From contig JAWVXD010000005.1 of assembly GCA_033723415.1 (NCBI GenBank), forward strand, positions 64,001-128,000: a stretch of DNA of 64,000 nt, given 5' to 3'. The stretch is from Sulfurospirillaceae bacterium. GTDB lineage: Bacteria; Campylobacterota; Campylobacteria; Campylobacterales; Sulfurospirillaceae. Position 1 is the stretch's first letter; every line of letters starts with the position of its first letter. Shown here piece after piece: positions 1 to 64,000 of this stretch. A program made the translations under genes and the position numbers. The notes beneath the pieces are model-generated. The model was not told the DNA's origin. It did no database searches and saw only the letters and a program-made list of their open reading frames with translations.

Positions 1-452
1 AAATCAATATGAAACCGATTGGAAAACCTATAGCGATAATTATCCCATTTGCTTTTGTTAAGCGAACTGTTTTCTACTTCAAAATAAGCGGGACATGATA
101 ATGAATACTTCATAGCTCTAATCATCAAAAGAGGCACATCAAAACTTCTTCCATTGAAGCTGATGAGTTTAGGATTTTGCTTGTCCAAAAAAGCAAGGAA
201 ATTTGCTATCATCTCTTTTTCACTTTCACCTTCAATGGAACTGACTTTTTTAAAAATCCCAAAATCATCTGCTATCACGGCACTTATTGCAATAATCTTG
301 TGATAAGGAAGCGGCAAAAAACTGCTACCGCTTTGAGCTTCCTGCTCTTGCATAGCTTGAATTGAAACTCCTACATCATCACCCTCAAAATGTAAAGTTT
401 TTCTTATCAGTTCTGCATCAGGGATGGTCTCAATGTCAAAAACACATATCAT
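1..452 (-). CDS. 3'-5' exonuclease-like protein (WlaX-type, DnaQ/PolB-exonuclease fold); 3' end lies outside the window
   Basis: Not in the ORF track. Manual translation from ATG at 452 gives MICVFDIETIPDAELIRK...KLISFNGRSFDVPLL...RFHIDL, with ExoI (FDIET) and ExoII (FNGxxFD) motifs. SD GAGG upstream; divergent from waaC as in Campylobacter LOS loci. Confidence 0.85.
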   Translation of the reverse strand, partial: MICVFDIETIPDAELIRKTLHFEGDDVGVSIQAMQEQEAQSGSSFLPLPYHKIIAISAVIADDFGIFKKVSSIEGESEKEMIANFLAFLDKQNPKLISFNGRSFDVPLLMIRAMKYSLSCPAYFEVENSSLNKSKWDNYRYRFSNRFHID

Positions 453-516
453 TTAGCACCTCTTTATCTTTATTTTTGTACAATTATAGCTTATTAGAAA
501 AGGAATAAAAAATCAT

Positions 517-1479
517 ATGAGATTAGCAATCGTAAAACTTTCTGCTCTTGGAGATATTGTCCATGCTATGGTTGTTTTGCAGTACATAAAAAAATATGAT
601 AAAAATATAACTATTGACTGGTTCGTTGAAGAACGATTTAGCGGAATTTTAGAAAACAATCCACAAATAAGTAATATATATAAACTAAAACTCAAAAACA
701 ATAAATTAAACTTTTTAAGTGAATACAAAAAATTAAAACAACTTTCTCAGCAAAACTGTTATGATTTCGTTATCGACCTGCAAGGATTGATAAAATCAGC
801 CATAGTTTCAAGAATCTTATGCAAAGATGTTATAGGTTTTGATAAAATAGGCTTGAGAGAACCTGCGGCATCCCTCTTTTATACAAAAAAGTTCAACATT
901 CCTTATGAAGAAAATGTGATTGAGAGAAATATCAAACTTGTGTCATGCGCACTTGCCTTTAGTATGCCGGATTTAGAGAAAAAAGTGCCGTTTTTGTTTT
1001 CAAACATCAAATCTGTCTTCTACCCAAGGCTACTTATCATCACAGGTTCGTCATGGGAGAGCAAAGTATATCCAAAAGAGCATTTCATAAGCATCATCAA
1101 AGCATTAAATGTCGAAACATTTGTATCTTGGGGAAATGAAAAAGAGAAAAAAGATGCCGAGTTCATTTGTCAAAACAGTGAGGCAAAAATGCTTCCTAAA
1201 CTTAGCTTGGATGAGTTAAAAAGCGTCATATCAAACTCTAACTTGGTGATAGGAGCAGATAGCGGACCAACACACATGGCATGGGCACTGAACAGACCTA
1301 GTATAACAATATTCGGTCCTACTCCAAGTGAGAGAAATATGCTTCAAACGGATAAAAACAAAAGCATAAATTGTAACAAAGACATTGATGCCAAAGCTTT
1401 AAACAAAAATGACTTCTGCATCAGAGAAATTGATCCTAAAAAAATTGTAGAGATAGCCAAGGATCTTTTAGAATGTTAG
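517..1479 (+). CDS. waaC: LPS heptosyltransferase I (GT9)
   Basis: N-terminal VKLSALGDIVH, DLQGLIKSA and GADSGPTHMA motifs. Confidence 0.93.
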   Translation: MRLAIVKLSALGDIVHAMVVLQYIKKYDKNITIDWFVEERFSGILENNPQISNIYKLKLKNNKLNFLSEYKKLKQLSQQNCYDFVIDLQGLIKSAIVSRILCKDVIGFDKIGLREPAASLFYTKKFNIPYEENVIERNIKLVSCALAFSMPDLEKKVPFLFSNIKSVFYPRLLIITGSSWESKVYPKEHFISIIKALNVETFVSWGNEKEKKDAEFICQNSEAKMLPKLSLDELKSVISNSNLVIGADSGPTHMAWALNRPSITIFGPTPSERNMLQTDKNKSINCNKDIDAKALNKNDFCIREIDPKKIVEIAKDLLEC

Positions 1480-2366
1480 ATTATTTTTATCTCACGGTTT
1501 TCAAAATTTTTGTTTTGACCATTAAATATACACCTACATTTATAACAAATGCTGTCTTAAACTGCTTGGCAAAAATCGCCTATATGCTTGATAAAAAACA
1601 TCGCAAGATTGCTCGGGTAAATCTTGATTTGGCATATGAGGATAGTATGAGTGAAGAAGAAAAAACCCGTATTATAAAAAAATGTTATAAAAATCTACTT
1701 TACAATTTGAGAGATTTCGTAGAGAATCAAAATATAACGGGAGAACAATTACTAAATAAAGTAAATGTCCATAATAAAGACAAATACTTACAAGCTAAGA
1801 ATAGTGGTAAAAACATAATATTTATCACGGCTCATTATGGGAATTGGGAACTTTTACCACTTTTTGTAGGGGCATCTCTGGGTACTTTATGGGGAGTCGG
1901 ACGAAAACTAGATTCTCCTAGAATGAACCAGATACTACAAAACAATAGAGAACAATTCAACGTACATATGTTAGAAAAACAAGGCGCGATGAAAGGATTA
2001 CTAAGAGCAATCAAAAATAAAGAGAACATTGGTCTTTTAGTCGATCAAAATACAAGTGAAAAAGACGGAATATTGATAGAGTTTTTCGGTAAACTTGCAC
2101 GTCATACTCCTTCAGCTACTCTTATTGCAAGAAAGACCGGTGCAATCATTGTACCTGCTTTTATCACGACTAACGACTATAAAACCTATGATATTACTTT
2201 TTATGATCCTATCGTGACCAAAAGAACAGCTGACATAGACGAAGATATAAGACAAAGTGTTCAAGCACAGGCAGATGTAACCCAAAAAGCAATAGAGAAA
2301 AAGCCCGATGAGTGGTTTTGGCTGCACAGGCGTTGGAAAAATCAATACGAGGAATTATATAAATGA
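1473..2366 (+). CDS. lpxL: Lipid A biosynthesis lauroyl/palmitoyl acyltransferase (LpxL/HtrB)
   Basis: AHYGNWE, LVDQ and WFWLHRRWK motifs; follows waaC. Confidence 0.92.
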   Translation: MLDYFYLTVFKIFVLTIKYTPTFITNAVLNCLAKIAYMLDKKHRKIARVNLDLAYEDSMSEEEKTRIIKKCYKNLLYNLRDFVENQNITGEQLLNKVNVHNKDKYLQAKNSGKNIIFITAHYGNWELLPLFVGASLGTLWGVGRKLDSPRMNQILQNNREQFNVHMLEKQGAMKGLLRAIKNKENIGLLVDQNTSEKDGILIEFFGKLARHTPSATLIARKTGAIIVPAFITTNDYKTYDITFYDPIVTKRTADIDEDIRQSVQAQADVTQKAIEKKPDEWFWLHRRWKNQYEELYK

Positions 2367-3583
2367 GTTTTTATAACAAGAGTAGACCCTTTAAAGAAAA
2401 TATCCGAGATATAAACAGTTACTTAGTAATCTTGCTTGGTTTTTCATTACCTTTGTCTATCTCAGTTTCTACTATCATTTTAGGCATGATTTTACTAGCT
2501 TGGATTCTAGAGGGGAATTTCATAAACAAATATCAAATAATAAAGCATAATCCAATTATATATACTTTTATCGCTTTTTTTGTATTGCAAGTTGTGGGTC
2601 TCTTATGGACATCTGATATGAAATGGGGACAGCATATTATAGGCAAAGAGTGGCGCATACTCTTACCTTTGATTCTCATAACGATAGTCAAAAAGGAACA
2701 TATTAAATACTATATCTTTTCATTTTTGCTTGCTATGAGTATATCGGAACTTTTATCATATCTGATTTTTTTCAAGATTGTTCCACCGATGCTCAATGCC
2801 ACGATCTATGATCCTACACCCTTCATCACACATGTATCTTACAATCCTCTACTGGCTTTTAGTATCTTTTTACTGGCTTATTTAACATTCTTCAAGAGAA
2901 ACTACACAAATTTTGTTGAGAAAATCATCTCTGTAGTATTTATGATAACGATGAGTGCGAACATGTTCATCACGGGTGGGCGCGCCGGACAAGTTGGATT
3001 TTTTACGATGTTTGTAGTTTTTATTTTTCTTTATTTTAGAAAAAATCTTACAAAAGCATTCTTTATCATTGTGATTACAATCCCTCTCTTGTTTACTTTA
3101 GCATACAATTCAAGCAAGATATTTCATGATAGAGTAGATATGGCCATCAAAAATTCAAAGAATTTCAAGCAAGATCCAAACACCAGTGTAGGTTTAAGAT
3201 TGACTTTTCTCACAAACTCTTTGGAGATCATCAAAAACAATCCGATCTTTGGAGTAGGTACAGGAGATTTCCCAAACGAATATAAAAAGATCAATCACAA
3301 AAATACGCCAACCGCTACAGCTCCTTCTCAGCCACATAACATGTATATACTAGAGATGGCTCAATTTGGAATTTTTGGATTGCTCTCATTACTGGCGATT
3401 TTTTATATACAGATCAAGATCTCCTTGGAGAATAATGAGTTAAAACCATTGCGATTGGCGCTTCCTGTACTATTTTTGGTCATTATGTTAAGTGATAGCT
3501 ATCTTTTGGGTCATTACACAACATTATTGTTTGTCTATTTTAGTTCGTTTTTGTATAAAGATTTTGACAGTGAATATATCTAA
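2363..3583 (+). CDS. waaL: O-antigen ligase family protein (Wzy_C)
   Basis: Polytopic membrane protein with TGGRAG, SVGLR, PIFGVGTGDF and PHNMY motifs, inside the LPS core locus. Confidence 0.82.
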   Translation: MSFYNKSRPFKENIRDINSYLVILLGFSLPLSISVSTIILGMILLAWILEGNFINKYQIIKHNPIIYTFIAFFVLQVVGLLWTSDMKWGQHIIGKEWRILLPLILITIVKKEHIKYYIFSFLLAMSISELLSYLIFFKIVPPMLNATIYDPTPFITHVSYNPLLAFSIFLLAYLTFFKRNYTNFVEKIISVVFMITMSANMFITGGRAGQVGFFTMFVVFIFLYFRKNLTKAFFIIVITIPLLFTLAYNSSKIFHDRVDMAIKNSKNFKQDPNTSVGLRLTFLTNSLEIIKNNPIFGVGTGDFPNEYKKINHKNTPTATAPSQPHNMYILEMAQFGIFGLLSLLAIFYIQIKISLENNELKPLRLALPVLFLVIMLSDSYLLGHYTTLLFVYFSSFLYKDFDSEYI

Positions 3584-4634
3584 AATACTCATCATCATAC
3601 GACGCTCTAACGGCGATGTTTTTCTAAGTTCCGCTTTGATCAATGCCTTGCATGAACATTATCAAAATCCAAAAATCGACCTGCTGGTCGATGAAGGTAC
3701 TCTGGCTATAGCAAAAACTCTGAAACACATCAACGAAATTCTTGTATTTTCGCACGATAAAAAGAATTCACTCTCACAAGATCTAAGCATCATCAGGCGT
3801 ATCTATAAAAAGTATGATCTCTGTATCAGCCTCACAGCAACCGATAGAAATATCTTGTATGCCGTCCTTGCTTCAAAGATCTCTATCAGCGCCGTGGATC
3901 CTGAAAATAAAAAATCATGGTGGAAGAAAGTACTATTGAGTAAATTTTATAAATTTGATCTAAGAAGGCACATGATATACAATACCCTTGAGCCTTTGAA
4001 ACTACTTGGAATCAACATAAAAAGCTATGATTATGCACCCCACATCGATGAAGACAAGTGCAAAAAGACTCTTTTAAAATTTGGTTTACAAAGTGATGAT
4101 TATATGATTTTTCACCCAAGTGCTCAATTTATATTTAGAACCTATCCCATCAAAAACATCAATACTCTGCTGGAAAAACTCGTGACGCTCAACATCAAAA
4201 TTGTCATCACAGGTGGCAATGATGCGATCAATCATAATATTTCAGAGGCTTTAGTCCAACATGACAAAATCTTGAACCTCATCACAAAGACATCACTGCA
4301 AGAGTTGTATCACTTGATCTCACAATGCAAAGTGCACATCGGCATGGACACGCTCAATACACATATAGCGGCATCTTTTGACAAGCATCTCATCGCGATC
4401 TACGGTCCAAACGGAGTCACACAGTGGTCTCCTTTCAATGCCAAACTGGCTTATGCCCCAAGTGTCGATACGCCGCCTTTGACAAAATACGGTAATTTTA
4501 CTATTATTCAAGCCGATATGCCTTGTGTCCCGTGCAATCAAAACGGCTGCAAGGGGTTGGGTAAAAGTGAGTGTTTAGAAAATATCACGCCTGAAATAAT
4601 CTTTGACGAGGTAAAAAATTGTCTAACAAAATAA
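3570..4634 (+). CDS. Glycosyltransferase family 9 (WaaQ-like heptosyltransferase)
   Basis: RRSNGDVFL, GMDTLNTHIAA and C-terminal CxPC motifs; GTG at 3570 preferred over 3492 to limit overlap with waaL. Confidence 0.8.
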   Translation: MNISKILIIIRRSNGDVFLSSALINALHEHYQNPKIDLLVDEGTLAIAKTLKHINEILVFSHDKKNSLSQDLSIIRRIYKKYDLCISLTATDRNILYAVLASKISISAVDPENKKSWWKKVLLSKFYKFDLRRHMIYNTLEPLKLLGINIKSYDYAPHIDEDKCKKTLLKFGLQSDDYMIFHPSAQFIFRTYPIKNINTLLEKLVTLNIKIVITGGNDAINHNISEALVQHDKILNLITKTSLQELYHLISQCKVHIGMDTLNTHIAASFDKHLIAIYGPNGVTQWSPFNAKLAYAPSVDTPPLTKYGNFTIIQADMPCVPCNQNGCKGLGKSECLENITPEIIFDEVKNCLTK

Positions 4635-5368
4635 CCGTAACTATATTGGCAAAAAATTCACAAAAATATATACAAGAGTGTTTGAGTGCACTTGTAAGAT
4701 TTGATGAGATTATACTGCTGGATAACGGCTCAGAAGATGCCACCATAGAAATCGCCAAAGAATTCAAAAATGTCAAAGTTTATGAGAGTAAGTTCATAGG
4801 CTTCGGTCCGCTAAAAAATCTTGCCCTCTCTTATGCAACGAACGATTGGATACTCTCAGTTGACAGTGACGAGATACTTAATGATGCCTTAGTTGATGAG
4901 ATACTGAATTTACACTTATCGAACAACAAAATTTATTCCATTCTAAGAGACAATTACTATAACAAAAAGCTCATAAAATGCTGTGGGTGGGAAGATGATT
5001 TTGTGCTCCGTCTGTTCAATAAGAATATCACAAAATTTAACGACAAACAAGTACATGAAAGTATCATGATAAACCCTCAAGTAGAAATAGTGAAATTAAA
5101 AAACAGTTTTAAGCACTACTCTTTTGATAGTGCACAAGAGCTCATAGAAAAGATGCAAAAGTACTCTACACTTTATGCAAAAGAGCACAAAAATCAAAAA
5201 TCATCGTCACCGGCTAAAGCCTTTTTTAGAGCTTTCTTTATGTTTTTTAAAAATTATATTTTCCAAAAAGGCTTTTTATACGGATATGCTGGATTACTGA
5301 TCTCAACGTCCAATGCAAACGGTGTTTTTTATAAATATATCAAACTTTATGAAGAAAATAAAAAATGA
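4619..5368 (+). CDS. Glycosyltransferase family 2 (KdtX/WaaE-like)
   Basis: DNGSEDAT, WILSVDSDE (DxD) and RLF...VHE motifs. Confidence 0.85.
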   Translation: MSNKITVTILAKNSQKYIQECLSALVRFDEIILLDNGSEDATIEIAKEFKNVKVYESKFIGFGPLKNLALSYATNDWILSVDSDEILNDALVDEILNLHLSNNKIYSILRDNYYNKKLIKCCGWEDDFVLRLFNKNITKFNDKQVHESIMINPQVEIVKLKNSFKHYSFDSAQELIEKMQKYSTLYAKEHKNQKSSSPAKAFFRAFFMFFKNYIFQKGFLYGYAGLLISTSNANGVFYKYIKLYEENKK

Positions 5369-6168
5369 CGTGCAGCCTCATCATCACAACGTATAATTGG
5401 CCCGATGCACTGGAACAAACCTTAAAAAGTGTACTCAGACAAACTCACATCCCTGATGAGGTCATCATCGCAGACGATGGAAGTACTGATGCGACAAAAG
5501 CCTTGATAGAGAAATTTTCTCTTGAAAATCCACAATTAAATATCATCCATTCTTGGCAAGAAGATGAAGGTTTTAGAGCTTCTGCAAGCCGTAATAAGGC
5601 CATAGCAAGATCTCATTGCAAATACATCGTCTTGGTCGATGGAGATATGATCTTGGAGCAGAACTTTATCAGTGATCATTTGAAATTTGCCAAAGATGGG
5701 TACTTCACCCAAGGTTCAAGAGTACTTGTAAAAGAAGCAAAAACAAAAGAGATATTTGATGGTAAAGTACTCAAAAATTCATGGTTATCCTGCGGTATCA
5801 GCAACAGAAAAAATGCTATCCATTCAAATGTTTTAAGTAAAATTTTCTCTAAAAAATCACAAAGTCTCAGAGGCATCAAAACTTGCAACTTTGCTTTTTT
5901 TAGAGAAGACTGCATCCGAGTCAATGGCTTCAATGAAGACTTTATCGGCTGGGGTCGAGAAGACAGTGAATTTGCTATTCGACTTTTAAATTCAGGGATA
6001 CAAAGACAAAATCTTCGTTTTAATGCAGTGGCATTTCATCTATATCACAAAGAAAACAGCAGAAAAATGCTAGAGAAAAATGATGAAATATTGCAAGAGA
6101 GCGTAGACAAAAAACTTATGTGGTGTCAAAACGGCATCGACAAATATCTGGCTCAAACGCTATCATGA
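5365..6168 (+). CDS. Glycosyltransferase family 2 with a GT7C-like C-terminus
   Basis: ITTYN, ADDGS, DGD and NGFNEDFIGWGREDSE motifs. Confidence 0.85.
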   Translation: MTCSLIITTYNWPDALEQTLKSVLRQTHIPDEVIIADDGSTDATKALIEKFSLENPQLNIIHSWQEDEGFRASASRNKAIARSHCKYIVLVDGDMILEQNFISDHLKFAKDGYFTQGSRVLVKEAKTKEIFDGKVLKNSWLSCGISNRKNAIHSNVLSKIFSKKSQSLRGIKTCNFAFFREDCIRVNGFNEDFIGWGREDSEFAIRLLNSGIQRQNLRFNAVAFHLYHKENSRKMLEKNDEILQESVDKKLMWCQNGIDKYLAQTLS

Positions 6169-7100
6169 GAATACTCATAGAAGTTCCGACTTGGCTTGGA
6201 GATAGTGTGATGAGTACGCCTGCCATAGAAGAAATCATCAAAATCTATCCTGATGCCAAGATAGTATTTTTTGGCTCTTTTGTTTCCACCGAAGCTCTAA
6301 AATCTCACCCAAATTGTGAACAGATAAAAATAGATGAAAGCAAAAAATCAAAGTGTAGATTGCTATGGCTTAGAAAAACTGCACAAACGTTAGGGACCTT
6401 TGATCTGGCCTTCAGCTTTAGAAGCTCTTTTACCTCAAAAGTTTTTTTATGGTTCTTAAATGCAAAGCAAAAATTTCAGTATAAAAAAAATACCTATAAC
6501 GGACATCAAGTTCAAAAATACGCAACCTTTGTATCCAAAGCCCTAAATGTTATCTTGGAGCCACAAAGTTTAAAACTCTACCAAATACCGCATCTTTATA
6601 ACCGTTCTACTTTAGGAATCAACCCAGGAGCTACTTACGGAAGTGCCAAAAGATGGTATCCTGAGGAGTTTGCCAAAGTTGCCGAGCACTTTGCAAAAGA
6701 TTATGATATCGTGATCTTTGGTGGGCCAAACGAACAAGAGATCGCAAATGAAGTAGAGAAACTAATCTCAAATGCTCACGTCACAAATCTGGCAGGCAAA
6801 ACTTCAATAACAGAACTTATAGAAAAGATAGCAGGTCTTAATCTCTTTATCACAAACGACAGTGGTCCGATGCATTGTGCCGCAGCTTATAAAGTACCGA
6901 CTGTTGCACTCTTTGGACCGACAATATATACAGAAACATCACAATGGGAAAATCCAAACGGATATCTAATCTCACATGATCTAGATTGCGCCCCGTGCAT
7001 GAAAAGAATCTGCCCTATAAAAACACATGAATGTATGAAAAGCATCAAAGCACAGGAAGTTATTACTCTTTTAGAAAATCATCTATCGCTTGACAGATAG
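6165..7100 (+). CDS. waaF: LPS heptosyltransferase II
   Basis: [21 protein letters not shown] and NDSGPMH motifs; ATG at 6165 overlaps the upstream stop (ATGA). Confidence 0.92.
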
Positions 7101-7632
7101 TATGTCCTATAAGTATATGCATCTCCTGTATTCTAGGCGTGTCATCACTTGGAACAACGATATTGATATCGCAAAATTCATTCATAGCTCCACCGTCTCT
7201 TCCACTCAATCCGACAGTTTTACATCCTAAGTGTCTACCTAAACTAAGGGCCCTCAAAACATTTTTACTATTTCCGCTTGTAGAGATGCCTATCAGTAGA
7301 TCTCCTTCGTGTGCCAATGCTTCTACCTGCCTGTCAAATACTCTATCATAGCCATAATCATTGCCGACAGCGGTTAAGACCGAAGTATCTGTAGTCAAAG
7401 CGATCCCTGGAAGCCCTCTTCTCTCTCTTTTGTATCTTCCGCTCAACTCCGCTGCGATATGTTGTGCATCTGCCGCACTTCCACCGTTCCCAAAAAGCAA
7501 GATTTTTCCACCATTGTTGATCGTTTCACTTGCTATGATGCAAGCGGTATAGATGTGTGTTTGCAGCTCATCTATCGTTCGCTCTATCGTCTCTTTATGC
7601 GCTTGCAATTCGCGCTGTATCATGTCCATCAT
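7063..7632 (-). CDS. gmhA: Phosphoheptose isomerase
   Basis: [17 protein letters not shown] and RIQEMH motifs. Confidence 0.96.
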
Positions 7633-9044
7633 AATCGTGCCTTTTCTATTATACTTGTCGTGCTTTTCCCATCAACAAAATCAACTAAACGAACCTCTTT
7701 GGCGATGTCACTTCCTACAACCTCTTTGCCTTTATAATCGCCGCCTTTGACCAGAACATCCGGTCGTATGGCACTTATAAGCTCGTAAGGAGTGTCTTCT
7801 TCAAACTCAACCACAAAGCTTACCGATTCCAATGCACTTAAGACATAAGCTCTATCATGATGTGGATTGATCGGTCTACTCTCACCTTTGAGCCTTTTAA
7901 CTGAAGCATCGGAATTTAGACCCACGATTAGCATATCACCAAAGCTTTTTGCTATCTCCAGATACTTTACATGACCTACATGCAAGATATCAAAACAACC
8001 GTTTGTAAAGACTATTTTTTTATCTTTAAAATTCTCTAACAATTTAACGATCTCTTCTTTTGTCTTTATCTTACTACCGGCTTTAGCACTTCTGAGGCTT
8101 TGCTCATACAAGTCAATCTCGTCCAAATTCACAGTTGCACTTCCAAGTTTGCCTACTACTACGGCTGCGGCATTTGTTGCAAAAATCGCAGAGCTTTTAA
8201 TATCTAGTCCGGAAGACAGTGCAAAACCAAGAGAGGCAAGTACGGTATCTCCGGCTCCAGTGACATCATAGACTTCCCTTGCAACAGTTGGAATTTTTGT
8301 TATAGTATCGGTAAATATCGCCATACCGTCTTCGGAGAGCGTGATGATCGCGTATTGTAAATCCAGAGAATTTTTGAGTAATTCTCCTGCCTTCTTCAAG
8401 CTCTCATCATCTTTTATATTAATATTTGTGGCAATAGAAGCTTCTTTTTTGTTTGGAGTAAGAATCGTTGCACCTCTATACTTACCATAGTCGCTTCCTT
8501 TTGGATCCACTAAAATGAGTTTCTGACTCTCTTTTGCACATTTTATGATCCTTCGAGTCAAAGATTCACTTAGCACACCTTTGCCGTAATCAGATAAAAG
8601 GATAGCATCAAATTCATCTAAATTTTTTTCAAAATTTTTGTATAGTAACTCTTCACTCTCTTTATCTATGTCATCTTTTGATTCTAAATCATACCTTATT
8701 ATCTGTTGATGAGATGCTATAACACGACTTTTTTTACTCGTCTTTCGTCCTGTTTGTTTTATGATATACGTATAATCTGCTCCGGAAGCATCTAGCAGAC
8801 TTAATATCTCTTCTCCATTGCTATCATCCCCAATAACACTCATGACGCTAACTTTTGCTCCGAGTGTGATGAGGTTATTGATGACATTACCGGCACCTCC
8901 TAAAACTACTGTTTCTTTGCTTATCTCTACTACTTGAACAGGAGCTTCGGGAGATATTCTCTCACATTTTCCCCATAGATAGTGATCCATCATCAAATCG
9001 CCTATGACCAAAATATTTGGCATATGATTTTTTAGCCTATCCAT
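7629..9044 (-). CDS. hldE: Bifunctional heptose 7-phosphate kinase / heptose 1-phosphate adenylyltransferase
   Basis: [16 protein letters not shown] and [12 protein letters not shown] motifs. Confidence 0.96.
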
Positions 9045-10044
9045 GACTTACTTCAGTTTCATAAATTTTTTTAATTTCAGGAATATATGATTTTATACCT
9101 TTTTCAAGTGTATACATTGGATCATAATCTAAAAATTCTCTACTTAAACTAATATCAGCTTCTGTGAAAAATTGATACTGTTTTTCATATGGATTTGGTA
9201 TATAAATGTCATCTCTTTTGATATTTAATTCATTCTTTAAAATATTGACGATATCTTGAAAACTTCTGGCAAATCCCGTTCCCACATTATAAACACCGCT
9301 TTTTTTGGGGTTACAAGCCTTTATATTAGCTTGTATAACATCTTCTATATATATAAAATCTCTTTTGATAGTATCACTTTTTACAAAGAGTTTTGCATTT
9401 GCTCCGCTTAAAAGTTGATGTCCAAACTGCAATACCATTGATGCCGTTTTATTTTTAAAAAACTCTCTCTCGCCGTATACATTAAAATATCTAAGACCTA
9501 CTATAGGTACTGAGGAACTTTTCATGTATTCTCTAGCCAAATTATCCATCATAAGCTTGCTAAAACCATAAACGTTATTTGGGCTTTCACATCCTATACT
9601 GAATTTATCGCTGTTTCCATATGTAGCAGCACTTGAGGCATAGATCATAGCAGCATTCATATTATTTGCCATATCAAGAAGCTTTTTAAAAGCATAAACA
9701 TTGGTGTCCATCATAATTTTTTGATCAGATACTGTTGTATCGCTTATAGCGGCTTCGTGAAATATATAATCAAAGTTAAAATCGTGTAATTTATTTAAGT
9801 CATCTTGGTTGTTCAAATCTCCGCTTATCACGATACCTTTAAAACCAAGCAGATTTTTAAAATGCCCGAAACTTTTGAGATTTCCATTTTCAAATGTTTC
9901 TTCATTTCTAAATTTGTCAAATATTATGATCTTAGATAAAGGATATTTTTCTTGAAAATAAAAAGCCAGGTTACTACCTATAAAACCGGCTCCTCCGGTT
10001 ATCAGGATAGACTTATTGTTAAAATCTATATCGCTATATGTCAC
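9037..10044 (-). CDS. hldD: ADP-L-glycero-D-manno-heptose 6-epimerase
   Basis: TGGAGFIGS, YASSAATYG, YGFSK and LRYFNVYG motifs. Confidence 0.95.
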   Translation of the reverse strand: MTYSDIDFNNKSILITGGAGFIGSNLAFYFQEKYPLSKIIIFDKFRNEETFENGNLKSFGHFKNLLGFKGIVISGDLNNQDDLNKLHDFNFDYIFHEAAISDTTVSDQKIMMDTNVYAFKKLLDMANNMNAAMIYASSAATYGNSDKFSIGCESPNNVYGFSKLMMDNLAREYMKSSSVPIVGLRYFNVYGEREFFKNKTASMVLQFGHQLLSGANAKLFVKSDTIKRDFIYIEDVIQANIKACNPKKSGVYNVGTGFARSFQDIVNILKNELNIKRDDIYIPNPYEKQYQFFTEADISLSREFLDYDPMYTLEKGIKSYIPEIKKIYETEVSHG

Positions 10045-10052
10045 AATTGTCC

Positions 10053-10562
10053 TTATTTTTTGATGATATTTATTATATCCAAAATTGTTTTAGCATTGTA
10101 TTTAGCAGTTTGGTTTACAGTAGTATTTATAAAGATTGTATTTGGAATATTTGCTTTTAGTCCGGCTTCTATATCACTTGGTTTATCGCCGATCATCCAA
10201 GAATTATCTGTATCAAGATCATATTTTTTTATGGCACTTTCTAACATCTGAGCATTTGGCTTGCGACATTCGCAATTTTCTTCAGGTACATGAGGACAAT
10301 AATAAACTTCACAAATATGGATATCTTTCTTAGCAAACTCTTCAATCATCCAGTCTGTAAGGTTTTCAAAATCTTTTTTCGTATAATATCCTCTTCCTAT
10401 ACCGGATTGATTTGTGACAATAATGATCTTGTAACCCAAACTTTGCAAATATTTCAAAACTTCAAAGATACCTGAGGAAAATTCAAAATCTTTGATCTGT
10501 CCGACATATGATTTATCTACGTTTATGATCCCGTCTCTATCTAAAAAAACAGCTTTGTTCAT
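10053..10562 (-). CDS. gmhB: D,D-heptose 1,7-bisphosphate phosphatase
   Basis: FLDRDG, TNQSG, CPH...CxCRKP and GD motifs; start at MNKAVF (10562). Confidence 0.95.
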   Translation of the reverse strand: MNKAVFLDRDGIINVDKSYVGQIKDFEFSSGIFEVLKYLQSLGYKIIIVTNQSGIGRGYYTKKDFENLTDWMIEEFAKKDIHICEVYYCPHVPEENCECRKPNAQMLESAIKKYDLDTDNSWMIGDKPSDIEAGLKANIPNTIFINTTVNQTAKYNAKTILDIINIIKK

Positions 10563-10563
10563 T

Positions 10564-11271
10564 TTACTTCTCCATAAGACCTTTGGAAATATCATTTAAT
10601 ATATGGGTATAATCAATATACTTGATATCTTTTTTGTGTTGTTCTAAAAGCCTACGTGAGATTTTAAAATATTTCACTGACTCAGCATGATTTTGAAAAT
10701 CTTCTTTCAATATCTTAGCCATGTAATAATTTGCGTAAAAATTTTCTTTATTATGTAAAAGTACTTTTTTGACTTCGCTTATACAGCTATATATTTGTCC
10801 ATTTTGTCTGTATGCAAGTGCCAGTTTCAATCTTATCTTATCTTGATGAGGATTGATCTTCAGACTTTTACCGTACCCGATAATAGCTTCATCTAAAATA
10901 CTCAATTCATAATACCCATCAGCCAATTTATTCCAATAAATAAAATTATTTGTTTTTAATGCTTCTTTCCTGAGTTTTGTAACCTGCAGAGCAAAAGGTA
11001 TGATTTTTGCTATCTCGCTGTTTTTAACGATACTTGGATCTATCCCATATGCATCTGTCAGAATTTCAAAACCTTTTGTCAATTTACCCTTTTTGAGATA
11101 TATGTTTGCCAACTGTAACAAACACTTTACATTCTCCGGCTCTATGTCCAATATCTTTTCTATTTGAGCCCTTGCAACTTCGGTATTAAACCTTCTAGCT
11201 GTGCATATAGGATAGTTTGACGAATACAAAAAAATCGAAAATAAACATAATATAAAAAAGTTTTTCAACAA
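10564..11271 (-). CDS. Exported tetratricopeptide-repeat protein
   Basis: Signal-peptide-like N-terminus; TPR-like helices (LANIYLKKG, LADGYYELS, LALAYRQNG). Confidence 0.7.
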   Translation of the reverse strand: MLKNFFILCLFSIFLYSSNYPICTARRFNTEVARAQIEKILDIEPENVKCLLQLANIYLKKGKLTKGFEILTDAYGIDPSIVKNSEIAKIIPFALQVTKLRKEALKTNNFIYWNKLADGYYELSILDEAIIGYGKSLKINPHQDKIRLKLALAYRQNGQIYSCISEVKKVLLHNKENFYANYYMAKILKEDFQNHAESVKYFKISRRLLEQHKKDIKYIDYTHILNDISKGLMEK

Positions 11272-11438
11272 GACAATTCCCTAAATAAAGTATGTATAAC
11301 GTGATGTTATCTTAAAGAGGATTAAAAAAAACATTTAAATAAATAAACGCCAACTAATCTAAGAAAAAACAAAGTTTTACAAGAAAATTTAAAGATATAC
11401 ATGATAAAATTATGACCAAATTAAAAAAAAGGAAACGT

Positions 11439-11735
11439 ATGAAAAAGATAATTATGGCTACAGCTCTTGTTTTCGCAGCAAGCTCAGCAGTAATGGCAGC
11501 AGACACAGATGTTAATGTTGCAACGTGTAAAGGTTGTCATGGACAAAACTTCGAGAAAAAAGCACTTGGTGTATCAAAAATTGTAAAAGATATGACTCAT
11601 GCAGAAATTGCAACTGCACTTAAAGGATATAAAGCTGGTACTTTCGGTGGCGCTATGAAAGGTGTTATGAAAGGTCAAGTATCTAAATATTCTGATGACG
11701 ATTTAGTAGAATTTTCAAAAACAGTAGGTAAGTAA
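11439..11735 (+). CDS. Monoheme cytochrome c553
   Basis: Signal peptide, CKGCH heme motif, distal Met (MKGVM); SD AAGGA before ATG 11439. Confidence 0.92.
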   Translation: MKKIIMATALVFAASSAVMAADTDVNVATCKGCHGQNFEKKALGVSKIVKDMTHAEIATALKGYKAGTFGGAMKGVMKGQVSKYSDDDLVEFSKTVGK

Positions 11736-11743
11736 TTTACTTT

Positions 11744-11763
11744 GGCGGGTATACCCGCCTTTT
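11744..11763 (+). terminator. Rho-independent terminator after cytochrome c553
   Basis: GGCGGG-TATA-CCCGCC followed by TTTT. Confidence 0.75.
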
Positions 11764-11819
11764 GCATACTTTGTCTTTGCCCAAAAGCAATTCTCCACAT
11801 TTTGCAAGGAGATACAAAA

Positions 11820-12116
11820 ATGAAAACTCTCATTTTTTTATTTTTTATTTTTACAAGTACTTCACTTTTTTCATATGATGGCGCTGTTATTTTTAACAAA
11901 TGTGCAAAATGTCATGGCATAGACGGGAAACATAAAGCTTTCGGTAAATCTGCAAAGATAGCCGGTGCACCGGCAAAACAAACTATTGCAGTATTAGAAA
12001 TATTTAAAAATATGTCTAGAGTAGATAAATTTGCAAAAGTCATGAATAAAGAAGTTTCAAAACTAAACGAAGAGCAGATAAAAGCAGTAGCAGAATATAT
12101 CTCAAAACTAAAATAG
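11820..12116 (+). CDS. Second monoheme cytochrome c (c553-like paralog)
   Basis: SD AAGGAG before ATG 11820, signal peptide, CAKCH, C-terminal IKAVAEYISKL. Confidence 0.88.
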   Translation: MKTLIFLFFIFTSTSLFSYDGAVIFNKCAKCHGIDGKHKAFGKSAKIAGAPAKQTIAVLEIFKNMSRVDKFAKVMNKEVSKLNEEQIKAVAEYISKLK

Positions 12117-12117
12117 T

Positions 12118-12354
12118 CTAATCAGGCGGTCCATATCCTTTTTCTTTTGCCTTTCTTTCTTTTATATTCTTTTTTCTTTCTTCCAACATAACAGCATCCT
12201 GCAAAGATTCCTCATCATCATATAAAGCTCCATCCAGAAATTTATTTTGATCATCAAATTGACCTGTTCTTAAACCCCAAATAAGTGCCCAAAGTCCAAA
12301 AGCTCCAAGCGTTATAGATGCCCCAAGCATCATGGCTATAACCCAACTGTTCAT
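12118..12354 (-). CDS. ccoS: cbb3-type oxidase assembly protein CcoS
   Basis: TM helix followed by WGLRTGQFDD; downstream of ccoI. Confidence 0.93.
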   Translation of the reverse strand: MNSWVIAMMLGASITLGAFGLWALIWGLRTGQFDDQNKFLDGALYDDEESLQDAVMLEERKKNIKERKAKEKGYGPPD

Positions 12355-12468
12355 ATTAACTGTCTCCTTTAACTTGGGACAGGTTCCAAGTTAAATTCCT
12401 CTCACTAAAGCTTCGCCCTTGGCGAGAATTTTTCATTAACTGTCTCCTCCAACATTTAGTATGATCAT
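12355..12468 (-). repeat. Dispersed ~80-bp double-hairpin repeat, copy A, with translationally coupled mini-ORFs at 12436-12468 (MIILNVGGDS) and 12356-12436 (MKNSRQGRSFSERNLTWNLSQVKGDS)
   Basis: Direct repeat ATTAACTGTCTCCT at 12355 and 12435; perfect 10-bp inverted repeat 12368-12377/12386-12395; 61/81 nt identical to 18769-18849. Confidence 0.9.
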
Positions 12469-14885
12469 TATTTTCTTTTTGGTGTCTTAATCATATTGAT
12501 TCTCATAGAATTTCCTACAACTATCAATGAACTAAGTGACATTGATAAAGCTGCAAACAGCGGAATCACATATCCTGCCATAGCAAGTGGTATCGTTATA
12601 GCATTATACAAAAATGATAACAATAAATTTTCTTTAACGATACGAAATGTCCTCTTTGAGATCAAGAATGAGTAATACAGTGACTCAAATGAATTATTTA
12701 TAAGTACGACATCACTTACATTTAGAGCTATATCAGCCCCACTACCCATAGTTATAGCTATCTCACTTTTTGAAAGTGCCAAAGCATCATTGATCCCATC
12801 TCCTACCATGACTACTTTTTTACCGTTCTTTCTAGCCTCTTCTATTATATTAGCTTTCTCTTGAGGCAGTAAAGAAGCATAAAATTTTTCTATTCCTACT
12901 CTATTGCATATTTTTTTTGCCACTTCCTTATTGTCTCCTGTCAGCATAATCACTTCTACACCTAAGTGTTTGATATTTTCTATGCTCCAAGCAGCATCTT
13001 CTCTTGGTATATCTTCTAATGCAAAAACTGCCACTACTTCATTATTGATTGCAAAGTAGTATTGACTAAAATCTTCAAAACTGCTATTACATTTTATACC
13101 ATTTTCAGATAATAAACTCATGCTGCCACCATAAAGTGTAGCTCCTTCATAAGTGGCTTTTATGCCTTTTGCTTCGATATTTTTGATGTTTTGCAAGTCT
13201 TTTATTTTAAATTTTTCTTCCTCAAAATATTCTGCTATCGCTTTACTTATAGGATGAGTAGAATTTTTACTTAGAGAATATAAAAGCGATCTGTCAAAAT
13301 CTTTTAAATATACTTTATCCACAATTTTGGGTTTCCCGGAAGTTATAGTACCGGTCTTATCCAACATCAATACGTCACATTTCGCCATAGTTTCTAGAAA
13401 TGAAGCTTCTTTAAATAGGATACCTGATTTAGCAGCCATCCCAAGACCAACAAGCGTAGAAACTGGAGTTGCCAATCCAAGAGCGCAAGGACATGCTATG
13501 ACTATAACAGAAATTGCAACTATTAAAGAGCGCTCAAAAGGTTCTCCGCCAAAATACCAAAATAGTAAAGTTCCAATAGAGAGTAATAAAATAATAGTAG
13601 AGAAGTAACCAGATACGATATTTGCTAGCTTTTCAATTTGTGGTTTCTTATTCATAGAATCTTCTAATAACGAAGTTATTTTACTCAATACCGAAGAATT
13701 GACATCACATATCGCACGATATCTAAAAACAGTATCTAGCGCGATATATCCACTTAGTATCTTATCTCCTGTCTTCAAAAAAACAGGTGTAGATTCTCCT
13801 GTCAAGCTTGAAGTATCAAATGAAGATTCACCGTCAATAATAACGCCGTCAATAACAATTTTTTCACCGGCCTTTACTTCTAATATATCTCCTGTTTTAA
13901 CTTCTTCTACACCTAACAATATCTTTTCATCGTTTTTTATGACCAATACTTCCGTAGGGACTGAGCTGTTAAAACTGTCCAACCTGTCTACAGCCTTTTT
14001 CTTTGATAAAACTTCTAAATATTTTCCTGCAAATACAAAAGTTATGATCATAGTCACAGAATCAAAATAAACTTCTCCTTTTTGAGAAAACATCGCATAT
14101 AAAGAGTATATATAAGCTGAAGTTGCACCTGTTGCAACTAGAATATCCATATTTACATATTTGTTCTTTATCCCGTAATATGCACCTTTAAAATACACCG
14201 AACCCGTGTAAAAAAGAGTTGGTGTTGCTAGTACGAATTCTGCAAAATTCAAGATGTTTTTTATTTCGAGTTTCATGCCTGTAAAATAACCTGCATATTG
14301 AGCTATTGCGATCCACATGATATTCATAGTAGTGAAAACGCCGACCAATAATCTAGCGTAATAATCACGTCTAGTACTATTTGCCTGAATCTCCTGCATG
14401 CTAGGATCATAAGGGTATGCATTGTAGCCGATGTTCCTGATAGTAAGTATGATTTCTGAGAGTTTTATAGTGTCCGGATCCCAAACGATTTTTGCTTTAT
14501 TGTTTGTTTGATTAATGCTTGCTTCTACTATACCATCTTTTTGATGCAATACTTTTTCGTTAAGCCAGACACAAGCGGAGCAGTGAATTCCTTCTATAAT
14601 GAGATAAATCTCATAAAATCCGTCTTTATTTTTTATATATTTTTTGTTAAAACCTTCTAGATCAAATTTTTCAACTTCACCAAGATCTTCTTTTGGTGGT
14701 TCAAGTTCAGTATTTCCGACTCTTTTATAAAAATCATCCAAACCTTCACTTTTCAGAAGATGGAAAACTCCTTGACAGCCTTTGCAGCAAAAATATTTTG
14801 TTGAATCTTCAAAACTGCTGTCTTTAATCAATACCTTTTCGTCAAATTCAAGATGACAATGGTCACAGCGTCTTTTTTGCATCAA
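12468..14885 (-). CDS. ccoI: Heavy-metal P1B-type ATPase CcoI/FixI (copper supply for cbb3 oxidase)
   Basis: N-terminal CxHC...FCCxGC domain, HCSAC, TGES, CPC, DKTGT, GDGIND; adjacent to ccoS. Confidence 0.9.
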   Translation of the reverse strand: MMQKRRCDHCHLEFDEKVLIKDSSFEDSTKYFCCKGCQGVFHLLKSEGLDDFYKRVGNTELEPPKEDLGEVEKFDLEGFNKKYIKNKDGFYEIYLIIEGIHCSACVWLNEKVLHQKDGIVEASINQTNNKAKIVWDPDTIKLSEIILTIRNIGYNAYPYDPSMQEIQANSTRRDYYARLLVGVFTTMNIMWIAIAQYAGYFTGMKLEIKNILNFAEFVLATPTLFYTGSVYFKGAYYGIKNKYVNMDILVATGATSAYIYSLYAMFSQKGEVYFDSVTMIITFVFAGKYLEVLSKKKAVDRLDSFNSSVPTEVLVIKNDEKILLGVEEVKTGDILEVKAGEKIVIDGVIIDGESSFDTSSLTGESTPVFLKTGDKILSGYIALDTVFRYRAICDVNSSVLSKITSLLEDSMNKKPQIEKLANIVSGYFSTIILLLSIGTLLFWYFGGEPFERSLIVAISVIVIACPCALGLATPVSTLVGLGMAAKSGILFKEASFLETMAKCDVLMLDKTGTITSGKPKIVDKVYLKDFDRSLLYSLSKNSTHPISKAIAEYFEEEKFKIKDLQNIKNIEAKGIKATYEGATLYGGSMSLLSENGIKCNSSFEDFSQYYFAINNEVVAVFALEDIPREDAAWSIENIKHLGVEVIMLTGDNKEVAKKICNRVGIEKFYASLLPQEKANIIEEARKNGKKVVMVGDGINDALALSKSEIAITMGSGADIALNVSDVVLINNSFESLYYSFLISKRTFRIVKENLLLSFLYNAITIPLAMAGYVIPLFAALSMSLSSLIVVGNSMRINMIKTPKRK

Positions 14886-14995
14886 ACCTATACCTTATTA
14901 ACAAAAACTATATGCGTAATTATATCGTGACTTTCTAAATTATAACTGACCTTATGGCATCAAAAATTCTACCTACTCTAAACTATTGAAACTTC

Positions 14996-15024
14996 TTGAC
15001 AAAAAACCTACATTATTATAAAAT
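14996..15024 (+). promoter_or_regulatory. Sigma70-type promoter of rho
   Basis: TTGACA (14996-15001), 17-nt spacer, TAAAAT (15019-15024). Confidence 0.75.
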
Positions 15025-15156
15025 TACGGTTACATTAGCAAGAGCACTTCGCTCTTATAAAGTCACTACAAAAAGCAACTATACTTCTCATTTTAGTTCA
15101 ACGGACCAACAGGAGAGGTATGCTTCAAAAAACATTAACTACAAAAAGAAGGCAAA

Positions 15157-16494
15157 ATGAATAATAATTCTTCCTCAGAGAACCAAAAACCAAAAAGCAA
15201 TGGAAATTATCGTAAATCAAGAACACATGTACCTGTTGAAGGTTACAAAATAGAAAACTTAAGAAGTATGGAACTTGATAAACTTGTAGAAATAGCAACT
15301 GAACTCAATGTTGAAAATCCAAATGAACTAAAAAGACAAGATTTAATGTTTGAGATATTGAAATCTCAAGTCAATAAAGGTGGTTTCATCCTATTTACAG
15401 GGATATTAGAGATAACTCACGAAGGATATGGCTTTTTACGAACGACTGACACAAATTTTAGTGACAGTGCAAATGATGCATACGTAAGTGCTACACAAGT
15501 AAAGAAATTCGCATTAAGAAACGGCGATATAGTGACAGGACAAGTAAGACAACCAAAAGATCAAGAAAGATACTATGCTCTTTTAAAGATTGAAGCTATC
15601 AACTATCTTCCTATGCAAGACAGTAGAAAAAGACCTCTTTTTGAGAATCTAACACCTGTTTATCCTACAGAATGCATCAAAATGGAATATGACAAGATGA
15701 AGATCACCGGCAGAGTGTTAGATTTATTTACCCCTATAGGAAAAGGTCAGAGAGGACTTATCGTAGCACCTCCTAGAAGCGGGAAAACAGAGCTTATGAA
15801 AGAGTTGGCAAACGGGATCTCTTTTAATCATCCGGAAATCGAACTCATAGTTCTCTTGGTAGATGAAAGACCGGAAGAAGTTACAGATATGCAAAGAAGC
15901 GTAAATGGAGAAGTATATAGCTCAACTTTTGATATGCCGGCCTCTAATCATGTAAGAGTTGCAAACCTAGTCATAGAAAAAGCAAAAAGAAGAGTTGAGA
16001 TGGGCAAAGACGTAGTAATACTTTTAGACTCAATCACCAGACTCGCTCGTGCATACAATACCGTAACACCTTCAAGCGGGAAAATACTAAGCGGAGGTGT
16101 GGACGCAAATGCCCTACATAAACCAAAAAGATTTTTCGGTGCAGCAAGAAACATAGAATTCGGAGGAAGTTTAACTATCATCTCAACAGCACTTATAGAA
16201 ACAGGCAGCAGAATGGATGAAGTTATTTTTGAAGAGTTTAAAGGAACAGGAAATAGTGAAATCGTGTTGGATAGAAATATTTCTGATCGAAGAATTTATC
16301 CAGCTATAAATATAATGAAATCTGCAACAAGAAAAGAAGAGTTGCTAGTTAATCCTGAAACATTACAAAAGATATGGGCTATAAGATCGGCTATCTCTCA
16401 AATGGAAGATATAGAAGCTCTCAAATTTTTATACTCTAAAATGTTGAAAACAGATAATAATGCAGAATTGCTTTCAACCATAAACGAAAGTTAG
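15157..16494 (+). CDS. rho: Transcription termination factor Rho
   Basis: [29 protein letters not shown] and EEFKGTGN motifs. Confidence 0.98.
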
Positions 16495-16560
16495 AAAAAA
16501 TAATTTTTTTATAATTTGTTTTAAGATATACTGTATATTATTACTAAAAGAGGTTGAAAA

Positions 16561-18201
16561 TTGTCACAAGTACTTGCATTAAAATATCGTCCTAAATCAT
16601 TTGAGCAACTTATTGGTCAAAACTCTGTCACGCAAACTCTATCTCTTGCTCTAAATCAAGACAGGTTATCTCATGCTTATCTTTTTTCGGGGCTACGAGG
16701 GAGCGGTAAAACTTCAACTGCAAGAATTTTTTCAAAAGCTCTTATTTGTGAAAAAGGGCCAAATTCAACACCATGTGATGTATGTGAAAATTGTCAGATG
16801 GCAAATGAAAACAGACACATCGACATAGTAGAAATGGATGCTGCAAGTAGCAGAAAGATTGATGATATCAGAGAACTGATTGAGCATACTAAATACAAAC
16901 CCAATATAGCAAGATATAAAATATTTATAATAGATGAAGTTCATATGCTCACAAAAGAGGCTTTTAATGCCCTTTTAAAGACTTTGGAAGAGCCTCCTTC
17001 TTATATTAAATTTATATTAGCTACGACAGATCCTATGAAACTTCCACCAACTATACTATCAAGAACTCAACATTTTAGATTTAAGCAAATTGGCGAAAAA
17101 GATGTTGTAAATCACTTATCACATCTGCTAAATTTAGAAAATATAAGTTATGAAATAGAGGCTTTGCATATGTTAAGCCGTGCAGGAAATGGCTCGCTAA
17201 GAGATACACTGACCTTGCTAGATCAAGCTATTATTTTTTCTAAATCTGATATAACTGCACCTAGTCTGGCTTCTATGCTAGGTCTTCTAGACCCTAAGCA
17301 ATTAGAATACATATTTGATGCTATTTTGTCTAAAGATAAAGACAAGATTCTATCAATTTTAAGAGAGTTAGAAAACTATGAGTGTGAAGTTGTCTTAGAT
17401 GAGCTTATAGCATATCTTAAAACAGCATTTTTTGAGCAAGACAGTAGATTTTCTATCTTGCTGAGTGAAAGATTTTTTAGAATTTTAAGTGAAGCAAAAA
17501 ACTTGCTGTATATAAATGCCGACAATATTTTTATACTCTCTTTAGTATTTTTCAAGATGATAGAAGCAACAAATATAAAAACTATAGATGATATGATAGA
17601 AGAGTTAGAAAATGAAAAATTTAGACATCCTATGCAAAAAGAAGAATCGACCATAACATCAGATATTCCCGTTGCCGCTACACCAAAAGAAGAAAAATCT
17701 GATATAACGCCTCAAAATCATTTTGCCAGACTGATAACTTTATTGAAAGATCGAAATCTAGATACAGGAAACTGTTTTGAAAGATATATAACATTTATCA
17801 GTTTTGAAGATGAGACTCTGACTTTAAGCTCTAATGCAAGCGAAGATTGCAAAAAAATGCTAAGACATGCGACTAGCATCATAAAGCACTTTGTTCAAAA
17901 TGTTTATGGTATAAATACTACCATCAAAATGGTACAAGGAACTCCAAAAGAAGATCTGTCTGAAGAGCAGCATGAACCTCAAGAACAATTTGAAAGTTCA
18001 CAAGAACAGACTCTGCCTCCAAAGGAAGATGAGAATAACACACTCAACAATCAAGAAGATAATTCAGGAAGCTGTGTTGCAGGTCATGTCATGAGCGGAA
18101 AAGAAGAGATAGATGCAAAAGAAATTTTGAATAATCCCTTTATAAAAAAAGCAACCGAACTGTTTGATCCTAAGAAAATAGAGATCCATCCAAAGATCTA
18201 G
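16561..18201 (+). CDS. dnaX: DNA polymerase III subunit gamma/tau
   Basis: LALKYRP, GLRGSGKT, Zn-binding Cys cluster, DEVHML and SRTQ motifs. Confidence 0.96.
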   Translation: MSQVLALKYRPKSFEQLIGQNSVTQTLSLALNQDRLSHAYLFSGLRGSGKTSTARIFSKALICEKGPNSTPCDVCENCQMANENRHIDIVEMDAASSRKIDDIRELIEHTKYKPNIARYKIFIIDEVHMLTKEAFNALLKTLEEPPSYIKFILATTDPMKLPPTILSRTQHFRFKQIGEKDVVNHLSHLLNLENISYEIEALHMLSRAGNGSLRDTLTLLDQAIIFSKSDITAPSLASMLGLLDPKQLEYIFDAILSKDKDKILSILRELENYECEVVLDELIAYLKTAFFEQDSRFSILLSERFFRILSEAKNLLYINADNIFILSLVFFKMIEATNIKTIDDMIEELENEKFRHPMQKEESTITSDIPVAATPKEEKSDITPQNHFARLITLLKDRNLDTGNCFERYITFISFEDETLTLSSNASEDCKKMLRHATSIIKHFVQNVYGINTTIKMVQGTPKEDLSEEQHEPQEQFESSQEQTLPPKEDENNTLNNQEDNSGSCVAGHVMSGKEEIDAKEILNNPFIKKATELFDPKKIEIHPKI

Positions 18202-18202
18202 A

Positions 18203-18769
18203 TCATACTTTTACTCTTAAATCCATAGCTTTTGACAAAGATAAGATATCTACATTTTCAAGATGAACGCCCGTAGGAACACCTTGTGCAATTTTCGTAA
18301 AAGATAAAGACATATCTTTAAGATTATCTTCTATATGCATAATCACAACATCATTCGAAAGTGATGGTGTCAATGCAAATATAATTTCTTTAACTCCATC
18401 TTTAGCTATAGTTTTTAGATGATCTATACTATCCGGTTCTACATTTTCTAATACAAAATATTTTCCGTCATATAAGTTATACTCTTCTAATACCAATATA
18501 TCTTTTGCATTTTCTACTATGCAAATCTTTGTATTGTCACGTTTTTCATCCAGACATATCTCACATATCTCGTTTTCACTTAATGCCCCGCAATTTTGAC
18601 ATTTTTTGATTGATTTGACAGCAATTTCTATTGAATTTGCAAGCTTCATAGCCAAGAAAGTATCATTTAATACTAAGTGATACGCATATCTCATAGCCGA
18701 CTTTTTGCCAACAGTCGGTATAGATTGAAATGCTTCTACTAGATTATTGAATTTTTCTAATTGTTTCAT
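18203..18769 (-). CDS. recR: Recombination mediator RecR
   Basis: PTVGKKSA HhH, C4 zinc finger, ICIVE and AQGVPTG motifs. Confidence 0.95.
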   Translation of the reverse strand: MKQLEKFNNLVEAFQSIPTVGKKSAMRYAYHLVLNDTFLAMKLANSIEIAVKSIKKCQNCGALSENEICEICLDEKRDNTKICIVENAKDILVLEEYNLYDGKYFVLENVEPDSIDHLKTIAKDGVKEIIFALTPSLSNDVVIMHIEDNLKDMSLSFTKIAQGVPTGVHLENVDILSLSKAMDLRVKV

Positions 18770-18983
18770 TAACTGTCTCCTTTAGTTTGGAACTCGTCCC
18801 GAACTAAATTCCTCGCACTAAAGCTAGCGCTTTGCGCAGAGTGTTTCATTGTCTGTCTCCTTTAACTTGGAACTCGTCCAAAGCTAAATTTCTCGTACTA
18901 AAGCACAAAACAGAAGTTTCTGTATCGCTATTTTCTATAATTTGAAAAAGCGCAGGAGTTGAATTTTTGTCTATTTTTTTCAT
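18769..18983 (-). repeat. Tandem copies B2 (18769-18849; MKHSAQSASFSARNLVRDEFQTKGDS) and B1 (18846-18983; 45 codons, 3' part homologous) of the double-hairpin repeat
   Basis: 80-bp period (CTGTCTCCTTTA at 18773 and 18853); homologous to 12356-12436; mini-ORFs overlap their neighbours via ATGA/TAATG. Confidence 0.9.
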
Positions 18984-20212
18984 GTAAGTATCTTAAATTG
19001 GTGTATTTTTATTTCTTCAGAGTAACTGTACTCTAGAGAAAAATCATGTAATTCTACTATATTTTTAACAATATAAAGACCCAAACCTAAGCCTTTGTCC
19101 ATATTACCGGAAACAAATGGCTTGAAGTATTCTTCTATGGCTAGAGAAAGTTTTTCTCCTCTATTTTCAAAAATTATGGCATTTTTTTCGCTTCTTACCT
19201 TTACTTGGTGATCAGGACTGTGCTTTATAGCATTATCCATCAAATTTTTCATAGCCAAAGCAAGTAGTTCAAAATCTGCCCACAGTATCATTTCATCCTG
19301 AACATCTACTATAACATGTTCATCTCTTTTTTCATTTTCCAACATCAACAGATCAATTCCATGTTCTAGAATATAAACAAGATTATATCTTTGAAAATTT
19401 GGAGTGTAGCTTTTGGACACAAGCTGTTCAATTTTGGCAAATTCGCTTATAAGAATGTCTAGTCTCTCAAATATCTTGATCAATCTGTTTTTAGATTTTT
19501 CATCTTCCAGCATTTCGGAAACGATTCTGCCTTTACCTATGGGTGTCTTTAACTCATGCATAATAGTTCTCAAAAAAAGTTGCCTTGAAGCCATCAGGGC
19601 AGATATTTTCTTCACAGCTCGATCAAATTCATTTGCAACCTCAGCTATCTCGTCATCTTGATCACTTTTACAATCAACACTCATATTTCCACTTGCAAAC
19701 TCCCGTATTTTCAAACTTAGTTCTTTAAGCGGTGAGATACTTCGCAAGATTGAAGCATACATCAATATAAAGATAATCAAGGCAATCGCAAAACCAATCC
19801 AAAGCTGCTTATCACTACTTTTTATATTACTAGTGCTTTCTAGCAATATATTAGTCATGATATTTTCGATAAAAAGATAGTATTTGTCGTTGTATTCTAT
19901 AGATGTAAATCTATTTAGATTTATGGATTTTCTGTAAATTATAGTTCCTTGATCTAAAACTGCTTGCTTTAGATTGGGATTATCAACCTTTTTGAGATCA
20001 AAAGTATGAAAATACTCTTCTATATTTCGTGGAGTATAGTTATTGCGATAGAGAGTAAAAAGATAATTTATAGATTGAAATTGTCTTTGTTTCATACGTT
20101 CAGTGTTGATTTCTTCTTGATATTTCAGCAAAAGGATAAAAAACATACCAAGGAGAACAAGAGAAAAAACAAAAATGATGGTAATTTTGGTGCTTAGTGA
20201 TTGTTCTTTCAT
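18980..20212 (-). CDS. racS: Sensor histidine kinase (RacS/ArsS family, HAMP domain)
   Basis: Two TM segments, HAMP, MHELKTP H-box, NLMDNA and GLGLGL motifs; dnaJ-RR-HK-recR order matches C. jejuni racRS. Confidence 0.8.
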   Translation of the reverse strand: MKEQSLSTKITIIFVFSLVLLGMFFILLLKYQEEINTERMKQRQFQSINYLFTLYRNNYTPRNIEEYFHTFDLKKVDNPNLKQAVLDQGTIIYRKSINLNRFTSIEYNDKYYLFIENIMTNILLESTSNIKSSDKQLWIGFAIALIIFILMYASILRSISPLKELSLKIREFASGNMSVDCKSDQDDEIAEVANEFDRAVKKISALMASRQLFLRTIMHELKTPIGKGRIVSEMLEDEKSKNRLIKIFERLDILISEFAKIEQLVSKSYTPNFQRYNLVYILEHGIDLLMLENEKRDEHVIVDVQDEMILWADFELLALAMKNLMDNAIKHSPDHQVKVRSEKNAIIFENRGEKLSLAIEEYFKPFVSGNMDKGLGLGLYIVKNIVELHDFSLEYSYSEEIKIHQFKILT

Positions 20213-20889
20213 CCTACTAACTTATAACCAATCCCTCGCACAGAGTGTATATATATAGGCTTTTTCGAGCTATCTCCGATCTTGCTTCGGAGTCTTCCCA
20301 TGATAACATCTAAGCTTTTACTTCCTTTATCTTTAAGTGAGCTGCAATTGTAAACCAGCTGCTCTCTTGATATAGAAAAACCGTTTTGTTTTATCATGTA
20401 TGATAATATTTCATATTCTGCAGGTGTTAAATTCAATGCTTCTTCTTTGAGGAATATCTGATGCCTTTTCTCATCAACTCTAAAATCACTATCTACATTT
20501 GATCCTACAGTTTCTGTTGTATTTGTTGATTTTTTATATCGTCTGATTAAACTTTGAATTCTCGCATACATCTCTTTTGGATCATAGGGTTTTGGCAGAT
20601 AATCATCAGCCCCTATCTGTAGTCCTATAACTTTGTCACTTATGTCGCTTCTTGCAGAAGAGATGATGATAGGGATATCATATTTTTCTACAACTTCCTT
20701 GCATACTTCCAATCCATCAATACCAGGCAATGTCAAATCCAATATTAAAAGATCATATTTTTTGATTCCGGCACTCAAACCAAGATAAGGATCTTCATAA
20801 TTTGTTATTTTAATATTGTATTTCGCTAAATATTCACTCAAAATCTCCGCAAATTCCGTGTCGTCTTCAATCATAAGAACATTTATCAT
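20209..20889 (-). CDS. racR: OmpR-family response regulator (RacR-like)
   Basis: IEDD, LDLTLP, GADDYLPKP and VRGIGY motifs; SD AGGTG before ATG 20889. Confidence 0.82.
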   Translation of the reverse strand: MINVLMIEDDTEFAEILSEYLAKYNIKITNYEDPYLGLSAGIKKYDLLILDLTLPGIDGLEVCKEVVEKYDIPIIISSARSDISDKVIGLQIGADDYLPKPYDPKEMYARIQSLIRRYKKSTNTTETVGSNVDSDFRVDEKRHQIFLKEEALNLTPAEYEILSYMIKQNGFSISREQLVYNCSSLKDKGSKSLDVIMGRLRSKIGDSSKKPIYIHSVRGIGYKLVG

Positions 20890-20920
20890 GTGGTCACCTA
20901 TCGTATAATTTTTCACAACA

Positions 20921-20979
20921 ATTATATCATAAAAGAGAATTTGAGAACTTGCTCTTTGTCTTTAAAATCTCTTTTATGA
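20921..20979 (-). promoter_or_regulatory. Extended -10 promoter of racR overlapped by a 12-bp inverted repeat
   Basis: TGATATAAT on the minus strand (20921-20929); TCATAAAAGAGA (20927-20938) / TCTCTTTTATGA (20968-20979). Confidence 0.55.
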
Positions 20980-21007
20980 AAATTGATTTTTTATTTTACA
21001 ATAATTT

Positions 21008-21253
21008 TTATTTACTTAATATTTCTTTTGCCGACAGATATTCTTCTTTAGAAATTTCTCCTCTGGCATATCTGTTTCTCAAGATTTCAATAGCATTATC
21101 AGTACTTCTGTTATTGTTGTTGTTTCTATTTGTCAGAAAAGAATTGACAAACAGATACATCAATATAAGAACAACTATAAAAAGTAAAATTCCCATACCC
21201 GGGAAAAACATCATATGACCGCCGAATCCACCTGCATATCCACCACCGTACAT
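21008..21253 (-). CDS. SHOCT-domain small membrane protein
   Basis: Gly/Met-rich N-terminus, one TM helix, AIEILRNRYARGEISKEEY. Confidence 0.88.
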   Translation of the reverse strand: MYGGGYAGGFGGHMMFFPGMGILLFIVVLILMYLFVNSFLTNRNNNNNRSTDNAIEILRNRYARGEISKEEYLSAKEILSK

Positions 21254-21308
21254 TTTAACTCCTTGAAAGCTATTGCATAGGAGATATCTCCTATGCCGTT
21301 ATTGAAGA

Positions 21309-21857
21309 TTATTTTGTTAGATTACTCTTTAATTCAGATATCTGCTCTTTTGTTAGGATTTTAAAAGCCTTTTCCATATAATCTGCTTTGATCTTTAACA
21401 TATGTTTATGCATATTGTCGGCATACTTTTCAAAAGCTTGTTTATCAAAACCTTTATCGCTTATAAATGCCGCCATCTTGCCTTGGCGATTGTATCCCAT
21501 CATTTTTTTCATATTTAGTCTCATCTCATCTCGGAGAATTGAAAGTTTGTATCTTTGTTCATTATTTAAATTCAATCCTGCGAACATACGCATACCTCTG
21601 GCATTGTGCATTCCCATCATCGGACTATTACCACGCATCATGCCTCTCATCTGCATATTTGGACAATTCATCATACCCTGACCTTGCATCATCATGCCTC
21701 TTGATTGCATACCTTGTCCCTGCATCATGCCTCTCATTGGCATATTTGGACAATTCATCATGCCAGGCCCGTAAGCAGGGGTATTCATAGTGCCTGCATA
21801 TAAGCTAGCGGACATAGCGCCGGCTATAGCCATTGTGATCATAAACTTCATCTTCAT
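21309..21857 (-). CDS. Periplasmic Spy/CpxP (LTxxQ) family protein with Met-rich repeats
   Basis: Signal peptide; LNLNNEQ and LTKEQ motifs. Confidence 0.8.
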   Translation of the reverse strand: MKMKFMITMAIAGAMSASLYAGTMNTPAYGPGMMNCPNMPMRGMMQGQGMQSRGMMMQGQGMMNCPNMQMRGMMRGNSPMMGMHNARGMRMFAGLNLNNEQRYKLSILRDEMRLNMKKMMGYNRQGKMAAFISDKGFDKQAFEKYADNMHKHMLKIKADYMEKAFKILTKEQISELKSNLTK

Positions 21858-22030
21858 TGTGTTCTCCTTGTTTTAAATATCATTGTGATATTTTAGATAT
21901 TGAAATTATAAGTTAATATACATAATAATGGCTGAATGAATTGTTAATACACCTTAACAAACATTGATAAATAACTCAAATTTTGATAAAATTCACAATC
22001 CTAAAAATACTACAAGAAAAGAGAAATAAA

Positions 22031-23161
22031 TTGGACTTAGAATATTACGAGATACTAGAAATAGATAAAAATGCAGATAGTGGTGAGATAAAAAAAGCAT
22101 ATAGAAAACAAGCTTTAAAATATCATCCTGACCGGAACCAAGGTGATAAAGAGGCTGAAGAGATGTTTAAGCTTGTCAATGAAGCTTATCAAGTTCTAAG
22201 TGATGAGACTAAAAGATCAACTTATGACAGATACGGTAAAGCAGGCTTGGATTCTCAAGGTTTCAGCCATTTTTCAGATATGAATTATGAAGATATCATG
22301 GGTGATCTAGGATCAATATTTGAATCAGTCTTTGGTGGAGGATTTGGAGGTGGTTTTGGAAGAGAGAGTAGAAGAAACGACCAAAAATATGCACTTGACC
22401 AAGAAGAAATTGTAACATTAGAATTTAACGAAGCAGCTTTTGGATGTCAAAAAGAGATTAAATTCAAGTATAAAACACCTTGTTCTCATTGTGATGGGAC
22501 AGGAAGCGAAGATAAAAAAGTTCAAAACTGTGTTGATTGTAACGGCAAAGGTCAAGTTTTCTATCGTCAAGGATTCATGACATATTCTCAAACCTGCCCA
22601 ACATGCGGCGGTCAAGGCAAAAGTATAAAGAATAAATGTACTAAATGTGCAGGAAAAGGATATGAAGAAGTCAAAGAAAAGATCAATATAGACATACCTG
22701 AGGGTGTTGACAACGACAATAGGATCAGAGTCGCAAACAAAGGAAATATCGATCAACTGAACAGAAGAGGAGATCTATATATATCAATAAAAGTCAAAGA
22801 AGATGAACACTTTATGAGACATAATGATGACGTATACATAGAAGTTCCTGTTTTCTTTACGCAAATAGCATTGGGTGAGAGTATAAAAATTCCAACGCTC
22901 AGAGGAGAAACTACTCTAGAGATTCCGCTTGGGGCAAAAGACAAACAACAATTTATATTTAAGAACGAAGGAATTAGAAATGTACATAGCCATAGACTCG
23001 GCAGTTTGATCGCTCAGATAAATATAAAATACCCTAAGAAAATAAACAACGAGCAAAAAGAGCTTCTTGAAAAGCTAGGAGATAGTTTTGGTTATAAAAA
23101 AGAAGTTGAGGATGACACCTTTAAGGGTGTTTTTGAAAAAATAAAAGGTTGGTTTAATTAA
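22031..23161 (+). CDS. dnaJ: Chaperone DnaJ
   Basis: HPD J-domain, G/F region, four CxxCxGxG repeats; TTG start at 22031. Confidence 0.97.
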   Translation: MDLEYYEILEIDKNADSGEIKKAYRKQALKYHPDRNQGDKEAEEMFKLVNEAYQVLSDETKRSTYDRYGKAGLDSQGFSHFSDMNYEDIMGDLGSIFESVFGGGFGGGFGRESRRNDQKYALDQEEIVTLEFNEAAFGCQKEIKFKYKTPCSHCDGTGSEDKKVQNCVDCNGKGQVFYRQGFMTYSQTCPTCGGQGKSIKNKCTKCAGKGYEEVKEKINIDIPEGVDNDNRIRVANKGNIDQLNRRGDLYISIKVKEDEHFMRHNDDVYIEVPVFFTQIALGESIKIPTLRGETTLEIPLGAKDKQQFIFKNEGIRNVHSHRLGSLIAQINIKYPKKINNEQKELLEKLGDSFGYKKEVEDDTFKGVFEKIKGWFN

Positions 23162-23768
23162 AAAATATTTTATTTTCAATAATGAAAAAATTTTTTATAC
23201 TATTAAAACAAATAAAAAACTAAAGAATCTATACATTACGATAAACCCCTACCATGGGGTTATCGTAAAAAATCCAAACTTCCCTATTGAAGAAATAGAA
23301 AAAATTATAGCCCAAAAAGCTTCTTGGATATATAAAAAAACAAAATTTTTAGATAAAAAACAGAGTATTCAACAAATATATGCCGATGAAGGAAAGATCC
23401 TGTTTTTGGGCAATAAGATAAAAATAGATAAAAATGTTAATATAGAAGTTTTTTACAAAGAAAAGACTAAAGAGATCGTAACTCCTTTGGTTGAGAAATA
23501 CTCGAAGATTATGTCATTAACTCCAAGTGAGATAAAATATAGGAAAGCAAAAAGAAGATGGGGAAGTTGTAGTGGAAGAAATTCTATAAGTTTTAACTCC
23601 AGCTTATCTCAACTGCCACTTTCTTGCATCGAATACATCATAGTACATGAGCTATCTCACATCCTGCACAAGCATCATCAAAAAGATTTCTGGCTACATG
23701 TAGAAAAATTCATGCCCTCATTTAAAGAGCAAGAGAAAGAACTAAAAAAATATTTTCCGGCTATATAA
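23157..23768 (+). CDS. YgjP/DUF45 (M48-like) zinc metallohydrolase; start codon uncertain
   Basis: RRWGSC, YIIVHELSH and HQKDFW motifs; frame is open and family-like from about 23157, well upstream of the TTG at 23406. Confidence 0.8.
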   Translation: MKKYFIFNNEKIFYTIKTNKKLKNLYITINPYHGVIVKNPNFPIEEIEKIIAQKASWIYKKTKFLDKKQSIQQIYADEGKILFLGNKIKIDKNVNIEVFYKEKTKEIVTPLVEKYSKIMSLTPSEIKYRKAKRRWGSCSGRNSISFNSSLSQLPLSCIEYIIVHELSHILHKHHQKDFWLHVEKFMPSFKEQEKELKKYFPAI

Positions 23769-23769
23769 A

Positions 23770-23801
23770 GTAATCAATTTGTAATCAATTTACTATATCA
23801 T
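23770..23801 (+). promoter_or_regulatory. 11-bp tandem direct repeat (pho-box-like) plus -10 element upstream of the olsF-like gene
   Basis: GTAATCAATTT twice (23770-23791); TATCAT at 23796-23801. Confidence 0.5.
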
Positions 23802-23833
23802 ATTTGAAAAAGTAACTCAAATAGGAAGTAAGT

Positions 23834-25537
23834 ATGGTAGATGTTGCACAAGAAATTATAAAAAAATTTCCAAAATTAAAGAACAAACCTTCGATCATAA
23901 AAAAGCCTCTTATCAAAATAGCTCAAAAACTTGTACATGAAGAGAAGATAAACAATTTTTTGCTTTCAAATAAACACTTAAAAGGATTTGAATTTGCAGA
24001 AGCTGTTTTAGAGTATTTTAAATTTGATTTTTCTTACTCAAACAATGATATGGAAAACATTCCATCCACCGGAAGAGTCGTCATCATAGCAAATCACCCC
24101 TTAGGTGGATTAGATGCATTGTGTCTGCTGAAACTGGTAGGCAATATAAGAAAGGACGTCAAGATTATTGCCAATGATTTTTTAGCAGGCGTAGACTCTC
24201 TTGATTCACTATTTATAAAAATAGACAATTTTAAGAATAGACAATCAAAAGATAATATAAAAAAAATATATGATGCCCTAAATAATGAAGAAGCCATCAT
24301 AGTTTTTCCGGCAGGTGAAGTAAGTAGAATGACTCCTTATGGCATAAAGGACGGCAAATGGCAAAGGGGTTTTTTAAAATTTGCAGGCAGAACAAACAGT
24401 CCGATACTCCCTGTATTTCTGGAAGCAAAAAATTCAAAAACATTTTATACCCTATCTATATTAAACAAGACATTTTCCACTCTTTTACTCTCGGATGAAA
24501 TGTTTAAACAACAAGATAGAAATATTAATATAAAGATCGGCAAGATCATACCTCATGAGTATATCCTTCCTGCTGGGATAGAAGATAAATATCTGGTAAA
24601 TTTATATAAAAAACATCTATACGGTCTTAAAAAAGGGAAAAAATTTTTCTTCCAAACTCAAAATGCCATCGCCCATGGAGAAAATAAACAGGCTCTAAAG
24701 AGTGAACTAAAAAACTCTCAAGTATTAGGCAAGACAAATGACGGTAAAATGATCTATCTCTATACGTACAAGGCAGATTCTGCGGTAATTCAGGAGATAG
24801 GCAGATTAAGAGAAGTAAGTTTTAGAAAAGTCAATGAAGGCGTAAATAAAAGAAGAGATATAGACTTATACGATATGCACTACAAACATATCATCCTATG
24901 GGATGAAGAAGAGTTAGAGATCATAGGGGCTTACAGAATTGCAATAGCAAAAGAAGTCTTTGAAAAATACGGAATAAACGGATTTTATACAAATACTCTT
25001 TTTAAATTCAATGATAATTTCATACCTTATCTAAATGACTCAATAGAACTTGGAAGAAGTTTTGTTCAACCAAAATACTGGGGTAGCAGAGCCCTTGATT
25101 ATCTCTGGTATGGAATTGGAGCTTATCTCAAAAACAATCCACAGATAAAGTATATGTACGGTCCTGTCAGCCTTAGTGCATCTCTTCCTCTCATAGCAAA
25201 AGAGTTGATTATATATTTTTACACTATTTATTTTGGTATTAAATCAGATTTAGTTACTCCTAAAAATCCATATAAACAGACAATGGAAAACAAAAAATTC
25301 TTGGATATTTTTATAAAAAACAACTATCAAGAAGACTTTAAAGTTTTAAGAAGGACACTTAGAAACATGAATGTATCCGTACCTGTTTTATACAAACAAT
25401 ATAGCGAGCTATGTGAAAAAGAAGGAGTATACTTCCATGATTTCAATATAGATCCTGATTTTTCAAACTGTGTAGACGGCTTCATCATGGTAGAAATTTC
25501 CAAAATAAAAGAATCAAAGAAAAAATATTTGGTATAA
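23834..25537 (+). CDS. Bifunctional acyltransferase (PlsC domain + GNAT domain), OlsF-like ornithine-lipid synthase
   Basis: NHPLGGLD (HX4D) and FPAGEV in the N-terminal half; GRLREVSFR, IIGAYR, ELGRSF and LW in the C-terminal half. Confidence 0.75.
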   Translation: MVDVAQEIIKKFPKLKNKPSIIKKPLIKIAQKLVHEEKINNFLLSNKHLKGFEFAEAVLEYFKFDFSYSNNDMENIPSTGRVVIIANHPLGGLDALCLLKLVGNIRKDVKIIANDFLAGVDSLDSLFIKIDNFKNRQSKDNIKKIYDALNNEEAIIVFPAGEVSRMTPYGIKDGKWQRGFLKFAGRTNSPILPVFLEAKNSKTFYTLSILNKTFSTLLLSDEMFKQQDRNINIKIGKIIPHEYILPAGIEDKYLVNLYKKHLYGLKKGKKFFFQTQNAIAHGENKQALKSELKNSQVLGKTNDGKMIYLYTYKADSAVIQEIGRLREVSFRKVNEGVNKRRDIDLYDMHYKHIILWDEEELEIIGAYRIAIAKEVFEKYGINGFYTNTLFKFNDNFIPYLNDSIELGRSFVQPKYWGSRALDYLWYGIGAYLKNNPQIKYMYGPVSLSASLPLIAKELIIYFYTIYFGIKSDLVTPKNPYKQTMENKKFLDIFIKNNYQEDFKVLRRTLRNMNVSVPVLYKQYSELCEKEGVYFHDFNIDPDFSNCVDGFIMVEISKIKESKKKYLV

Positions 25538-25659
25538 CAGAATAACATAAATAATATATCTTTTCGTATACTCTCAAAAGAGGATTAATTATGTATTAAA
25601 TGTATATTTATGCATTATATGTTAGTATTCACGATTAATTATACTTTGTGGGTTGCCAA

Positions 25660-27579
25660 ATGAATATGAAAAAAGTTTTATTTATATTACTTATATTTAC
25701 CTGCATAATATACGCACAAGAAGATATAACAAATCTACTCAGCAATTTTGCACAAAAATCAGATCTTTCAGAGCAAACTAAAAAAGAAAGTGCCGGTTTT
25801 TTAAAGATATATACAAGACAAGACTTAGATCGTATGCAAATCCATACATTAAGAGAAATATTAGATAAACTCCCCTTCTTGAGATACAATGAAGATAACC
25901 AAGGACGCACCAGTCCATTTTATATTCCATACCAACCAGAACCGCAAGATATAATAAGAGTATATATAAATGATCGAGAACTTGTGACCCCGTTCAGAGG
26001 AAATGCTTTAGGACTGTTTGGACAGATAAGTATGAACTATATAGATCACATAGAGATATATATGGGCATCCCATCTGCTACTCTTGGAATCCAAACAGCT
26101 AGAATAACTATAAAATGTTATACAAAGGACCCGAAAAGAGAAGAAACAAATCTAGTCGGTATGACAGTTGGAAGCTACAACACAAAAAATATATACGGTT
26201 ATAGCGCTCAAAGTTTAGATAAGTTCTCTTATCTCGCATATATTAATAATAGACAATTAGGTAAAAAACACATCAACTACAAAGGGACTAAACTATCAAG
26301 AGATAAAGATATTACAAATTTTTATGGAGAAATCAGAAAAGACAATTTAAGATTTGAAACACAAATCGTTAAAGGTTCTCTAGATAATTTTATTGGAAAT
26401 AGTCTCAACATGGACCCAAAATCCAACTATACTGATTTTTCATATTTTTATACAGGTTTGTATTATAAGAATACCGACAATGGATTAAAAGCTTTTGTCA
26501 ATTTTGCACAAGATCGAAACAATCACTATGAAAAATCAAAAACTATATTAGGCATTATGTCTCTTACAACTCCTCCTTACATATACGCTTATCAAGATTA
26601 TAGGGCAAATATGACAGCAAGAATAAGCGATGCACAGATTTATAAAACTATTAAAACAAATAAAAACAAACTTTTAATTGGAATTCAAAGTAGGTATAAG
26701 AATTTTAACTTTGAGAATCTTCGTTTTGGAAATATACATATTAATAACTCGGCAAACTATAATTCGGAATTTATATTATCAACTTTTGCTGAAAACAGCT
26801 ATCTAATAGATGAATCAAATATGGTCACAAGTACAATCAAATATAGCCATATTGCGGAAAACGGCGATGTCCAAGATTATAAAACTTATTTGGGTAGATT
26901 AGGGTATATCTATAATAACGAGAAATGGACATCAAAAACATTTTTCTTTGTAGGAGAAGTTACGCCGACTATGCAAATTCTATTTGATAATAGAGTTTTT
27001 TATCATCAAACAACAGATCTCAAAAAAGCAAGGAAGATCGCTTTTGGGACAGAGTTAATCTATAAAACTCAAAAATATACTACATCAATTTTTGTGGATC
27101 ATTCTATCGGTAAGAATTCTGTTTATTTTGATGGCAGTGCATATAGAAATTTTACATCAACAAACACGATAGATACTATAGATTTCACCTATAAATATAT
27201 GTTTAATTCACTCAACAGTATAGAGTTGGACGCTTGGACTAATAGAATATATAAGGAAAATCATCCTTTAGGCTCAGTAAGTAACTACTACGGTGGTATG
27301 ATCAGTATCTTGAACAGTATAGGCAAATTTGATTTTTCGAATGATTTGGTCTATAAACACTGGCCAGAAATCCAAAATGACGGTTGGAATTTAAATAGTT
27401 CTATAACTTATCACTACTCAAGACCGTTAACTTTATATGTAAAAGCAGAAAATATCTTAGGGAAAGCTCTAAAAAGTGATTATTATATATATAATTCTAT
27501 AACAAATACTACAAATTACTTAAATAATGTCGATTCTATAGATAGAAGAGTTTGGTTAAAAGTCGAGTACCAATTTTGA
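25660..27579 (+). CDS. TonB-dependent receptor-like outer-membrane protein (plug + beta-barrel)
   Basis: Signal peptide; plug-like segments (IYTRQDLDRM...TLREIL, VYINDR, IDHIEIY); Tyr/Asn-rich strands; C-terminal ENILG...EYQF. Confidence 0.8.
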   Translation: MNMKKVLFILLIFTCIIYAQEDITNLLSNFAQKSDLSEQTKKESAGFLKIYTRQDLDRMQIHTLREILDKLPFLRYNEDNQGRTSPFYIPYQPEPQDIIRVYINDRELVTPFRGNALGLFGQISMNYIDHIEIYMGIPSATLGIQTARITIKCYTKDPKREETNLVGMTVGSYNTKNIYGYSAQSLDKFSYLAYINNRQLGKKHINYKGTKLSRDKDITNFYGEIRKDNLRFETQIVKGSLDNFIGNSLNMDPKSNYTDFSYFYTGLYYKNTDNGLKAFVNFAQDRNNHYEKSKTILGIMSLTTPPYIYAYQDYRANMTARISDAQIYKTIKTNKNKLLIGIQSRYKNFNFENLRFGNIHINNSANYNSEFILSTFAENSYLIDESNMVTSTIKYSHIAENGDVQDYKTYLGRLGYIYNNEKWTSKTFFFVGEVTPTMQILFDNRVFYHQTTDLKKARKIAFGTELIYKTQKYTTSIFVDHSIGKNSVYFDGSAYRNFTSTNTIDTIDFTYKYMFNSLNSIELDAWTNRIYKENHPLGSVSNYYGGMISILNSIGKFDFSNDLVYKHWPEIQNDGWNLNSSITYHYSRPLTLYVKAENILGKALKSDYYIYNSITNTTNYLNNVDSIDRRVWLKVEYQF

Positions 27580-27995
27580 GAAAACTTCTTTTATCTATTA
27601 TCATTGTAGTGTATTCTTATGCAAGTAGCACGGCAGATATTAAGGCAAAAATAATAGAGAATATATCAAGGGTTTTTATTAAGAATAAAATTATAAAGCT
27701 TTATGTTGCAGATAAAACTTTCAATGATGTCTTTAATGTAAATAAAAATCTACAAAGAGTTACGAAAATAAAAGATGCCAATATTATCTTGACAAACGAT
27801 TCTGCTAAATTTAAAGATCTAAAAAGTCCTATATATGTCATAAGTACTAGCTACAAAGACTATAAAAATGCGCTTTCTTTTGATTGTGCTGCTTTCTTCT
27901 GGCAAAAAGGAAGACCAAACTTAATCTTAAATTCGAAAGTCATAAAGGACAAAAAAATAAAACTATCAAAACAGTACAATAGGTTTGTTGAATAA
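27576..27995 (+). CDS. Small exported protein, possibly YfiR/DUF4154-like
   Basis: TTG start overlaps the receptor stop (TTGA); signal peptide; C-terminal FFWQKGRPNLILN...IKLS. Confidence 0.6.
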   Translation: MRKLLLSIIIVVYSYASSTADIKAKIIENISRVFIKNKIIKLYVADKTFNDVFNVNKNLQRVTKIKDANIILTNDSAKFKDLKSPIYVISTSYKDYKNALSFDCAAFFWQKGRPNLILNSKVIKDKKIKLSKQYNRFVE

Positions 27996-27997
27996 TC

Positions 27998-29911
27998 ATG
28001 ATAAATTTAAAAAATAGGCTTATAGCCGTTTACTTTGTAATACTAATATTTTTAACTTCAGGAATCACTTGGTTATATATAAATTCTGATTTGTCACTAA
28101 GCGGTTCAAACAAAGAAATTGCCAATATAGAGGTTATGAGGGCTAAAAATTTTGGAGAAAATATAATAACCCAGATACAATCTTTAGCACCTTTAAATCT
28201 GGTTCAAACCATAAAAGAGAGTAAAAAATTACAAAGAAGAATCACAAATATTCTTTCTTTATTTTCTAATGAACAATACCGCTATGTATATCTTATATAT
28301 CCTGATTCACAGGGCAAACTGAGATATCTGGCAGATGGTTCAAAAGAGTTAAATCAAAGAGGTGAATTAAATCAAAAGTTTGATCCTCTTTCTCCTCTTT
28401 GGACAGAAGTAATAAAAAACAAAAAGCCCATATACACAACTCAACAAAACATATCTGATCTTTGGATAACATATCTTTATCCTATAGTAAAAGCAAATAA
28501 AATTGAAGCGATTCTAGCGTTTGATATCTCGGCAAAAGAGTACACTGACCTCATGAAAGTCGTAACACCATTGCACAATTTCTTATTGATCATATCAATC
28601 TTCATGGTTTTTATTTTGATATTTAGTCTATTTCAAATGTATCTATATTTAAAACAGCAGAAAAAAACCAATATTGATGCACTTACACGTTTATATAATC
28701 GACATTATCTTGATGAAAAAAGAAAAGATATAGATCTCTCCAAGTGTGCTATTATCATAGTAGATATTGACCATTTCAAAAGGATCAATGACAACTTCGG
28801 TCATGACGTAGGCGATATAGTTCTTGAGACTATAGCAAAAAGATTACTGAGTGCTACACGTATATTTGATGCCGTTATAAGATATGGCGGTGAAGAATTT
28901 CTGATAATATTACACAAGCAAGTAGATACAAAAACGATAAGAGAAATTTCGAATAGGATTTTAAGTTCTGTTTCTAAACAACCCATAAGGGCAGAAACAA
29001 GAAATTTACACGTTACTGTATCTATGGGCATAAATCCCCCGACTATTGATAAAATATCGTTAGAAGAAGCTATAGCAAATGCCGATAGAATGTTGTATTT
29101 AGCGAAAACTAGCGGCAGAAATAGAATAGTCATACTGAATGAAGAGATAGGAGACAGTCATATACTTCTTATTGATGAAGTTTCTTTGGCTATACAAGAA
29201 GAACGTTTATGTGCATATTTTCAGCCTATCCTTGACATCAAAACAAACAAGATTAAAAAATATGAAGCTTTGGTCAGGATCATCGGCAAAGACGGAAGAG
29301 TATTTGTGCCTGCTCAATTTTTACGAATGATCAAAAAAACCGGTGTTTATAGAGCCTTAACGAAAAGTATACTATTAGAAGCTTTTGACACCATCAAAAA
29401 AAATAATATCTCTGTCAGTGTCAATTTTGATGTTGGAGACTTTTTTGATGATACTCTTTTTGAAAATGTTAAAGATCTGATAAGCGAAAATATAAAGTAT
29501 GCTAATTTATTAACTATAGAAATACTTGAAGATACACTGATCTCTGATATGGATAATTTTGTGAAAAGATTGAATATCCTAAAAAAAATGAACATACAAA
29601 TCGCTATAGATGACTTTGGTAGCGGCTATTCAAGCTTTAATTACCTAATCCATATCAGACCTGATATCCTAAAAATTGATGGCAGCATCATCTCAAAACT
29701 GCTCATAGATGAAAATGCAAAAACTATAATACAGGGAATAGTAAATATTTGCAAATCATTAAATATATGCAGTATCGCTGAATTTGTTGAGAGTGCGGAA
29801 GTTTTGGAGATACTTAAAGGGTATGGAGTAGATATGGCACAGGGATATTATATCGGCAGGCCAAACAAATCTCTTGTAAATACAAATTTCGGTACTGTTA
29901 TAAATTATTAA
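27998..29911 (+). CDS. Membrane-bound diguanylate cyclase/phosphodiesterase (periplasmic sensor-GGDEF-EAL)
   Basis: Two TM segments, DIDHFKRINDNFGH, RIFD I-site, GGEEF, EAL and DDFGSGYSS motifs. Confidence 0.93.
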   Translation: MINLKNRLIAVYFVILIFLTSGITWLYINSDLSLSGSNKEIANIEVMRAKNFGENIITQIQSLAPLNLVQTIKESKKLQRRITNILSLFSNEQYRYVYLIYPDSQGKLRYLADGSKELNQRGELNQKFDPLSPLWTEVIKNKKPIYTTQQNISDLWITYLYPIVKANKIEAILAFDISAKEYTDLMKVVTPLHNFLLIISIFMVFILIFSLFQMYLYLKQQKKTNIDALTRLYNRHYLDEKRKDIDLSKCAIIIVDIDHFKRINDNFGHDVGDIVLETIAKRLLSATRIFDAVIRYGGEEFLIILHKQVDTKTIREISNRILSSVSKQPIRAETRNLHVTVSMGINPPTIDKISLEEAIANADRMLYLAKTSGRNRIVILNEEIGDSHILLIDEVSLAIQEERLCAYFQPILDIKTNKIKKYEALVRIIGKDGRVFVPAQFLRMIKKTGVYRALTKSILLEAFDTIKKNNISVSVNFDVGDFFDDTLFENVKDLISENIKYANLLTIEILEDTLISDMDNFVKRLNILKKMNIQIAIDDFGSGYSSFNYLIHIRPDILKIDGSIISKLLIDENAKTIIQGIVNICKSLNICSIAEFVESAEVLEILKGYGVDMAQGYYIGRPNKSLVNTNFGTVINY

Positions 29912-29934
29912 TACAATTATGATAAAATGTCACT

Positions 29935-30438
29935 ATGAAATTTTTAAAAGACACACCGTTACAAGATAAAATCTTAAATTATATTTTTAAAACATCGAAC
30001 AGACCTGTAAGGTTCAAAGACTTATTGTTGGCAAATGCTTTATTCAATGAAGGAATGCATGTCGATCCTGCAAAGCTTGGCTTTCGTATGATAATAAAAA
30101 ATACATATATCATATATGCTATCTTTTGTCTTATGATACTTATCCCTGTGCTGGTCGTATTACATATCTTCTTCTTAAATATTGATTTTCATATATCTAT
30201 CCTGGGAACTGCACTGGTGACCTCAGCAATTTTTATCGGTTTTCAATATTTTTATTCTTGTGTCAGAGATCAAATGACGTTAAAGATCATAAAAAACTCT
30301 TGGAGCATACATTTTCCATATTTTTCTTATGAAAAGTATAATAAAGAAGTCGAAAAAATCTTCAACGAAGCAATGAAAAAAGAAGTAAAGAAAAACGATC
30401 TACAACAATACGTGATGGATCGACTCTCTTCACTTTAA
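29935..30438 (+). CDS. Hypothetical membrane protein (two TM helices)
   Basis: 167-aa ORF with a central hydrophobic hairpin; upstream extended -10 TGATAAAAT. Confidence 0.7.
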   Translation: MKFLKDTPLQDKILNYIFKTSNRPVRFKDLLLANALFNEGMHVDPAKLGFRMIIKNTYIIYAIFCLMILIPVLVVLHIFFLNIDFHISILGTALVTSAIFIGFQYFYSCVRDQMTLKIIKNSWSIHFPYFSYEKYNKEVEKIFNEAMKKEVKKNDLQQYVMDRLSSL

Positions 30439-33078
30439 TTCTCCCCAGTTTTTGCCTATTTTTACTGAGACTCTTAAAGGAACTTTCAACTCATAGATAT
30501 TTTCCATGATATCTTTTGCTTTTTTTGAAAATTCATCTACCAGCTCATCTTTTACTTCAAATATTAATTCATCGTGTATTTGAAGTAAAAGCTTTGAATT
30601 CTCATCCTGAATAGAACTTACGATCTTATTCATAGCCATCTTTATCAAATCTGCCACACTTCCTTGAAATACGGTATTGACAGCTTCTCTTAAATAAGAG
30701 GCATAAAGCATTGCATTTGCATTTTCAAAATCAAAATATCTTCTTCTTTTCAAAATGGTCTGAGAGTATCCTTTTTCTTTTGCTTCTTCTTCAATCTTAT
30801 GCAAAAATTGTTTTACAGTAGGGAAAGATGAAAAATAATTTTCAATATAGACTTTTGCATCTGCTTGGCTAACATGAATAGTTTGTGATAATTTTCTAGG
30901 TCCCATACCATACAGTAAACCAAAATTTATGCTTTTTGCTATACCTCTTTTTTCTTTTGCTTCATCTGAACCGAATATTTTGACTGCTGTTTCATAGTGA
31001 ATGTCTTTTTCATTCAAAAATGCATTTAAAAGAGCCGTATCTCCGCTAAAATGAGCCAATAGTCTCAACTCTATTTGGGAATAATCAATCCCTACAAGAC
31101 TAAATCCTTTTTTTGAGATAAAACCGGTTCGTACTTCCCTGCCTAATTCAGTTTTTACCGGTATATTTTGTAAATTTGGATTTTTAGAACTAAGTCTCCC
31201 CGTTGCAGTTCCAGTTTGCAAGAACGATGTATGAATCCTTGCATTTTTATCTTTTAACCCTAATTTATATAAAGGCTCAATATAAGTTGATTTTAGTTTA
31301 TGTATCTCTCTGTATTCCAATATTTTTGGAATCACTCGGTGTTCGTTTATGAGATTGTTCAAAACTTTTTCATCTGTGCTGTATCCGGTTTTTGTTTTCT
31401 TTGCAGCTTTTAAGCCTAAATCTTCAAATAAAACTTTTCCTAACTGCTGCACTGAATTTATATTAAATTCGCAACCGCAGTCTTCATATATAGCATATTT
31501 TAATTTTTCTATTAATTGCTGAGCATTTTCGAGCAAGACTTTGAGATATCTAACATCAACTCCTATCCCCTCTTTTTCCATTTTCAAAAGTGTAAAGATA
31601 AAAGGAAACTCTAATTTTTTTGCCAAATCTATTAATTCTGGTTCTAGGAAATCTATAATTTTATAATACACTTTTAATGTCATCCAAGCATCTTCACTTG
31701 CATATAACAAAGCAGAATCTATATCTACAGAATCAAATGTTTCACCTTTTTTAACCGTGTCTTTGAATTTGATCATTTTATGATTAAAAAATCTTAATGC
31801 CAAAGCATCCAATCCTATACTTTTTTCAGGATTTAAAAGCCAAGCCAAGATCATTGTATCAGCATAGATATTTATATCTTTAAACTCAAAATTATTTTCT
31901 ATTACAGCTAAATCATATTTTAAATTTTGACCTACTATTCTATGTTTAAAAAGCTTTTCTATCGCAACTTTTGCATCATCTAATTTTACTTGATTCCCGA
32001 CACCGAGATAACTATGAGAGATCGGGATATAATATGCTTCATCCAAATCTACACAAAATGAAAAACCTACGATACGCGCATTATATGCATCTAATGAGTT
32101 AGTCTCAGTATCAAAAGCTATGATCGAATTTTCTTTTATCCCATCAATAACTGAAAAAAGTTTTTCTTTTGTATCAAGCAAAGTTGCCTTAAAAGAAACA
32201 GAATGTTCTTCTTGTTTTTCTTCTTTTACTTTTAATCTAGATAAAATTTGTTTTAATTCATATTTTTCCAATTCGTCAACTATTCCTAATAGCGGTTGCT
32301 CTTGTGGAAAATAAAAAGTTTCAAATCTGTCTTCTACATTTAAGTCATCATGTAATGCTGCTAATTTTTTACTCAAAAATGCATTTTCCTTGCCATCTAG
32401 CAGCATTTGCTTTACTCTAGGGTTCAATACTTTATCTAAATTCTCATATATATCTTCAAGACTTTCAAATTCATCAAAAAGCTTTTTGGCGCCTTTAGGT
32501 CCGATTCCTTTAACTCCAGGAATATTATCGGACACATCCCCGACCAAAGAGAGATACTCTCTTATTCTTTTTGGATATACACCAAACTTTTCATAACACT
32601 TTTCTTCATTTATATCTATTTTTTTAGATGGATCATAAAGAGTTATCATATCATCATCTATCAATTGATATAGATCTTTATCATGACTTACTATTCTCAC
32701 TCTAATATCATGTTTTTTGGCAAATTTGACAGCTGATGCAATCACGTCATCTGCTTCGTAGCCTTCTTCGCCATAGCATTTAAAGCCCATCTTTTCAATC
32801 CAATCAATCGCTACAGGTAGTTGTTTTTTTAGATCTTCCGGTGCTTCAGGTCTATTGGCTTTATAATTTGGATCTATATCATGTCTAAAATTTTTACCTT
32901 TACTATCAAGTGCAAACAATATATAATCACTTCCTAGTTCACTTTTGATCGTATATATAAAATTTGCAAAACCAGTCAAAAGTCCGGTAGGAAAGCCGTT
33001 TTTATTTCGCAAACTTGGGAGAGCGAAATAATTTCTAAAGAAAAAACCAAATGTATCTATAATCGTTAACGTTTTCAA
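30430..33078 (-). CDS. polA: DNA polymerase I
   Basis: 5'-3' exonuclease (YKANR, EADD), 3'-5' exonuclease (FDTET, YASED) and polymerase (DYSQIELR, QIHDE) motifs. Confidence 0.98.
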   Translation of the reverse strand: MKTLTIIDTFGFFFRNYFALPSLRNKNGFPTGLLTGFANFIYTIKSELGSDYILFALDSKGKNFRHDIDPNYKANRPEAPEDLKKQLPVAIDWIEKMGFKCYGEEGYEADDVIASAVKFAKKHDIRVRIVSHDKDLYQLIDDDMITLYDPSKKIDINEEKCYEKFGVYPKRIREYLSLVGDVSDNIPGVKGIGPKGAKKLFDEFESLEDIYENLDKVLNPRVKQMLLDGKENAFLSKKLAALHDDLNVEDRFETFYFPQEQPLLGIVDELEKYELKQILSRLKVKEEKQEEHSVSFKATLLDTKEKLFSVIDGIKENSIIAFDTETNSLDAYNARIVGFSFCVDLDEAYYIPISHSYLGVGNQVKLDDAKVAIEKLFKHRIVGQNLKYDLAVIENNFEFKDINIYADTMILAWLLNPEKSIGLDALALRFFNHKMIKFKDTVKKGETFDSVDIDSALLYASEDAWMTLKVYYKIIDFLEPELIDLAKKLEFPFIFTLLKMEKEGIGVDVRYLKVLLENAQQLIEKLKYAIYEDCGCEFNINSVQQLGKVLFEDLGLKAAKKTKTGYSTDEKVLNNLINEHRVIPKILEYREIHKLKSTYIEPLYKLGLKDKNARIHTSFLQTGTATGRLSSKNPNLQNIPVKTELGREVRTGFISKKGFSLVGIDYSQIELRLLAHFSGDTALLNAFLNEKDIHYETAVKIFGSDEAKEKRGIAKSINFGLLYGMGPRKLSQTIHVSQADAKVYIENYFSSFPTVKQFLHKIEEEAKEKGYSQTILKRRRYFDFENANAMLYASYLREAVNTVFQGSVADLIKMAMNKIVSSIQDENSKLLLQIHDELIFEVKDELVDEFSKKAKDIMENIYELKVPLRVSVKIGKNWGELK

Positions 33079-33875
33079 TTTTTTATCTCTTCTACTGCGT
33101 TTAAAAATTCTTTTACTGACATATTTTCGCTTTCTAGTATTTTACAAGCTCGATTTATACTTGTTTCCGCAAGTGGGTTGTTAATAGGAACGGCTGTTTT
33201 TAATATTTTCAGTACTTTTGCATATTCTCTAAGATCTTCGGCTTCTTCATAATGATCAGAAAACTTGATCATATTTACCATTTTTTCACTAAAACCCCAA
33301 TGCTCAAAGATCTCAGAAGTAACATCTGCTGTAGATGCTCCAACATACATTTTTTCGACACTTGTTACATCATTTGTAGTTTTTATCTCTGAACTAAAAT
33401 GATAAACCTCATCGCTTCTTACGATCTCATCTGCTATAAGGATCTTACCGGTATCTTGAAGAAGGGCTGCTAAAAATAGATCATCAGCCATTGAAGAATT
33501 TATCTTTCGATACCATTTGGCAACAAGCGCACTTTGTATAGTAGATATATGGACAAACTCTTCAGGGGTTACTCCATAAGGTTCCATATCGACATTTAAA
33601 AGTTTTTTCACTGATATACTCGTCACCAGAGATCTCGTAGATGACATGCCGAATAAAGATATAGCTTGCAGAACACTTTTTATCTCACGTTGAAAACTAT
33701 ATAGTGGAGAGTTTGCTATCTTTAGAAGATTAGCAACTAGCATAGGATCTGTTTCTATAACTTTTGCTAATTCATTTATACCGCTATTTGGATTTTCACA
33801 AATTTCGTTGATACTTTGAAAACTTTTTGGTAATGGCGGTAGTGATCTTATACGATCAACTATATCATGTATCAT
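33075..33875 (-). CDS. HDOD domain protein
   Basis: LPPLP, IETDP, LKIANSPLY and ALLQDTGK motifs. Confidence 0.88.
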   Translation of the reverse strand: MIHDIVDRIRSLPPLPKSFQSINEICENPNSGINELAKVIETDPMLVANLLKIANSPLYSFQREIKSVLQAISLFGMSSTRSLVTSISVKKLLNVDMEPYGVTPEEFVHISTIQSALVAKWYRKINSSMADDLFLAALLQDTGKILIADEIVRSDEVYHFSSEIKTTNDVTSVEKMYVGASTADVTSEIFEHWGFSEKMVNMIKFSDHYEEAEDLREYAKVLKILKTAVPINNPLAETSINRACKILESENMSVKEFLNAVEEIKN

Positions 33876-36693
33876 TCTTTTCTCCTAAATCAGTAAATTC
33901 TTTTGCCAAGAACTGACCTGTAAAACTTTTTGTTTTTTTATAATTTTTTGCAAGTTCTCGCGGGCTTCCCAAGGCTACTATCTTTCCACCGTAGTTTCCA
34001 CCCTCAGGTCCCATATCTATCACATAATCACTGTTTTTTATTATATCCATATTGTGCTCAATAACCAAAACACTGTTTCCCAAATCTCTAAGATTGTGCA
34101 AGACTTTTGTCAATCTATCAACATCTGCAAAGTGCAAACCTGTTGTCGGTTCATCCAAAATGTACAAGGTGTTTCCCGTATCTTTTTTGCTGAGCTCTTT
34201 TGAGAGTTTTATTCTTTGTGCTTCACCACCACTGAGTGTGACTGCATTTTGACCCAAAGTAATATAACCTAAACCTACGTCTTTAAGTGTGCTTAGTATC
34301 TGCTCGATCTTTGGAATTGCTTTAAAAAATTCATATGCTTCTTCTACGCTCATATCCAACACATCAGATATAGATTTACCTTTATACTGAATCTCTAATG
34401 TTTGTGCATTATATCTGTGTCCGTTACAAACGTCACATTTTACTAAAATATCAGGCAAGAAGTGCATCTCTATCTTGATTTCACCCTCACCTTGGCACTT
34501 TTCACATCTTCCTCCTTTTACGTTAAAAGAGAATCTGCCTATTTTATAACCTCTTAGTTGCGCTTCTTTTGTTTTTGAGAAAAGCGTTCTGATCTCATCC
34601 ATGACTCCGGTGTACGTAGCAGGATTACTTCTAGGGGTACGCCCTATCGGACTTTGATCAAGATATATAACTTTGTCCAATTGTTCTAATCCAAGACACT
34701 CAACACCTGATACTTTTTTCACTTTTCTGGCATGGTTCAAAAGCTCCTTTGCAACTGGCAGAAGCGTTTGAAGTATCAGCGAGCTTTTACCGCTTCCGCT
34801 GACGCCTGTGATACTGACTAGATTACCAAGCGGGATATTTACATCCAGGTTCTTAATATTATTGATATTTACGTTTTTTAGCTCAAGCCATTTGTCTAGT
34901 TTTGCATTGCTTTTATACTTTATCTCTTTTCTTCCACTTAAGTATAATGCTGTTAGAGTATCGCTCTTTTGCAGTTGTTCATATGTACCTTTAAATATAA
35001 TCTCGCCACCGAATTTTCCGGCTCCAGGTCCTATATCTACGATGTAATCTGCTGCTTCTATCGTCTTCTTGTCATGTTCTACTACAATAACACTATTGCC
35101 CTTGCTTTGTAAGTCTCTCAGCGTCTTAATTAGCTTTAGAGTATCTCTCTCATGCAAGCCTATACTTGGTTCATCAAGAACATACATGACCCCAGTAAGT
35201 CCGCTTCCTATCTGCGAAGCGATTCTTATCCTTTGTGCTTCACCGCCACTGATACTTCTCGCATCTCTGCCTAGTGAAATGTATCCTAAACCTACATTGT
35301 ATAAAAAGTACAATCTCTCTCTAACTTCTTTTAGTATAGGTGCTGCTACCATCTTTTGAGATTCAGACAGATATGAAAAGTTTTCATCATCGTTAAAAAA
35401 TTCTAAAGATTTGTCTATCGGAAGATCTAAGACTGAGCCAATCTTCTCGCCTCCTACTTTAACTGCCAAATGTTCAGGCTTAAGTCTGTGCCCACCGCAG
35501 TTATCACAGATCTTTTCACTCATATATTCATTGACGTCTTTTTCGTCTTTTAGCATATTATAGGCAATCTTGATGATCCCGTCAAAACTTTTTTTAAGTT
35601 TATGTCTTTTCCAGAAAAACACGGCATCATCCACTCCGCCATGTAAGATCGCTTTTTGTTGATGCTCCGCTAAAGAACCATAAGGAACTGTTGTATCTAT
35701 TTTGCTAGCCTCGCAAAAAGCTTTTAGATATTTTGCATAGTATCCTTTATTGAATCCATAAAAAATCTTTATAGCCCCATCATCAATACTCAGATCTTCA
35801 TCTATTATTTTTTTAAGATCAAGCGTATATCTAATACCCAACCCATCACACATTGCACAAGCACCTTTGGGAGAGTTAAAGGAAAAAGATAGCGGCTCAA
35901 GTAGATCAAAACTGATCTTACAATCAAAACAAGCCCGATGTTCACTATAGTGGATAGAAGATGAACCAAGTCCTACTTCTTCATAATTTAAGATCTCTAA
36001 TTCCAGTTCTCCATAACTCTCTTTTAAGCCTTTTTCAACATCACTTGCAATTCTTTGCCTGTTCTCTTCTCGTACGACAACTCTGTCTATCACGACTTTT
36101 ATCGTATGTTTTTTAGTTTTACCCAGATCCAAATCTTCATCTAGTCTTACCATAACGCCATCGATCATAGCTCTTACATAACCTTTATGGCGAAGTGACT
36201 CTATCAGATCGGTAAAAGAACCTTTTTTTTCATTTATGAGAGGAGCTAAGATAACAAGTTTGGAATTCTCAGGCAGTTTCAGTATTTGTTCTATGATATC
36301 AGCACCGCTCATCTGAGATATCGCTTTGCCGCATTTATGACAATATTGTTTCCCGACTCTTGCATATAACAATCTCAGATAATCATAGATCTCTGTAATA
36401 GTACCGACCGTTGATCTTGGATTTTTACTTGTTGTTTTTTGATCGATCGCAATAGCAGGAGTCAACCCTTCTATTTTATCAATATCTGGTTTTCCAATCC
36501 TATCTAAGAACTGTCTTGCATAAGAAGACAGTGACTCTATGTATCTTCTTTGTCCTTCAGCATACAGAGTATCAAAAGCCAGAGTGCTTTTTCCGCTCCC
36601 GCTCAGCCCTGTAAAGACGACTAATTTATTTTTTGGAATTTCCAAATTTATATTTTTGAGATTATGCTCTCTTGCACCATAAATTTTTATCAT
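33865..36693 (-). CDS. uvrA: Excinuclease ABC subunit A
   Basis: GAREHNLKN, two Walker A motifs, two SGGEAQR signatures, zinc fingers. Confidence 0.98.
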   Translation of the reverse strand: MIKIYGAREHNLKNINLEIPKNKLVVFTGLSGSGKSTLAFDTLYAEGQRRYIESLSSYARQFLDRIGKPDIDKIEGLTPAIAIDQKTTSKNPRSTVGTITEIYDYLRLLYARVGKQYCHKCGKAISQMSGADIIEQILKLPENSKLVILAPLINEKKGSFTDLIESLRHKGYVRAMIDGVMVRLDEDLDLGKTKKHTIKVVIDRVVVREENRQRIASDVEKGLKESYGELELEILNYEEVGLGSSSIHYSEHRACFDCKISFDLLEPLSFSFNSPKGACAMCDGLGIRYTLDLKKIIDEDLSIDDGAIKIFYGFNKGYYAKYLKAFCEASKIDTTVPYGSLAEHQQKAILHGGVDDAVFFWKRHKLKKSFDGIIKIAYNMLKDEKDVNEYMSEKICDNCGGHRLKPEHLAVKVGGEKIGSVLDLPIDKSLEFFNDDENFSYLSESQKMVAAPILKEVRERLYFLYNVGLGYISLGRDARSISGGEAQRIRIASQIGSGLTGVMYVLDEPSIGLHERDTLKLIKTLRDLQSKGNSVIVVEHDKKTIEAADYIVDIGPGAGKFGGEIIFKGTYEQLQKSDTLTALYLSGRKEIKYKSNAKLDKWLELKNVNINNIKNLDVNIPLGNLVSITGVSGSGKSSLILQTLLPVAKELLNHARKVKKVSGVECLGLEQLDKVIYLDQSPIGRTPRSNPATYTGVMDEIRTLFSKTKEAQLRGYKIGRFSFNVKGGRCEKCQGEGEIKIEMHFLPDILVKCDVCNGHRYNAQTLEIQYKGKSISDVLDMSVEEAYEFFKAIPKIEQILSTLKDVGLGYITLGQNAVTLSGGEAQRIKLSKELSKKDTGNTLYILDEPTTGLHFADVDRLTKVLHNLRDLGNSVLVIEHNMDIIKNSDYVIDMGPEGGNYGGKIVALGSPRELAKNYKKTKSFTGQFLAKEFTDLGEKNDT

Positions 36694-37430
36694 TAAAAAC
36701 CAATCAATTTATTTACTGTAAGAGCAAGCAAAACAACATATAGAATCATCAATAATTTTTTTTGTAAGTCTCGTTTTACAATATGTGACTGCTTTGCTCC
36801 AAAATATACTCCAACTAGTGAACCTATACCTAAAATAATCCCTGCTCTGTGATCCATTAATCCATGCATAGAAAAACTGATAAGTCCCGAAATCGAGGAA
36901 AATACAACAAAGAATAATGATGTAGAAACTGCTCTTTTAATATCAAAATGTAAAAAACCGACCATGATTGGAGTTAAAAACAATGCTCCACCTATACCGA
37001 TACTAATAGCTGCCATGCCTACAAAAAATCCAATAACAAACAATAAAATCTTGGATTCATTTGGAACGCCTGTTGGTTCTGCCGGAGATCTAAAGAATTT
37101 GTATATTGCAATAACTAAGGCAAAAGCAAAGAAACCGAGTAACGCCCATGAAGGTACCATTGAAACTATATAACCACTGAATTGTGCTCCTATAAAGCCT
37201 CCTGCTCCTAAGGTCAACCCATTTTGAAGACGAAGCATTCTGTTCTTATAGTTTACAAAGGAGCCAAATACTGAGCTAAAAACCATTTGCATGATGGAGA
37301 TACCTATCGCTGCTTTTACACCAAATCCAGAATATATAAGGATAGGTACTAAGATCGTACCGCCTCCAATGCCAAAAAATCCTGATGCGAAGCCTACCGC
37401 TACACCTAAAATACCTAAAATTATAAACAT
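36693..37430 (-). CDS. Sulfite exporter TauE/SafE family membrane protein
   Basis: GFFGIGGGTILVP motif, repeated in the second half (GIGGALFLTP). Confidence 0.88.
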   Translation of the reverse strand: MFIILGILGVAVGFASGFFGIGGGTILVPILIYSGFGVKAAIGISIMQMVFSSVFGSFVNYKNRMLRLQNGLTLGAGGFIGAQFSGYIVSMVPSWALLGFFAFALVIAIYKFFRSPAEPTGVPNESKILLFVIGFFVGMAAISIGIGGALFLTPIMVGFLHFDIKRAVSTSLFFVVFSSISGLISFSMHGLMDHRAGIILGIGSLVGVYFGAKQSHIVKRDLQKKLLMILYVVLLALTVNKLIGF

Positions 37431-37533
37431 ATTACCTACTTTGTGTTAAAATGATATTTTACTTTATTAGCTCTTAATAAACAATTTAAAAAATTTAAAC
37501 TATAATACATCAGTATTTATAAAAAGGAAAATA

Positions 37534-37845
37534 GTGGATCCGGAAGACAAAGAATATTTGGAAAACAAACTACTATCCGGCTATGAGAATCTACTAGATA
37601 TTAGTGTAGATTTTATCGCTGATCTTGGAACCATACACCTAACTATTCAGGATGTATTGAAATTAGAAAAAGGTTCTGTCATTGATCTAAAAAAACCTGC
37701 CGGAGAGAGTGTTGAACTATTTATAAATAAAAAGATTTTTGGCAAGGGAGAGGTCATGGTCTATGAAAAAAATCTCGCTATCAGAATAAATGAAATACTG
37801 GATTCCAAAAGTGTTATACAATATTTTAAAAAAGAAGCTCAATGA
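37534..37845 (+). CDS. fliN: Flagellar motor switch protein FliN
   Basis: SpoA domain LLDISV...LG...GSVI.L...GEV...IRI. Confidence 0.88.
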   Translation: MDPEDKEYLENKLLSGYENLLDISVDFIADLGTIHLTIQDVLKLEKGSVIDLKKPAGESVELFINKKIFGKGEVMVYEKNLAIRINEILDSKSVIQYFKKEAQ

Positions 37846-38696
37846 AGAAAATACTTTTTTTACTAATTTTGACAACATTTACATACGCTACGAATTTACT
37901 AACACACAATATTTACGATAGAGAAGACAGAGTTGATATTATGCTCTCATTTGATTCACCTTATGCCGGTCAGATTTTTCAAGACAAAAGTCAGCATACT
38001 ATCTCTTTAAAGCTAGCAGACTTAAGCTTTAACCAGTCTATCAAAAAAACAATAAACTCAAAAATAATTCAAGCACTATCTATAGTCCCAAACAAGAACA
38101 ATCTTATTATCACACTGACAAGCAAAAAAAGCATTGATGTTATAGCATCAAAAACTACAGATGGTTTTGGACTAAGGATCAGAGCAAAGCTGGCAAAACC
38201 TATAGCTGATTCAACTATAAATGCTTTATCTCAAAATAATACCAATGTTCAAGATATTAAAACTTTTCAAGACAGTAGCTTAATTGATACTAGATATATA
38301 ATCGTAGTCACTTTTTTATTTATTTTACTAATCATCATGATTTGGTTGAAAAGAAGAGTAACAAAAGCTGTACCTGAAAAAAAGCAGAGGTCTTGGCTTT
38401 TCAAAAATATTGTACCAAAATCAGCAGATATCAAAATCATACACAAAAAACCTATTGATCCTAAAAATTCTCTTATTGTACTTGAATATGAAAACAAAAG
38501 ATACCTTGTTATGAGCGGCAACTCAAATGTCTTGCTAGATACCTTTGGTAGTCAAGATTTAGAAAACGGTTCTGATTTTGAACAAGCGTTTGAAGACAAT
38601 AGAAAAAAATTGGATGAATATCTAAAACTTCAAGATAGAAAACTGGAAGATTACAAAGATAAAGCTTCAAATGAATATTTATATGAACAAAATTAA
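37842..38696 (+). CDS. fliO: Campylobacterota-type FliO (large periplasmic N-terminal domain)
   Basis: Signal peptide, RVDIMLSFD, TM helix, KPIDPKNSLIVLEY...YLV; follows fliN. Confidence 0.7.
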   Translation: MKKILFLLILTTFTYATNLLTHNIYDREDRVDIMLSFDSPYAGQIFQDKSQHTISLKLADLSFNQSIKKTINSKIIQALSIVPNKNNLIITLTSKKSIDVIASKTTDGFGLRIRAKLAKPIADSTINALSQNNTNVQDIKTFQDSSLIDTRYIIVVTFLFILLIIMIWLKRRVTKAVPEKKQRSWLFKNIVPKSADIKIIHKKPIDPKNSLIVLEYENKRYLVMSGNSNVLLDTFGSQDLENGSDFEQAFEDNRKKLDEYLKLQDRKLEDYKDKASNEYLYEQN

Positions 38697-39049
38697 TGAA
38701 ATTTAGTGAAAAAGCCTTAAGAGTAAAATACATGAGGCTTTTAGAAAAATTTCTAAAAAGCTGTGAAAATATTCTAAAATTAGAAAATTTCAACTATATC
38801 CTTTTTGAAAAAAAAATTACAAAAATATATACTCAGATTCAAGATCTAAAAGATTTGAGATTGGATTCGACTTATCTAAATTCATTGAAATCATTTACAG
38901 ACCTTGTAATAAGAGTACTAAATAATGAAAATATGTCCAAAGAAGAAAAAAGAATACTACTGCTAAAAGAAGTAAATCAAATCTGCAAGCAAAAAAAAGG
39001 TTCTACTTATAAAAGAGAAAAACACAAAAATGAAAAGTATGATGACTAA
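38696..39049 (+). CDS. Hypothetical basic protein
   Basis: 117-aa ORF coupled to fliO by TAATG. Confidence 0.65.
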   Translation: MKFSEKALRVKYMRLLEKFLKSCENILKLENFNYILFEKKITKIYTQIQDLKDLRLDSTYLNSLKSFTDLVIRVLNNENMSKEEKRILLLKEVNQICKQKKGSTYKREKHKNEKYDD

Positions 39050-39052
39050 ATC

Positions 39053-39105
39053 TTGACACGTTAATTCTTATATGATAATATTTTCATATGAAAAATTTAT
39101 CATAT
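39053..39105 (+). promoter_or_regulatory. Promoter and double ArsR/SmtB-type operator of the copper operon
   Basis: TTGACA (39053), 17 nt, TAATAT (39076) with TGn extension; two overlapping ATATGA-N8-TCATAT boxes (39070-39089, 39086-39105). Confidence 0.8.
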
Positions 39106-39118
39106 TAAGGATATAAAG

Positions 39119-39325
39119 ATGAAAAAAACTTTTAGATCAGACAAAATCAACTGCCAAAACTGTGCAAACATGATAAAAGGATCTCTTGAAGATGACTTTG
39201 GACCAATAGATGTTAATCTTGAGGCAAGTCCAAAAGAAGTTACTGTAGAAATCAAAGATGAAGCTCAAGAAAAGCAATTTAAACAAGAAATGAGTGAAAT
39301 AGGCTTTGATGTTATAGAAGAATAA
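39119..39325 (+). CDS. Heavy-metal-associated (CopZ-like) chaperone
   Basis: 68 aa, INCQNC motif, GF near the C-terminus. Confidence 0.85.
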   Translation: MKKTFRSDKINCQNCANMIKGSLEDDFGPIDVNLEASPKEVTVEIKDEAQEKQFKQEMSEIGFDVIEE

Positions 39326-39327
39326 TC

Positions 39328-39696
39328 ATGAAAGACTCACAAGAGCTAATTCGTTCTTGCTGTGAAGGTATCAGCCATATCCCTGAAATCAAAAAGATTC
39401 TCCCGAATGATGAAGAATTAAAGAGTATGACGTGCATCTTTAAAGCATTGAACGATCCTATGAGGGTAAAAATTTTATTTGCCCTTTTAAAATACGAAAT
39501 ATGCGTAGGAGAACTTGTAAATCTTTTGCAGATCCCCCAGTCTCACGTATCTCATCAACTTAGGATACTCAGAAAATATGATATTGTGACATATCAAAAA
39601 GATAAGAAAATGTCCTTTTACAGAATTAAAAACGAACATGTAAAAGAGTTACTAACAACTGCATTAAAGAGTTTAAAATGTCAAAAGAAAAAATAA
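39328..39696 (+). CDS. ArsR/SmtB family metalloregulator (CadC-like)
   Basis: FKALNDPMRVKIL, EICVGEL and SHVSHQLRILR motifs; N-terminal CC. Confidence 0.92.
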   Translation: MKDSQELIRSCCEGISHIPEIKKILPNDEELKSMTCIFKALNDPMRVKILFALLKYEICVGELVNLLQIPQSHVSHQLRILRKYDIVTYQKDKKMSFYRIKNEHVKELLTTALKSLKCQKKK

Positions 39697-41855
39697 ATCT
39701 AAATATTTCAGGTATGACCTGCGTAAATTGCTCAAACGGTATAGAGAGAGTTGTCAATAAACTTGATGGTTTAGAAAAATCCAAAGTAAGCTTTACAGCG
39801 AACAAGGGTGAGTTTACGATTGATTCGGACAAACTAGATAAAAATACGATCATACAGAAGATCAGAAAACTTGGATATGGTGTAGAAGAGGATATAGCAG
39901 CTCTAGAGGCTTCAAAAAAAGCAGCGTATCAAAAACTTAAATTTACGTTTCTAATCTCAGCTTGTCTGACATTACTGATGTTCTACTTTGTTCTCTTTCC
40001 TATAAAAGATATAAATCTTTATATAATGTTTGCCATTGGTTCGATTGTGCAGTTCTATCCAGGAAGTAGATTTTATGTGCTTTCATATAAAGCTATCATC
40101 AATAAGAATACAGATATGAACGTTTTAGTGGCACTTGGTACCAGTGCTGCATATTTTTATTCCACCGCTGTTGTGTTATTTCCTCATATATTTCCTGAAA
40201 ATCTTAGATTTGTTTATTTTGACGGAGCAAGTGTTATTATAACCTTTATCTTGCTTGGACGACTTTTAGAAGAGAGATCTCGTGCAAAGGCAACTGATTT
40301 TTTAAAGAGACTGATGGATCTCTCTCCGCAAAATGCAAATAAGCTCGAAGATAACGGTGAGATAGTAAGCATACTTGCGAAAGATCTACAAATCGGCGAT
40401 AAAGTTTTTGTAAAAGTCGGTGAGAAGATATCGGCTGATGGTGTTATCATAGAAGGTGGCGGAGATATAGATACCTCAATGATAACTGGAGAACCTATGC
40501 CTGTTTTTAAAACTGTCGGAGATGAAGTTGTTGCAGGCACTATAAACACTCAAGGCACCCTTAAAATACAAGTTTTAAAAAATGCAAATGAAAATACGAT
40601 CTCCAAGATCATTGCACTTCTAAGTGCAGCTGGAAGTAAAAAACTCCCTATTGCAAGATTGGCAGATAAAATAGCCAGCATATTCGTACCTACAGTCATA
40701 AGTATTTCCGTTTTAACTTTTTTGGCATGGTATTTTATTTTCAATGATGCAACAAACGCGATTTTAGCCTCTATCTCTGTACTTATAATCTCTTGTCCAT
40801 GTGCACTTGGGCTTGCTACGCCTATTGCTATCGTCAGTGCTGTCGGGAAAGGTGCAAAAGAAGGTATATTGATAAAAAATCCAGAGATATTGGAAATCAT
40901 AAAAGATATAAAATATGCAGTTTTTGATAAAACAGGCACTTTGACAAAAGGTGTCATATCAGTAAAAGATATATATTTAAAAAACGAGGAATTACTGGGT
41001 GTACTCTCTTCCATAGAGGCTCATAGTGAGCATCCTATATCAAAAGCTATAGTTGATTATGCTAAAAACAAACAGAGTATAAAAAATGAACAGGTTCAAA
41101 ATGTACAAATTATCCCAGGAAAGGGCGTGAGTGGTGTTTATGAGAACAAAACTATACTAATCGGGAATCAAAGACTTTTAGAAAAAAATAATATACATAT
41201 TTCACAAGAGTATTTTGATATTTTCACACAAACCTTAGATGAAGGCAACGGAGCAGTCTTTGTTAGTGAGGAGGATAAGTGTATAGGCGTAATATCATTG
41301 GAAGATAGCTTAAAAGCAGATGCTAAAGAGCTGATTTTAAATCTCAAGAAACAAGCTATAATTCCGGTGTTATTGACAGGAGATAATAAAATAACTGCAA
41401 AAAAGATCGCTGACACCTTAGGAATAGAGTCATATTATGCTGAAGTCTTACCTGATGAAAAATATGAAGTCATAAAAAAATTGCAAAAAGAAGCTAAGGT
41501 CATGTTCATAGGTGATGGGATCAATGATTCGCCGTCTATTAAGCAAGCAGATATCGGTATAACGTTAAATTCGGGATCTGATATCACAAAAGATGCCGGA
41601 GATATCATTTTGATCAACAATGATCTCAAATCGGTTTTAAAAAGTGTTAATCTCTCAAAAAGAGCAATGAGTACGATAAAGCAAAATCTATTTTGGGCAT
41701 TTTTCTATAATGCTCTTGGAATTCCATTGGCTGCAGGAGTACTTCATCCGATCATAGGTGTAATGCTCTCTCCTATGTATGCGGGAATCGCTATGAGTTT
41801 TAGCTCTGTTACGGTTGTGTTGAATTCTCTTAGATTAAAGGTCATGAAAATCTAA
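39678..41855 (+). CDS. copA: Copper-translocating P1B-1 ATPase
   Basis: GMTCVNC, TGE, CPC, DKTGT, HP, GDGIND, YN and MSFSS motifs. Confidence 0.9.
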   Translation: MSKEKINLNISGMTCVNCSNGIERVVNKLDGLEKSKVSFTANKGEFTIDSDKLDKNTIIQKIRKLGYGVEEDIAALEASKKAAYQKLKFTFLISACLTLLMFYFVLFPIKDINLYIMFAIGSIVQFYPGSRFYVLSYKAIINKNTDMNVLVALGTSAAYFYSTAVVLFPHIFPENLRFVYFDGASVIITFILLGRLLEERSRAKATDFLKRLMDLSPQNANKLEDNGEIVSILAKDLQIGDKVFVKVGEKISADGVIIEGGGDIDTSMITGEPMPVFKTVGDEVVAGTINTQGTLKIQVLKNANENTISKIIALLSAAGSKKLPIARLADKIASIFVPTVISISVLTFLAWYFIFNDATNAILASISVLIISCPCALGLATPIAIVSAVGKGAKEGILIKNPEILEIIKDIKYAVFDKTGTLTKGVISVKDIYLKNEELLGVLSSIEAHSEHPISKAIVDYAKNKQSIKNEQVQNVQIIPGKGVSGVYENKTILIGNQRLLEKNNIHISQEYFDIFTQTLDEGNGAVFVSEEDKCIGVISLEDSLKADAKELILNLKKQAIIPVLLTGDNKITAKKIADTLGIESYYAEVLPDEKYEVIKKLQKEAKVMFIGDGINDSPSIKQADIGITLNSGSDITKDAGDIILINNDLKSVLKSVNLSKRAMSTIKQNLFWAFFYNALGIPLAAGVLHPIIGVMLSPMYAGIAMSFSSVTVVLNSLRLKVMKI

Positions 41856-41868
41856 ACTTTTCAAGTCT

Positions 41869-41902
41869 ATTGCTCCTTGTGTTCAATGCCACAAGGAGTA
41901 AT
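41869..41902 (+). terminator. Hairpin downstream of copA, probable terminator
   Basis: ATTGCTCCTTGTG, 8-nt loop, CACAAGGAGTAAT; weak U-tract. Confidence 0.6.
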
Positions 41903-41939
41903 CATATATCTTCGTATTTCAAAATTCCATTGAAGATTC

Positions 41940-42122
41940 TTATATACCTTTGGCCATTAGCTTCATATTGTATTTATCCACAAACCATTGATATGCAACT
42001 TTACGATTACGGGAATCATCATCTACAAATGTTCCTCCATAGATGATGGCTACAATACCATGTTATTGAAACATTTTACTTCCAAAGCCGCCTCTCCCTG
42101 CCCAAGTATCTATGTACGTGAG
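41940..42122 (-). pseudogene. Remnant of an aldehyde:ferredoxin oxidoreductase (AOR/GAPOR family) gene
   Basis: Manual translation LTYIDTWAGRGGFGSKMFQ*HGIVAIIYGGTFVDDDSRNRKVAYQWF...; AGRGG-x-G motif and in-frame TAA at 42063-42065. Confidence 0.7.
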
Positions 42123-42135
42123 AGTATATCTTTGT

Positions 42136-43071
42136 TTAAGAGAAGAATATTTCTATATATTTGCGCATCTCATCAACATTTTCAATCCTATTTACCTTAT
42201 CTCTAAAGGCTGAAGCTTCAGGAAATCCTTTTGAATATGTATGCAGGTGTTTTCTAAATATTGAAGCTCCTTTTTCTCCATAAAAATCTATCATATTGTC
42301 ATAATGTTCCAAGACAATCTCTTTTATTTTGTCTTTATTTACAAATTCAAGATTATTTTTAATTTGATAAAATATCCAAGGATTTCCGACAGCACCCCGT
42401 CCTATCATGATAGACTTACATCCTGTTATATTTTTTACTTCATTTGCTTTTTTGAGACTGGTTATATCCCCATTTGCGATAACAGGTATAGACACGGCAT
42501 CTTTTGCTCTTTTGATAGCTTCATAGTCTACTTCAGCCTTGTATCTTCCTGCTCTTGTTCTCCCATGTATACTCATAAAATCAACACCGGCTCTTTCACA
42601 TGCAAGTGCTATTTCTTCCGGGATTTTTTCATCAAATCCAAGCCTTACTTTTGCACTTAGATAATCTTTGTTGGAGTACTTTCTTATAGTTTCTAAAACT
42701 CTTTGCAATAGAGACAAATCTTTTAAAAGAGATGATCCTGCACACTGAGAAACAACTTTTGGCACCGGACACCCGCAGTTTAAATCTATCCCGTCAATTC
42801 CATCAATAGTATTTAGAACTTCCACGGCTTTTTTTATAACATCTAGATCTGAGCCTGCAATTTGCACAATATAAGGCTTTTCTAAAGGAGATTTCTTTAG
42901 CATTTCAAATGTTTTTTTTGAATTATGGACAAGTGCATTTGCACTTATCATCTCTGAAAAAGTTAAATCTGCATCAAATTTTTTAACAAGAGAGCGAAAC
43001 GGAAGGTCGGTATATCCGGCGAGAGGCGCCAAAGCAGTTATGCCTTGGCTAAAATTTATCTTTTCTATGAT
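42136..43071 (-). CDS. dusB: tRNA-dihydrouridine synthase B; start codon uncertain
   Basis: LAPLAGYTD, DLNCGCP, HGRT, ANGDI and MIGRGA motifs. Confidence 0.9.
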   Translation of the reverse strand: MIEKINFSQGITALAPLAGYTDLPFRSLVKKFDADLTFSEMISANALVHNSKKTFEMLKKSPLEKPYIVQIAGSDLDVIKKAVEVLNTIDGIDGIDLNCGCPVPKVVSQCAGSSLLKDLSLLQRVLETIRKYSNKDYLSAKVRLGFDEKIPEEIALACERAGVDFMSIHGRTRAGRYKAEVDYEAIKRAKDAVSIPVIANGDITSLKKANEVKNITGCKSIMIGRGAVGNPWIFYQIKNNLEFVNKDKIKEIVLEHYDNMIDFYGEKGASIFRKHLHTYSKGFPEASAFRDKVNRIENVDEMRKYIEIFFS

Positions 43072-43072
43072 A

Positions 43073-44086
43073 TTACACTTTCAAAAATTTTACGGTATCT
43101 ATATTTTTACCATGATCTCTTAAAAATAGAAGCGTCTTAAATTTTAAGAAATCTTCTTCATCTGAATTGTCTAGTATTTCTCTAACCTTATCGATCATCT
43201 GCAATTCATATAAAGTAAATATATAAGCATTAGCTGCTATTTGTCCTTTTTCATTGTACAAATTGCTAAATAGGTCTATTAATTCATCCGGCGACAATCT
43301 AACTCTTATCTCTTCGGCTAATTCAAGGTAGTCTTCACTATTTGCGTTAAATTGCTCTAACATCTGCTTCATCGAAGCTATATCAATCTCAAAATTGTCT
43401 TCAGGATCTAAATACCTTTCCATCATTCTTCTAAAAATATCTTTATCTATAGGGAAAGAGTACTTTTTGATTTCTGCAAAAGTTGCTATATTTAAAAGTT
43501 CATAATAGGCTTTTTTACATATTTCACTCTCTAGGTCACTACATTTTTTGAGTATAGTGTATGCATATTTTGGATCAGCTTTAAGTTTGTTTTCTTCATT
43601 TTTTATAAATAATTCATTATCTTCTGAAATCTTGTATTTCTTTATATCTTCAGGTTCACCTTCTCGAATTTTATCTACAATACGATAACATTCTTTTAAA
43701 TCTTCATTTTCCAAATCTTCTATATCGCTTTTTTTTGCATAATTTAGAGTAGACAGAACAAAGCCTGGAGTTTTGAAAAAATCTGTTTTAAATTTAAGAT
43801 TACTTTTTTCTCCAAAAATTGAGCTTTTCGTTACATTTATAAAAGTATCGTAATCTTTTTTTATTGCTCTTTTATTAAAAAAATCTTTTATACTATAGTA
43901 CATCAAATGAGAAATTGAAGCTATAAATAAGATTATTGATGGAACTATTATCCATACTGCAATTGGTAAATTTAAAGAAAACTTGTATATGCTAAGGGCA
44001 TAACTGTTTCCATTAAAACTATAAACATAAAGTCCGACAGCGAACAAATATATAACCGACAACAATGCATAACGTCTAATTCCCAT
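43073..44086 (-). CDS. Hypothetical membrane protein (two N-terminal TM helices, helical soluble domain)
   Basis: 337-aa ORF between dksA and dusB. Confidence 0.7.
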   Translation of the reverse strand: MGIRRYALLSVIYLFAVGLYVYSFNGNSYALSIYKFSLNLPIAVWIIVPSIILFIASISHLMYYSIKDFFNKRAIKKDYDTFINVTKSSIFGEKSNLKFKTDFFKTPGFVLSTLNYAKKSDIEDLENEDLKECYRIVDKIREGEPEDIKKYKISEDNELFIKNEENKLKADPKYAYTILKKCSDLESEICKKAYYELLNIATFAEIKKYSFPIDKDIFRRMMERYLDPEDNFEIDIASMKQMLEQFNANSEDYLELAEEIRVRLSPDELIDLFSNLYNEKGQIAANAYIFTLYELQMIDKVREILDNSDEEDFLKFKTLLFLRDHGKNIDTVKFLKV

Positions 44087-44097
44087 CTAATCCCGCC

Positions 44098-44457
44098 TTA
44101 ATTCTTTTTTGCTGATTTTTCCATAATTTCTCTACAAGTAATGCAGTATTTTGCTTGAGGTTTTACTTTCAATCTTTGAAAACTTATCTCTTCTTCACAC
44201 ATTTCGCAGATTCCGTATGTTCCGCCTTTGATCTTACCCAAAGAGTAATCGATCTCATGAAGCTCTTTTGTCAATTGCTGATTAATTGCTTCTTCGATCA
44301 ACCTATCAGTACTTATAGAAGCATGATCTGCTTCATCTCCAACATCATCTTGCTTAAGAGATGTTATTCCTTTTATAGACTCATCAATATTTTTAAGTAT
44401 CTGTCTTTTTCTTTCGTTTAAAATATCTTCAAAAAATTTTACTTCATTTTTTCGCAT
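44098..44457 (-). CDS. dksA: RNA polymerase-binding transcription factor DksA
   Basis: DEADHA coiled-coil tip; YGICEMC...RL...P.AKYCITC zinc finger. Confidence 0.95.
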   Translation of the reverse strand: MRKNEVKFFEDILNERKRQILKNIDESIKGITSLKQDDVGDEADHASISTDRLIEEAINQQLTKELHEIDYSLGKIKGGTYGICEMCEEEISFQRLKVKPQAKYCITCREIMEKSAKKN

Positions 44458-44486
44458 TTAATACTCCATAAATAATATTATACAAG

Positions 44487-44942
44487 TTATTTATGATAAG
44501 GGTGATTTGCTTTTATGCAAAGTCCTCTATAAATCTGCTCAAATAATACTACTTTAGCAATCTTATGGGCATAAGTCAGTTTACTTAAGCTAATAATTTT
44601 TTGAGTTTTATCCAAAAAATCTTGCTCTAAACCATAAGCCCCACCTATAAAAAAATTGATATTTGAATTTCCCTCAAATAATGAGCTAAATTCAAAACTA
44701 TCCAATTCTTTACCACAAACATCCAAAGCCACATTGTACCCTTTTAAATGTGATTCGTATACTTTTGTATATGCCTTTTTCGATTCTTTTTCTCCTCTTG
44801 TCTGAGATAATGCGATATCCTTGTTAAAAATCACCGTATCTTCAACTTGTGCATATTTTTTTATCATCTTCATATACTCATTGAGAAGATTTTCAATTGC
44901 TTTACTCTTTGTCTTCTCTATTGAATATATGTTGATCTTCAT
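44487..44942 (-). CDS. rlmH: 23S rRNA (pseudouridine1915-N3)-methyltransferase
   Basis: FFIGGAYG, SLSKLT, EQIYR and HPYH motifs. Confidence 0.95.
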   Translation of the reverse strand: MKINIYSIEKTKSKAIENLLNEYMKMIKKYAQVEDTVIFNKDIALSQTRGEKESKKAYTKVYESHLKGYNVALDVCGKELDSFEFSSLFEGNSNINFFIGGAYGLEQDFLDKTQKIISLSKLTYAHKIAKVVLFEQIYRGLCIKANHPYHK

Positions 44943-45819
44943 TGCTTGGACCTTTTATCTTTAATTCAAAATCTTTTTTGTCGCTTTGGAAGAAGATCAA
45001 AATATCTGAAATTGTTTTTTTCAATTCACTTCTTTTTACGATCATATCTATCAATCCATGTTCTATTAAAAATTCTGATCTTTGAAATCCCTCAGGAAGT
45101 TCTGCCCCTATTGTTTGCTTTATAACGCGTTGGCCTGCAAATCCTACCAGAGCACCTGGTTCAGCTATGATTATGTCTCCGAGCCAAGCAAAAGAAGCAC
45201 TGACCCCACCCATAGTAGGATCGGTCAAAATAGAGATATATGGCAATTTATGATTTGCTAATTCTTTGATTGCAGCAGATGTTTTGGACATTTGAAGTAA
45301 AGAAAATGTACTCTCTTGCATCCTGGCACCGCCACTTGCACTTACGATAACTAGACCATGTTGTTTTTTTATTGCTCTTTTTGCTGCTCTTACGATCTTT
45401 TCACCTTCAACAGAACCTAAACTTCCTCCCATAAAATCAAAATCAAATACTACAAGCTCTAGAGGAATTCCATTGATCTTGCCAGATCCTGAAATCACGG
45501 AAGAAGTTCTATTTGTTTTATTTTGAGCTTCTTGTATTCTTTTTTTATATGATTTTTTGTCAACAAATTTAAGAGGATCAACTGGTGCTAAATTAGAATC
45601 AAATTCATCAAATGTATCAGCGTCAATAAGTTGTTCAATTCTTTTTTGTATATTTATCCTAAAGTGAAAACCACATTTCGGACAAACATTTAATTGATTT
45701 TCAACCTCTTTGTAATACATCAAAGATTGACACTGTTTACATTTTACCCAATGCTGAGGCGCTTCATCTTTCGAAGGTTGTGTTTTGCGAAAATTACCAA
45801 AAATTTCACTAAATTTCAT
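44902..45819 (-). CDS. accD: Acetyl-CoA carboxylase carboxyltransferase beta subunit
   Basis: WVKC..C zinc finger, FMGGSLG, SGGARMQE and PTMGGVSAS motifs. Confidence 0.97.
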   Translation of the reverse strand: MKFSEIFGNFRKTQPSKDEAPQHWVKCKQCQSLMYYKEVENQLNVCPKCGFHFRINIQKRIEQLIDADTFDEFDSNLAPVDPLKFVDKKSYKKRIQEAQNKTNRTSSVISGSGKINGIPLELVVFDFDFMGGSLGSVEGEKIVRAAKRAIKKQHGLVIVSASGGARMQESTFSLLQMSKTSAAIKELANHKLPYISILTDPTMGGVSASFAWLGDIIIAEPGALVGFAGQRVIKQTIGAELPEGFQRSEFLIEHGLIDMIVKRSELKKTISDILIFFQSDKKDFELKIKGPSNEDQHIFNREDKE

Positions 45820-45835
45820 ACTCTTGACTGCCTTA

Positions 45836-46549
45836 TTAAAATAATCTGGTCATTTTATCAAAAGTTTCCTTATCTTTGCTTATAAACATCAACTCTTCAT
45901 TTTTTAGTATATGAATATCTTCACACATATAAATGCCGCCTTCCACATCAAAGATGCGAGTTTTACCTTCAAACAATACAAAATCTACCTCATGTGCATA
46001 TGCCAAAGATAGAGCTATAGCCCCTGGTGAACGATATTTTATATTATTATCTTCTAGTTTTTGGAATAAATTTTTTGAACTATATACTTTTTCAAAAATG
46101 CCAATAGTCGAATATGGATTTTTGATAATATCTACAAATTGTAAATTTTTCAGATTTGCTTTTTGAAATTTTGTCGAATCTTTTACGAATATATCTCCGT
46201 TTGCCAAATTGACTATTATAGCAGCAATGCATTTTTCTTTGTACTTTAAGACAGCAGATGTTCCAAAATACGGAAAATTGGCGATAAGATTATTACTTCC
46301 GTCTATCGGATCTATGATGATCTCAAAATCACTTTTATTATCTATGAAACCACACTCTTCTGAATAAATATTGCCAAAATTGTTTAAATGTTTTATAAAA
46401 ATATTCTCAGCGGCGATATCAACATATCTGCTCATATCACCGCCTTCACCGATACTGATTGTTTTAGATAATACTGCAAGCTTAGTACTGTTTAACAGTT
46501 CCATTATCTCTTGATTTGCTTGTATGGCACTTTCTATAAAATTTTTCAT
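45836..46549 (-). CDS. Inositol monophosphatase / FBPase family protein
   Basis: SEE and IIDPIDGS motifs. Confidence 0.85.
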   Translation of the reverse strand: MKNFIESAIQANQEIMELLNSTKLAVLSKTISIGEGGDMSRYVDIAAENIFIKHLNNFGNIYSEECGFIDNKSDFEIIIDPIDGSNNLIANFPYFGTSAVLKYKEKCIAAIIVNLANGDIFVKDSTKFQKANLKNLQFVDIIKNPYSTIGIFEKVYSSKNLFQKLEDNNIKYRSPGAIALSLAYAHEVDFVLFEGKTRIFDVEGGIYMCEDIHILKNEELMFISKDKETFDKMTRLF

Positions 46550-46552
46550 TTC

Positions 46553-47935
46553 CTAGCTTGATAAATTTTTTATTATCTGCTGTGCAGCTTCTTTGCCGTC
46601 TTTTGCAGCTGTTACGACAAGATCACTTCCTCTTTTGCAATCACCGCCGGCATAGATTCCTGTTTTACTTGTCTGATGGTCATCTCCGACAATTATATTT
46701 CCATATTTATTTGTTTCGATTCCGTTGGAAGAAAAGAAATCGGTATTAGTTGCAGAAAAACCTAATGCAAAGATAATAACTGTTGCATCTACTTTAAATT
46801 CATTTCCTTTTATTATTTCAACGCTAGACCTTCCACTACTGTCTTTTTTGCCCAAAACTGTTCTCTGCAGTACTATGGATATTGCTTGGTTATCGCTATT
46901 TACCACGATCTCTTTCGGGCTTGCGTTATATATAAATCGTACACCTTCTTCTCGTGCGTTTTGAAACTCTTTCTTACTTCCAGGCATATTGTACTTGTCT
47001 CTTCTATATATACAAGTTACTTCTTTTGCCTCTTGTCTTATAGCTGTTCTTACACAATCCATAGCAGTATCTCCACCGCCTATAACAACCACATTTTTGC
47101 CTTTAACACAAAATTTCTCATCATGTTTTTCCAAAAATAGCTTGTGCTGGGAGTTTCTCAAGAAATCTATCGCCATAAAAACGCCATTTGCATTTTCATT
47201 GGTAATTTTCGCCTTCACAGAATTTTGAGCACCTGTTCCTATAAAGATACTGTCATGCGTACTGACTATTTCATCAAAGGTTATATTCTTTCCTACTTCT
47301 GTATTCAGATGTAAGCTCATACCTGCATCTATAAGCCACTTTATCCTTCTAGCAACAATGTCCTTATCAAGTTTAAAGCTAGGGATACCGTAAGTCAAAA
47401 GACCACCTGCTCTTGGATCTTTTTCATACATATTTACTTTTATCCCACTTCGCAAAAGGTATGTTGCTGCTGCTATTCCCGCTGGCCCTGAGCCTATTAT
47501 TGCAACTTTTTTATCTGTGGTTATACCTGGAAATTCAGGTTTTAAGCCTTTTTTGAATCCTTCTTCCGAAATAAATGTCTCGATATTTCCGATAGTTATA
47601 GCTCCATGTCCGTCATTTAATGTACAATCACCTTCACAAAGTCTGTCATGAGGACAAATCCTGCCAGTTATTTCCGGATATGGATTTGATTCATTTGAGA
47701 GCTTAAAGGAAAGGTTCAAATCCATCTCGCTTGAAGACTTCAACCAATAAGGGATATAATTATGCAATGGACATTTATTGTGACAATATGGATCACCGCA
47801 TTGAATACATCTGTTTGCCTGAATCGCAGCATCTTCTTTGTTTAATACTTCATATATTTCATTAAAATCTCCGATTCTGTCGCTGCTATCCCTTTTTCTT
47901 GCAGATATTCGCTCTGTATTTATAAAATCTTGCAT
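46553..47935 (-). CDS. gltD: Glutamate synthase small subunit
   Basis: RCIQC...C...CP, GRICP, GSGPAG and GGGDTAMD motifs. Confidence 0.96.
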   Translation of the reverse strand: MQDFINTERISARKRDSSDRIGDFNEIYEVLNKEDAAIQANRCIQCGDPYCHNKCPLHNYIPYWLKSSSEMDLNLSFKLSNESNPYPEITGRICPHDRLCEGDCTLNDGHGAITIGNIETFISEEGFKKGLKPEFPGITTDKKVAIIGSGPAGIAAATYLLRSGIKVNMYEKDPRAGGLLTYGIPSFKLDKDIVARRIKWLIDAGMSLHLNTEVGKNITFDEIVSTHDSIFIGTGAQNSVKAKITNENANGVFMAIDFLRNSQHKLFLEKHDEKFCVKGKNVVVIGGGDTAMDCVRTAIRQEAKEVTCIYRRDKYNMPGSKKEFQNAREEGVRFIYNASPKEIVVNSDNQAISIVLQRTVLGKKDSSGRSSVEIIKGNEFKVDATVIIFALGFSATNTDFFSSNGIETNKYGNIIVGDDHQTSKTGIYAGGDCKRGSDLVVTAAKDGKEAAQQIIKNLSS

Positions 47936-47941
47936 AATATA

Positions 47942-50900
47942 TTAATCTCCTTCTTCTGGATTCAATGGGATTTTAGTCATATCTTTTGGCATTACCATCC
48001 AGAAATCTCTGACATTATGTCTAAAATCTTCTATTATTAATTTTGCTTTCAAGCTATCTGTTTCATTGATATGATTTCTCAATAATTTCTTTAAAAAGTG
48101 TTTTGCTTCATCCATTTCATCTATATCTACCCTGACAGCGACTACTAGTTCTTGGTTTAGTTTATCTATAAAGTCTCTGTTTTTATCATAAACAAATGCT
48201 ATACCTCCTGTCATACCGGCACCAAAATTCACTCCTGTATTTCCTAATATCACAACAACACCGCCTGTCATATATTCACAAGCATGATCTCCCGTACCTT
48301 CTACAACAGCCTTAGCACCGGAGTTTCTTACACAAAATCTCTCTCCGACTACACCTGCAACAAAAAGTTTACCTCCTGTTGCTCCGTAAAGACAGGTATT
48401 TCCAGCACATGAATAATTTTCTTTTTGAACAGAAGGAGTAATAACAATCTTTCCACCATTCATACCTTTTCCCACATAATCATTAGCAGAACCTACAAGA
48501 CTTATAGATATCCCATTTGTTAAAAAAGCACCCAAGGATTGCCCTGCTGTGCCGGTTAACTTTAATATAATACTATTTTCTTTCAATCCATTGTTGCCGT
48601 AATATTTTGCTATTTCACCGCTTATCAATGTGCCAAAGCTTCTATTTGTATTTTTAATAGTCCTGTTTACGACTATTAGCTGTTCAGGATTTTCTATGAC
48701 CTTATATACTTCTTTTAATATCTCTTTTTCAAATTCATTTTGATCAAACGGATGATTAGGAACATTGCCGTAAGTATTGATTCCATCGACTCTCATAAGT
48801 ACAGAAGAAAAATCAAATTTTTTGGCAAATTCATCATCTATGATCTCTAATAGATCACTTCGACCTATTATATCTTCCATCCTTTCATACCCAAGTTTTG
48901 CAAGAATTTCTCTGATATCTTGAGCTATAAAGGTAAAGAAATTAACCAATTTATCTACATTCCCTATAAAATATTCTCTCAATTTTTCATTTTGTGTAGC
49001 AATTCCAACTGAACATCTGTTGAGATGACATATTCTTAGAATCTTACAGCCAAGTAAAGTCAATGCCAAAGTTCCAAAAGCATAACTTTCGGCTCCCAAA
49101 AGTGCTGCTTTAACAATATCCAGTCCTGTTTTTAAACCTCCGTCTGTCTGCAAATGGACTTTACTTCTGAGATGATTTGCTTTGAGTGCATTGTGCGCTT
49201 CACTGAGCCCTATTTCCCAAGGATTTCCGGCTGATTTTATAGATCCAAGAGGAGCAGCACCAGTTCCTCCATCACCACCTGAAATAATGATCTTGTCTGC
49301 ATAGGCTTTTGCGACACCTGCAGCGATCGTGCCTACTCCTGCCGTTGATACAAGTTTGACGGTTATTGTTGCATCAGGGTTGACCTGTTTTAGATCAAAT
49401 ATCAATTGGGCAAGATCTTCTATAGAATATATGTCATGATGAGGCGGTGGAGATATAAGCGTAACTCCAGGAACCGTATATCTCAATTTTGCTATCAGAT
49501 TTGAAACCTTGTGTCCCGGCAATTGTCCACCTTCTCCAGGTTTTGCTCCTTGTGCAACTTTTATCTGAATTTCTGTCGCACTTCTTAAATATTCGGGAGT
49601 GACACCAAAACGTCCTGATGCTATTTGTTTGATCTTTGAATTTTTATTTGATTTCAACCGTGCAGAATCTTCTCCTCCTTCACCGCAGTTTGACATAGCC
49701 CCTATTCTATTCATCGCCTCTGCCAATGCTTCATGTGCTTCAGGAGAAATAGATCCTAGACTCATGGCTGCTGTATTAAATCTTTTAAATATCTCTTCTA
49801 TTGGTTCAACTTTTTCTATGTCTATAGGATCTTTGTCTGATTTCAATACAAAGAAATCGCGAATCATTTTTTTATCTCTATTATTGATTAAATTGGCAAA
49901 AGTATCATAATCTTCTCTCTCTCCACTCTCTGCCATCTTATGAACCGAATGCACTATATTTGGACTATAGTCGTGATACTCGCTCCCGTCAAGATACTTG
50001 TAATAGCCTCCTATTTCTAGTGGGAATAACCTTTTGCTAAGATTTAAACTATATGCATTTTTATGATTTCTTTGGAGTCTATCTTCAATATCATCAAATC
50101 CAAGTCCTGGAAGAAGAGCATAAACACCTCTGAAACAGCTGTCTATTATCTCTTTTGACAATCCTATGGTATCAAAAAGAGCCGAGTTTCTATATGAAGA
50201 TATCGTAGAGATTCCCATTTTAGACATTATTTTTAGTAGCCCCTGATTTAATGCGTTATTGACATTTTTCAAATTTGTCTTTATTTCATATGTACTAAGG
50301 CCTTTTTCTTTGGATTCTACTAAAGTTGTCGCGTATAACATATAAGGATAAATCGCACTTGCTCCAAAACCAATCATACAAGCACAAGAATGAGAATCCA
50401 AAGCTTCTCCTGATATAGCAACAATACTTATAAGATCTCTAACACCGTTTTCCAACAATATTTCATTTATCTTACCTACACACATAGCCATAGGTATCGG
50501 TTTTTTTACACTATCCATACCTCTGTCATCAAGATATACGATTCGTACTTTTTCTTTTAATACTGCTTCTATAACATCATAAGCTAGATCTTCCAAACTT
50601 CCTTTTAAATTGTCATCAAACAGAGTTGAAAATGTTTTTCCTTTAAAATTTTCTTTGTATCTAGGTTTACTGGCATCGCCAAAAGACTGCAGTACTTCGA
50701 TTTTTTCTTGCATAAGAATAGGAGATATAGTTTTAATTCTCATAGAATGCTGTGGCTTTTCATCTAAAATATTACTAAGCTCTCCAAAACCTGTATTTAA
50801 GCTCATAACGATTTTTTCACGAATCGGATCAATAGGAGGATTTGTCACCTGCGCAAATTTTTGTTTAAAATAATCAGTAAAACTTCTTTGTTTTTGGCTA

Positions 50901-52366
50901 AATGCAGCTAATGGAGTATCATCACCCATAGAGCCTACACCATCTTTCCCATCTTGCATCATAGGACTTATAACCATATTTTTAAACTCTTGCGTTATGT
51001 TAAAGAATCTCTGTTTTAGTTCCAGATCTTTCATATCATAATCACTTACATTTTCAAATGGCATATCTACAAATTCTTGTAAATATGTAAGGTTTTCATT
51101 AAGCCATGTTCCATATGGTTTGGAAGTTTTTATATAATCATCGACATCATCATTTTTGAGTATTTTACAGTACTTTAAGTCAACACCGATTATTTGTCCA
51201 CTTTGCAGCCTTCCTTTCTCTAATATTTCACTATCATCTATATCTAGCACTCCATATTCACTAGAGATCAAGATCCTCTCATCCTTTGTTATTATATACT
51301 TTGCGGGCCTTAAACCATTCCTATCCAAAACACAGGCAATATATCTTCCATCAGTAAAAGATATCGCGGCAGGACCGTCCCAAGGATCAAAATTTATACT
51401 AGAATATTCATAAAAAGATCTGAGCTCACTATCTATATGTGGAGCATTCTGCCAAGGCATAGGGATTAAAGATCTAATAGTCTTAAAGAAATCATATCCG
51501 TTTGCTATCATGAACTCAAACATATGGTCTAAACTTGCACTATCACTAACGTCATCACTGGTAATAGGAAATAGCTTATCAAGTTCTTGTTGTGAAAAAA
51601 CCTCACTTTTAAGGGAATTTCTTCTTGCTTTTATATTGAATCTATTTGCTGATATAGAATTTATTTCACCGTTGTGCGCAAGCATTCTAAACGGCTGAGC
51701 CAGCTTCCATTGAGGTAAAGTATTTGTTGAAAATCTTTGATGAAAAAGTGCAAACTTTGTTTTAAAGCTTTCATCACCCAAGTCCAAGAAGAATGATTTG
51801 ATGTATACAGGCATCACCAAACCTTTATATGATATTACCTTACTTGAAAATGATGCTATATAAAAATCTTTGTGCTTCTCCAATGCTTTTTCTATCTCTT
51901 TTCTACTTAGATATAAAAGAGCTTCAAATCTTTTGGTCGCTATCATAGATGAAGGTGTAACAAAAATCTGAACAATATTCGGCAATAACTCTAAAGCTTG
52001 TTCTCCCAATGCTTTTGTATCGACAGGGACATCTCTAAATAATATAACTTTCAAATCATTTTTTTCACAAATTTCAGTAAATACGTCTTTGTCTTTTTCA
52101 TCTTTCATAAAAACCATAGCTACAGCAAACTGCTTTGGAAGATCGACATTTAGTTTTCTTGCTTCTTTTTTCATAAATTCAGTAGGCAATGAAAACAAAA
52201 GCCCACTTCCGTCTCCACTTTTACCATCAGCAGCTATCGCACCTCTATGCATCATCCTCTCTAGAGCTGTAATGGCATCTTGCGTATTTTTGTAAGTTGA
52301 AACATTATTTATATTTGCAAGAAGTCCAAAACCACAGTTATCTTTAAAGCCAGTAATAAGATCCAT
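47942..52366 (-). CDS. gltB: Glutamate synthase large subunit
   Basis: CGFG N-terminal nucleophile, HQRFSTNT, QGAKPGEGG and CHLNRC motifs. Confidence 0.98.
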   Translation of the reverse strand: MDLITGFKDNCGFGLLANINNVSTYKNTQDAITALERMMHRGAIAADGKSGDGSGLLFSLPTEFMKKEARKLNVDLPKQFAVAMVFMKDEKDKDVFTEICEKNDLKVILFRDVPVDTKALGEQALELLPNIVQIFVTPSSMIATKRFEALLYLSRKEIEKALEKHKDFYIASFSSKVISYKGLVMPVYIKSFFLDLGDESFKTKFALFHQRFSTNTLPQWKLAQPFRMLAHNGEINSISANRFNIKARRNSLKSEVFSQQELDKLFPITSDDVSDSASLDHMFEFMIANGYDFFKTIRSLIPMPWQNAPHIDSELRSFYEYSSINFDPWDGPAAISFTDGRYIACVLDRNGLRPAKYIITKDERILISSEYGVLDIDDSEILEKGRLQSGQIIGVDLKYCKILKNDDVDDYIKTSKPYGTWLNENLTYLQEFVDMPFENVSDYDMKDLELKQRFFNITQEFKNMVISPMMQDGKDGVGSMGDDTPLAAFSQKQRSFTDYFKQKFAQVTNPPIDPIREKIVMSLNTGFGELSNILDEKPQHSMRIKTISPILMQEKIEVLQSFGDASKPRYKENFKGKTFSTLFDDNLKGSLEDLAYDVIEAVLKEKVRIVYLDDRGMDSVKKPIPMAMCVGKINEILLENGVRDLISIVAISGEALDSHSCACMIGFGASAIYPYMLYATTLVESKEKGLSTYEIKTNLKNVNNALNQGLLKIMSKMGISTISSYRNSALFDTIGLSKEIIDSCFRGVYALLPGLGFDDIEDRLQRNHKNAYSLNLSKRLFPLEIGGYYKYLDGSEYHDYSPNIVHSVHKMAESGEREDYDTFANLINNRDKKMIRDFFVLKSDKDPIDIEKVEPIEEIFKRFNTAAMSLGSISPEAHEALAEAMNRIGAMSNCGEGGEDSARLKSNKNSKIKQIASGRFGVTPEYLRSATEIQIKVAQGAKPGEGGQLPGHKVSNLIAKLRYTVPGVTLISPPPHHDIYSIEDLAQLIFDLKQVNPDATITVKLVSTAGVGTIAAGVAKAYADKIIISGGDGGTGAAPLGSIKSAGNPWEIGLSEAHNALKANHLRSKVHLQTDGGLKTGLDIVKAALLGAESYAFGTLALTLLGCKILRICHLNRCSVGIATQNEKLREYFIGNVDKLVNFFTFIAQDIREILAKLGYERMEDIIGRSDLLEIIDDEFAKKFDFSSVLMRVDGINTYGNVPNHPFDQNEFEKEILKEVYKVIENPEQLIVVNRTIKNTNRSFGTLISGEIAKYYGNNGLKENSIILKLTGTAGQSLGAFLTNGISISLVGSANDYVGKGMNGGKIVITPSVQKENYSCAGNTCLYGATGGKLFVAGVVGERFCVRNSGAKAVVEGTGDHACEYMTGGVVVILGNTGVNFGAGMTGGIAFVYDKNRDFIDKLNQELVVAVRVDIDEMDEAKHFLKKLLRNHINETDSLKAKLIIEDFRHNVRDFWMVMPKDMTKIPLNPEEGD

Positions 52367-52515
52367 TTAGCAACCTTTTAAAATATTTAAGATGATGAAT
52401 ATATCCTAAATATCCTTAATAAACGATAAATGTACTAAAAAGGGGCATTTAAAATAAATACATATCGAATTAACACTTAAACAAAAATAAATATTTATTT
52501 AGCTAAAATTTCACG

Positions 52516-53133
52516 ATGCAAGGATATATAATAAACATAAACAGAGCAAGAGATGAAGATCTCATAATCACTATTTTAACACAAAATCAAAAATACACAT
52601 CCTATAGATTTTATGGAGCCAGACATTCTACTATTAACTTGGGATACAAGATTGATTTTGAATTAGAACACTCTAGTAAATCATCTATTCCACAATTAAG
52701 AAATGTTCTTCATCTTGCATCCAAATGGAATGCGATGAGAGAACATATGTTTAATTGGCAACAGTATATCAGGCTTTTTTATTCGCATCTAAAAGAAATA
52801 GAAGATATAGAAAGCTTTTATTTTGATATATTGGAGACTTCATATCAAATCTGGGATAAACAAAATTCAAAAAGAGTTGCAATAGAATGCTATGTCAAAC
52901 TTTTAGAATATGAAGGTAGACTACACAATGACTTTTTGTGTTTTGAATGTGATAAAGCTATCACAGATGATGTTTCCTTGCTTAGAGCTTTCTTGCCTGC
53001 TCACAAATCTTGTATATATAAAAATAGCTATAAACTAGATCATGTAAAAGAGTTATTTGAACATAAAAGCACTCTTTTCTTTAATGATACGGATATAGAA
53101 AACCTTTGGCAAGTGCTAAATGAAGGCTTCTAA
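52516..53133 (+). CDS. recO: Campylobacterota-type recombination protein RecO
   Basis: MQGYI...EDLI...YRFYGARHS; EGRLH...CFEC...AHKSC. Confidence 0.88.
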   Translation: MQGYIININRARDEDLIITILTQNQKYTSYRFYGARHSTINLGYKIDFELEHSSKSSIPQLRNVLHLASKWNAMREHMFNWQQYIRLFYSHLKEIEDIESFYFDILETSYQIWDKQNSKRVAIECYVKLLEYEGRLHNDFLCFECDKAITDDVSLLRAFLPAHKSCIYKNSYKLDHVKELFEHKSTLFFNDTDIENLWQVLNEGF

Positions 53134-53250
53134 TTAAAAAATTATAGATTTCTCATCATGATATAAAATTAGTGCTATAATATATATAGTATTTTATTTG
53201 CTCAAATATCTAAACCTTTAATTGTTGCATAAACCCATAAAGGAGAAGAA

Positions 53251-55683
53251 ATGGAAAAGCGATATATAAAATGGTTTGAAGAGATAAGTGTCAAGGATAT
53301 CCCCGAAGTCGGTGGGAAAAATGCAAATTTAGGAGAGATGTATCAACATTTGAAACCTATTGGTGTAAATGTTCCAAACGGTTTTGCTGTTACTTCAGAA
53401 GCGTATAGATACATTTTTGACTCAAACAATCTATGGGAACCTTTAAAAAAACTCTTATACGATGATCTTAATATAGAAGATATGAAAAGTTTGCAGAAAA
53501 TTAGTAAGAAATGTAAAAGACTTATTGAAGAAGCTATAATACCTTCTGATCTTAGTGATGAGATATTAGATAATTATGCAAAACTAAAAATACAATATGG
53601 TAATGACCTAAGACTTGCCGTTCGCTCATCTGCTACGGCTGAAGATTCTAAAGAAGCTTCATTTGCAGGGCAAAACGAAACATACCTCAACATAGGCAGT
53701 AAAAAAGCACTTTTAAGTGCATATAAACGCTGCATTGCATCAAATTTTGAAGCAAGAAGTATCCATTATAAACACACACATGATTTTGACTATTTGAAAG
53801 TATATGTTTCGGTTGTTGTCATGAAGATGGTCAGAAGTGATAAAGCTACAAGCGGAGTAATATTTAGCATAGATACAGAAACAGGTTTTGAGGATGTAGT
53901 CTTTATCAATGCCGCATACGGTTTAGGAGAAAATGTTGTTCAAGGCACAATAGAACCGGATAGTTTTCACGTTCATAAACCAATGTTTAAAAATGGCTAC
54001 AAATCTGTACTTAAAAGAAGGCTCGGGAAAAAAGAGAAAAGAATGATTTTCTCAAAAAATGTCAACAATAAACATTTAGAAGCAAAATATACAAAAAATA
54101 TAGATACAAAGAGACAAGAACAAGATCATTATTGTATTAGTGATGAAGAAGTTCTTTTACTTACGGATTATGCTATAAAGATAGAAGATCACTACTCATC
54201 TATTTCAGGTGCACATACGCCAATGGATATAGAATGGGCAAAAGACGGATATGACGATATCATATATATAGTTCAGGCAAGACCTGAAACCGTACACTCA
54301 AGCAAAGATAAACATCTCTTAGAAACATACAATCTAAAACAAACATCTAACATAATCACAACAGGAAATGCAATAGGGATAAAGATAGGAGCCGGAAAGG
54401 TACGAATAGCAAAAAACGTACGTGAGCTAAAAGATTTTAAACAAGGTGATGTACTCGTTGCTGATACTACAAGTCCTGATTGGGAGCCAATTATGAAATT
54501 AGCATCAGCCATAGTAACTAACCATGGAGGCAGAACTTGTCATGCAGCTATTATTAGTCGTGAGCTTGGAGTTCCTGCTGTTGTCGGCACAAAAAATGCC
54601 ACAGAAGTACTTAAGAATTCACAAGAGATAACCGTAAGTTGCGCCGAGGGAGAGATTGGCAACATTTACGAAGGCATGCTTGAATTTGAAATTATAAAAA
54701 CCGATCTGGGTAAAATTAAAGAACAACCTATAAAAATAATGATGAATTTGGCAAATCCAGACCTTGCATTTTCACTCTCTTCTCTTCCTGTCAACGGAAT
54801 AGGATTAGCAAGAATGGAATTTATAATCAGCACTTACATAAAAGCTCATCCTATGGCAATTGTACATCCTGAAAAACTTGACAAAAAAACAAATAAAAAA
54901 CTTGATAATATCACTAAGGCTTACAAGTCAAAAGAAGATTTTTTTATCAAAACTTTATCTGAAGGTATAGCAACTATAGCAGCGTCAGTTTACCCGGATC
55001 CTTGTATAGTGCGGATGAGTGATTTTAAATCAAATGAATATGCAAACCTAATTGGAGGAAAAGTTTTTGAGATAGAAGAAGAAAATCCAATGATAGGCTT
55101 TAGAGGTGCTGCAAGATATTCACATCCGGCTTATGAAGAAGGGTTTGAGTTAGAGTGTAAAGCCATGAAAAGAGTAAGAGAAGAAATGGGCTTTACAAAT
55201 GTAATCTTAATGATTCCATTTTGCAGGAGGGTTCAAGAAGGACAACAAGTTATTGATACTATGAAAAAATATGGACTAAAACGAGGAGAAAATGGGCTGT
55301 TGGTATATGTAATGTGCGAGATTCCAAATAATGTAATTTCGATAGACGAATTTAGCAAAGTTTTTGACGGTTTTAGTATAGGAAGTAACGATCTAACTCA
55401 ACTCACTTTAGGTGTGGATAGAGACAGTGAAATCGTAGCATTTGATTATGACGAAAGAGACAGCGGTGTTTTACAAATGATAAAATTGGCAGTTGAAGGA
55501 GCAAAGCGCAACAACTGCTATAGTGGAATATGCGGTCAAGCTCCTTCTGATTATCCTGAGGTAGCCAAATACCTGCTTGAGCTAGGTATAGACTCGATAA
55601 GTCTAAATCCTGATAGCGTTCTGAGTATCATTCAAACTCTTGATAAGGTCAAAAAAAAGAAAAGTAAAAATTCACTCGTCTAG
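53251..55683 (+). CDS. ppsA: Phosphoenolpyruvate synthase
   Basis: VGGKNA, AVRSSATAED, GGRTCHAAI, SIGSNDLTQ and GICGQ motifs. Confidence 0.97.
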   Translation: MEKRYIKWFEEISVKDIPEVGGKNANLGEMYQHLKPIGVNVPNGFAVTSEAYRYIFDSNNLWEPLKKLLYDDLNIEDMKSLQKISKKCKRLIEEAIIPSDLSDEILDNYAKLKIQYGNDLRLAVRSSATAEDSKEASFAGQNETYLNIGSKKALLSAYKRCIASNFEARSIHYKHTHDFDYLKVYVSVVVMKMVRSDKATSGVIFSIDTETGFEDVVFINAAYGLGENVVQGTIEPDSFHVHKPMFKNGYKSVLKRRLGKKEKRMIFSKNVNNKHLEAKYTKNIDTKRQEQDHYCISDEEVLLLTDYAIKIEDHYSSISGAHTPMDIEWAKDGYDDIIYIVQARPETVHSSKDKHLLETYNLKQTSNIITTGNAIGIKIGAGKVRIAKNVRELKDFKQGDVLVADTTSPDWEPIMKLASAIVTNHGGRTCHAAIISRELGVPAVVGTKNATEVLKNSQEITVSCAEGEIGNIYEGMLEFEIIKTDLGKIKEQPIKIMMNLANPDLAFSLSSLPVNGIGLARMEFIISTYIKAHPMAIVHPEKLDKKTNKKLDNITKAYKSKEDFFIKTLSEGIATIAASVYPDPCIVRMSDFKSNEYANLIGGKVFEIEEENPMIGFRGAARYSHPAYEEGFELECKAMKRVREEMGFTNVILMIPFCRRVQEGQQVIDTMKKYGLKRGENGLLVYVMCEIPNNVISIDEFSKVFDGFSIGSNDLTQLTLGVDRDSEIVAFDYDERDSGVLQMIKLAVEGAKRNNCYSGICGQAPSDYPEVAKYLLELGIDSISLNPDSVLSIIQTLDKVKKKKSKNSLV

Positions 55684-56427
55684 ATATTCTTCCGCGCAGA
55701 AGCTGGAAACATTAATATTTTCAAAGGATTTTTTTAGCGAAGTGAAAAGTTCATTGTTTTCTTTTTCCATATTTGCCAACATCTCTTTTGTTTTTGCTCT
55801 GGCGATTGGCATCTTTACGTCAAATCTCATAGCAGGGCAAGCTTCATCTGATATAGGATCTATATTGATCTCTTTGGCTTGTTCTATCAGTTGTCTCTCT
55901 CTAATATGGATAAATGGTCTTATGATCTTTAAACCATTTTTAGATGTATAGATAGGAGGCATAGATCTTAATGCTCCATTGTATGAAAAATTCATAAAAA
56001 AGCTCTCAACCGCATCATCCAGATGATGTGCTAAAGCAACTTTATTAAAGCCATTTTCAAGTGCATATGTGTAAAGAGCTCCTCTTCTCATTCTTGAGAA
56101 GAAACTGCAAAATGAAGAATTTTCTCTTATTTTCTCTTTCGCCAAATCATATATCTTTGTATCCAATATAAAATGTGGGATATCATGTTCTTCACAATGT
56201 TTATGCAATGCTGTTAAATTTTCACCCATCCCATAGCTCACCGTCACAGCCAAAAATTCAAATTTAAAAGGTGCCACTCTTTGCATATGCTTTAATACAT
56301 GAGCCAAACATAGAGAGTCTTTTCCCCCGCTCAGCCCCAACAATATCTTATCACTTTCTTCTATTAGAGAATATCTGGCATTTGTTCTGCCGGTTATTCT
56401 TAGTAGTTTTTTACTTAGATTTATCAA
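55672..56427 (-). CDS. ttcA: tRNA 2-thiocytidine biosynthesis protein TtcA family (PP-loop)
   Basis: SGGKDS, RMRRGALY, HHLDD and IRPF motifs. Confidence 0.85.
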   Translation of the reverse strand: MINLSKKLLRITGRTNARYSLIEESDKILLGLSGGKDSLCLAHVLKHMQRVAPFKFEFLAVTVSYGMGENLTALHKHCEEHDIPHFILDTKIYDLAKEKIRENSSFCSFFSRMRRGALYTYALENGFNKVALAHHLDDAVESFFMNFSYNGALRSMPPIYTSKNGLKIIRPFIHIRERQLIEQAKEINIDPISDEACPAMRFDVKMPIARAKTKEMLANMEKENNELFTSLKKSFENINVSSFCAEEYLDE

Positions 56428-57112
56428 TTATTTTATCAACCATTCCTATTATAAAATCAGCACTTTTTTGAGACGATGTTTTTAAAAATTCATCAAAATC
56501 AAAACTTGCATCCATATCTGCAGCATCACTGATCGATCTTAAAATAAAAAACGGAACATTCAAAGAATTGCACACAAGAGCTACGGAAGCTCCTTCCATC
56601 TCTAGCGCATCAGCTTTAAATTCATCTTTTATCCAAAATTTTCTATTTTCATCATTTACAAACTGATCTCCGGTTGCAATGATCCCTTCTTTGAGAGGAA
56701 TATTCTTTTCTTCTGCAACTTTTTTTGCAATCTGAAGCAATTCTTTGTCAGCTTCTTCATAAACTGCACCCTCCGGTACAAAGCCAAAAGGATGCCCAAA
56801 TGCCGTAATATCCAAATCATGCTGAGCAAGTTTTGTAGCAACAATTAGATCACCAACTTTTAGATCTTCGCTAATAGCTCCTGCCACACCACTAAAAAGT
56901 AGCTTATCACAATTAAATTTTTCTATTAATGTCAGTGATGTTATAGCTGAAAAAACCTTACCTATTTTACTATAAGCGATCACTAGTTCAACGCCATTGT
57001 AATTTACAAAATAAAAATTATTTTTGGCATAATTTAAAATATTATAATCTTTATAATGTTTTAATAGTGGTTCAATTTCTTCCGGCATCGCTCCCATTAT
57101 CGCAATTCTCAT
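56411..57112 (-). CDS. mtnN: 5'-methylthioadenosine/S-adenosylhomocysteine nucleosidase
   Basis: GAMPEE, IGKV, GVAG, EMEGA and RSISD motifs. Confidence 0.95.
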   Translation of the reverse strand: MRIAIMGAMPEEIEPLLKHYKDYNILNYAKNNFYFVNYNGVELVIAYSKIGKVFSAITSLTLIEKFNCDKLLFSGVAGAISEDLKVGDLIVATKLAQHDLDITAFGHPFGFVPEGAVYEEADKELLQIAKKVAEEKNIPLKEGIIATGDQFVNDENRKFWIKDEFKADALEMEGASVALVCNSLNVPFFILRSISDAADMDASFDFDEFLKTSSQKSADFIIGMVDKIIDKSK

Positions 57113-57877
57113 CTATTCATATCCTCTTAGTAAATATTTTTGTGTCAGTGACAATTTTGTATCTATATTTATATTTAAAAATTCTTCATCAAACAATGCT
57201 GCTCTTTGTTCTACTTGAGCTTTTGGCGAAACCAAACAAGATCCACCCCAAAATCCAAGCCCGTCTTCAAAACCTACCCTATTTGCAAAAACAACATTTG
57301 CTCCACTTAAAAGTGCTGTTGTACTAAGAAGGGCATCCCACTGTTTTTGGATCAGCAGTCCTTCTTCTTCAAAGCCGCGAGCCGGTGAATTTGATATAAC
57401 AATAACCAGATCAGGTTTTTCATTGCTTATCTTTGCCACTGTCGAAGCATCAAATAACTCTTCACAAATCACAACAAAAGTCTTCCCAAATCTTGTATCA
57501 AAGGATTCTAGAGTTAAGCCTTTAAAAAAGTAACGAGCCTCTTGAAAGAGTCCGTAGTTTGGCAATGCAGTTTTATGGTGAATATTTTTTATTTTACCTG
57601 CTTCACAGTACACGGAACTATTGTAAAATTTATGTTTCTCTTTTATAATAGCACCAAAAACGATATCAAAAGATGAAGATAATTTTGCAAATTCTTCTAT
57701 CTCTTCTATAGTGTAAGCATCTTCAAAAACTGCATCTTTGAGCATATATCCATTTAATGCAAGTTCCGGAAATACTACTAAGTTTGTATCTGGTTCTATA
57801 TTTACCAAATACTTTTCAAACTCTTTTGATGTAATTTTTTTTAATTTTGGAGAAATTTGTGCAATCGTTAATTTCAT
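57113..57877 (-). CDS. Carbon-nitrogen hydrolase resembling the NAD synthetase glutaminase domain
   Basis: FPEL (Glu), HHK..LPNYGLFQEARYF (Lys), ICEE (Cys) and NRVG...FWGGS motifs. Confidence 0.8.
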   Translation of the reverse strand: MKLTIAQISPKLKKITSKEFEKYLVNIEPDTNLVVFPELALNGYMLKDAVFEDAYTIEEIEEFAKLSSSFDIVFGAIIKEKHKFYNSSVYCEAGKIKNIHHKTALPNYGLFQEARYFFKGLTLESFDTRFGKTFVVICEELFDASTVAKISNEKPDLVIVISNSPARGFEEEGLLIQKQWDALLSTTALLSGANVVFANRVGFEDGLGFWGGSCLVSPKAQVEQRAALFDEEFLNINIDTKLSLTQKYLLRGYE

Positions 57878-58800
57878 TTAATTTCCAAAATTGTCTTCTC
57901 CAGTGAAGCCATATCAACTATAGAATAAGTCTCTTTTGAAGTTATTTTTTTATTAATACCCTTCAAAACATTACCTCCGAATTCTATGAAACAATCCACA
58001 TTATCTTCTATTTCTTTTATAGATTGTTTGTAACGAACAGGGTTTACAAGCTGTTTTTCCAGTAAATCTATCGCTTCATCTTTGGTATCATAAGCTTTCG
58101 TAGTTACATTGGATACAATAGGTGCTGAGAAATTATCTTTTATAAATTTTTGCAGATAAATTTTGAGTTTAGGCTGAGCACTTTGCAATATTGGACAATG
58201 ACTAGCCACAGACATATTCAATAAAATTGCTCTCTTAGCACCTAAATCTTTAAAGCTTCTTTCCATATCGCTTAAGTCTGTTTTATTTCCTGCTACAACA
58301 ATTTGACCATCATTATTATAATTTGCTATCCAAATCTGTTTGCCTTTTCCTTGAGCATCAAGAACTGCAGACTCTGCTTTTTCATCACTCAATCCCAATA
58401 ATGCGAGCATTCCTGCATTTTTACCCTCACATGCCTCACTCATATACAATCCACGTTTATATACTAGCTCAACTGCATCAAGGTAGTTTAATCCCTCACT
58501 GCAACATAATGCTGAAAATTCTCCTAAAGAATGCCCTAAAAAATATTGTGGCAATTTATTAACCTGACTTGTAAACAATTTATATGCAATCACACTTACA
58601 AGTAAAATTGCAGGTTGTGCAAATTGTGTTTTTTCCAAGTCATCATTTTCACTAAACAATAATTTTGTAAAATCTATATCTAATCTATCACTAGACTTTT
58701 CAATCATTTCTCTTGCTATCTTTGAGTTATCATAGAAATCTTTTCCCATACCAACCTTTTGGCTTCCTTGTCCTGGGAATATTCCTGCAAAACTAATCAT
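57874..58800 (-). CDS. fabD: Malonyl CoA-ACP transacylase
   Basis: FPGQGSQ, GHSLGE and SVASH motifs. Confidence 0.96.
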   Translation of the reverse strand: MISFAGIFPGQGSQKVGMGKDFYDNSKIAREMIEKSSDRLDIDFTKLLFSENDDLEKTQFAQPAILLVSVIAYKLFTSQVNKLPQYFLGHSLGEFSALCCSEGLNYLDAVELVYKRGLYMSEACEGKNAGMLALLGLSDEKAESAVLDAQGKGKQIWIANYNNDGQIVVAGNKTDLSDMERSFKDLGAKRAILLNMSVASHCPILQSAQPKLKIYLQKFIKDNFSAPIVSNVTTKAYDTKDEAIDLLEKQLVNPVRYKQSIKEIEDNVDCFIEFGGNVLKGINKKITSKETYSIVDMASLEKTILEIK

Positions 58801-59558
58801 TATTTTTCCTCTTCCAATTTATATTCATTTATTTTTTTTCTAAGAGTATTTCTATTTAGACCAAATGCTTTGCTCATAGAAAGTTGTGATCCAAATTTTT
58901 TAAATCCACTTTTAATCAAAGGCACATCAAAAAGATATAATAAGTTTCTATAGTCACTCTGAGTTTCAAGCTTCTCAAATAAAAATTTTTCTAATATGTC
59001 CAGTATATCTTTTTCATTAAATGAATTTTTCAAATACGTAGAAAAGATAGACCTTCGTAAAGAATAACAATTTTCACTTAAATCTAATTCTAAATTTTTA
59101 AAATCCATACTATCTGAATTTTCACTAAACATTTGACGTGCTTCTTCATAAAACAATTTAGATAGTCCTTCGACATCTTCCAACCTTTCTTTAAGAGGAG
59201 GTATAAATATTTTGAGACTAAAAAAATCATCCTCTATCTTACTATTAAGGCTTATAGTACTTGTTGCTATGATTTTATTTTTATGTGTATTTAAAAAATT
59301 TTTAACTTTTGTAAAGTTAGGGATTTTATCAAAATTTTTGATTATCAGCTTATCATGAACTTCGATTGCATTGAGTAATTCTTGTAATTTTGATCCGTCT
59401 ATAGTAGGTGCATCCATGACATAACTTGCCAGAGTATGTTTCCCTACTCCTCTGTCACCATATATTAAAGCATTTAGATTTAAACTTTTGAGTAGATTTG
59501 CTGATTTAAGGGCTTCTACTGAAGCCCTTGATTTTGCAATGTAGCTTTTATCAACCAC
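58800..59558 (-). CDS. Degenerate sigma54-activator-like AAA protein with Fis/NtrC-type HTH and no receiver domain
   Basis: GDRGVGK, IPPLKERLED and GLNRNTLRKKI motifs; GTG at 59558 overlaps the end of slyD. Confidence 0.72.
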   Translation of the reverse strand: MVDKSYIAKSRASVEALKSANLLKSLNLNALIYGDRGVGKHTLASYVMDAPTIDGSKLQELLNAIEVHDKLIIKNFDKIPNFTKVKNFLNTHKNKIIATSTISLNSKIEDDFFSLKIFIPPLKERLEDVEGLSKLFYEEARQMFSENSDSMDFKNLELDLSENCYSLRRSIFSTYLKNSFNEKDILDILEKFLFEKLETQSDYRNLLYLFDVPLIKSGFKKFGSQLSMSKAFGLNRNTLRKKINEYKLEEEK

Positions 59559-60123
59559 AACATCCACCGTTGCTATCAGTAGAGCAACAAGAATCTTGTG
59601 TTTCTTTTTCGTCGTGACAACTGTCACCTGAACCACATCCACAACCGCCGCCTGCTGGGGCACCTACGTAACCATTTAAAATTTCATCGGATGTAGCATC
59701 TCTGACTTCTAAAACACTAAGTGAAAAAAGTAAATCTTTGCCTGCTAATGGGTGATTGAAATCAACCTTAACACTTTCATCATCAAAACTTTTTACTGTA
59801 ACTTGTACAGTACCGCCATCTTCACCTTGACCATAGAGGGTCATGCCTTCTTTTAATTCTAATCCGGCAAATTGTTCTTTTGGTAAAGATTGCACTGCAT
59901 TTTCGTCATATTCACCATATGCATCTGCTGCAGAAACTTTAATATCAGATGTGTCATCTTGTGAAAGTTTTCTGATTTCACTCTCTAGACCCGGGATAAT
60001 TTGTCCCTTTCCTACGATAAAAGATAAAGGTGCAGCTTCTAGATTAGAATCTAAAATATCTCCATTATCAGCATCTTTTAATTCGTATTGAATAGAAACA
60101 ACTTGATTTTCGTTTATAGCCAT
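59551..60123 (-). CDS. slyD: FKBP-type peptidyl-prolyl isomerase SlyD
   Basis: GQIIPGLE, AYGE and DFNHPLAGK motifs; Cys-rich tail. Confidence 0.96.
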   Translation of the reverse strand: MAINENQVVSIQYELKDADNGDILDSNLEAAPLSFIVGKGQIIPGLESEIRKLSQDDTSDIKVSAADAYGEYDENAVQSLPKEQFAGLELKEGMTLYGQGEDGGTVQVTVKSFDDESVKVDFNHPLAGKDLLFSLSVLEVRDATSDEILNGYVGAPAGGGCGCGSGDSCHDEKETQDSCCSTDSNGGCCG

Positions 60124-60198
60124 AAATTCTCCTTGCTAATATAAACGAGTGATTTTAGCATAATTTATTTTTACTTGCCCTTATAGAAAAAGAAATTG

Positions 60199-61095
60199 TT
60201 ATTTTTTAAGACTTTTTGCCTCGCGAGAGTTTGGATAATTTGTTTTTAATGCTTTAAAGAATTTTGCAGCTTCGTTATTTTTCTTCAGTTTACTAAGTGA
60301 GATACCGGTGTGATACAATAGAGTAGGAATATATGAGGCTTTATCATACAAAGAGATGCTTTTTTTGTAGTGGACTATTGCTTCTTTATAAGACTTTTGG
60401 GCATATGCAATCTCACCTAATTTAAAGCTGTTTCCTGCTGGATGATATTTTTTTTCAACTAAAAAACTGAAAATTTTCTTTGCTTCATCATATGACTTTT
60501 GTTTTAAAAGTTCATTTGCACTATTTTCAAGATCTGATCTTTTTTTCCCTGCGAATTGATCACTTTTGCTACTTTTTTTTATCGTTGATAACTTATTTTC
60601 GATGCTAGAAACAAATTTTTGGAATTCATCTTTTGAAACATAGCTAGAATTTATAGAATCTATTAAATTACTTAGTTCTGAGAGTACATTTTTGACTTTT
60701 TCTTGATTTGTGTTTTGCGTCTGTATAGTAGAATTTAAATCTTCTTTTATTGATGTAATTTCATCTTGTAAATTTTTAATTGAACTGCTTATATTATCAT
60801 CTTTTGCATCTAGCATATACATTTTTTTATCAATTTTTCCTATCTTGTCACTAATTGACTCAGTAACAGATCTAAGGCCGGAAAACCTATCTTTTAAATC
60901 ACTGTAATTTAGTTGTAATATTTTTATATTTTTTTGTAAAGTTTTTATATCTTTGATATTTTCTAATATTTTCTTTTCACTTTGACTTAAGCCATATGGA
61001 TTGGAACTATCTAAATTACCGGCTCCATAAACAGAAGGTTCGCTTGCAAATACTAACAGTTGCAGCAAGATAATAAATGGTATTATTTTATGCAT
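60199..61095 (-). CDS. Tol-Pal-associated coiled-coil/TPR protein (CpoB/YbgF-like)
   Basis: Signal peptide, EPSVYGAG, coiled coil, C-terminal TPR ending YPNS; follows pal. Confidence 0.8.
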   Translation of the reverse strand: MHKIIPFIILLQLLVFASEPSVYGAGNLDSSNPYGLSQSEKKILENIKDIKTLQKNIKILQLNYSDLKDRFSGLRSVTESISDKIGKIDKKMYMLDAKDDNISSSIKNLQDEITSIKEDLNSTIQTQNTNQEKVKNVLSELSNLIDSINSSYVSKDEFQKFVSSIENKLSTIKKSSKSDQFAGKKRSDLENSANELLKQKSYDEAKKIFSFLVEKKYHPAGNSFKLGEIAYAQKSYKEAIVHYKKSISLYDKASYIPTLLYHTGISLSKLKKNNEAAKFFKALKTNYPNSREAKSLKK

Positions 61096-61196
61096 GTTTT
61101 TTCCTATTGACTTACGTATTATAAACTTATTTGTTGAATTTTAAAGATAGTGTAGAAGCCAAACTCACATTTTATGTAAGTTGGCTTCTTTTTTTA

Positions 61197-61766
61197 TTAT
61201 GGTAATAACTTGAAATCTGCTCTTCTGTTTTTAGCCCAGCAAGCTTTTGTATGCTCAGTACATGTAGGATTACTTTTGCCATAACTTATGATCATCATAC
61301 GATTAGCATTGACGCCTTCTGCACTTAATTCATCTTTTACTGTTTTAGCTCTTTTTAATCCTAGTGCATAGTTATATTCGTCTGTACCCCACTCATCACA
61401 ATTACCTTCGATCTTAATTGATAATTTTTGAGCTTTGTCTCCGTTTAGTAAGTTAGAATCATTTTGAACAACAGGTTTCATACTGTCTTTTATACTATAT
61501 TTGTCAAAATCAAAATATACTGGTTGTAGTTTTTGCTCTAAATCAGATATTAAACTTTTCATGGCATTTTCTTTTTGTTGTGCCATTGTGTTTGCATCCA
61601 TATTATTGGAAGTCATAGAACTTGAATTTGATCCATTCTGATTTGCATCACTTACTTTTTCAATTTTTTGGTTTTTAGTTGTCATATCCACATCTGGGTT
61701 TTTTTGACTACACCCAGTAAATAGAAGAACAGCTACACTTACGCTTGCTAATACCATCTTTTTCAT
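61197..61766 (-). CDS. pal: Peptidoglycan-associated lipoprotein
   Basis: Lipobox FTGC; YFDFDK, EGNCDEWGTDEYN and NRR motifs. Confidence 0.95.
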   Translation of the reverse strand: MKKMVLASVSVAVLLFTGCSQKNPDVDMTTKNQKIEKVSDANQNGSNSSSMTSNNMDANTMAQQKENAMKSLISDLEQKLQPVYFDFDKYSIKDSMKPVVQNDSNLLNGDKAQKLSIKIEGNCDEWGTDEYNYALGLKRAKTVKDELSAEGVNANRMMIISYGKSNPTCTEHTKACWAKNRRADFKLLP

Positions 61767-61820
61767 AATTACCACCTCTTGGATTTAAGTTTCGAGTTAT
61801 TTTATCATATTTTATTTAAA

Positions 61821-63092
61821 TTACCAATCAATTGATTGAATTTTGCCAACTTTTAGAGGAAATAAAAAGCTTTTGTTTGCACTAAGCCTAATAATTCCTA
61901 AAGAACTTTGATTTTTGTATTCTTTTATAAATAAAATAGTATCTTCATCCTCTGCAAATCTAGGATATAGGTTTTTGCCGTTAGCTGTCAACTGACGGAT
62001 ATAATCTGTATTTGTTGATATCAGATACAAATTGAAAACATTTCTTCCGAACTCGCTAGAATTTTCACGACTGGAATAAACTATATAATTTCCGTTGGCT
62101 GAGACAGAACTATTATTTTTACCATGATAAACCATCTGCTCAACGCTTGTATCACCATTTAGATCTTTTGCAAATATATTCGGATATCCAAGCCTATCAG
62201 ATATAAACACCATTCTTTTGTCATTGTCTATGAATTTTCCACTTACGTCAATACCGGGATATTTTGTAATTCTTCGCAGTTGCTTATCTACTACATTGTA
62301 CAAATATATGTCAGTCTGGTCATTTGGGGCCATTGTGAGAAGTAGTTTTCTGCCGTCTTTTGAAACATCAGAACACACTAACATACCGTTACTAGATAAG
62401 ATTTTTGTTCTTTGCCCGTTGCTTAAGTCAACTTTATACAAGGTAGGTCTATATCCGTTGTATGATGAGTAATAGAATTGATCTTGCGTAGCATTTGCCC
62501 ACTGAGGAAATAAATTTAATCCTCCTTTCACAACAACTCTTTGAAAGCTCAAGGTATAGTCTGAAACTACAATTTCTGATTCTTTTTTACCTATGAGTTT
62601 AGAAAAAATTACAAATTGTTCCATCCATTTGATTGATGGAGCACCGATAAGATCATTTACATTTACTATAATTCTATGAGCCAAGAAGGGAAATCTGTTT
62701 AAATTGGGCAACTTGTAGTTTGTTTCATTTTTGACATCTCCTGTGCTCGCCGTTATTAACTTAACATGAGCTAAAAGAGATTTTCCATCAGTTTCAAGCT
62801 TAAATCTTAGAATCAAATCTACATTTTTTTTGCTTAAAAAATTTTCTCCTACTCCACCGTCATAACTGCTTTGTAGGTATTCATCAAGTGGCTTAAAGTT
62901 TGCACTGACTCTCAAATCTCCGAGTAATATCTTGTAAAACTTCTTTCTTAAATTTAGATTAACACCCGTATCACTGGCATCTTGTATAGCTATTCTTGGT
63001 AAAGAATCTATTTTTTTCACTATTTCTACTGTTGCATCATATGCAAACAATGATAGAGACAGCATTAAAATTAAAACAATTTTTTTACTCAT
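61821..63092 (-). CDS. tolB: Tol-Pal system protein TolB
   Basis: N-terminal domain plus propeller repeats (FISDRLGYPNIF); upstream of pal. Confidence 0.9.
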   Translation of the reverse strand: MSKKIVLILMLSLSLFAYDATVEIVKKIDSLPRIAIQDASDTGVNLNLRKKFYKILLGDLRVSANFKPLDEYLQSSYDGGVGENFLSKKNVDLILRFKLETDGKSLLAHVKLITASTGDVKNETNYKLPNLNRFPFLAHRIIVNVNDLIGAPSIKWMEQFVIFSKLIGKKESEIVVSDYTLSFQRVVVKGGLNLFPQWANATQDQFYYSSYNGYRPTLYKVDLSNGQRTKILSSNGMLVCSDVSKDGRKLLLTMAPNDQTDIYLYNVVDKQLRRITKYPGIDVSGKFIDNDKRMVFISDRLGYPNIFAKDLNGDTSVEQMVYHGKNNSSVSANGNYIVYSSRENSSEFGRNVFNLYLISTNTDYIRQLTANGKNLYPRFAEDEDTILFIKEYKNQSSLGIIRLSANKSFLFPLKVGKIQSIDW

Positions 63093-63840
63093 TTCTTATA
63101 TCCTTAAATTCTACTTGCATTTTAAAAATTCCACCTTCCGTATATGGTGGAAACTCTTTGTCTTTCATCTGTTCTAAAAAATCTAACAATTTAGAATTAA
63201 ACTCATCATTATATGAAAGTTTTTCTATTTTATAACTAAATTTTCCCAAAGTATCAATATATATTATTACCGAAGCCTTATTTCCTGAGACAGTATCTAT
63301 AGTATTTTGCCAATTTTCATCTAATATTTGTGTCACTTGTCCTCTAAATTTATCTATAACTCCATTTTTTGTTGAAGACAAATTAGTCTGTTTTTCAAAA
63401 TTTAATGATTCAACTAATTTTTTAGCGTCATCTTTTTTGACAACTTCTTGAGCAACTTTTTTTGGATTTTTTAATTGTTTTCTAGATTCAATTACTCTTT
63501 GTTTTTTTGGTTCTTCCATTTTTTTAACGTCTATTTTGTCAAAAAGTCCTTTAAGTGCAACTTTTTTTGGACTTTTAGCTTCCATCCTTTTTGGACTTAC
63601 CTTGCTAATTGCCTTTTTCTCTATCTTTTTTTCTTGTCGTTTATGCGTTTTGTGAATTACTCGTTTTTTTGTTTTGTGCTCAACTAAAGTTATATCTAAA
63701 ACATTATTTTTTGAGATAACATAATTTATGTTATTTTTTATCCTACTTTGCAGGTATACTCCAAGGGAAAACACTATAATGATATAGAAAGCAAAAGATA
63801 AAGTAAAGCCAATTAAATTGTATTTTGACTTATCAGGCAT
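63085..63840 (-). CDS. TolA/TonB C-terminal domain protein
   Basis: N-terminal TM helix, Lys-rich linker, TonB_2-like C-terminal domain; between tolR and tolB. Confidence 0.78.
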   Translation of the reverse strand: MPDKSKYNLIGFTLSFAFYIIIVFSLGVYLQSRIKNNINYVISKNNVLDITLVEHKTKKRVIHKTHKRQEKKIEKKAISKVSPKRMEAKSPKKVALKGLFDKIDVKKMEEPKKQRVIESRKQLKNPKKVAQEVVKKDDAKKLVESLNFEKQTNLSSTKNGVIDKFRGQVTQILDENWQNTIDTVSGNKASVIIYIDTLGKFSYKIEKLSYNDEFNSKLLDFLEQMKDKEFPPYTEGGIFKMQVEFKDIRNE

Positions 63841-63843
63841 ATT

Positions 63844-64000
63844 TTAACCGCTTGTTTCGAGTGATACTTTTGTAAATCCAGCTTCTTTTACACTTTTCAA
63901 TACATACATCACATCTTTATACTGCAAAGATTCATCTGCTTTAATATAAATAATCGTATCTAAAGAATATTTGTTTTTTAACATTATGAAATTATCTGCA
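63844..64000 (-). CDS. TolR/ExbD, C-terminal part (5' end outside the window)
   Basis: Manual translation ...IYIKADESLQYKDVMYVLKSVKEAGFTKVSLETSG*. Confidence 0.88.
   Translation of the reverse strand, partial: ADNFIMLKNKYSLDTIIYIKADESLQYKDVMYVLKSVKEAGFTKVSLETSG

Follow-up and report, generated by a model that had tools for sequence, protein, structure and literature searches.

On the minus strand of the 64,000-nt stretch of DNA analysed here (the window), the genes ccoI and ccoS are separated by two short ORFs and a compact pair of hairpins. The layout of this junction is as follows:

12468..14885, minus strand: ccoI, FixI-type P-type ATPase (ORF list; Pfam E1-E2_ATPase, Hydrolase, ATPase-cat_bd and HMA)
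12436..12468, minus strand: 10-codon bridging ORF, MIILNVGGDS (read from the sequence)
12435..12448, minus strand: left copy of the 14-bp direct repeat AGGAGACAGTTAAT (14 nt of the upstream flank recur exactly in the tail of the element)
12352..12437, minus strand: the element as delimited by covariance model R1 (93.3 bits, E 4e-18 in the window)
12356..12436, minus strand: 26-codon mini-ORF MKNSRQGRSFSERNLTWNLSQVKGDS, spanning both hairpins (read from the sequence; ORF list)
12414..12424, minus strand: hairpin 1 (CGCC-AAG-GGCG), CGCC at 12424-12421 pairing with GGCG at 12417-12414 (covariation)
12393..12412, minus strand: conserved 20-nt linker AGCTTTAGTGAGAGGAATTT (near-invariant alignment columns)
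12368..12395, minus strand: hairpin 2, perfect 10-bp stem with an 8-nt loop (stem search, folding and covariation)
12355..12368, minus strand: right copy of the 14-bp direct repeat AGGAGACAGTTAAT, which holds the SD GGAGA of ccoS
12118..12354, minus strand: ccoS, 78 aa, FixS family (ORF list; Pfam FixS)

The TAA stop of ccoI (12470-12468) overlaps the ATG of the 10-codon ORF (12468-12466) in the form TAATG, the TAA of this ORF (12438-12436) overlaps the next ATG (12436-12434), and the 26-codon mini-ORF terminates in GGA GAC AGT TAA (TAA at 12358-12356), leaving a single T before the ccoS ATG (12354). The original prediction had described this chain of frames from ccoI to ccoS, and all its overlaps read on the minus strand as claimed. 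The perfect hairpin 2, with arms TTTAACTTGG (12395-12386) and CCAAGTTAAA (12377-12368) around the 8-nt loop, and the SD GGAGA directly 3' of it (12367-12363), which serves ccoS, likewise lie where they had been placed; this hairpin occurs a single time in the window, with 0 expected from 100 shuffles. The bracketing 14-bp direct repeat is also present (12448-12435 and 12368-12355), but the repeat period here is 80 bp instead of the 81 given earlier as the length of the unit. The left copy of the repeat appears to act as the SD of the 26-codon mini-ORF. We also noted that the spacer with the 10-codon ORF aligns by eye to the 3' coding end of ccoI in a relative (G005), and it is probably the remnant of a longer ccoI.

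Copies in this genome and their RNA fold

Matches to the element number 39 in this genome by nhmmer and 42 by covariance model R1, bearing out the expectation that it is dispersed. The window itself contains a second full copy, joined in tandem by a partial unit:

18765..18850, minus strand: second full copy, directly upstream of recR (R1, 87 bits; RecR by Pfam)
18845..18924 (C5:82845-82924), minus strand: partial unit in tandem, upstream of the recR copy (R1, E 2.6e-6)

In the recR copy the 26-codon mini-ORF closes as TAATG on the recR start. Across the genome, 36 of the 42 copies end between -9 and +21 nt from the start of an ORF of at least 50 aa, 4 further copies are the upstream units of tandem pairs, and 37/42 have a same-strand ORF of at least 80 codons upstream that ends no more than 300 nt away. 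Pfam families were recognised in 30/32 downstream ORFs and in 25/29 upstream co-directional ORFs. Most copies lie between co-directional genes of operons, at junctions such as infB-rbfA, nuoB-nuoC, ureAB-ureC, atpH-atpA, rplJ-rplL, nusG-rplK, parA-parB, arsB-arsC, nadA-nadC, lutA-lutB and hemB-argF. Every interpretable copy is sense to the next gene, and the SD of that gene comes from the element, all of which agrees with the operon-junction location that had been proposed.

From 5' to 3', the element consists of an optional ATG, a pyrimidine tract (TTCT), a small variable hairpin, the linker AGCTTTAGTGAGAGGAATTT and a variable hairpin of 10-11 bp, directly followed by AAAGGAGA, a spacer of about 7 nt and the ATG of the next gene. 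RNAalifold detected compensatory changes in 12 of 15 pairs. In an alignment of 98 distinct copies, 90.0% of the cells in paired columns can pair (67.6% in shuffles) and 449 cells are changed on both sides (146.8 in shuffles); none of 500 shuffles reached the observed values for pairing or covariation, and slid controls were 45-58% paired. Hairpin 1 (helix 3) has 90.6% of its cells paired, with changes on both sides in 4/4 pairs, and hairpin 2 (helix 4) has 95.1% paired, with such changes in 10/11 pairs. The longer outer stem TCTCGC/GTGAGA that had been assigned to hairpin 1 does fold in the ccoS copy, but covariation across the family backs the inner CGCC/GGCG, and in many copies the long hairpin is impossible, its 5' arm being variable and the GTGAGAG constant. 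A short TTCT/AGAG stem, the pairs of which are 74-85% paired with little covariation, possibly encloses hairpin 1; by eye, the 5' pyrimidine tract can also be paired with the GAGAGG of the linker or with the true SD. The strong covariation, together with the invariant 20-nt linker found across several genera, shows that the RNA fold is under selection and that the element is more than a neutral hitch-hiker.

In silico, the predicted accessibility of the SD is modestly higher in the native context than with the upstream sequence shuffled (0.67 vs 0.51; n = 22, Wilcoxon p 5e-4), and several relay copies show no such gain, including the ccoS copy (0.60 vs 0.56). Certain other structural and functional assignments were tried by eye and rejected. 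The loops of hairpin 1 (CAAAG) and hairpin 2 (CTTTG) do not covary as expected of a kissing contact, the spacing of a sigma-54 or other promoter in hairpin 2 is unfit and unconserved, the partner strand of a kink-turn or loop-E motif in the linker is absent, and the stem of an intrinsic terminator on the opposite strand is weak.

Distribution and occupancy among relatives

All 24 sampled genomes of the same family yielded matches, with 2 to 90 per genome, and single matches were found in 4 of the 16 other families of the order. At least 121 stretches carry the exact 20-mer linker in the same architecture; they come from many Campylobacterales records, whose labels include Sulfurospirillum, Sulfurimonas, Sulfurovum, Arcobacter and Nitratifractor. 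The record of Sulfurospirillum arcachonense DSM 9755 is one of those with the exact linker. At the hemB-argF junction copies are present both in the same genus and in genus g3, at clpX in this genome and in a Nitratifractor record, and at purH in two Sulfurimonas records (N-termini read by eye). Copies were also observed within helix P12 of RNase P RNA in five genomes (G015, G020, G023, G016 and G008) and on one G003 contig; the RNase P RNA of this genome has no copy in P12. A variant subfamily, GTCGCGAGGAAT, occurs at loci of G001, G002, G003 and G010 and has 0 occurrences in this genome. Viral contigs gave one exact match of the 20-mer linker, and blastn found no match to the element in plasmids.

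Rfam 15, searched at E-values up to 10 with positions 11500-13500 of the window and with the best-scoring copy, returned matches at chance level only and none at gathering score. In the literature on Campylobacterota, Sulfurospirillum, Sulfurimonas, Sulfurovum and Arcobacter we found no description of such a repeat. Both results accord with the earlier impression that the element belongs to no described family.

Empty sites at the ccoI-ccoS junction of relatives had been sought as a sign of insertion, and these were found. Within the genus, 9 ccoI-ccoS loci are empty, 3 are occupied and 1 has another spacer. The empty loci have direct ATGA, TGATG, GTGA or TAGtATG junctions, the first three being overlaps of the two genes. 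The occupied loci are those of G000, G006 and G003, each with a different copy: the G006 copy has a 19-bp direct repeat with ATGA at both ends, and that of G003 consists of two units of the variant subfamily. At parA-parB, 5 loci of the genus are empty, 5 are occupied and 2 have other inserts; in G010 three ORFs, one of 35 codons and two of 27, form a chain through the junction, with TAAaATG, ATGA and ATGA as its links. The occupied states of these two junctions contain 1 to 3 units, and the stop/start overlap is kept in all occupied ccoI-ccoS states and in the G010 parA-parB chain. Coupled frames at independently occupied junctions, as the original prediction implied, are thus observed in G006 and G003 (ccoI-ccoS) and in G010 (parA-parB). 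Among DNA contigs of four sequencing runs no joined (empty-site) form was seen.

The proposed mini-ORF relay, flanking repeats and alternative explanations

That each copy brings its own start, an open frame and a coupled stop proved true of a minority and fails in the majority. An ATG stands at the canonical place in 16/42 copies of this genome and is missing from 26/42, and the relay is closed in 9/42; in a cross-species sample of 116 copies the relay is closed in 20, and 71 have no canonical ATG. Many ATG-less copies lie directly after an upstream stop, and therefore the relay cannot be the general function of the element. Closed relays were found in 11 of 47 copies with an upstream gene ending no more than 12 nt from the element, as against 3 of 50 without an upstream ORF (Fisher p 0.02), and the presence of the ATG alone is not significantly enriched at the tight junctions (18/47 vs 13/50, p 0.28). 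It should be noted that the tail reads TAAATGA or TTAATG, with a stop at the start codon in 2 of the 3 reading frames, so that the stop-start overlap is partly built into the consensus and is no proof of selection.

In 7/98 copies the upstream flank shares a direct repeat of 12 nt or more with the tail of the element itself, compared with 2/970 mismatched controls. These repeats are variable in length (12-22 nt) and confined to a minority of copies, and the one in G006 is closer to the consensus tail of the element than to the empty sites of relatives. By eye, the aligned copies have neither terminal inverted repeats nor a target duplication of fixed length. The REP/MITE-like label originally attached to the element is consequently only a loose one: no link to a Y1 transposase was found, the traits of a MITE are wanting in that terminal inverted repeats were not seen by eye and the flanking repeats vary, and no IS partner was identified. 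The more specific assignment to REP/BIME with RAYT was rejected, as the presence of Y1_Tnp does not track the element and, wherever the orientation of a copy could be interpreted, it is sense to the gene that follows.

The 14-bp direct repeat, taken alone, would fit a local one-off duplication at ccoI-ccoS in which the hairpins and ORFs arose by chance. This account is refuted by the 42 matches in this genome and the hundreds in relatives, and the 66 bp between the repeats are not copied from neighbouring sequence. It is highly improbable that the element is a family of small-protein genes with 26-27-aa peptides (M-K-N-S-...-S-F-S-E-R-N-L-...-K-G-D-S) conserved as such. Although the ATG has a fixed place in 16/42 copies and the linker reads S-F-S-E-R-N in frame 0, the other 26/42 are without an ATG, two different frames are in use, some copies read on into the following gene or meet a stop immediately, paired changes in the stems alter residues freely, and copies inside RNase P RNA show conservation of the very same nucleotides. 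A DNA repeat moved by a Y1 transposase, be it REP/BIME with RAYT or an IS200/IS605 miniature with hairpin ends, has slightly more to commend it and is still improbable. A transposase is expected to recognise a constant hairpin; here the two hairpins within about 80 bp, which would suit such a repeat, are dissimilar to each other, and their stem sequences differ among copies with complementarity alone being kept. Y1_Tnp is encoded in this genome (C1:746-1036) as well as in 22/24 of the sampled family genomes, but it was not found in the element carriers G018, G021 and G025, it occurs in 7 other families of the order that have no match to the element at the same threshold, and in this genome a distance of over 100 kb separates it from the closest copy on the same contig. 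The strict tie of orientation to the downstream gene and the long flanking repeats of variable length also speak against it.

A conserved cis-regulatory RNA is the strongest of these rivals, though in our estimate an unlikely one. One trans factor (a protein or sRNA) would bind the linker and two GGA-containing purine tracts and control the translation or decay of a large regulon, and the differences in copy number would reflect growth of this regulon instead of mobility. Covarying stems with an invariant single-stranded linker are the usual signature of functional RNAs, the exact 20-mer is common to several genera, the hemB-argF junction (in the same genus and g3), clpX and purH are shared across genera or records, and the 5' pyrimidine tract has, by eye, alternative pairing options, with the GAGAGG of the linker or the true SD. 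Conservation of the linker across families and sharing of junctions across genera are in fact equally consistent with a mobile element and with a conserved regulatory RNA. However, the 30 downstream genes assigned by Pfam have no common function; downstream genes include argB, rbfA, ccoS, dnaE, clpX, ureC, recR, infA, nuoC and parB, as well as gpmI, nadC, rplL, rplK, atpA, tuf, mreB, rpoZ, secY and truD. The range of 2 to 90 matches per genome inside one family, the differences in occupancy between congeners at two junctions with occupants from different subfamilies, the tandem arrays, and the copies in RNase P RNA, where there is no translation to regulate, also count against it. Mobility and a regulatory role nonetheless do not exclude one another, and both may apply. 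A riboswitch or gene-specific leader was considered separately and rejected: the structure is conserved, but the downstream genes are unrelated housekeeping genes.

A proposed portable ribosome-binding-site cassette and its analogues

The element is dispersed, sense-oriented, mostly intra-operon, polymorphic for presence and absence, and tandem-forming, and both its hairpins are kept by compensatory change. We favor the reading, with a probability of roughly 0.65, that the insert between ccoI and ccoS is one copy of an undescribed Campylobacterales family of intercistronic repeats of about 80 nt, which acts as a MIRU-like portable RBS cassette with a selected fold. On this cassette model, the element would insert at the SD/start-codon junction of a gene, with recent copies flanked by a 14-22-bp duplicate of that segment. 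The old RBS of the gene would then drive a 26-27-codon ORF through the element, and because the unit is 80 nt, this ORF would end on or beside the regenerated start (TAATG, ATGA or TAAnATG). Ending there, it would allow ribosomes to be handed on by termination-reinitiation, unfolding the hairpins in passing. In ATG-less copies, whether the ATG was lost or never present, the self-contained fold is predicted to hold the SD single-stranded, so that the downstream gene would be initiated de novo. In either case the insertion would be nearly non-polar.

A bolder version, possible but rather doubtful, is that the element represents a new self-propagating module at the RNA level, an insulated portable RBS whose linker and fold would be maintained by selection throughout the order because they recruit a conserved trans factor, and which would spread to start codons independently of a transposase. 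The trans factor might then be the ribosome, an RNase or an RNA-binding protein, the copies in RNase P RNA might be tolerated or used, and spread might proceed through an RNA intermediate or by template switching between microhomologies at the SD/ATG. Such a module would be a mobile element and at the same time a domesticated genome-wide device for translation or stability, going beyond an analogue of MIRUs.

REP/BIME and ERIC of enterobacteria and Correia/NEMIS of Neisseria are likewise small dispersed hairpin repeats; they are transcribed as part of operons or 5' UTRs and can alter mRNA stability or processing. These repeats are found in either orientation, and they are not known to provide a downstream gene with its SD or start. 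RAYT transposases accompany the REPs, and Correia repeats are bounded by terminal inverted repeats with a TA duplication. In the element described here, none of these distinguishing traits was found. The Rickettsia palindromic elements are mobile palindromic repeats that avoid harm through their reading-frame properties; they lie in-frame within coding genes and become part of the protein, whereas the present element stays intergenic.

The close functional analogue already known is to be seen in the MIRUs (mycobacterial interspersed repetitive units), which the element appears to resemble in behaviour. In the account given in parts of PMC12548453, MIRUs are apparently mobile, and their insertion at a start codon couples an internal ORF to the gene at -4 nt (ATGA) (Supply et al. 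1997). The same source, in those parts, states that this coupling limits the effect on expression (PMC12548453). Both are short repeats of tens of bp, often in tandem and intra-operon, and ATGA/TAATG overlaps, tandem chains and unit numbers varying between genomes are seen in the present element too. Its host belongs to a different phylum, and the likeness is one of architecture, set against MIRUs by description only. It departs from them in its two covarying hairpins, its invariant 20-nt linker, its strong SD and its order-wide conservation; most of its copies are without an ORF start, and some lie inside RNase P P12. A second parallel is offered by bicistronic design (BCD) cassettes, in which a leader ORF contains the SD of the target gene and its stop overlaps the start of that gene, and translating ribosomes strip secondary structure and deliver initiation. 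Some copies of the element resemble them in having a leader ORF that carries the SD of the next gene and a stop overlapping its start. BCD cassettes are mentioned beside MIRUs in the parts of PMC12548453 drawn on here (Sun et al. 2021). They are man-made and immobile, whereas the natural element adds conserved structure and often works without a leader ORF.

On the cassette model, the non-polar entry of a small mobile element into operons would be documented in a second phylum and on the strength of far more sequence data: the RBS would be regenerated, and the gap bridged by a coupled mini-ORF where needed. It would thus be a natural counterpart of synthetic bicistronic design. The RNA family has so far been unannotated, with a few to about 90 copies per sampled relative, and its masking or annotation is advisable, since it gives rise to spurious small ORFs, a longer RNase P RNA and assembly breaks at repeats. 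Because the number of units at fixed junctions varies, it could be used to type strains, much as MIRU-VNTR is used in mycobacteria. Finally, the invariant linker points to a putative conserved partner in bacteria whose post-transcriptional control is little known.

A dispersed intercistronic two-hairpin repeat

At the junction between ccoI, an 805-aa ORF with the Pfam signature of a FixI/CcoI-type P-type ATPase, and ccoS, a 78-aa FixS/CcoS ORF, the short ORFs, their overlaps, hairpin 2, the GGAGA and the 14-bp repeat described in the original prediction are all present:

Features of the ccoI-ccoS junction (window coordinates)
12470-12468, minus: ccoI stop; the 3' end of ccoI reads AAA AGA AAA TAA
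ATG 12468-12466 to TAA 12438-12436, minus: 10-codon ORF MIILNVGGDS; its ATG shares the last A of the ccoI TAA
12448-12435 and 12368-12355, minus: 14-bp direct repeat AGGAGACAGTTAAT, period 80 bp
ATG 12436-12434 to TAA 12358-12356, minus: 26-codon ORF MKNSRQGRSFSERNLTWNLSQVKGDS; its ATG shares an A of the preceding TAA and its end reads GGA GAC AGT TAA
12395-12386 with 12377-12368, minus: hairpin 2, a perfect 10-bp stem with an 8-nt loop, directly followed 3' by GGAGA
12354, minus: ccoS ATG, separated from the preceding stop by a single T

Hairpin 2 of this copy is unique in the window, where the chance expectation is 0. Pieces related to the ccoS copy were found on eight contigs of the same genome with blastn-short; iterated nhmmer searches recovered 39 matches, and a covariance model (R1), built from an alignment of 28 full copies (A1), recovered 42 at E <=0.01 in the 2.43-Mb genome, bearing out the proposal of a dispersed repeat. 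Within the window, R1 detected, besides the ccoS copy, another full copy at 18765-18850; its search of the whole genome added a partial tandem unit at 18845-18924. From its 5' end, the consensus has an ATG(A/G)A that may be missing, a stretch rich in A/T and then TTCT. Hairpin 1 follows (a 4-5-bp stem with a loop that is often CAAAG), then an almost invariant linker, AGCTTTAGTGAGAGGAATTT, and hairpin 2, whose stem is 10-11 bp long; AAAGGAGA, a spacer of about 7 nt and an ATG complete it. Scans of the window region and of the best-scoring copy returned no match to any Rfam family. Two copies (contig C5:215061-215187 and C3:327645-327751) contain an additional 20-40-nt insertion in the linker region, with CACAGAGAGTG common to both, as if one further stem had been added.

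We noted that 36 of the 42 matches end -9 to +21 nt from the start of a same-strand ORF of >=50 aa; four others each precede a second unit in tandem and two have no such ORF. A co-directional ORF of >=80 codons ends within <=300 nt upstream of 37 of the 42. Pfam families could be assigned to 30 of 32 downstream and 25 of 29 upstream ORFs.

Genes flanking copies in the genome (Pfam)
Downstream: argB-like kinase, rbfA, ccoS, dnaE, DUF2603, clpX, ureC, LMW phosphatase/ArsC-like, recR, PEP-mutase-family protein, infA, nuoC, parB, class II tRNA synthetase, aminotransferase, lutB, SPFH protein, gpmI, nadC, TusA protein, rplL, rplK, argG, atpA, tuf, argF, mreB, rpoZ, secY, truD
Upstream: LpxK, IF-2, CcoI, ArgF, LpxA, UreAB, ArsB, histidine kinase, Acs, Map, NuoB, ParA, TopA, Fur, LutA, NadA, L10, NusG, ATP synthase delta, HemB, amino-acid kinase, and others

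This census indicates that the element is mainly intercistronic, always in the sense orientation, and the source of the ribosome-binding site (SD) of the downstream cistron. The downstream genes are functionally unrelated housekeeping genes, a point against a gene-specific riboswitch or leader. Three degenerate copies (L031-L033) lie in the tuf-secE-nusG-rplKAJL cluster (C12:22299-26782), at the tRNA/tuf, nusG/rplK and rplJ/rplL junctions, each with a separate gene SD on its 3' side.

Covariation and fold of the element

RNAalifold predicted two hairpins, 12 of whose 15 pairs carry compensatory changes. In a wider alignment (A2; 103 matches in 98 distinct rows from this genome, its relatives and many other Campylobacterales records) standard pairs occupy 90.0% of cells against 67.6% in shuffles, and in 449 cells both partners have changed (shuffles: 146.8). 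None of 500 shuffles reached the observed pairing and covariation values, although this test is inflated by the relatedness of the rows, and the fitting of A2 to the model favours the structure. Stronger evidence for the fold comes from the many pair types per column and from sliding the partner by 1-3 columns, which lowers pairing to 45-58%. Paired cells amount to 90.6% in hairpin 1 and 95.1% in hairpin 2, and the structure of the element is under selection. A short outer stem joining TTCT to the AGAG of the linker is 74-85% paired in A2; it hardly varies, and is thus a possible part of the fold. The outer stem originally proposed for hairpin 1 (TCTCGC/GTGAGA) does belong to the predicted fold of the ccoS copy, but it cannot be general because its 5' arm varies whereas GTGAGAG does not.

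In ViennaRNA predictions for 22 copies, the mean unpaired probability of the SD is 0.67 in the native sequence and falls to 0.51 after dinucleotide shuffling of all the sequence 5' to AAAGGAG (Wilcoxon p 5e-4); several copies, including the ccoS copy, show no such gain. The predicted accessibility would fit a self-contained fold that shields the SD from upstream pairing; in the ATG-less majority of copies such a fold would leave the SD free.

Genomes with few matches have R1 matches inside the RNase P RNA gene. Alignment to Rfam RF00010 places the element as an insertion of about 78 nt in the loop of helix P12, decayed tail AAGAAGACAGTTTAATGG included, lengthening the RNA from about 325 to about 400 nt. 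Such insertions occur in G023, G015, G020 and G016 (L040-L043) and, in the own genus, at G008:C9:162654-162738 (L198; E 7e-18) and on one G003 contig (G003:C1, L204). The RNase P RNA of the genome under study (C8:3624-3948) has a minimal P12 (CCGC-GCAA-GCGG) with no insert, and in G010 and G013, too, P12 is short and free of the element. Insertion of the whole unit, tail and all, shows that it travels intact and folds independently of its surroundings. In the RNase P RNA of G002 (L199), G012 (L200) and G004 (L203), both P3 and P12 hold a different palindromic insert, CCTGCCCATAC...GTATGGGCAGG. Palindromes of a similar kind, with GGGC/GCCC ends, lie in parA-parB of G012 (L213) and G001 (L216), one of them measuring about 290 nt; the genus thus seems to have another family of hairpin repeats.

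Gain, loss and the proposed mini-ORF relay

Nine ccoI-ccoS loci of the own genus are empty, with the genes overlapping or abutting, and three are occupied, each by a different copy. R1 confirmed the occupied sites with 93 bits in G000 (the genome under study), 88 bits in G006 and a weak match in G003 (E 0.001). The corresponding parA-parB junctions are short and empty (TAAgATG and similar) in five genomes, occupied in five (G000, G011, G001, G002, G010), and hold other inserts in two.

Junctions in relatives
Empty ccoI-ccoS, ATGA: G008, G007, G004, G001, G002, second G003 locus
Empty ccoI-ccoS, other: G010 TGATG; G005 GTGA; G011 TAGtATG
G006 ccoI-ccoS: one unit, perfect 19-bp flanking repeat AAAGGAGAAATTAATATGA, ATGA overlap at both ends
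G003 ccoI-ccoS: two variant-subfamily units, joints ATGA, TAAaATG, ATGA
G013 ccoI-ccoS: unrelated 95-nt spacer
G010 parA-parB: 35-codon ORF and two 27-codon ORFs, joints TAAaATG, ATGA, and ATGA to parB
G017 (other genus) parA-parB: one unit, mini-ORF ending GTGA on a GTG start

G009 carries a tandem pair of units ahead of parA and not between parA and parB (L219, positions 1350-1507). A variant linker, GTCGCGAGGAAT, present in loci of G001, G002, G003 and G010, occurs 0 times in the genome under study; its confinement to certain genomes points to lineage-specific subfamilies, as expected for elements multiplying within genomes.

A canonically placed ATG is found in 16 of the 42 copies. Nine of these ORFs stop -4 to +1 nt from the downstream start (TAAnATG, TAAATG, TAATG or ATGA), two run in frame into the gene, two enter the next tandem unit and three stop early. 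Among the cross-species matches listed, an ATG lies 16-32 nt ahead of the linker in 45 of 116 copies, and 20 of these 45 ORFs stop -5 to +1 from the start. Closed relays, with the mini-ORF stop overlapping or abutting the downstream start, are commoner where an upstream ORF ends <=12 nt from the element (11/47) than where none was seen (3/50; Fisher p 0.02); presence of the ATG alone is not enriched near upstream ORF ends (p 0.28). The 80-nt period suits both overlaps (26 codons followed by TAATG, 27 followed by ATGA), and since the tails TTAAT(A)TG and TAAATGA place a stop at the start in two of three frames, coupling is built into the unit. Judged from the sequences, the geometry of the putative relay is real, recurs at independent insertions and keeps the overlap of the empty sites. 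It is nonetheless optional, being confined to a minority of copies. The original reading of a mobile, non-polar operon-junction element that brings an SD and, at ccoS, a coupled mini-ORF was correct in essentials and too narrow in making the mini-ORF general.

The 33-nt spacer with the 10-codon ORF (window 12436-12470) matches by eye the ccoI 3' coding end of G005 (…AAATGT-N3-AGGAGACA…). It looks like a remnant of a longer ccoI 3' end, and in this lineage a new, earlier stop seems to have truncated ccoI. Another frame of this remnant holds the 10-codon ORF, bridging the ccoI stop to the mini-ORF start; chance is an unlikely source of its exact TAATG-to-TAATG fit (a rough post hoc estimate is about 1 in 100).

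Distribution, spread and likeness to MIRUs

All 24 sampled genomes of the own family have R1 matches, from 2 to 90 each; with <=110 candidates scored per genome, these figures are match counts rather than true copy numbers. Of 16 other families sampled in the order, four gave one match each and the remaining 12 none at E <=0.001. At least 121 stretches of a species-representative genome collection contain the exact 20-nt linker; the matches listed bear titles from Sulfurospirillum, Sulfurimonas, Sulfurovum, Arcobacter, Nitratifractor and other Campylobacterales, share the same architecture, and have a gene start behind the SD in 99 of 116 usable copies. Plasmid sequences gave no match to the element. 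One viral contig (IMG/VR, L197) contains the exact linker. The hemB-argF junction has a copy both in the genome under study (C5:215061-215187) and in a low-copy genus, g3 (L034, L035, L037), and may be an old, perhaps ancestral, site. In the genome under study argB, argG and argF (3 of 32 downstream genes) each have an upstream copy.

In 7 of 98 copies the upstream flank shares a direct repeat of >=12 nt with the element's own tail, as against 2 of 970 mismatched controls. Of the seven, three are tandem units; the others (14 nt in this genome, 19 nt in G006, 17 and 22 nt in two further records) cover the SD, spacer and ATG, with locus-specific spacers. From these we infer that insertion may duplicate the SD-start segment of the target, or may proceed by copy-choice between SD and ATG microhomologies. 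In G006 both repeats are closer to the consensus tail of the element than to the empty sites of relatives. The earlier label "REP/MITE-like" is too loose, as no terminal inverted repeats were seen in the copies, and a Y1 transposase is an unlikely spreading agent: its gene is common in the order, but its presence does not track the element.

Literature listings and abstract openings on these bacteria contained no description of the element. According to PMC12548453 (citing Supply et al. [quoted passage not shown] The likeness lies in start-codon insertion with a coupled internal ORF, and the present element differs in its phylum, conserved covarying fold, invariant linker, strong SD, order-wide spread, presence in RNase P RNA and lack of an ORF start in most copies. 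By this analogy the element would work like MIRUs; the repeat family itself is new, and its way of living would be a variant of theirs.

Follow-up and report, generated by a model that had tools for sequence, protein, structure and literature searches.

A dispersed intercistronic repeat with a conserved RNA structure and its own Shine-Dalgarno sequence at the racS-recR junction of a Sulfurospirillaceae bacterium

In the stretch of 64,000 nucleotides analysed here (the window), the gap between a racS-like gene and recR is filled by two very short ORFs that overlap each other and both neighbouring genes. This raises the question of what the gap consists of, how it arose, and whether the unbroken chain of stop and start codons serves the translation of recR.

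Layout of the gap and distribution of the repeat

The racS-like gene (18980-20212, minus strand; 410 aa) was taken from the ORF list and matches the NCBIfam ArsS-family sensor histidine kinase model with 424 bits (cut-off 250); it is preceded by a gene for an OmpR-type response regulator (20209-20916; ORF list and family match). The TGA stop of racS is contained in the sequence ACATGA at 18980-18983, and the ATG of this ATGA (18983) is the start codon of mini-ORF 1 (18846-18983, minus strand; 45 codons), whose own TGA overlaps the ATG (18849) of mini-ORF 2 (18769-18849, minus strand; 26 codons), again as ATGA. The TAA of mini-ORF 2 overlaps the ATG of recR (18769) as TAATG. recR itself (18203-18769, minus strand) was identified by the NCBIfam equivalog model (179 bits, cut-off 162.55) and by the Pfam domains RecR_HhH and RecR_ZnF. 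Walking back from recR, the stop-to-start offsets are -2, +1 and +1. The initial annotation had described the gap as tiled by ORFs of 45 and 26 codons, and the coordinates, the sequences and the ATGA, ATGA and TAATG overlaps were all confirmed. The predicted peptide of mini-ORF 1 has no match to a Pfam or NCBIfam family.

A covariance model placed two repeat units in the gap, both on the minus strand. The recR-proximal unit B (18763-18853; 91.8 bits, E 4.8e-16) is canonical and, on the alignment and the pair counts, consists of hairpin 1 (GCGC-AAA-GCGC, 18837-18827) and the linker AGCUUUAGUGCGAGGAAUUU (18825-18806), followed by hairpin 2 (18808-18781) and a Shine-Dalgarno sequence, AAAGGAGA (18783-18776), which ends 6 nt ahead of the recR ATG. 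The racS-proximal unit A (18843-18927; 52.7 bits, E 2.5e-7), which is also matched by nhmmer at model positions 30-90, is of a variant type; its hairpin 1, ACAGAAACUUCUGU (18923-18910), and its linker, UGCUUUAGUACGAGAAAUUU (18905-18886), were read from the sequence, and hairpin 2 (18888-18861) and the Shine-Dalgarno sequence AAAGGAGA (18863-18856) follow as in unit B. The 45-codon copy had been proposed to be a longer variant, similar in its 3' part and with an expanded hairpin-1 region. The similarity is indeed confined to the 3' part and the unit is a variant, but not simply one with an expanded hairpin 1: it has another, longer first hairpin, and mini-ORF 1 opens with 56 extra bases (18928-18983, minus strand) outside the model match, which starts at 18927. 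Judging from the resemblance of AACUCCUGCGC to ACUCUGCGC of the next unit, these bases may be the decayed 5' piece of a third unit.

A repeat search of the window yielded three copies of 63 nt with 76-100% identity, namely units A and B and a further unit in the ccoI-ccoS gap (12350-12440, minus strand), which was also found by the covariance model. This unit lies between the gene for a ccoI-like P-type ATPase (12468-14885, minus strand; NCBIfam heavy-metal P-type ATPase) and ccoS (12118-12354, minus strand; Pfam FixS/CcoS). It contains a mini-ORF of 26 codons (12356-12436, minus strand) and is connected to the ATPase stop by a preceding 10-codon ORF (MIILNVGGDS). The suggestion that one repeat element is present at both operons, in tandem at racS-recR, is thus borne out by a family of three copies, and a chance origin is excluded. 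A 13-mer of the unit has three matches in the window where 0.48 are expected and three were reached in 0 of 100 shuffles.

The arrangement is not peculiar to this locus; the two loci are a sample of about 42 copies in the genome. The element, about 80 nt in length, is dispersed through the 2.43-Mb genome with 42 covariance-model matches at E<0.01, and nhmmer returned 32 matches at E<=0.01. A co-directional ORF ends at most 140 nt upstream in 27 of these 32 copies, and an ATG ORF follows directly after the unit in 26; four of the other six are upstream members of tandem pairs. Besides racS-recR, three loci (on contigs C2, C3 and C4) hold such pairs, with a period of 80 nt. The genes downstream of copies in this genome include argB, lutB, argG, argF, clpX, nuoC, dnaE, infA, secY, ureC, parB, phnJ, rbfA, ccoS and recR, among others, and those in relatives atpC, rplM, gcvH, moeA, xseB, dapD, rplK, fliQ, thyX, aroC and accC. 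The element sits between co-directional genes without functional relation.

Beyond this genome, the core motif was found in all 24 other genomes of the family that were searched, and a reversed-pattern control gave zero matches in 41/41 genomes. The covariance model matched 49 of the 61 family genomes; across the order, 37 of the 151 genomes sampled had a match. Copy numbers per genome range from 0-3 in one genus to at least 17-69 in another. At gathering thresholds, Rfam models gave no match in the 64-kb window, and at E<=10 the region 18700-19050 returned four weak, unrelated matches of 15-20 bits and nothing relevant. Among the open-access papers searched, none described the element, whether for Arcobacter, for Sulfurospirillum, for Epsilonproteobacteria or more generally. 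The 16S rRNA gene is absent from this assembly.

A comparison of racS-recR junctions for copy-number variation, which the initial annotation had proposed across the Campylobacterota, was made within the genus and revealed 0, 1 or 2 units among 13 congeners. The element is missing from 11 of the 13 junctions, and the two filled ones contain one and two units. At the empty junctions, where read in frame, the racS stop overlaps the recR ATG as ATGA, and the same ACATGA runs straight into recR; the first ATG of the chain described above is the ATG of this ancestral ATGA. Of 13 ccoI-ccoS junctions in the genus, 10 are empty and the remaining three are filled with one, one and two units. The absence of the element together with the ATGA overlap in congeners indicates that its insertion took place just behind what was ancestrally the start codon of recR. 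From these comparisons, insertion of the repeat family at an ATGA junction appears nearly certain.

RNA structure and conservation of the unit

Read 5' to 3' on the mRNA strand, the unit often begins with ATGAAA. Next come a short hairpin, the stem of which varies, the 20-nt linker AGCUUUAGUGAGAGGAAUUU, which is almost invariant, and a hairpin of 10-13 bp. Its 3' part consists of the Shine-Dalgarno sequence AAAGGAGA and a 6-8-nt A/T-rich spacer which contains a stop and leads to the next ATG. In a MAFFT alignment of 22 copies (A2), 88.1% of the stem cells were paired compared to 68.0% after shuffling, and 73 double-change cells were counted compared to 25.3, a number equalled in 0 of 500 shuffles; slid controls gave a pairing of 35-58%. 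For 80 copies the corresponding values were 94.4% versus 66.8% and 350 versus 106 double-change cells, with the reservation that alignment A4 was fitted to the model structure and is therefore biased towards it, whereas A2 was produced without such fitting. Compensatory change occurred at 14 of 16 pairs among the 80 copies, and some 70 G-U or U-G cells would be mismatches if the other strand folded. Selection on the RNA structure of the unit is, accordingly, very likely. Copies from other families within the order have the identical linker, and what is conserved everywhere is the RNA structure, the 20-nt linker and the Shine-Dalgarno sequence.

Two additional interactions, an extra helix UUCU/AGAG closing hairpin 1 and a pseudoknot in which AAAG of the hairpin-1 loop would pair with CUUU in the linker, were judged by eye on the alignments and are not claimed here, as the variants G40->A (with C15 unchanged) and U34->C (with A21 unchanged) are uncompensated. 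Inspection of the alignment identified no covarying alternative pairing.

The copy between hemB and argF occurs in three genera, has no mini-ORF start and is apparently the oldest seen. Among its orthologues, 7% of 75 sites differ, compared to 55% of the four-fold sites of argF that were used as neutral yardstick (genome L181 was left out, as its argF frame breaks after 10 codons), and the contrast holds in genomes with only one to three copies. By this measure strong purifying selection acts over the length of this copy. One copy of the element thus surpasses the adjacent enzyme gene in conservation. Another copy is located inside the P12 loop of RNase P RNA.

Mini-ORFs, translational coupling and alternative explanations

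The chain of overlapping stops and starts noted at racS-recR is real and recurs, unbroken, at all six filled racS-recR and ccoI-ccoS junctions examined, in five genomes. It is also kept by a variant unit with a 1-nt linker insertion, which is read in another frame upstream of the insertion. As a defining trait of the element the mini-ORF did not hold up, since only 28 of 89 distinct copies have an ATG at the canonical position and premature in-frame stops are found in 17 of the 61 copies lacking it. The corresponding number for ATG-bearing copies is 2/28 (p 0.03), and the mini-ORF stop falls between -4 and +1 relative to the downstream ATG in 18/28 ATG-bearing versus 20/61 ATG-less copies (Fisher p 0.006), both p-values overstating the significance because copies are not independent. 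The upstream stop lies within -5 to +1 in 14/28 ATG-bearing versus 4/61 ATG-less copies, and in 12 of the 28 a long upstream ORF stops as ATGA on the ATG of the unit (+1). Descent within subfamilies, and not selection, may account for part of these contrasts. Only 9 of the 28 ATG-bearing copies are strictly coupled on either side, and a coupled 3' end comes cheaply by composition, as in two of three frames the A/T-rich spacer supplies a stop close to the ATG. With 61 of 89 copies and also the hemB-argF copy lacking the ATG, the mini-ORF is not the general function of the element.

The racS-recR gap itself holds two tandem copies of the intercistronic repeat and perhaps the remnant of a third. 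We lean towards the reading that the repeat acts like a mobile ribosome-binding cassette, with a relay of mini-ORFs running through the gap; that the mini-ORFs are translated and relay coupling at this junction is, on the sequence evidence, fairly probable. Ribosomes terminating on racS would restart at the old ATG and read the 45-codon frame, restart once more on the 26-codon frame and terminate at TAATG, where the Shine-Dalgarno sequence of the unit would keep the 30S subunit for recR. Such a relay would preserve a translational coupling that the insertion would otherwise break, the hairpins being melted by the passing ribosomes, and the Shine-Dalgarno sequence carried by the element would also permit initiation at recR independently of racS. 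Separately, hairpins and linker are very likely held by selection at the RNA level; as candidate roles, they might form a module for processing or stability or a site at which a conserved factor binds. Going further, the unit might primarily be an undescribed, order-wide structured RNA of the Campylobacterales and a portable translation-start module, the linker of which is read by a conserved cellular partner (for example the ribosome, some RNase or a protein that binds RNA). It might have begun as a single hemB-argF leader, multiplied to start codons throughout genomes as a mobile ribosome-binding cassette rewiring operon translation and even entered the P12 arm of RNase P RNA, with the mini-ORF relay being secondary at ATGA-coupled junctions. 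We regard this wider scenario as possible, if tentative.

The unit could instead be an untranslated structured RNA module with incidental mini-ORFs, so that recR would be translated from the Shine-Dalgarno sequence of the element only. An endonuclease might cut the single-stranded linker, whereupon hairpin 1 would cap the upstream cistron at its 3' end, and hairpin 2, together with the Shine-Dalgarno sequence, the downstream one at its 5' end; or the linker GAGAGGAA and the Shine-Dalgarno motif AAGGAG might jointly bind a global regulator such as CsrA, although GGA is present in the linker of only about 15 of the 22 copies of A2. The 61 copies without canonical ATG, the conservation of the ATG-less hemB-argF copy far above the neutral level (7% versus 55%), the identical linker in other families, the strong covariation and the copy in the P12 loop, where translation is irrelevant, all speak for such a module. 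It leaves unexplained why ATG-bearing copies are concentrated at ATGA junctions (12/28 at +1) and why the chain is unbroken at all six filled recR and ccoS junctions, including the variant read in another frame, and we consider this explanation rather unlikely on its own terms. An RNA module of this kind is compatible with, rather than exclusive of, a mini-ORF relay. A second possibility places the selfish interest at the DNA level, with the unit as a REP-like repeat or a two-hairpin derivative of the IS200/IS605 type, a Y1 transposase recognising the single-stranded DNA hairpins, and Shine-Dalgarno sequence and mini-ORF just allowing insertions to survive. The two hairpins, the widely variable copy number among genomes (0-3 versus at least 17-69), the polymorphic presence at given junctions and the Y1_Tnp matches in 55 of 61 family genomes fit this idea. 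Y1_Tnp is just as common in the genus with 0-3 copies (26/28 genomes) and missing from some genomes with many copies, however, and its sole match in the present genome (contig C1, 746-1036) is more than 100 kb from the nearest unit; across the 61 family genomes, Y1 transposase does not track the copy number of the unit. Moreover, compensatory stem differences are ill-suited to recognition by one enzyme, the G-U pairs favour folding of the sense strand, and purifying selection acts over the length of the hemB-argF unit, which is single-copy. A selfish DNA repeat is thus very unlikely. Reverse transcriptase does not track the copies either, as RVT_1 was found in 20/61 genomes; a genus whose genomes have 12-37 copies showed it in 0/3, the low-copy genus in 10/28. 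The searches identified no mobilising enzyme, no terminal inverted repeat and no clear target-site duplication: by alignment reading the unit ends UAAAAUGAAA... and ...AAAGGAGAAAUUAAA are not complementary, different from those of a MITE, and in a crude comparison (ungapped, ATG-anchored) the 5' flank matched its own and other 3' ends at a mean of 12.5 and 11.9 of 24 positions (Wilcoxon p 0.99). Some loci have flanking direct repeats of 19-21 nt, and several of the 5' repeats resemble remnants of upstream units.

A ligand-sensing riboswitch or leader for the downstream gene would account for a conserved structure beside a Shine-Dalgarno sequence, and copies upstream of argB, argG, argF and ureC, with the three-genus copy upstream of argF, might hint at a riboswitch for arginine or urea metabolism. 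This candidate was rejected as the other downstream genes are too diverse, spanning replication, secretion, the ribosome, respiration, partition and many other functions. Furthermore, copies are gained and lost between congeners, one lies within RNase P RNA, and an Rfam match as well as an alternative pairing with covariation are absent, rendering any riboswitch highly improbable. That small peptides with a function, forming a family, are the products of the mini-ORFs is scarcely credible. The predicted products do share the motif SFSERNL, but the shared residues are a mere translation of the conserved linker, the C-terminal halves vary by frame (KGDS versus KETVK, resulting from a 1-nt difference in loop length), and compensatory stem substitutions change residues; most copies lack a start, and no protein family is matched.

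Relation to known repeats and possible uses

By architecture, the closest known analogue of the element is the mycobacterial MIRU. According to the account of Supply et al. (1997) in PMC12548453, MIRUs are short units that occur singly or in tandem between the genes of operons and are co-oriented with them; the present element likewise forms short single or tandem units in operon gaps, oriented like the genes. The first MIRUs were found in the operon of a two-component system, as stated by the 1997 title cited in PMC12548453, and the element studied here stands directly behind the kinase gene of such a system. Among the MIRU-like traits we observed intercistronic, co-directional units and insertion at start codons with copy number varying among relatives. 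For the trait of an ORF overlapping both neighbours the picture is mixed: it is seen at this locus and at 6/6 filled recR and ccoS junctions, but in the whole set only 28 of 89 copies have the start, and of these 12 overlap the upstream stop as ATGA and 9 are coupled on either side. Phylum and base composition are different, and homology in sequence is unlikely given the different phylum and the A+T-rich unit. In contrast to MIRUs, the element has its own strong Shine-Dalgarno sequence, two hairpins maintained by compensatory change and a 20-nt linker that different families share; a mini-ORF start is missing from two thirds of its copies, strong purifying selection acts on one orthologous copy, and copies are present inside RNase P RNA.

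Translational coupling by termination-reinitiation is known from ATGA and TGATG overlaps, and pairs of this type are the subject of PMC6728339. As in synthetic bicistronic design, the 3' end of a leader ORF holds the Shine-Dalgarno sequence of the next gene and stops on its start codon, so that an arriving ribosome would unfold the local structure and pass on; this is why, according to the review PMC12548453, short ORFs that deliver a ribosome are used in biotechnology. Unlike such designs, the element is natural, repeated dozens of times, apparently spreading and equipped with stable hairpins.

Repeats such as REP/BIME, ERIC, Correia, BOX and RUP are small, non-coding and multi-copy, often co-transcribed with operons, form hairpins and vary in copy number between lineages; as a rule they are palindromic or bounded by inverted repeats and are located 3' of genes or in promoters. 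To our knowledge, none of them supplies a ribosome-binding site at a fixed distance from the next start. The present element shares with them small size, multiple copies, hairpin formation and lineage-variable number, but has no evident terminal inverted repeat, and the test for target-site duplication was negative. Bacterial repeats are treated in PMC3049150 and PMC10969869.

If the relay reading is true, the element would represent a second, independent case, in another phylum, of a repeat colonising operon start codons, in which host gene expression is maintained by a relay of tiny reading frames and, unlike in the mycobacterial case, a Shine-Dalgarno sequence as well as a conserved RNA fold are supplied by the repeat itself. 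It would be a natural counterpart of synthetic bicistronic design, and racS-recR with its three successive overlaps would make it practicable to test how many rounds of termination-reinitiation can follow one another. As an RNA motif the element is unannotated, and in several families of the Campylobacterales it is present in dozens of copies per genome; annotation pipelines will either overlook its units or call spurious small proteins on them. MIRU loci serve as typing markers, and the copy-number differences at fixed junctions might be used in the same way.

Coupled frames between racS and recR

The initial annotation proposed that the gap between racS and recR is wholly tiled by coupled mini-ORFs, and this was borne out, as every stop in the ~210 nt overlaps the next start. 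The gene racS (18980-20212, minus strand) encodes an ArsS-family histidine kinase (NCBIfam score 424 bits, cut-off 250), and its 3' end on that strand reads ...ACATGA. The ATG within this ATGA (18983) opens a 45-codon frame, mini-ORF 1, whose TGA overlaps the ATG (18849) of the 26-codon mini-ORF 2, and the TAA of the latter overlaps the recR ATG (18769), all on the minus strand. A scripted walk upstream from recR returned stop-to-start offsets of -2, +1 and +1 and then the 413-codon kinase frame. The stop-start chain from racS to recR is unbroken, and AAAGGAGA, a Shine-Dalgarno (SD) segment, ends 6 nt 5' of the recR ATG.

Under the proposed mechanism, ribosomes finishing racS would reinitiate at the ATGA and translate 45 codons, reinitiate again at the second ATGA, translate 26 codons and terminate on TAATG, where AAAGGAGA, 6 nt upstream, would retain the small subunit for recR. 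Ribosome passage would also melt hairpin 2 of the repeat unit described below, which otherwise would abut the SD; direct ribosome entry would likewise be allowed by the SD. The RNA of the locus has a predicted fold of -54.2 kcal/mol (z-score -2.85). In the minimum-energy fold, CUCCU within mini-ORF 1 (18949-18953, minus) pairs with GGAGA of the recR SD (18776-18780), ~170 nt away, a long-range pairing that may be due to chance (ensemble frequency of the structure, 0.0007). The closest RecR loci occur in uncultured Campylobacterales MAGs (74-82% identity). Adjoining the two-component genes is a 182-aa protein (21309-21857, minus) that has a high content of Met, Gly and Gln, a signal-like N-terminus and repeated MMNCPNM(P/Q)MRGMM segments; the DNA repeat family D4 (21635-21764) lies inside its gene. 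These features suggest a methionine-rich, metal-binding protein of the periplasm.

Architecture, folding and spread of the repeat

The gap consists of two tandem units of a single repeat family, a third unit of which occupies 12350-12440 in the window, in the gap that separates ccoS from a P-type ATPase gene. The suggestion that an element shared with an unrelated operon is unlikely to arise by chance held, as a 13-mer of the unit occurs three times in the window against 0.48 expected. The view of racS-recR as one of two loci did not, and the element is no local device: the 2.43-Mb assembly yielded 32 matches (E≤0.01) to a profile of five copies and 48 (E≤1) to a covariance model of 22 copies, 42 of the latter below 0.01.

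Read on the strand of the flanking genes, the unit begins with a variable A-rich lead, often AUGAAA, followed by YUCU and by hairpin 1, a C-AAA-G loop on a 4-5-bp stem of free sequence. The linker, (A/U)AGCUUUAGUGAGAGGAAUUU, separates it from hairpin 2 (10-13 bp, frequently with a tetraloop), after which come the SD segment, an A/T-rich spacer of 6-8 nt and the next ATG. The 45-codon unit had been suggested to be a longer variant with an expanded hairpin-1 region; it does group with the longer-hairpin-1 copies, but the hairpin itself is a different one. In this variant subfamily, the longer first hairpin (CAGAAG...CUUCG) is fused directly to UGCUU, and some copies carry an extra linker base (AGUCGCGAGG). 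Its members include contig C8 2450-2529 of this genome and, among sequences of relatives, L196, L004, L030:1567-1646, L151:601-718 and L200, the second ccoS paralogue of one congener.

Both RNA hairpins are under selection. In a MAFFT alignment of 22 copies from this genome alone, 88.1% of the pairing cells were paired against 68.0% after shuffling, and double-sided changes occurred in 73 cells against 25.3, a number reached by none of 500 shuffles; sliding the partner by 1-3 columns lowered pairing to 35-58%. Among 80 copies from ~40 genomes, in an alignment fitted to the covariance model and hence biased towards it, 94.4% of cells pair, double changes occur in 350 cells against 106, and 14 of 16 pairs show compensation. 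As ~70 G-U or U-G cells would be mismatches if the complementary strand folded, the mRNA strand is the folding strand. The SD stands at a fixed distance from the next start.

The element is a member of no Rfam family, and no description of it was found in the open-access literature searched. Its 19-nt core (≤1 mismatch) was present in every one of 24 further genomes from this GTDB family, with 1-41 copies per genome, and the reversed core pattern, used as a control, was absent from every genome searched. The covariance model matched 49 of 61 genomes of the family, with at least 17-69 copies per genome in the window's genus, at least 5-57 and 12-37 in two other genera, and 0-3 in a fourth, low-copy genus (matches in 16 of 28 genomes). 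An order-wide sample gave matches in 37 of 151 genomes and 9 of 26 families, and copies from four other families of the order have an identical linker. A MAG titled Sulfurospirillum sp. had 49 matches; Arcobacter sp. 15-2, Helicobacter zhangjianzhongii and two Arcobacteraceae MAGs had none each.

A co-directional ORF lies upstream within 140 nt of 27 of the 32 copies, and 26 lead straight into an ATG ORF, four of the six exceptions being upstream members of tandem pairs. The genes served in this genome are argB, lutB, argG, a PEP-mutase family gene, clpX, an SPFH gene, nuoC, dnaE, infA, secY, tusA, an LMW phosphatase gene, ureC, parB, DUF2603, argF, phnJ, rbfA, ccoS and recR; those in relatives include atpC, rplM, secY, gcvH, moeA, xseB, dapD, rplK, fliQ, thyX, aroC, trxB, accC, oppC, a hydrogenase gene and others. 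As no theme is common to them, a metabolite-specific riboswitch was ruled out.

Insertion at ATGA junctions and the mini-ORF frames

Comparison of racS-recR junctions revealed the copy-number variation that the initial annotation had proposed to look for: 11 of 13 congeners lack the element, and the other two have one and two units, the latter two read together as one 54-codon frame with an ATGA at either end. At several empty junctions the kinase frame ends in ...ACATGA, overlapping the recR ATG; here those bases open the 45-codon frame. Judged by this comparison of junctions, the units were inserted behind the ancestral recR ATG. By RecR identity, empty (82%), filled (77%), empty (78%) and filled (76%) states interleave, which points to repeated gain or loss of units. 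The ccoI-ccoS junctions of the genus are similar: 10 of 13 have no unit, and in most of these the ATPase frame terminates on ATGA; the other three contain 1, 1 and 2 units.

All six filled junctions examined at these two loci, for both of which the ancestral state was established, contain an unbroken relay: racS-recR here, the congener with the 54-codon frame, the ccoS locus of the window and three ccoS junctions elsewhere. One relay uses a variant unit with the extra linker base; 5' of this base the frame is shifted to match, and it still runs from ATGA to ATGA. In the window's ccoS relay, the 10-codon ORF MIILNVGGDS (12437-12470, minus) joins the ATPase stop (TAATG) to the 26-codon frame (TAATG). 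Since it ends in GGAGACAGUUAAUG, which duplicates a unit's 3' end, this ORF appears to be what is left of an older copy that lay upstream.

The earlier interpretation of the element as coupled mini-ORFs stood for the unbroken chain but not for the family at large, as the canonical ATG, 24 nt before the linker, occurs in only 28 of 89 distinct copies. Premature in-frame stops are found in 2 of 28 ATG-bearing against 17 of 61 ATG-less copies (p 0.03), and the frame ends within -4 to +1 of the next ATG in 18 of 28 against 20 of 61 (p 0.006); both p-values overstate the contrast, as the copies are related by descent. Owing to the A/T-rich spacer, two of the three frames meet a stop close to the ATG. 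The upstream stop falls within -5 to +1 in 14 of 28 ATG-bearing against 4 of 61 ATG-less copies; in 12 of the 28 the stop of the long upstream ORF forms an exact ATGA on the unit's ATG, and nine are strictly coupled at both ends. The peptides match no protein family and show no conservation beyond the translated linker; a 1-nt difference in loop length decides whether their C-terminal half reads ...KGDS or ...KETVK. We read the frames as probable ribosome conduits at formerly ATGA-coupled junctions, not as genes.

Copies without a start and relation to known repeats

In the low-copy genus the best match lies without exception in the hemB-argF gap. This hemB-argF unit (junctions L178-L181, L171 and L021) is common to that genus, this genome (contig C5 215058-215190, with a ~40-nt insertion within the linker) and a third genus (L027). 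It has no mini-ORF start. Among five low-copy-genus genomes, 7% of its 75 sites differ, against 55% of argF four-fold degenerate sites and 12-23% of all argF sites. Homogenisation between copies is an unlikely cause, given only 1-3 copies per genome; judged by these substitution counts, purifying selection acts on the whole length of the unit, which may be the founder copy. The argF of L181 breaks after 10 codons, at a T run one base longer than in relatives, by either a frameshift or an assembly error.

In some species of the low-copy genus, a sister genus, RNase P RNA carries the element as well: it occupies the P12 loop and adds ~70 nt (406-407 against 336-337 nt). The whole two-hairpin element is present in four of six aligned rnpB genes (L019:1348-1753, L175-L177; empty in L173 and L174) and in two further genomes (L020, L182); the rnpB of this genome (L172:1501-1825) has none in P12. 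The P12 copies have a GAAA loop on hairpin 1 and a partly diverged linker, and they demonstrate that the element can land where translation is irrelevant.

The unit probably has an RNA-level function. For the copies that lack a start, two thirds of the total, an intercistronic processing and stability module would fit, as they run from a hairpin that could cap a 3' end, through a conserved single-stranded stretch, to a hairpin that could cap a 5' end and then an SD; the site of a putative CsrA-type binder would fit as well, given two GGA-containing sites ~35 nt apart.

The closest analogue is the mycobacterial MIRU. According to a 2025 review (PMC12548453, citing Supply et al., 1997), MIRUs seem to be mobile and to enter genes at the start codon, and their internal ORF becomes coupled to the gene by a 4-nt overlap, which probably keeps the effect on expression small. 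As far as that review describes MIRUs, position, orientation, tandem units and start-codon insertion are common to both, and so, at the filled racS-recR and ccoI-ccoS junctions, is the overlap logic, whereas the element differs in its own SD, covarying hairpins, cross-family linker conservation, mostly start-less copies, selected hemB-argF copy and RNase P copy. The racS-recR gap is a single locus of an intercistronic cassette that is MIRU-like, widespread and undescribed.

Terminal inverted repeats are absent from the element, and its copies gave a negative result when tested for target-site duplications. Y1 transposase and reverse transcriptase were rejected as mobilisers, as the abundance of the element tracks neither. 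A Y1 transposase domain match occurs in 55 of 61 family genomes, usually 1-5 each (contig C1 746-1036 in this genome), with no visible link to the element. The open frame that contains the match is mostly 220-290 aa long and could be a domesticated RAYT-like gene.

Follow-up and report, generated by a model that had tools for sequence, protein, structure and literature searches.

A two-hairpin repeat with a built-in ribosome-binding site between operon genes of Sulfurospirillum-like Campylobacterota

Two 81-nt copies of one sequence, each open as a short reading frame that stops at the start of the next gene, occur at two operon junctions of a 64,000-nt stretch of DNA from a Sulfurospirillaceae bacterium (GCA_033723415.1, JAWVXD010000005.1:64001-128000; called the window here). 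The genome to which the window belongs is a 2.43-Mb assembly of 17 contigs. The locus raises the question of what is conserved in such copies, the peptide or the fold of the nucleic acid, and of what a repeat of this kind does between the genes of an operon. Alignment of positions 12356-12436 (copy A) with 18769-18849 (copy B) was gapless over 81 columns, of which 61 were invariant and 20 differed. Both copies lie on the minus strand, which is the strand of the flanking genes, and each forms a 26-codon ORF. The differences are located in 11 codons, all 11 of them non-synonymous and none synonymous-only, and are distributed over codon positions 1, 2 and 3 as 9, 7 and 4. The earlier note on this DNA had described 81-nt copies without indels and with 20 differences in 11 codons that all change the amino acid, and both the realignment and the codon count confirmed this. 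The similarity of the copies is far beyond chance, with nhmmer E-values of about 1e-17 for copy A as well as for copy B. A 16-mer common to both was found five times when up to three mismatches were allowed, compared with 1.24 expected occurrences, and none of 100 shuffles reached five.

Unit A (12356..12436, minus strand) is situated between the gene of a ccoI/fixI-like P-type ATPase (12468..14885, minus strand; Pfam E1-E2_ATPase and HMA) and ccoS/fixS (12118..12354, minus strand; Pfam FixS), which is the gene served by the unit. Its ORF extends from the ATG at 12436-12434 to the TAA at 12358-12356, leaving 1 nt to the ccoS ATG (12354). On the minus strand, hairpin 1 (12413..12425; TCGCC-AAG-GGCGA, with covarying columns 22-24/30-32 of alignment A2) is followed by the core AGCTTTAGTGAGAGGAATTT (12393..12412), which stays unpaired in the structure supported by covariation and includes an SD-like GAGG, by hairpin 2 (12368..12395; TTTAACTTGG-AACCTGTC-CCAAGTTAAA) and by the Shine-Dalgarno (SD) sequence AAAGGAGA (12363..12370), 8-9 nt before the ccoS start. 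The spacer between the ccoI stop and the unit (12437..12467, minus strand) holds GGAGGAGACAGTTA, a second SD ahead of the ATG of the unit itself, and GGAGACAGTTAAT of this spacer recurs at the 3′ end of the unit.

Unit B (18769..18849, minus strand) serves recR (18203..18769, minus strand; Pfam RecR_HhH and RecR_ZnF). Its 26-codon ORF shares bases with both neighbours, through the ATG with the stop of the preceding ORF (ATGA) and through the TAA with the recR ATG (TAATG). It has the same order of elements on the minus strand, namely hairpin 1 (18826..18838; GCGC-AAA-GCGC), the core AGCTTTAGTGCGAGGAATTT (18806..18825), hairpin 2 (18781..18808; TTTAGTTCGG-GACGAGTT-CCAAACTAAA) and the SD AAAGGAGA (18776..18783) ahead of the recR start (18769). 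Upstream of it lies a variant unit, C (18850..18926, minus strand), in direct tandem with unit B at a spacing of 80 nt; its hairpin 1 reads ACAGAAAC/GTTTTGT and its core GCTTTAGTACGAGAAATTT, while hairpin 2 and SD are intact. Through unit C runs a 45-codon ORF (18846..18983, minus strand), whose ATG overlaps the stop of the sensor histidine kinase gene upstream of both units (18980..20212, minus strand; Pfam HATPase_c) and whose TGA overlaps the ATG of unit B, in both cases as ATGA. The whole chain reads kinase-ATGA-ORF45-ATGA-ORF26-TAATG-recR.

The copies belong to a larger family. Iterated nhmmer searches revealed 34 units in the genome of the window, and a covariance model built from 25 units revealed 35. 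A weak extra match of the model, at C2:313653, lacks the SD and apparently abuts a convergent tRNA gene. Across the family the units are 74-81 nt long and contain, from 5′ to 3′ on the sense strand, ATG(A)AA in some copies, then the conserved TCT, hairpin 1 (4-5 bp, loop CAAAG), a 20-nt core between the two hairpins (consensus AGCTTTAGTGAGAGGAATTT), hairpin 2 (8-11 bp, with a tip that is mostly GCTTTGC) and, at the 3′ end, AAAGGAGA, from which 7-9 nt lead to the ATG of the next gene.

Covariation was strong in both hairpins when more copies were included. Among the 25 aligned units of the same genome, 85.9% of stem cells pair compared with 68.1% in shuffles, and 69 double-change cells were counted compared with 24.1 ± 3.9 in the shuffled alignments (0 of 500 reached 69) and 10-17 in slid controls; RNAalifold recovered the same two helices from these units. 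For 105 external units, which had been picked by their core with the stems unselected and were aligned by fitting to the covariance model, 93.7% of stem cells pair and 391 double-change cells compare with 128.1 ± 8.3 in shuffles and 37-146 in slid controls. Core invariance in the external set is uninformative, because those units were chosen by the core. G·U and U·G pairs together amount to 79 and A·C and C·A pairs to 18, so that the sense strand is the folding strand, either as RNA or as sense-strand DNA.

For copies A and B themselves, the two covarying pairs that had been noticed in hairpin 2 proved correct (AAC/GTT versus AGT/ACT). Hairpin 1, thought to exchange a T-A pair for G-C, does differ between the copies, but by more than a single swap: alignment A2 shows three C-G/G-C flips in columns 22-24/30-32 and the loss of a T-A pair in columns 21/33. 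Single 81-nt units fold better than their own shuffles (z of -2.42 and -2.12), whereas longer windows around the units fold no better than shuffles (z from -0.4 to -1.6).

For A and B, the folding program proposed an extended hairpin, in which the 5′ arm of hairpin 1 pairs with GUG of the core and the loop AAAG with CUUU. This structure was not adopted: across the family pairing is confined to its conserved outer parts, and in the variable middle 24-48% of cells pair, with no sign of compensation. The conserved TCT on the 5′ side of hairpin 1 could pair with AGA of the core (columns 18-21/44-47, with 68-92% of cells paired), and an outer UUCU/AGAG pairing that closes hairpin 1 is possible on this model. 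Both loops are conserved and polar, with CAAAG in 34/96 units for hairpin 1 and CTTTG in 44/96 for hairpin 2. Kissing between the CAAAG and CUUUG loops was also considered and rejected, as loop variants fail to compensate each other; the sole hint of it is that both CTTGG tips co-occur with CAAGG loops (2/10 versus 2/96).

The ORFs of both window copies, with their own or a shared SD and an in-frame stop at the start of the next gene, could suggest that the units encode a functional family of 26-residue peptides, all the more since the core translates to S-F-S-E-R-N-L in every ORF-bearing copy. However, all of the codons that differ between A and B are non-synonymous, and conservation of the core extends to every codon position. 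For the 13 ATG-bearing copies among the 25 own units, column entropy was 0.82/0.92/0.86 at codon positions 1, 2 and 3, without the excess at the third position expected of a conserved peptide, and by this measure the small ORF shows no coding signature. Furthermore, an ATG at the 5′ end of the unit, present in 13 of the 25 aligned own copies, was found in 10 of 100 core-selected external copies and is thus absent from 90 of them, and 43 of these 100 contain stops in frame 0. A peptide family is hence highly improbable, and the 26-45-codon ORFs at these loci would be annotated as by-products of a repeat. Together, the covariation and the lack of a third-position excess give good support to the proposal of the earlier note that selection acts on base-pairing and not on the peptide, which is not conserved (0 of 11 codons synonymous-only).

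It had also been proposed that translatability as such is under selection. At the three filled ccoI-ccoS sites of congeners the frames, read by eye, begin at an ATGA and end either at another ATGA or with a stop 1 nt ahead of the next ATG. After exclusion of 20 units whose core was not recognisable (12 own, 8 external), the frame was open in 15/17 ATG-bearing copies compared with 55/102 others (Fisher p 0.0077). This excess would fit selection where a start exists; membership of a subfamily, or age, could produce the same pattern. That part of the proposal is only partly supported. As only 10 of the 100 external units possess the ATG and frame +1 is open nearly as often as frame 0 (50/100 and 57/100), coupling cannot be the defining function of the family.

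All 14 genomes of the genus carry units, with at least 16 to 77 covariance-model matches each (150 candidates scored per genome). Under stricter filters, units were matched in 10 of the 151 genomes of a phylum sample. Here, positive genomes comprised 4/4 others of the same family, 3/6 of a second family and single genomes of two more families; the two largest families of the sample yielded 0/53 and 0/60 under these filters. An exact scan of public assemblies for the core pattern identified at least 121 Campylobacterota stretches, and Sulfurospirillum, Sulfurimonas, Sulfurovum, Arcobacter, Hydrogenimonas and Helicobacteraceae are, with others, among the matches listed. The whole structured unit was present at 99 of the first 100 core loci (105 full units) and at 20 of 22 others. 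One carrier that can be cultivated is Sulfurospirillum arcachonense DSM 9755, with units at L051, L054 and L060. Two loci, L017 from a cyanobacterial MAG and L120, showed the core pattern without the unit. The family therefore occurs in Campylobacterota and reaches its highest abundance in the genus of the window. Rfam gave no match at the gathering score across the whole window, and at E up to 10 the region 12000-19500 gave seven chance-level matches, none of them over unit A or units B and C (18769-18926). Likewise, no published account of the family was found in the literature outside subscription journals.

Placement of the units is highly uniform. Each of the 34 units in the genome of the window is sense to a gene. 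An ORF of at least 40 aa starts 4-33 nt downstream of 29, and each of the remaining five is the upstream partner in a tandem pair. A co-directional ORF ends within 150 nt upstream of 29/34 units. At external loci a co-directional ORF ends within 120 nt upstream in 78 of 94 evaluable cases, at a median distance of 18 nt. According to Pfam, the downstream genes are unrelated housekeeping genes, which encode FixS, RecR, SecY, IF-1, L11, ClpX, ParB, the ATP synthase alpha subunit, DNA polymerase III alpha, urease alpha and ArgB, ArgG and ArgF, among others. The served genes have no common theme and do not form a regulon. Nor are positions generally shared between genomes: for 66 external units, which are spread over 56 different genes, the served gene has an ortholog in the genome of the window, and only seven of the 66 coincide with a unit there. 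These 7/66 shared positions, together with mostly empty sites in congeners, speak against a gene-specific cis-regulatory leader or riboswitch.

Comparison of the two window junctions among congeners documents this turnover. At the ccoI-ccoS junction, 8 of 11 congeners have a bare overlap or a 1-nt gap; in six of these the genes overlap as ATGA, and the SD lies within the last part of ccoI. The junction is filled in the other three, by one 76-nt unit, by one 79-nt unit and by two near-identical units (161 nt in total), so that 12 genomes contain zero, one or two units at this site. At the kinase-recR junction, the genes overlap or are separated by up to 26 nt in 10 of 11 congeners, and one congener has two units (157 nt). 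Tandem amplification is common as well. Six loci of the genome of the window are doubles, and in one congener with a complete genome, four 74-nt units lie between rplA and rplJ, where the SD of the array units is degenerate and a start codon is missing, and four 76-77-nt units at argF-DUF2603, a site with two units in the genome of the window. Junctions that are empty in most congeners and the tandem amplification show that the family has been gained and lost.

At the secY junction, two genomes have nearly identical flanks and very different units, a pattern that would fit replacement or conversion rather than simple insertion. Upstream of a 271-aa ORF (C7:103920-104735), on the other hand, hairpin 2 has hardly changed in a genome in which the downstream protein shares 70% identity. 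Turnover is thus uneven. Flanking direct repeats of at least 13 nt were detected at 8 of 104 units compared with 0.8% in mismatched controls; since most of them include part of a hairpin-2 arm, they are for the most part remnants of tandem partners. One filled site has a perfect 19-nt SD-spacer-ATGA repeat on both sides. Among the flanks of the 104 units there was neither a regular target duplication nor a fixed target word, and such a word is undefinable because the unit ends merge with the SD-spacer-ATG of the target.

The earlier note regarded the copies as expected substrates of a HUH/RAYT-type transposase or an RNA-binding factor. In the first case, the units would be non-autonomous DNA elements mobilised in trans by a HUH/Y1 enzyme (RAYT or IS200/IS605 TnpA), and their structure would be kept for transposition. 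Miniature elements of the IS200/IS605 type would have subterminal hairpins at both ends, lack a target duplication and insert 3′ of a fixed short target; the units have two hairpins and no regular flanking repeat, and showed no fixed target word. A fixed target duplication is not expected of this class of enzymes and was absent here, and presence/absence polymorphism was seen. G·T pairs are tolerated on one strand only. Genes with a Y1_Tnp domain occur in 14/14 genomes of the genus, including that of the window, which has one RAYT-like ORF of 219 aa (C1:455-1114). Within 3 kb of this ORF, however, there is no unit (nhmmer E 100; covariance model E 1), and its left flank holds a different, 35-nt repeat. 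Among 16 Y1 loci inspected for about 1.5 kb on each side (12 RAYT-like and 4 IS200-like), a single one has a unit nearby, and in the complete congener genome, which has at least 16 units, the only such gene encodes a TnpA of the IS200 type. Stems vary freely between the copies of one genome, and pairs of units are direct tandems and never inverted, in line with the sense orientation of 34/34 own units. With respect to replication, 23 units are on the G-rich strand, 4 on the C-rich strand and 7 are ambiguous, or 18:4 when tandem partners are counted once. This bias is mild and confounded with gene orientation (long ORFs, 1041:549), and alone it is insufficient to explain why all units are sense and abut a start codon. 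The transposase idea is consequently unsupported by these data and distinctly unlikely.

With moderate confidence, we favour the explanation that the unit is a mobile intercistronic cassette, similar to MIRUs, which presents an open ribosome-binding site (RBS). It would insert on the sense strand between co-directional genes and bring along the hairpins, the core and a consensus SD, and would thus act as a self-contained translation-start cassette for the next gene, which may be the reason why insertions inside operons are tolerated. Hairpin 2 would sequester the sequence just upstream, and therefore SD and start codon would stay single-stranded. Folding predictions are in agreement with this: the predicted unpaired probability of the SD had a median of 0.72 in 21 unit-bearing genes and of 0.42 in 300 others (p 0.0 at four decimals), and that of the start codon was 0.64 compared with 0.44 (p 0.008), where the controls were genes with an SD-like motif 5-16 nt upstream and start codons were crudely called. 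These in silico values support the notion that hairpin 2 may insulate the RBS. If a unit lands on an ATGA junction or retains its 5′ ATG, a 26-27-codon ORF would be translated through it, and operon coupling would be kept because this ORF ends at the next start or a few bases away from it (ATGA, TAATG). The peptide itself would be functionless.

A passive cassette leaves the strong conservation of the 20-nt core across families unexplained. The conserved core and the loops CAAAG and CUUUG imply a trans-acting partner, which could be a protein or an RNA that targets the mRNA, or an enzyme that works on single-stranded sense DNA. From the sequence, an RNA-binding factor for the conserved core, the second candidate of the earlier note, is possible. 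The units might then primarily be a dispersed post-transcriptional module, whose core and loops bind one RNA-binding protein or small RNA, and mobility would be secondary. As one variant, a CsrA-type GGA binder could bridge the core GAGAGGAA and the SD AAAGGAGA across hairpin 2; as another, the core could be a stabiliser against 5′-to-3′ decay. Either variant would place dozens of operon-internal genes under one control. In favour of such a module, several families of the phylum have a letter-identical core and freely varying stems, it is the sense strand that folds, the loops are polar and conserved, and the TCT 5′ of hairpin 1 is able to pair with AGA of the core. By direct reading, two GGA-type motifs flank hairpin 2; outside GGA the unit motifs are a poor fit to the CsrA consensus. 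The near-constancy of hairpin 2 at C7:103920-104735, despite a downstream protein of only 70% identity, points in the same direction. Conversely, positions are unshared between genomes, both window sites are empty in most congeners, the downstream genes lack a theme, and the conservation of the core in the external set is partly circular, as this set was selected by the core. We therefore consider a primary control module rather unlikely. Both properties might also be combined in a mobile plug-in RBS with a docking site for a factor (the core and the CAAAG/CUUUG loops), which would wire unrelated genes into one circuit. This tentative proposal has, in our opinion, a small chance of being right. 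If it is, secY, infA, recR, parB, atpA and the arg genes would share a post-transcriptional circuit in Campylobacterota, which would be rewired between species through gain, loss and tandem amplification of units.

Under the favoured reading as a mobile RBS cassette, the family is of a kind known from MIRUs, that is, an operon-internal interspersed repeat with coupled small ORFs. MIRUs serve worldwide as strain-typing markers. According to Supply and colleagues (1997), the first MIRU locus reportedly follows a two-component sensor kinase gene, and one of the two sites in the window is likewise downstream of such a gene. The units share with MIRUs the intercistronic sense placement (34/34, 29/34 and 78/94 in the counts given above) and the variable tandem number. 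They occur in an unrelated phylum of differing base composition and are not counted as members of the mycobacterial family; the likeness is one of behaviour. Unlike MIRUs, the Sulfurospirillum-type units have two covarying hairpins, a 20-nt core conserved across families and an integral SD, and outside the genus a minority of units contain the ORF. What is new is thus the occurrence in this phylum, the fold into two covarying hairpins, the conserved core and the RBS that comes with the unit. MIRUs are 40-100-bp units between operon genes that follow the gene orientation, often form tandems of variable copy number and contain small ORFs that overlap the flanking start and stop codons, so that coupling is kept. 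According to a review, they insert at start codons with an ORF coupled at a -4 spacing (PMC12548453). Among the present units, small ORFs of this overlapping type were seen at both window loci and at the filled sites of three congeners.

The same review describes the synthetic bicistronic design, in which a leader ORF, preceded by an SD of its own, spans the SD of the target gene and terminates at its start codon, and in which ribosomes arriving by coupling remove repressive structure (PMC12548453). The predicted open RBS of the units, taken with the coupling ORF, agrees with this description and with that of MIRUs. A short leader ORF is common to this design and to the units described here. 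The units differ in that they are natural, repeated and mobile, and many of them lack a leader ORF and would rely on the hairpin-flanked SD alone.

REP/BIME elements resemble the units as short structured intergenic repeats that are transcribed within operons and form hairpins, and Y1 transposase genes are present in the genome in both cases. Inverted doublets and a RAYT gene flanked by units are missing here, and the units are strictly sense, located at start codons and equipped with an SD. REPs are near-identical within a genome, and their stems are conserved while the single-stranded part varies; in the units it is the stems that vary and the single-stranded part that is constant, which is the reverse. 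Other small, non-coding structured repeats that are located in or near genes and co-transcribed with them include the Correia elements of Neisseria, ERIC, RUP/BOX and the Rickettsia palindromic elements. These elements end in inverted repeats and duplicate their targets, are found in either orientation, or land in frame within genes, and to our knowledge none carries the RBS of the next gene as an integral part. Integron attC sites were also considered, since ATTTAAC...GTTAAAG in copy A is reminiscent of their inverse core and core sites, and were dismissed because, by eye, most copies have other stem sequences.

Repeats that are located inside operons and spare the operon are rare and poorly understood. 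A second, independent system may help to address by what route such units spread, whether their presence is neutral or adjusts the relative amounts of the proteins encoded by one operon, and by what they are recognised. It would represent a natural counterpart of designed bicistronic cassettes, and its variable tandem copy number is a possible typing marker for Sulfurospirillum-like bacteria.

Finally, the interior of hairpin 2 in copy A had been said to resemble the reverse complement of that in copy B. This is literally true, with six of eight letters, but weak as a sign of inversion: against the family, the best forward and the best reverse score of the copy A tip are equal (4 and 4), and its top-10 mean alone favours the reverse complement, by +1.5. 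Hairpin-2 tips are polar, with a TTT loop in 54 of 110. Four of the 110 fit the family better as the reverse complement, among which copy A ranks fourth with a weak margin. Another of the four, the tip at L087, is the exact reverse complement of the tip of another unit. Judged from these tip sequences, flips do seem to occur in the family, and one in copy A is plausible.

A third unit (unit C) is located on the minus strand of the window at 18850-18926, inside the ORF 18846-18983. It carries the core GCTTTAGTACGAGAAATTT and its hairpin 1 is formed by ACAGAAAC and GTTTTGT. Unit C is a member of a second subfamily of the intercistronic units, and the same subfamily (ATACAGAAG...CTTCGTGCTTYAGTCGCGAGGAATTT) occupies the ccoI-ccoS site in two congeners (loci L187 and L192).

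Tandem arrangements were found in the complete genome of a congener (G075), which contains two arrays of four units each, at C1:526759-527073 (L175) and C1:602328-602649 (L173). One of these arrays lies in the rplA-rplJ spacer and has a degenerate SD, and the core variant GCACGAGTTCGAGG is present in three units of the array outside this spacer.

Within the genome under study, the core of two units outside the window (C5:215058-215194 and C3:327650-327740) is interrupted by an insertion of approximately 24-43 nt. Both insertions are localized directly 3′ of AGCTTT/AACTTT and both start with CYCACAGAGAGTG. A weak, atypical unit at C2:313653-313746 has a long hairpin 2 and lacks an SD. Judged from the sequence, this unit adjoins the 3′ end of a putative convergent tRNA gene.

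Two further pairings are conceivable family-wide in the unit alignments A2 and A3: the consensus loops of hairpins 1 and 2, CAAAG and CTTTG, are reverse complements of each other, and a conserved TTCT 5′ of hairpin 1 is able to pair with AGAG of the core. Compensatory changes were found for neither pairing.

The 3′ end of the 16S rRNA was not found in the assembly using two universal motifs. The rRNA operon is probably absent from this assembly, despite its stated completeness of 100%.

A different repeat of approximately 35 nt is located at C1:122-183, left of a RAYT-like gene (C1:455-1114), and recurs on the same contig at 4816, 6762, 83212 and 304328. This repeat may be the one belonging to the RAYT-like gene. 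Finally, a 43-nt repeat (family D3; GCATCATGCCTCTCAT...) that is unrelated to the intercistronic units occurs at 21635-21764 of the window, in three direct copies spaced by 54 and 33 nt.
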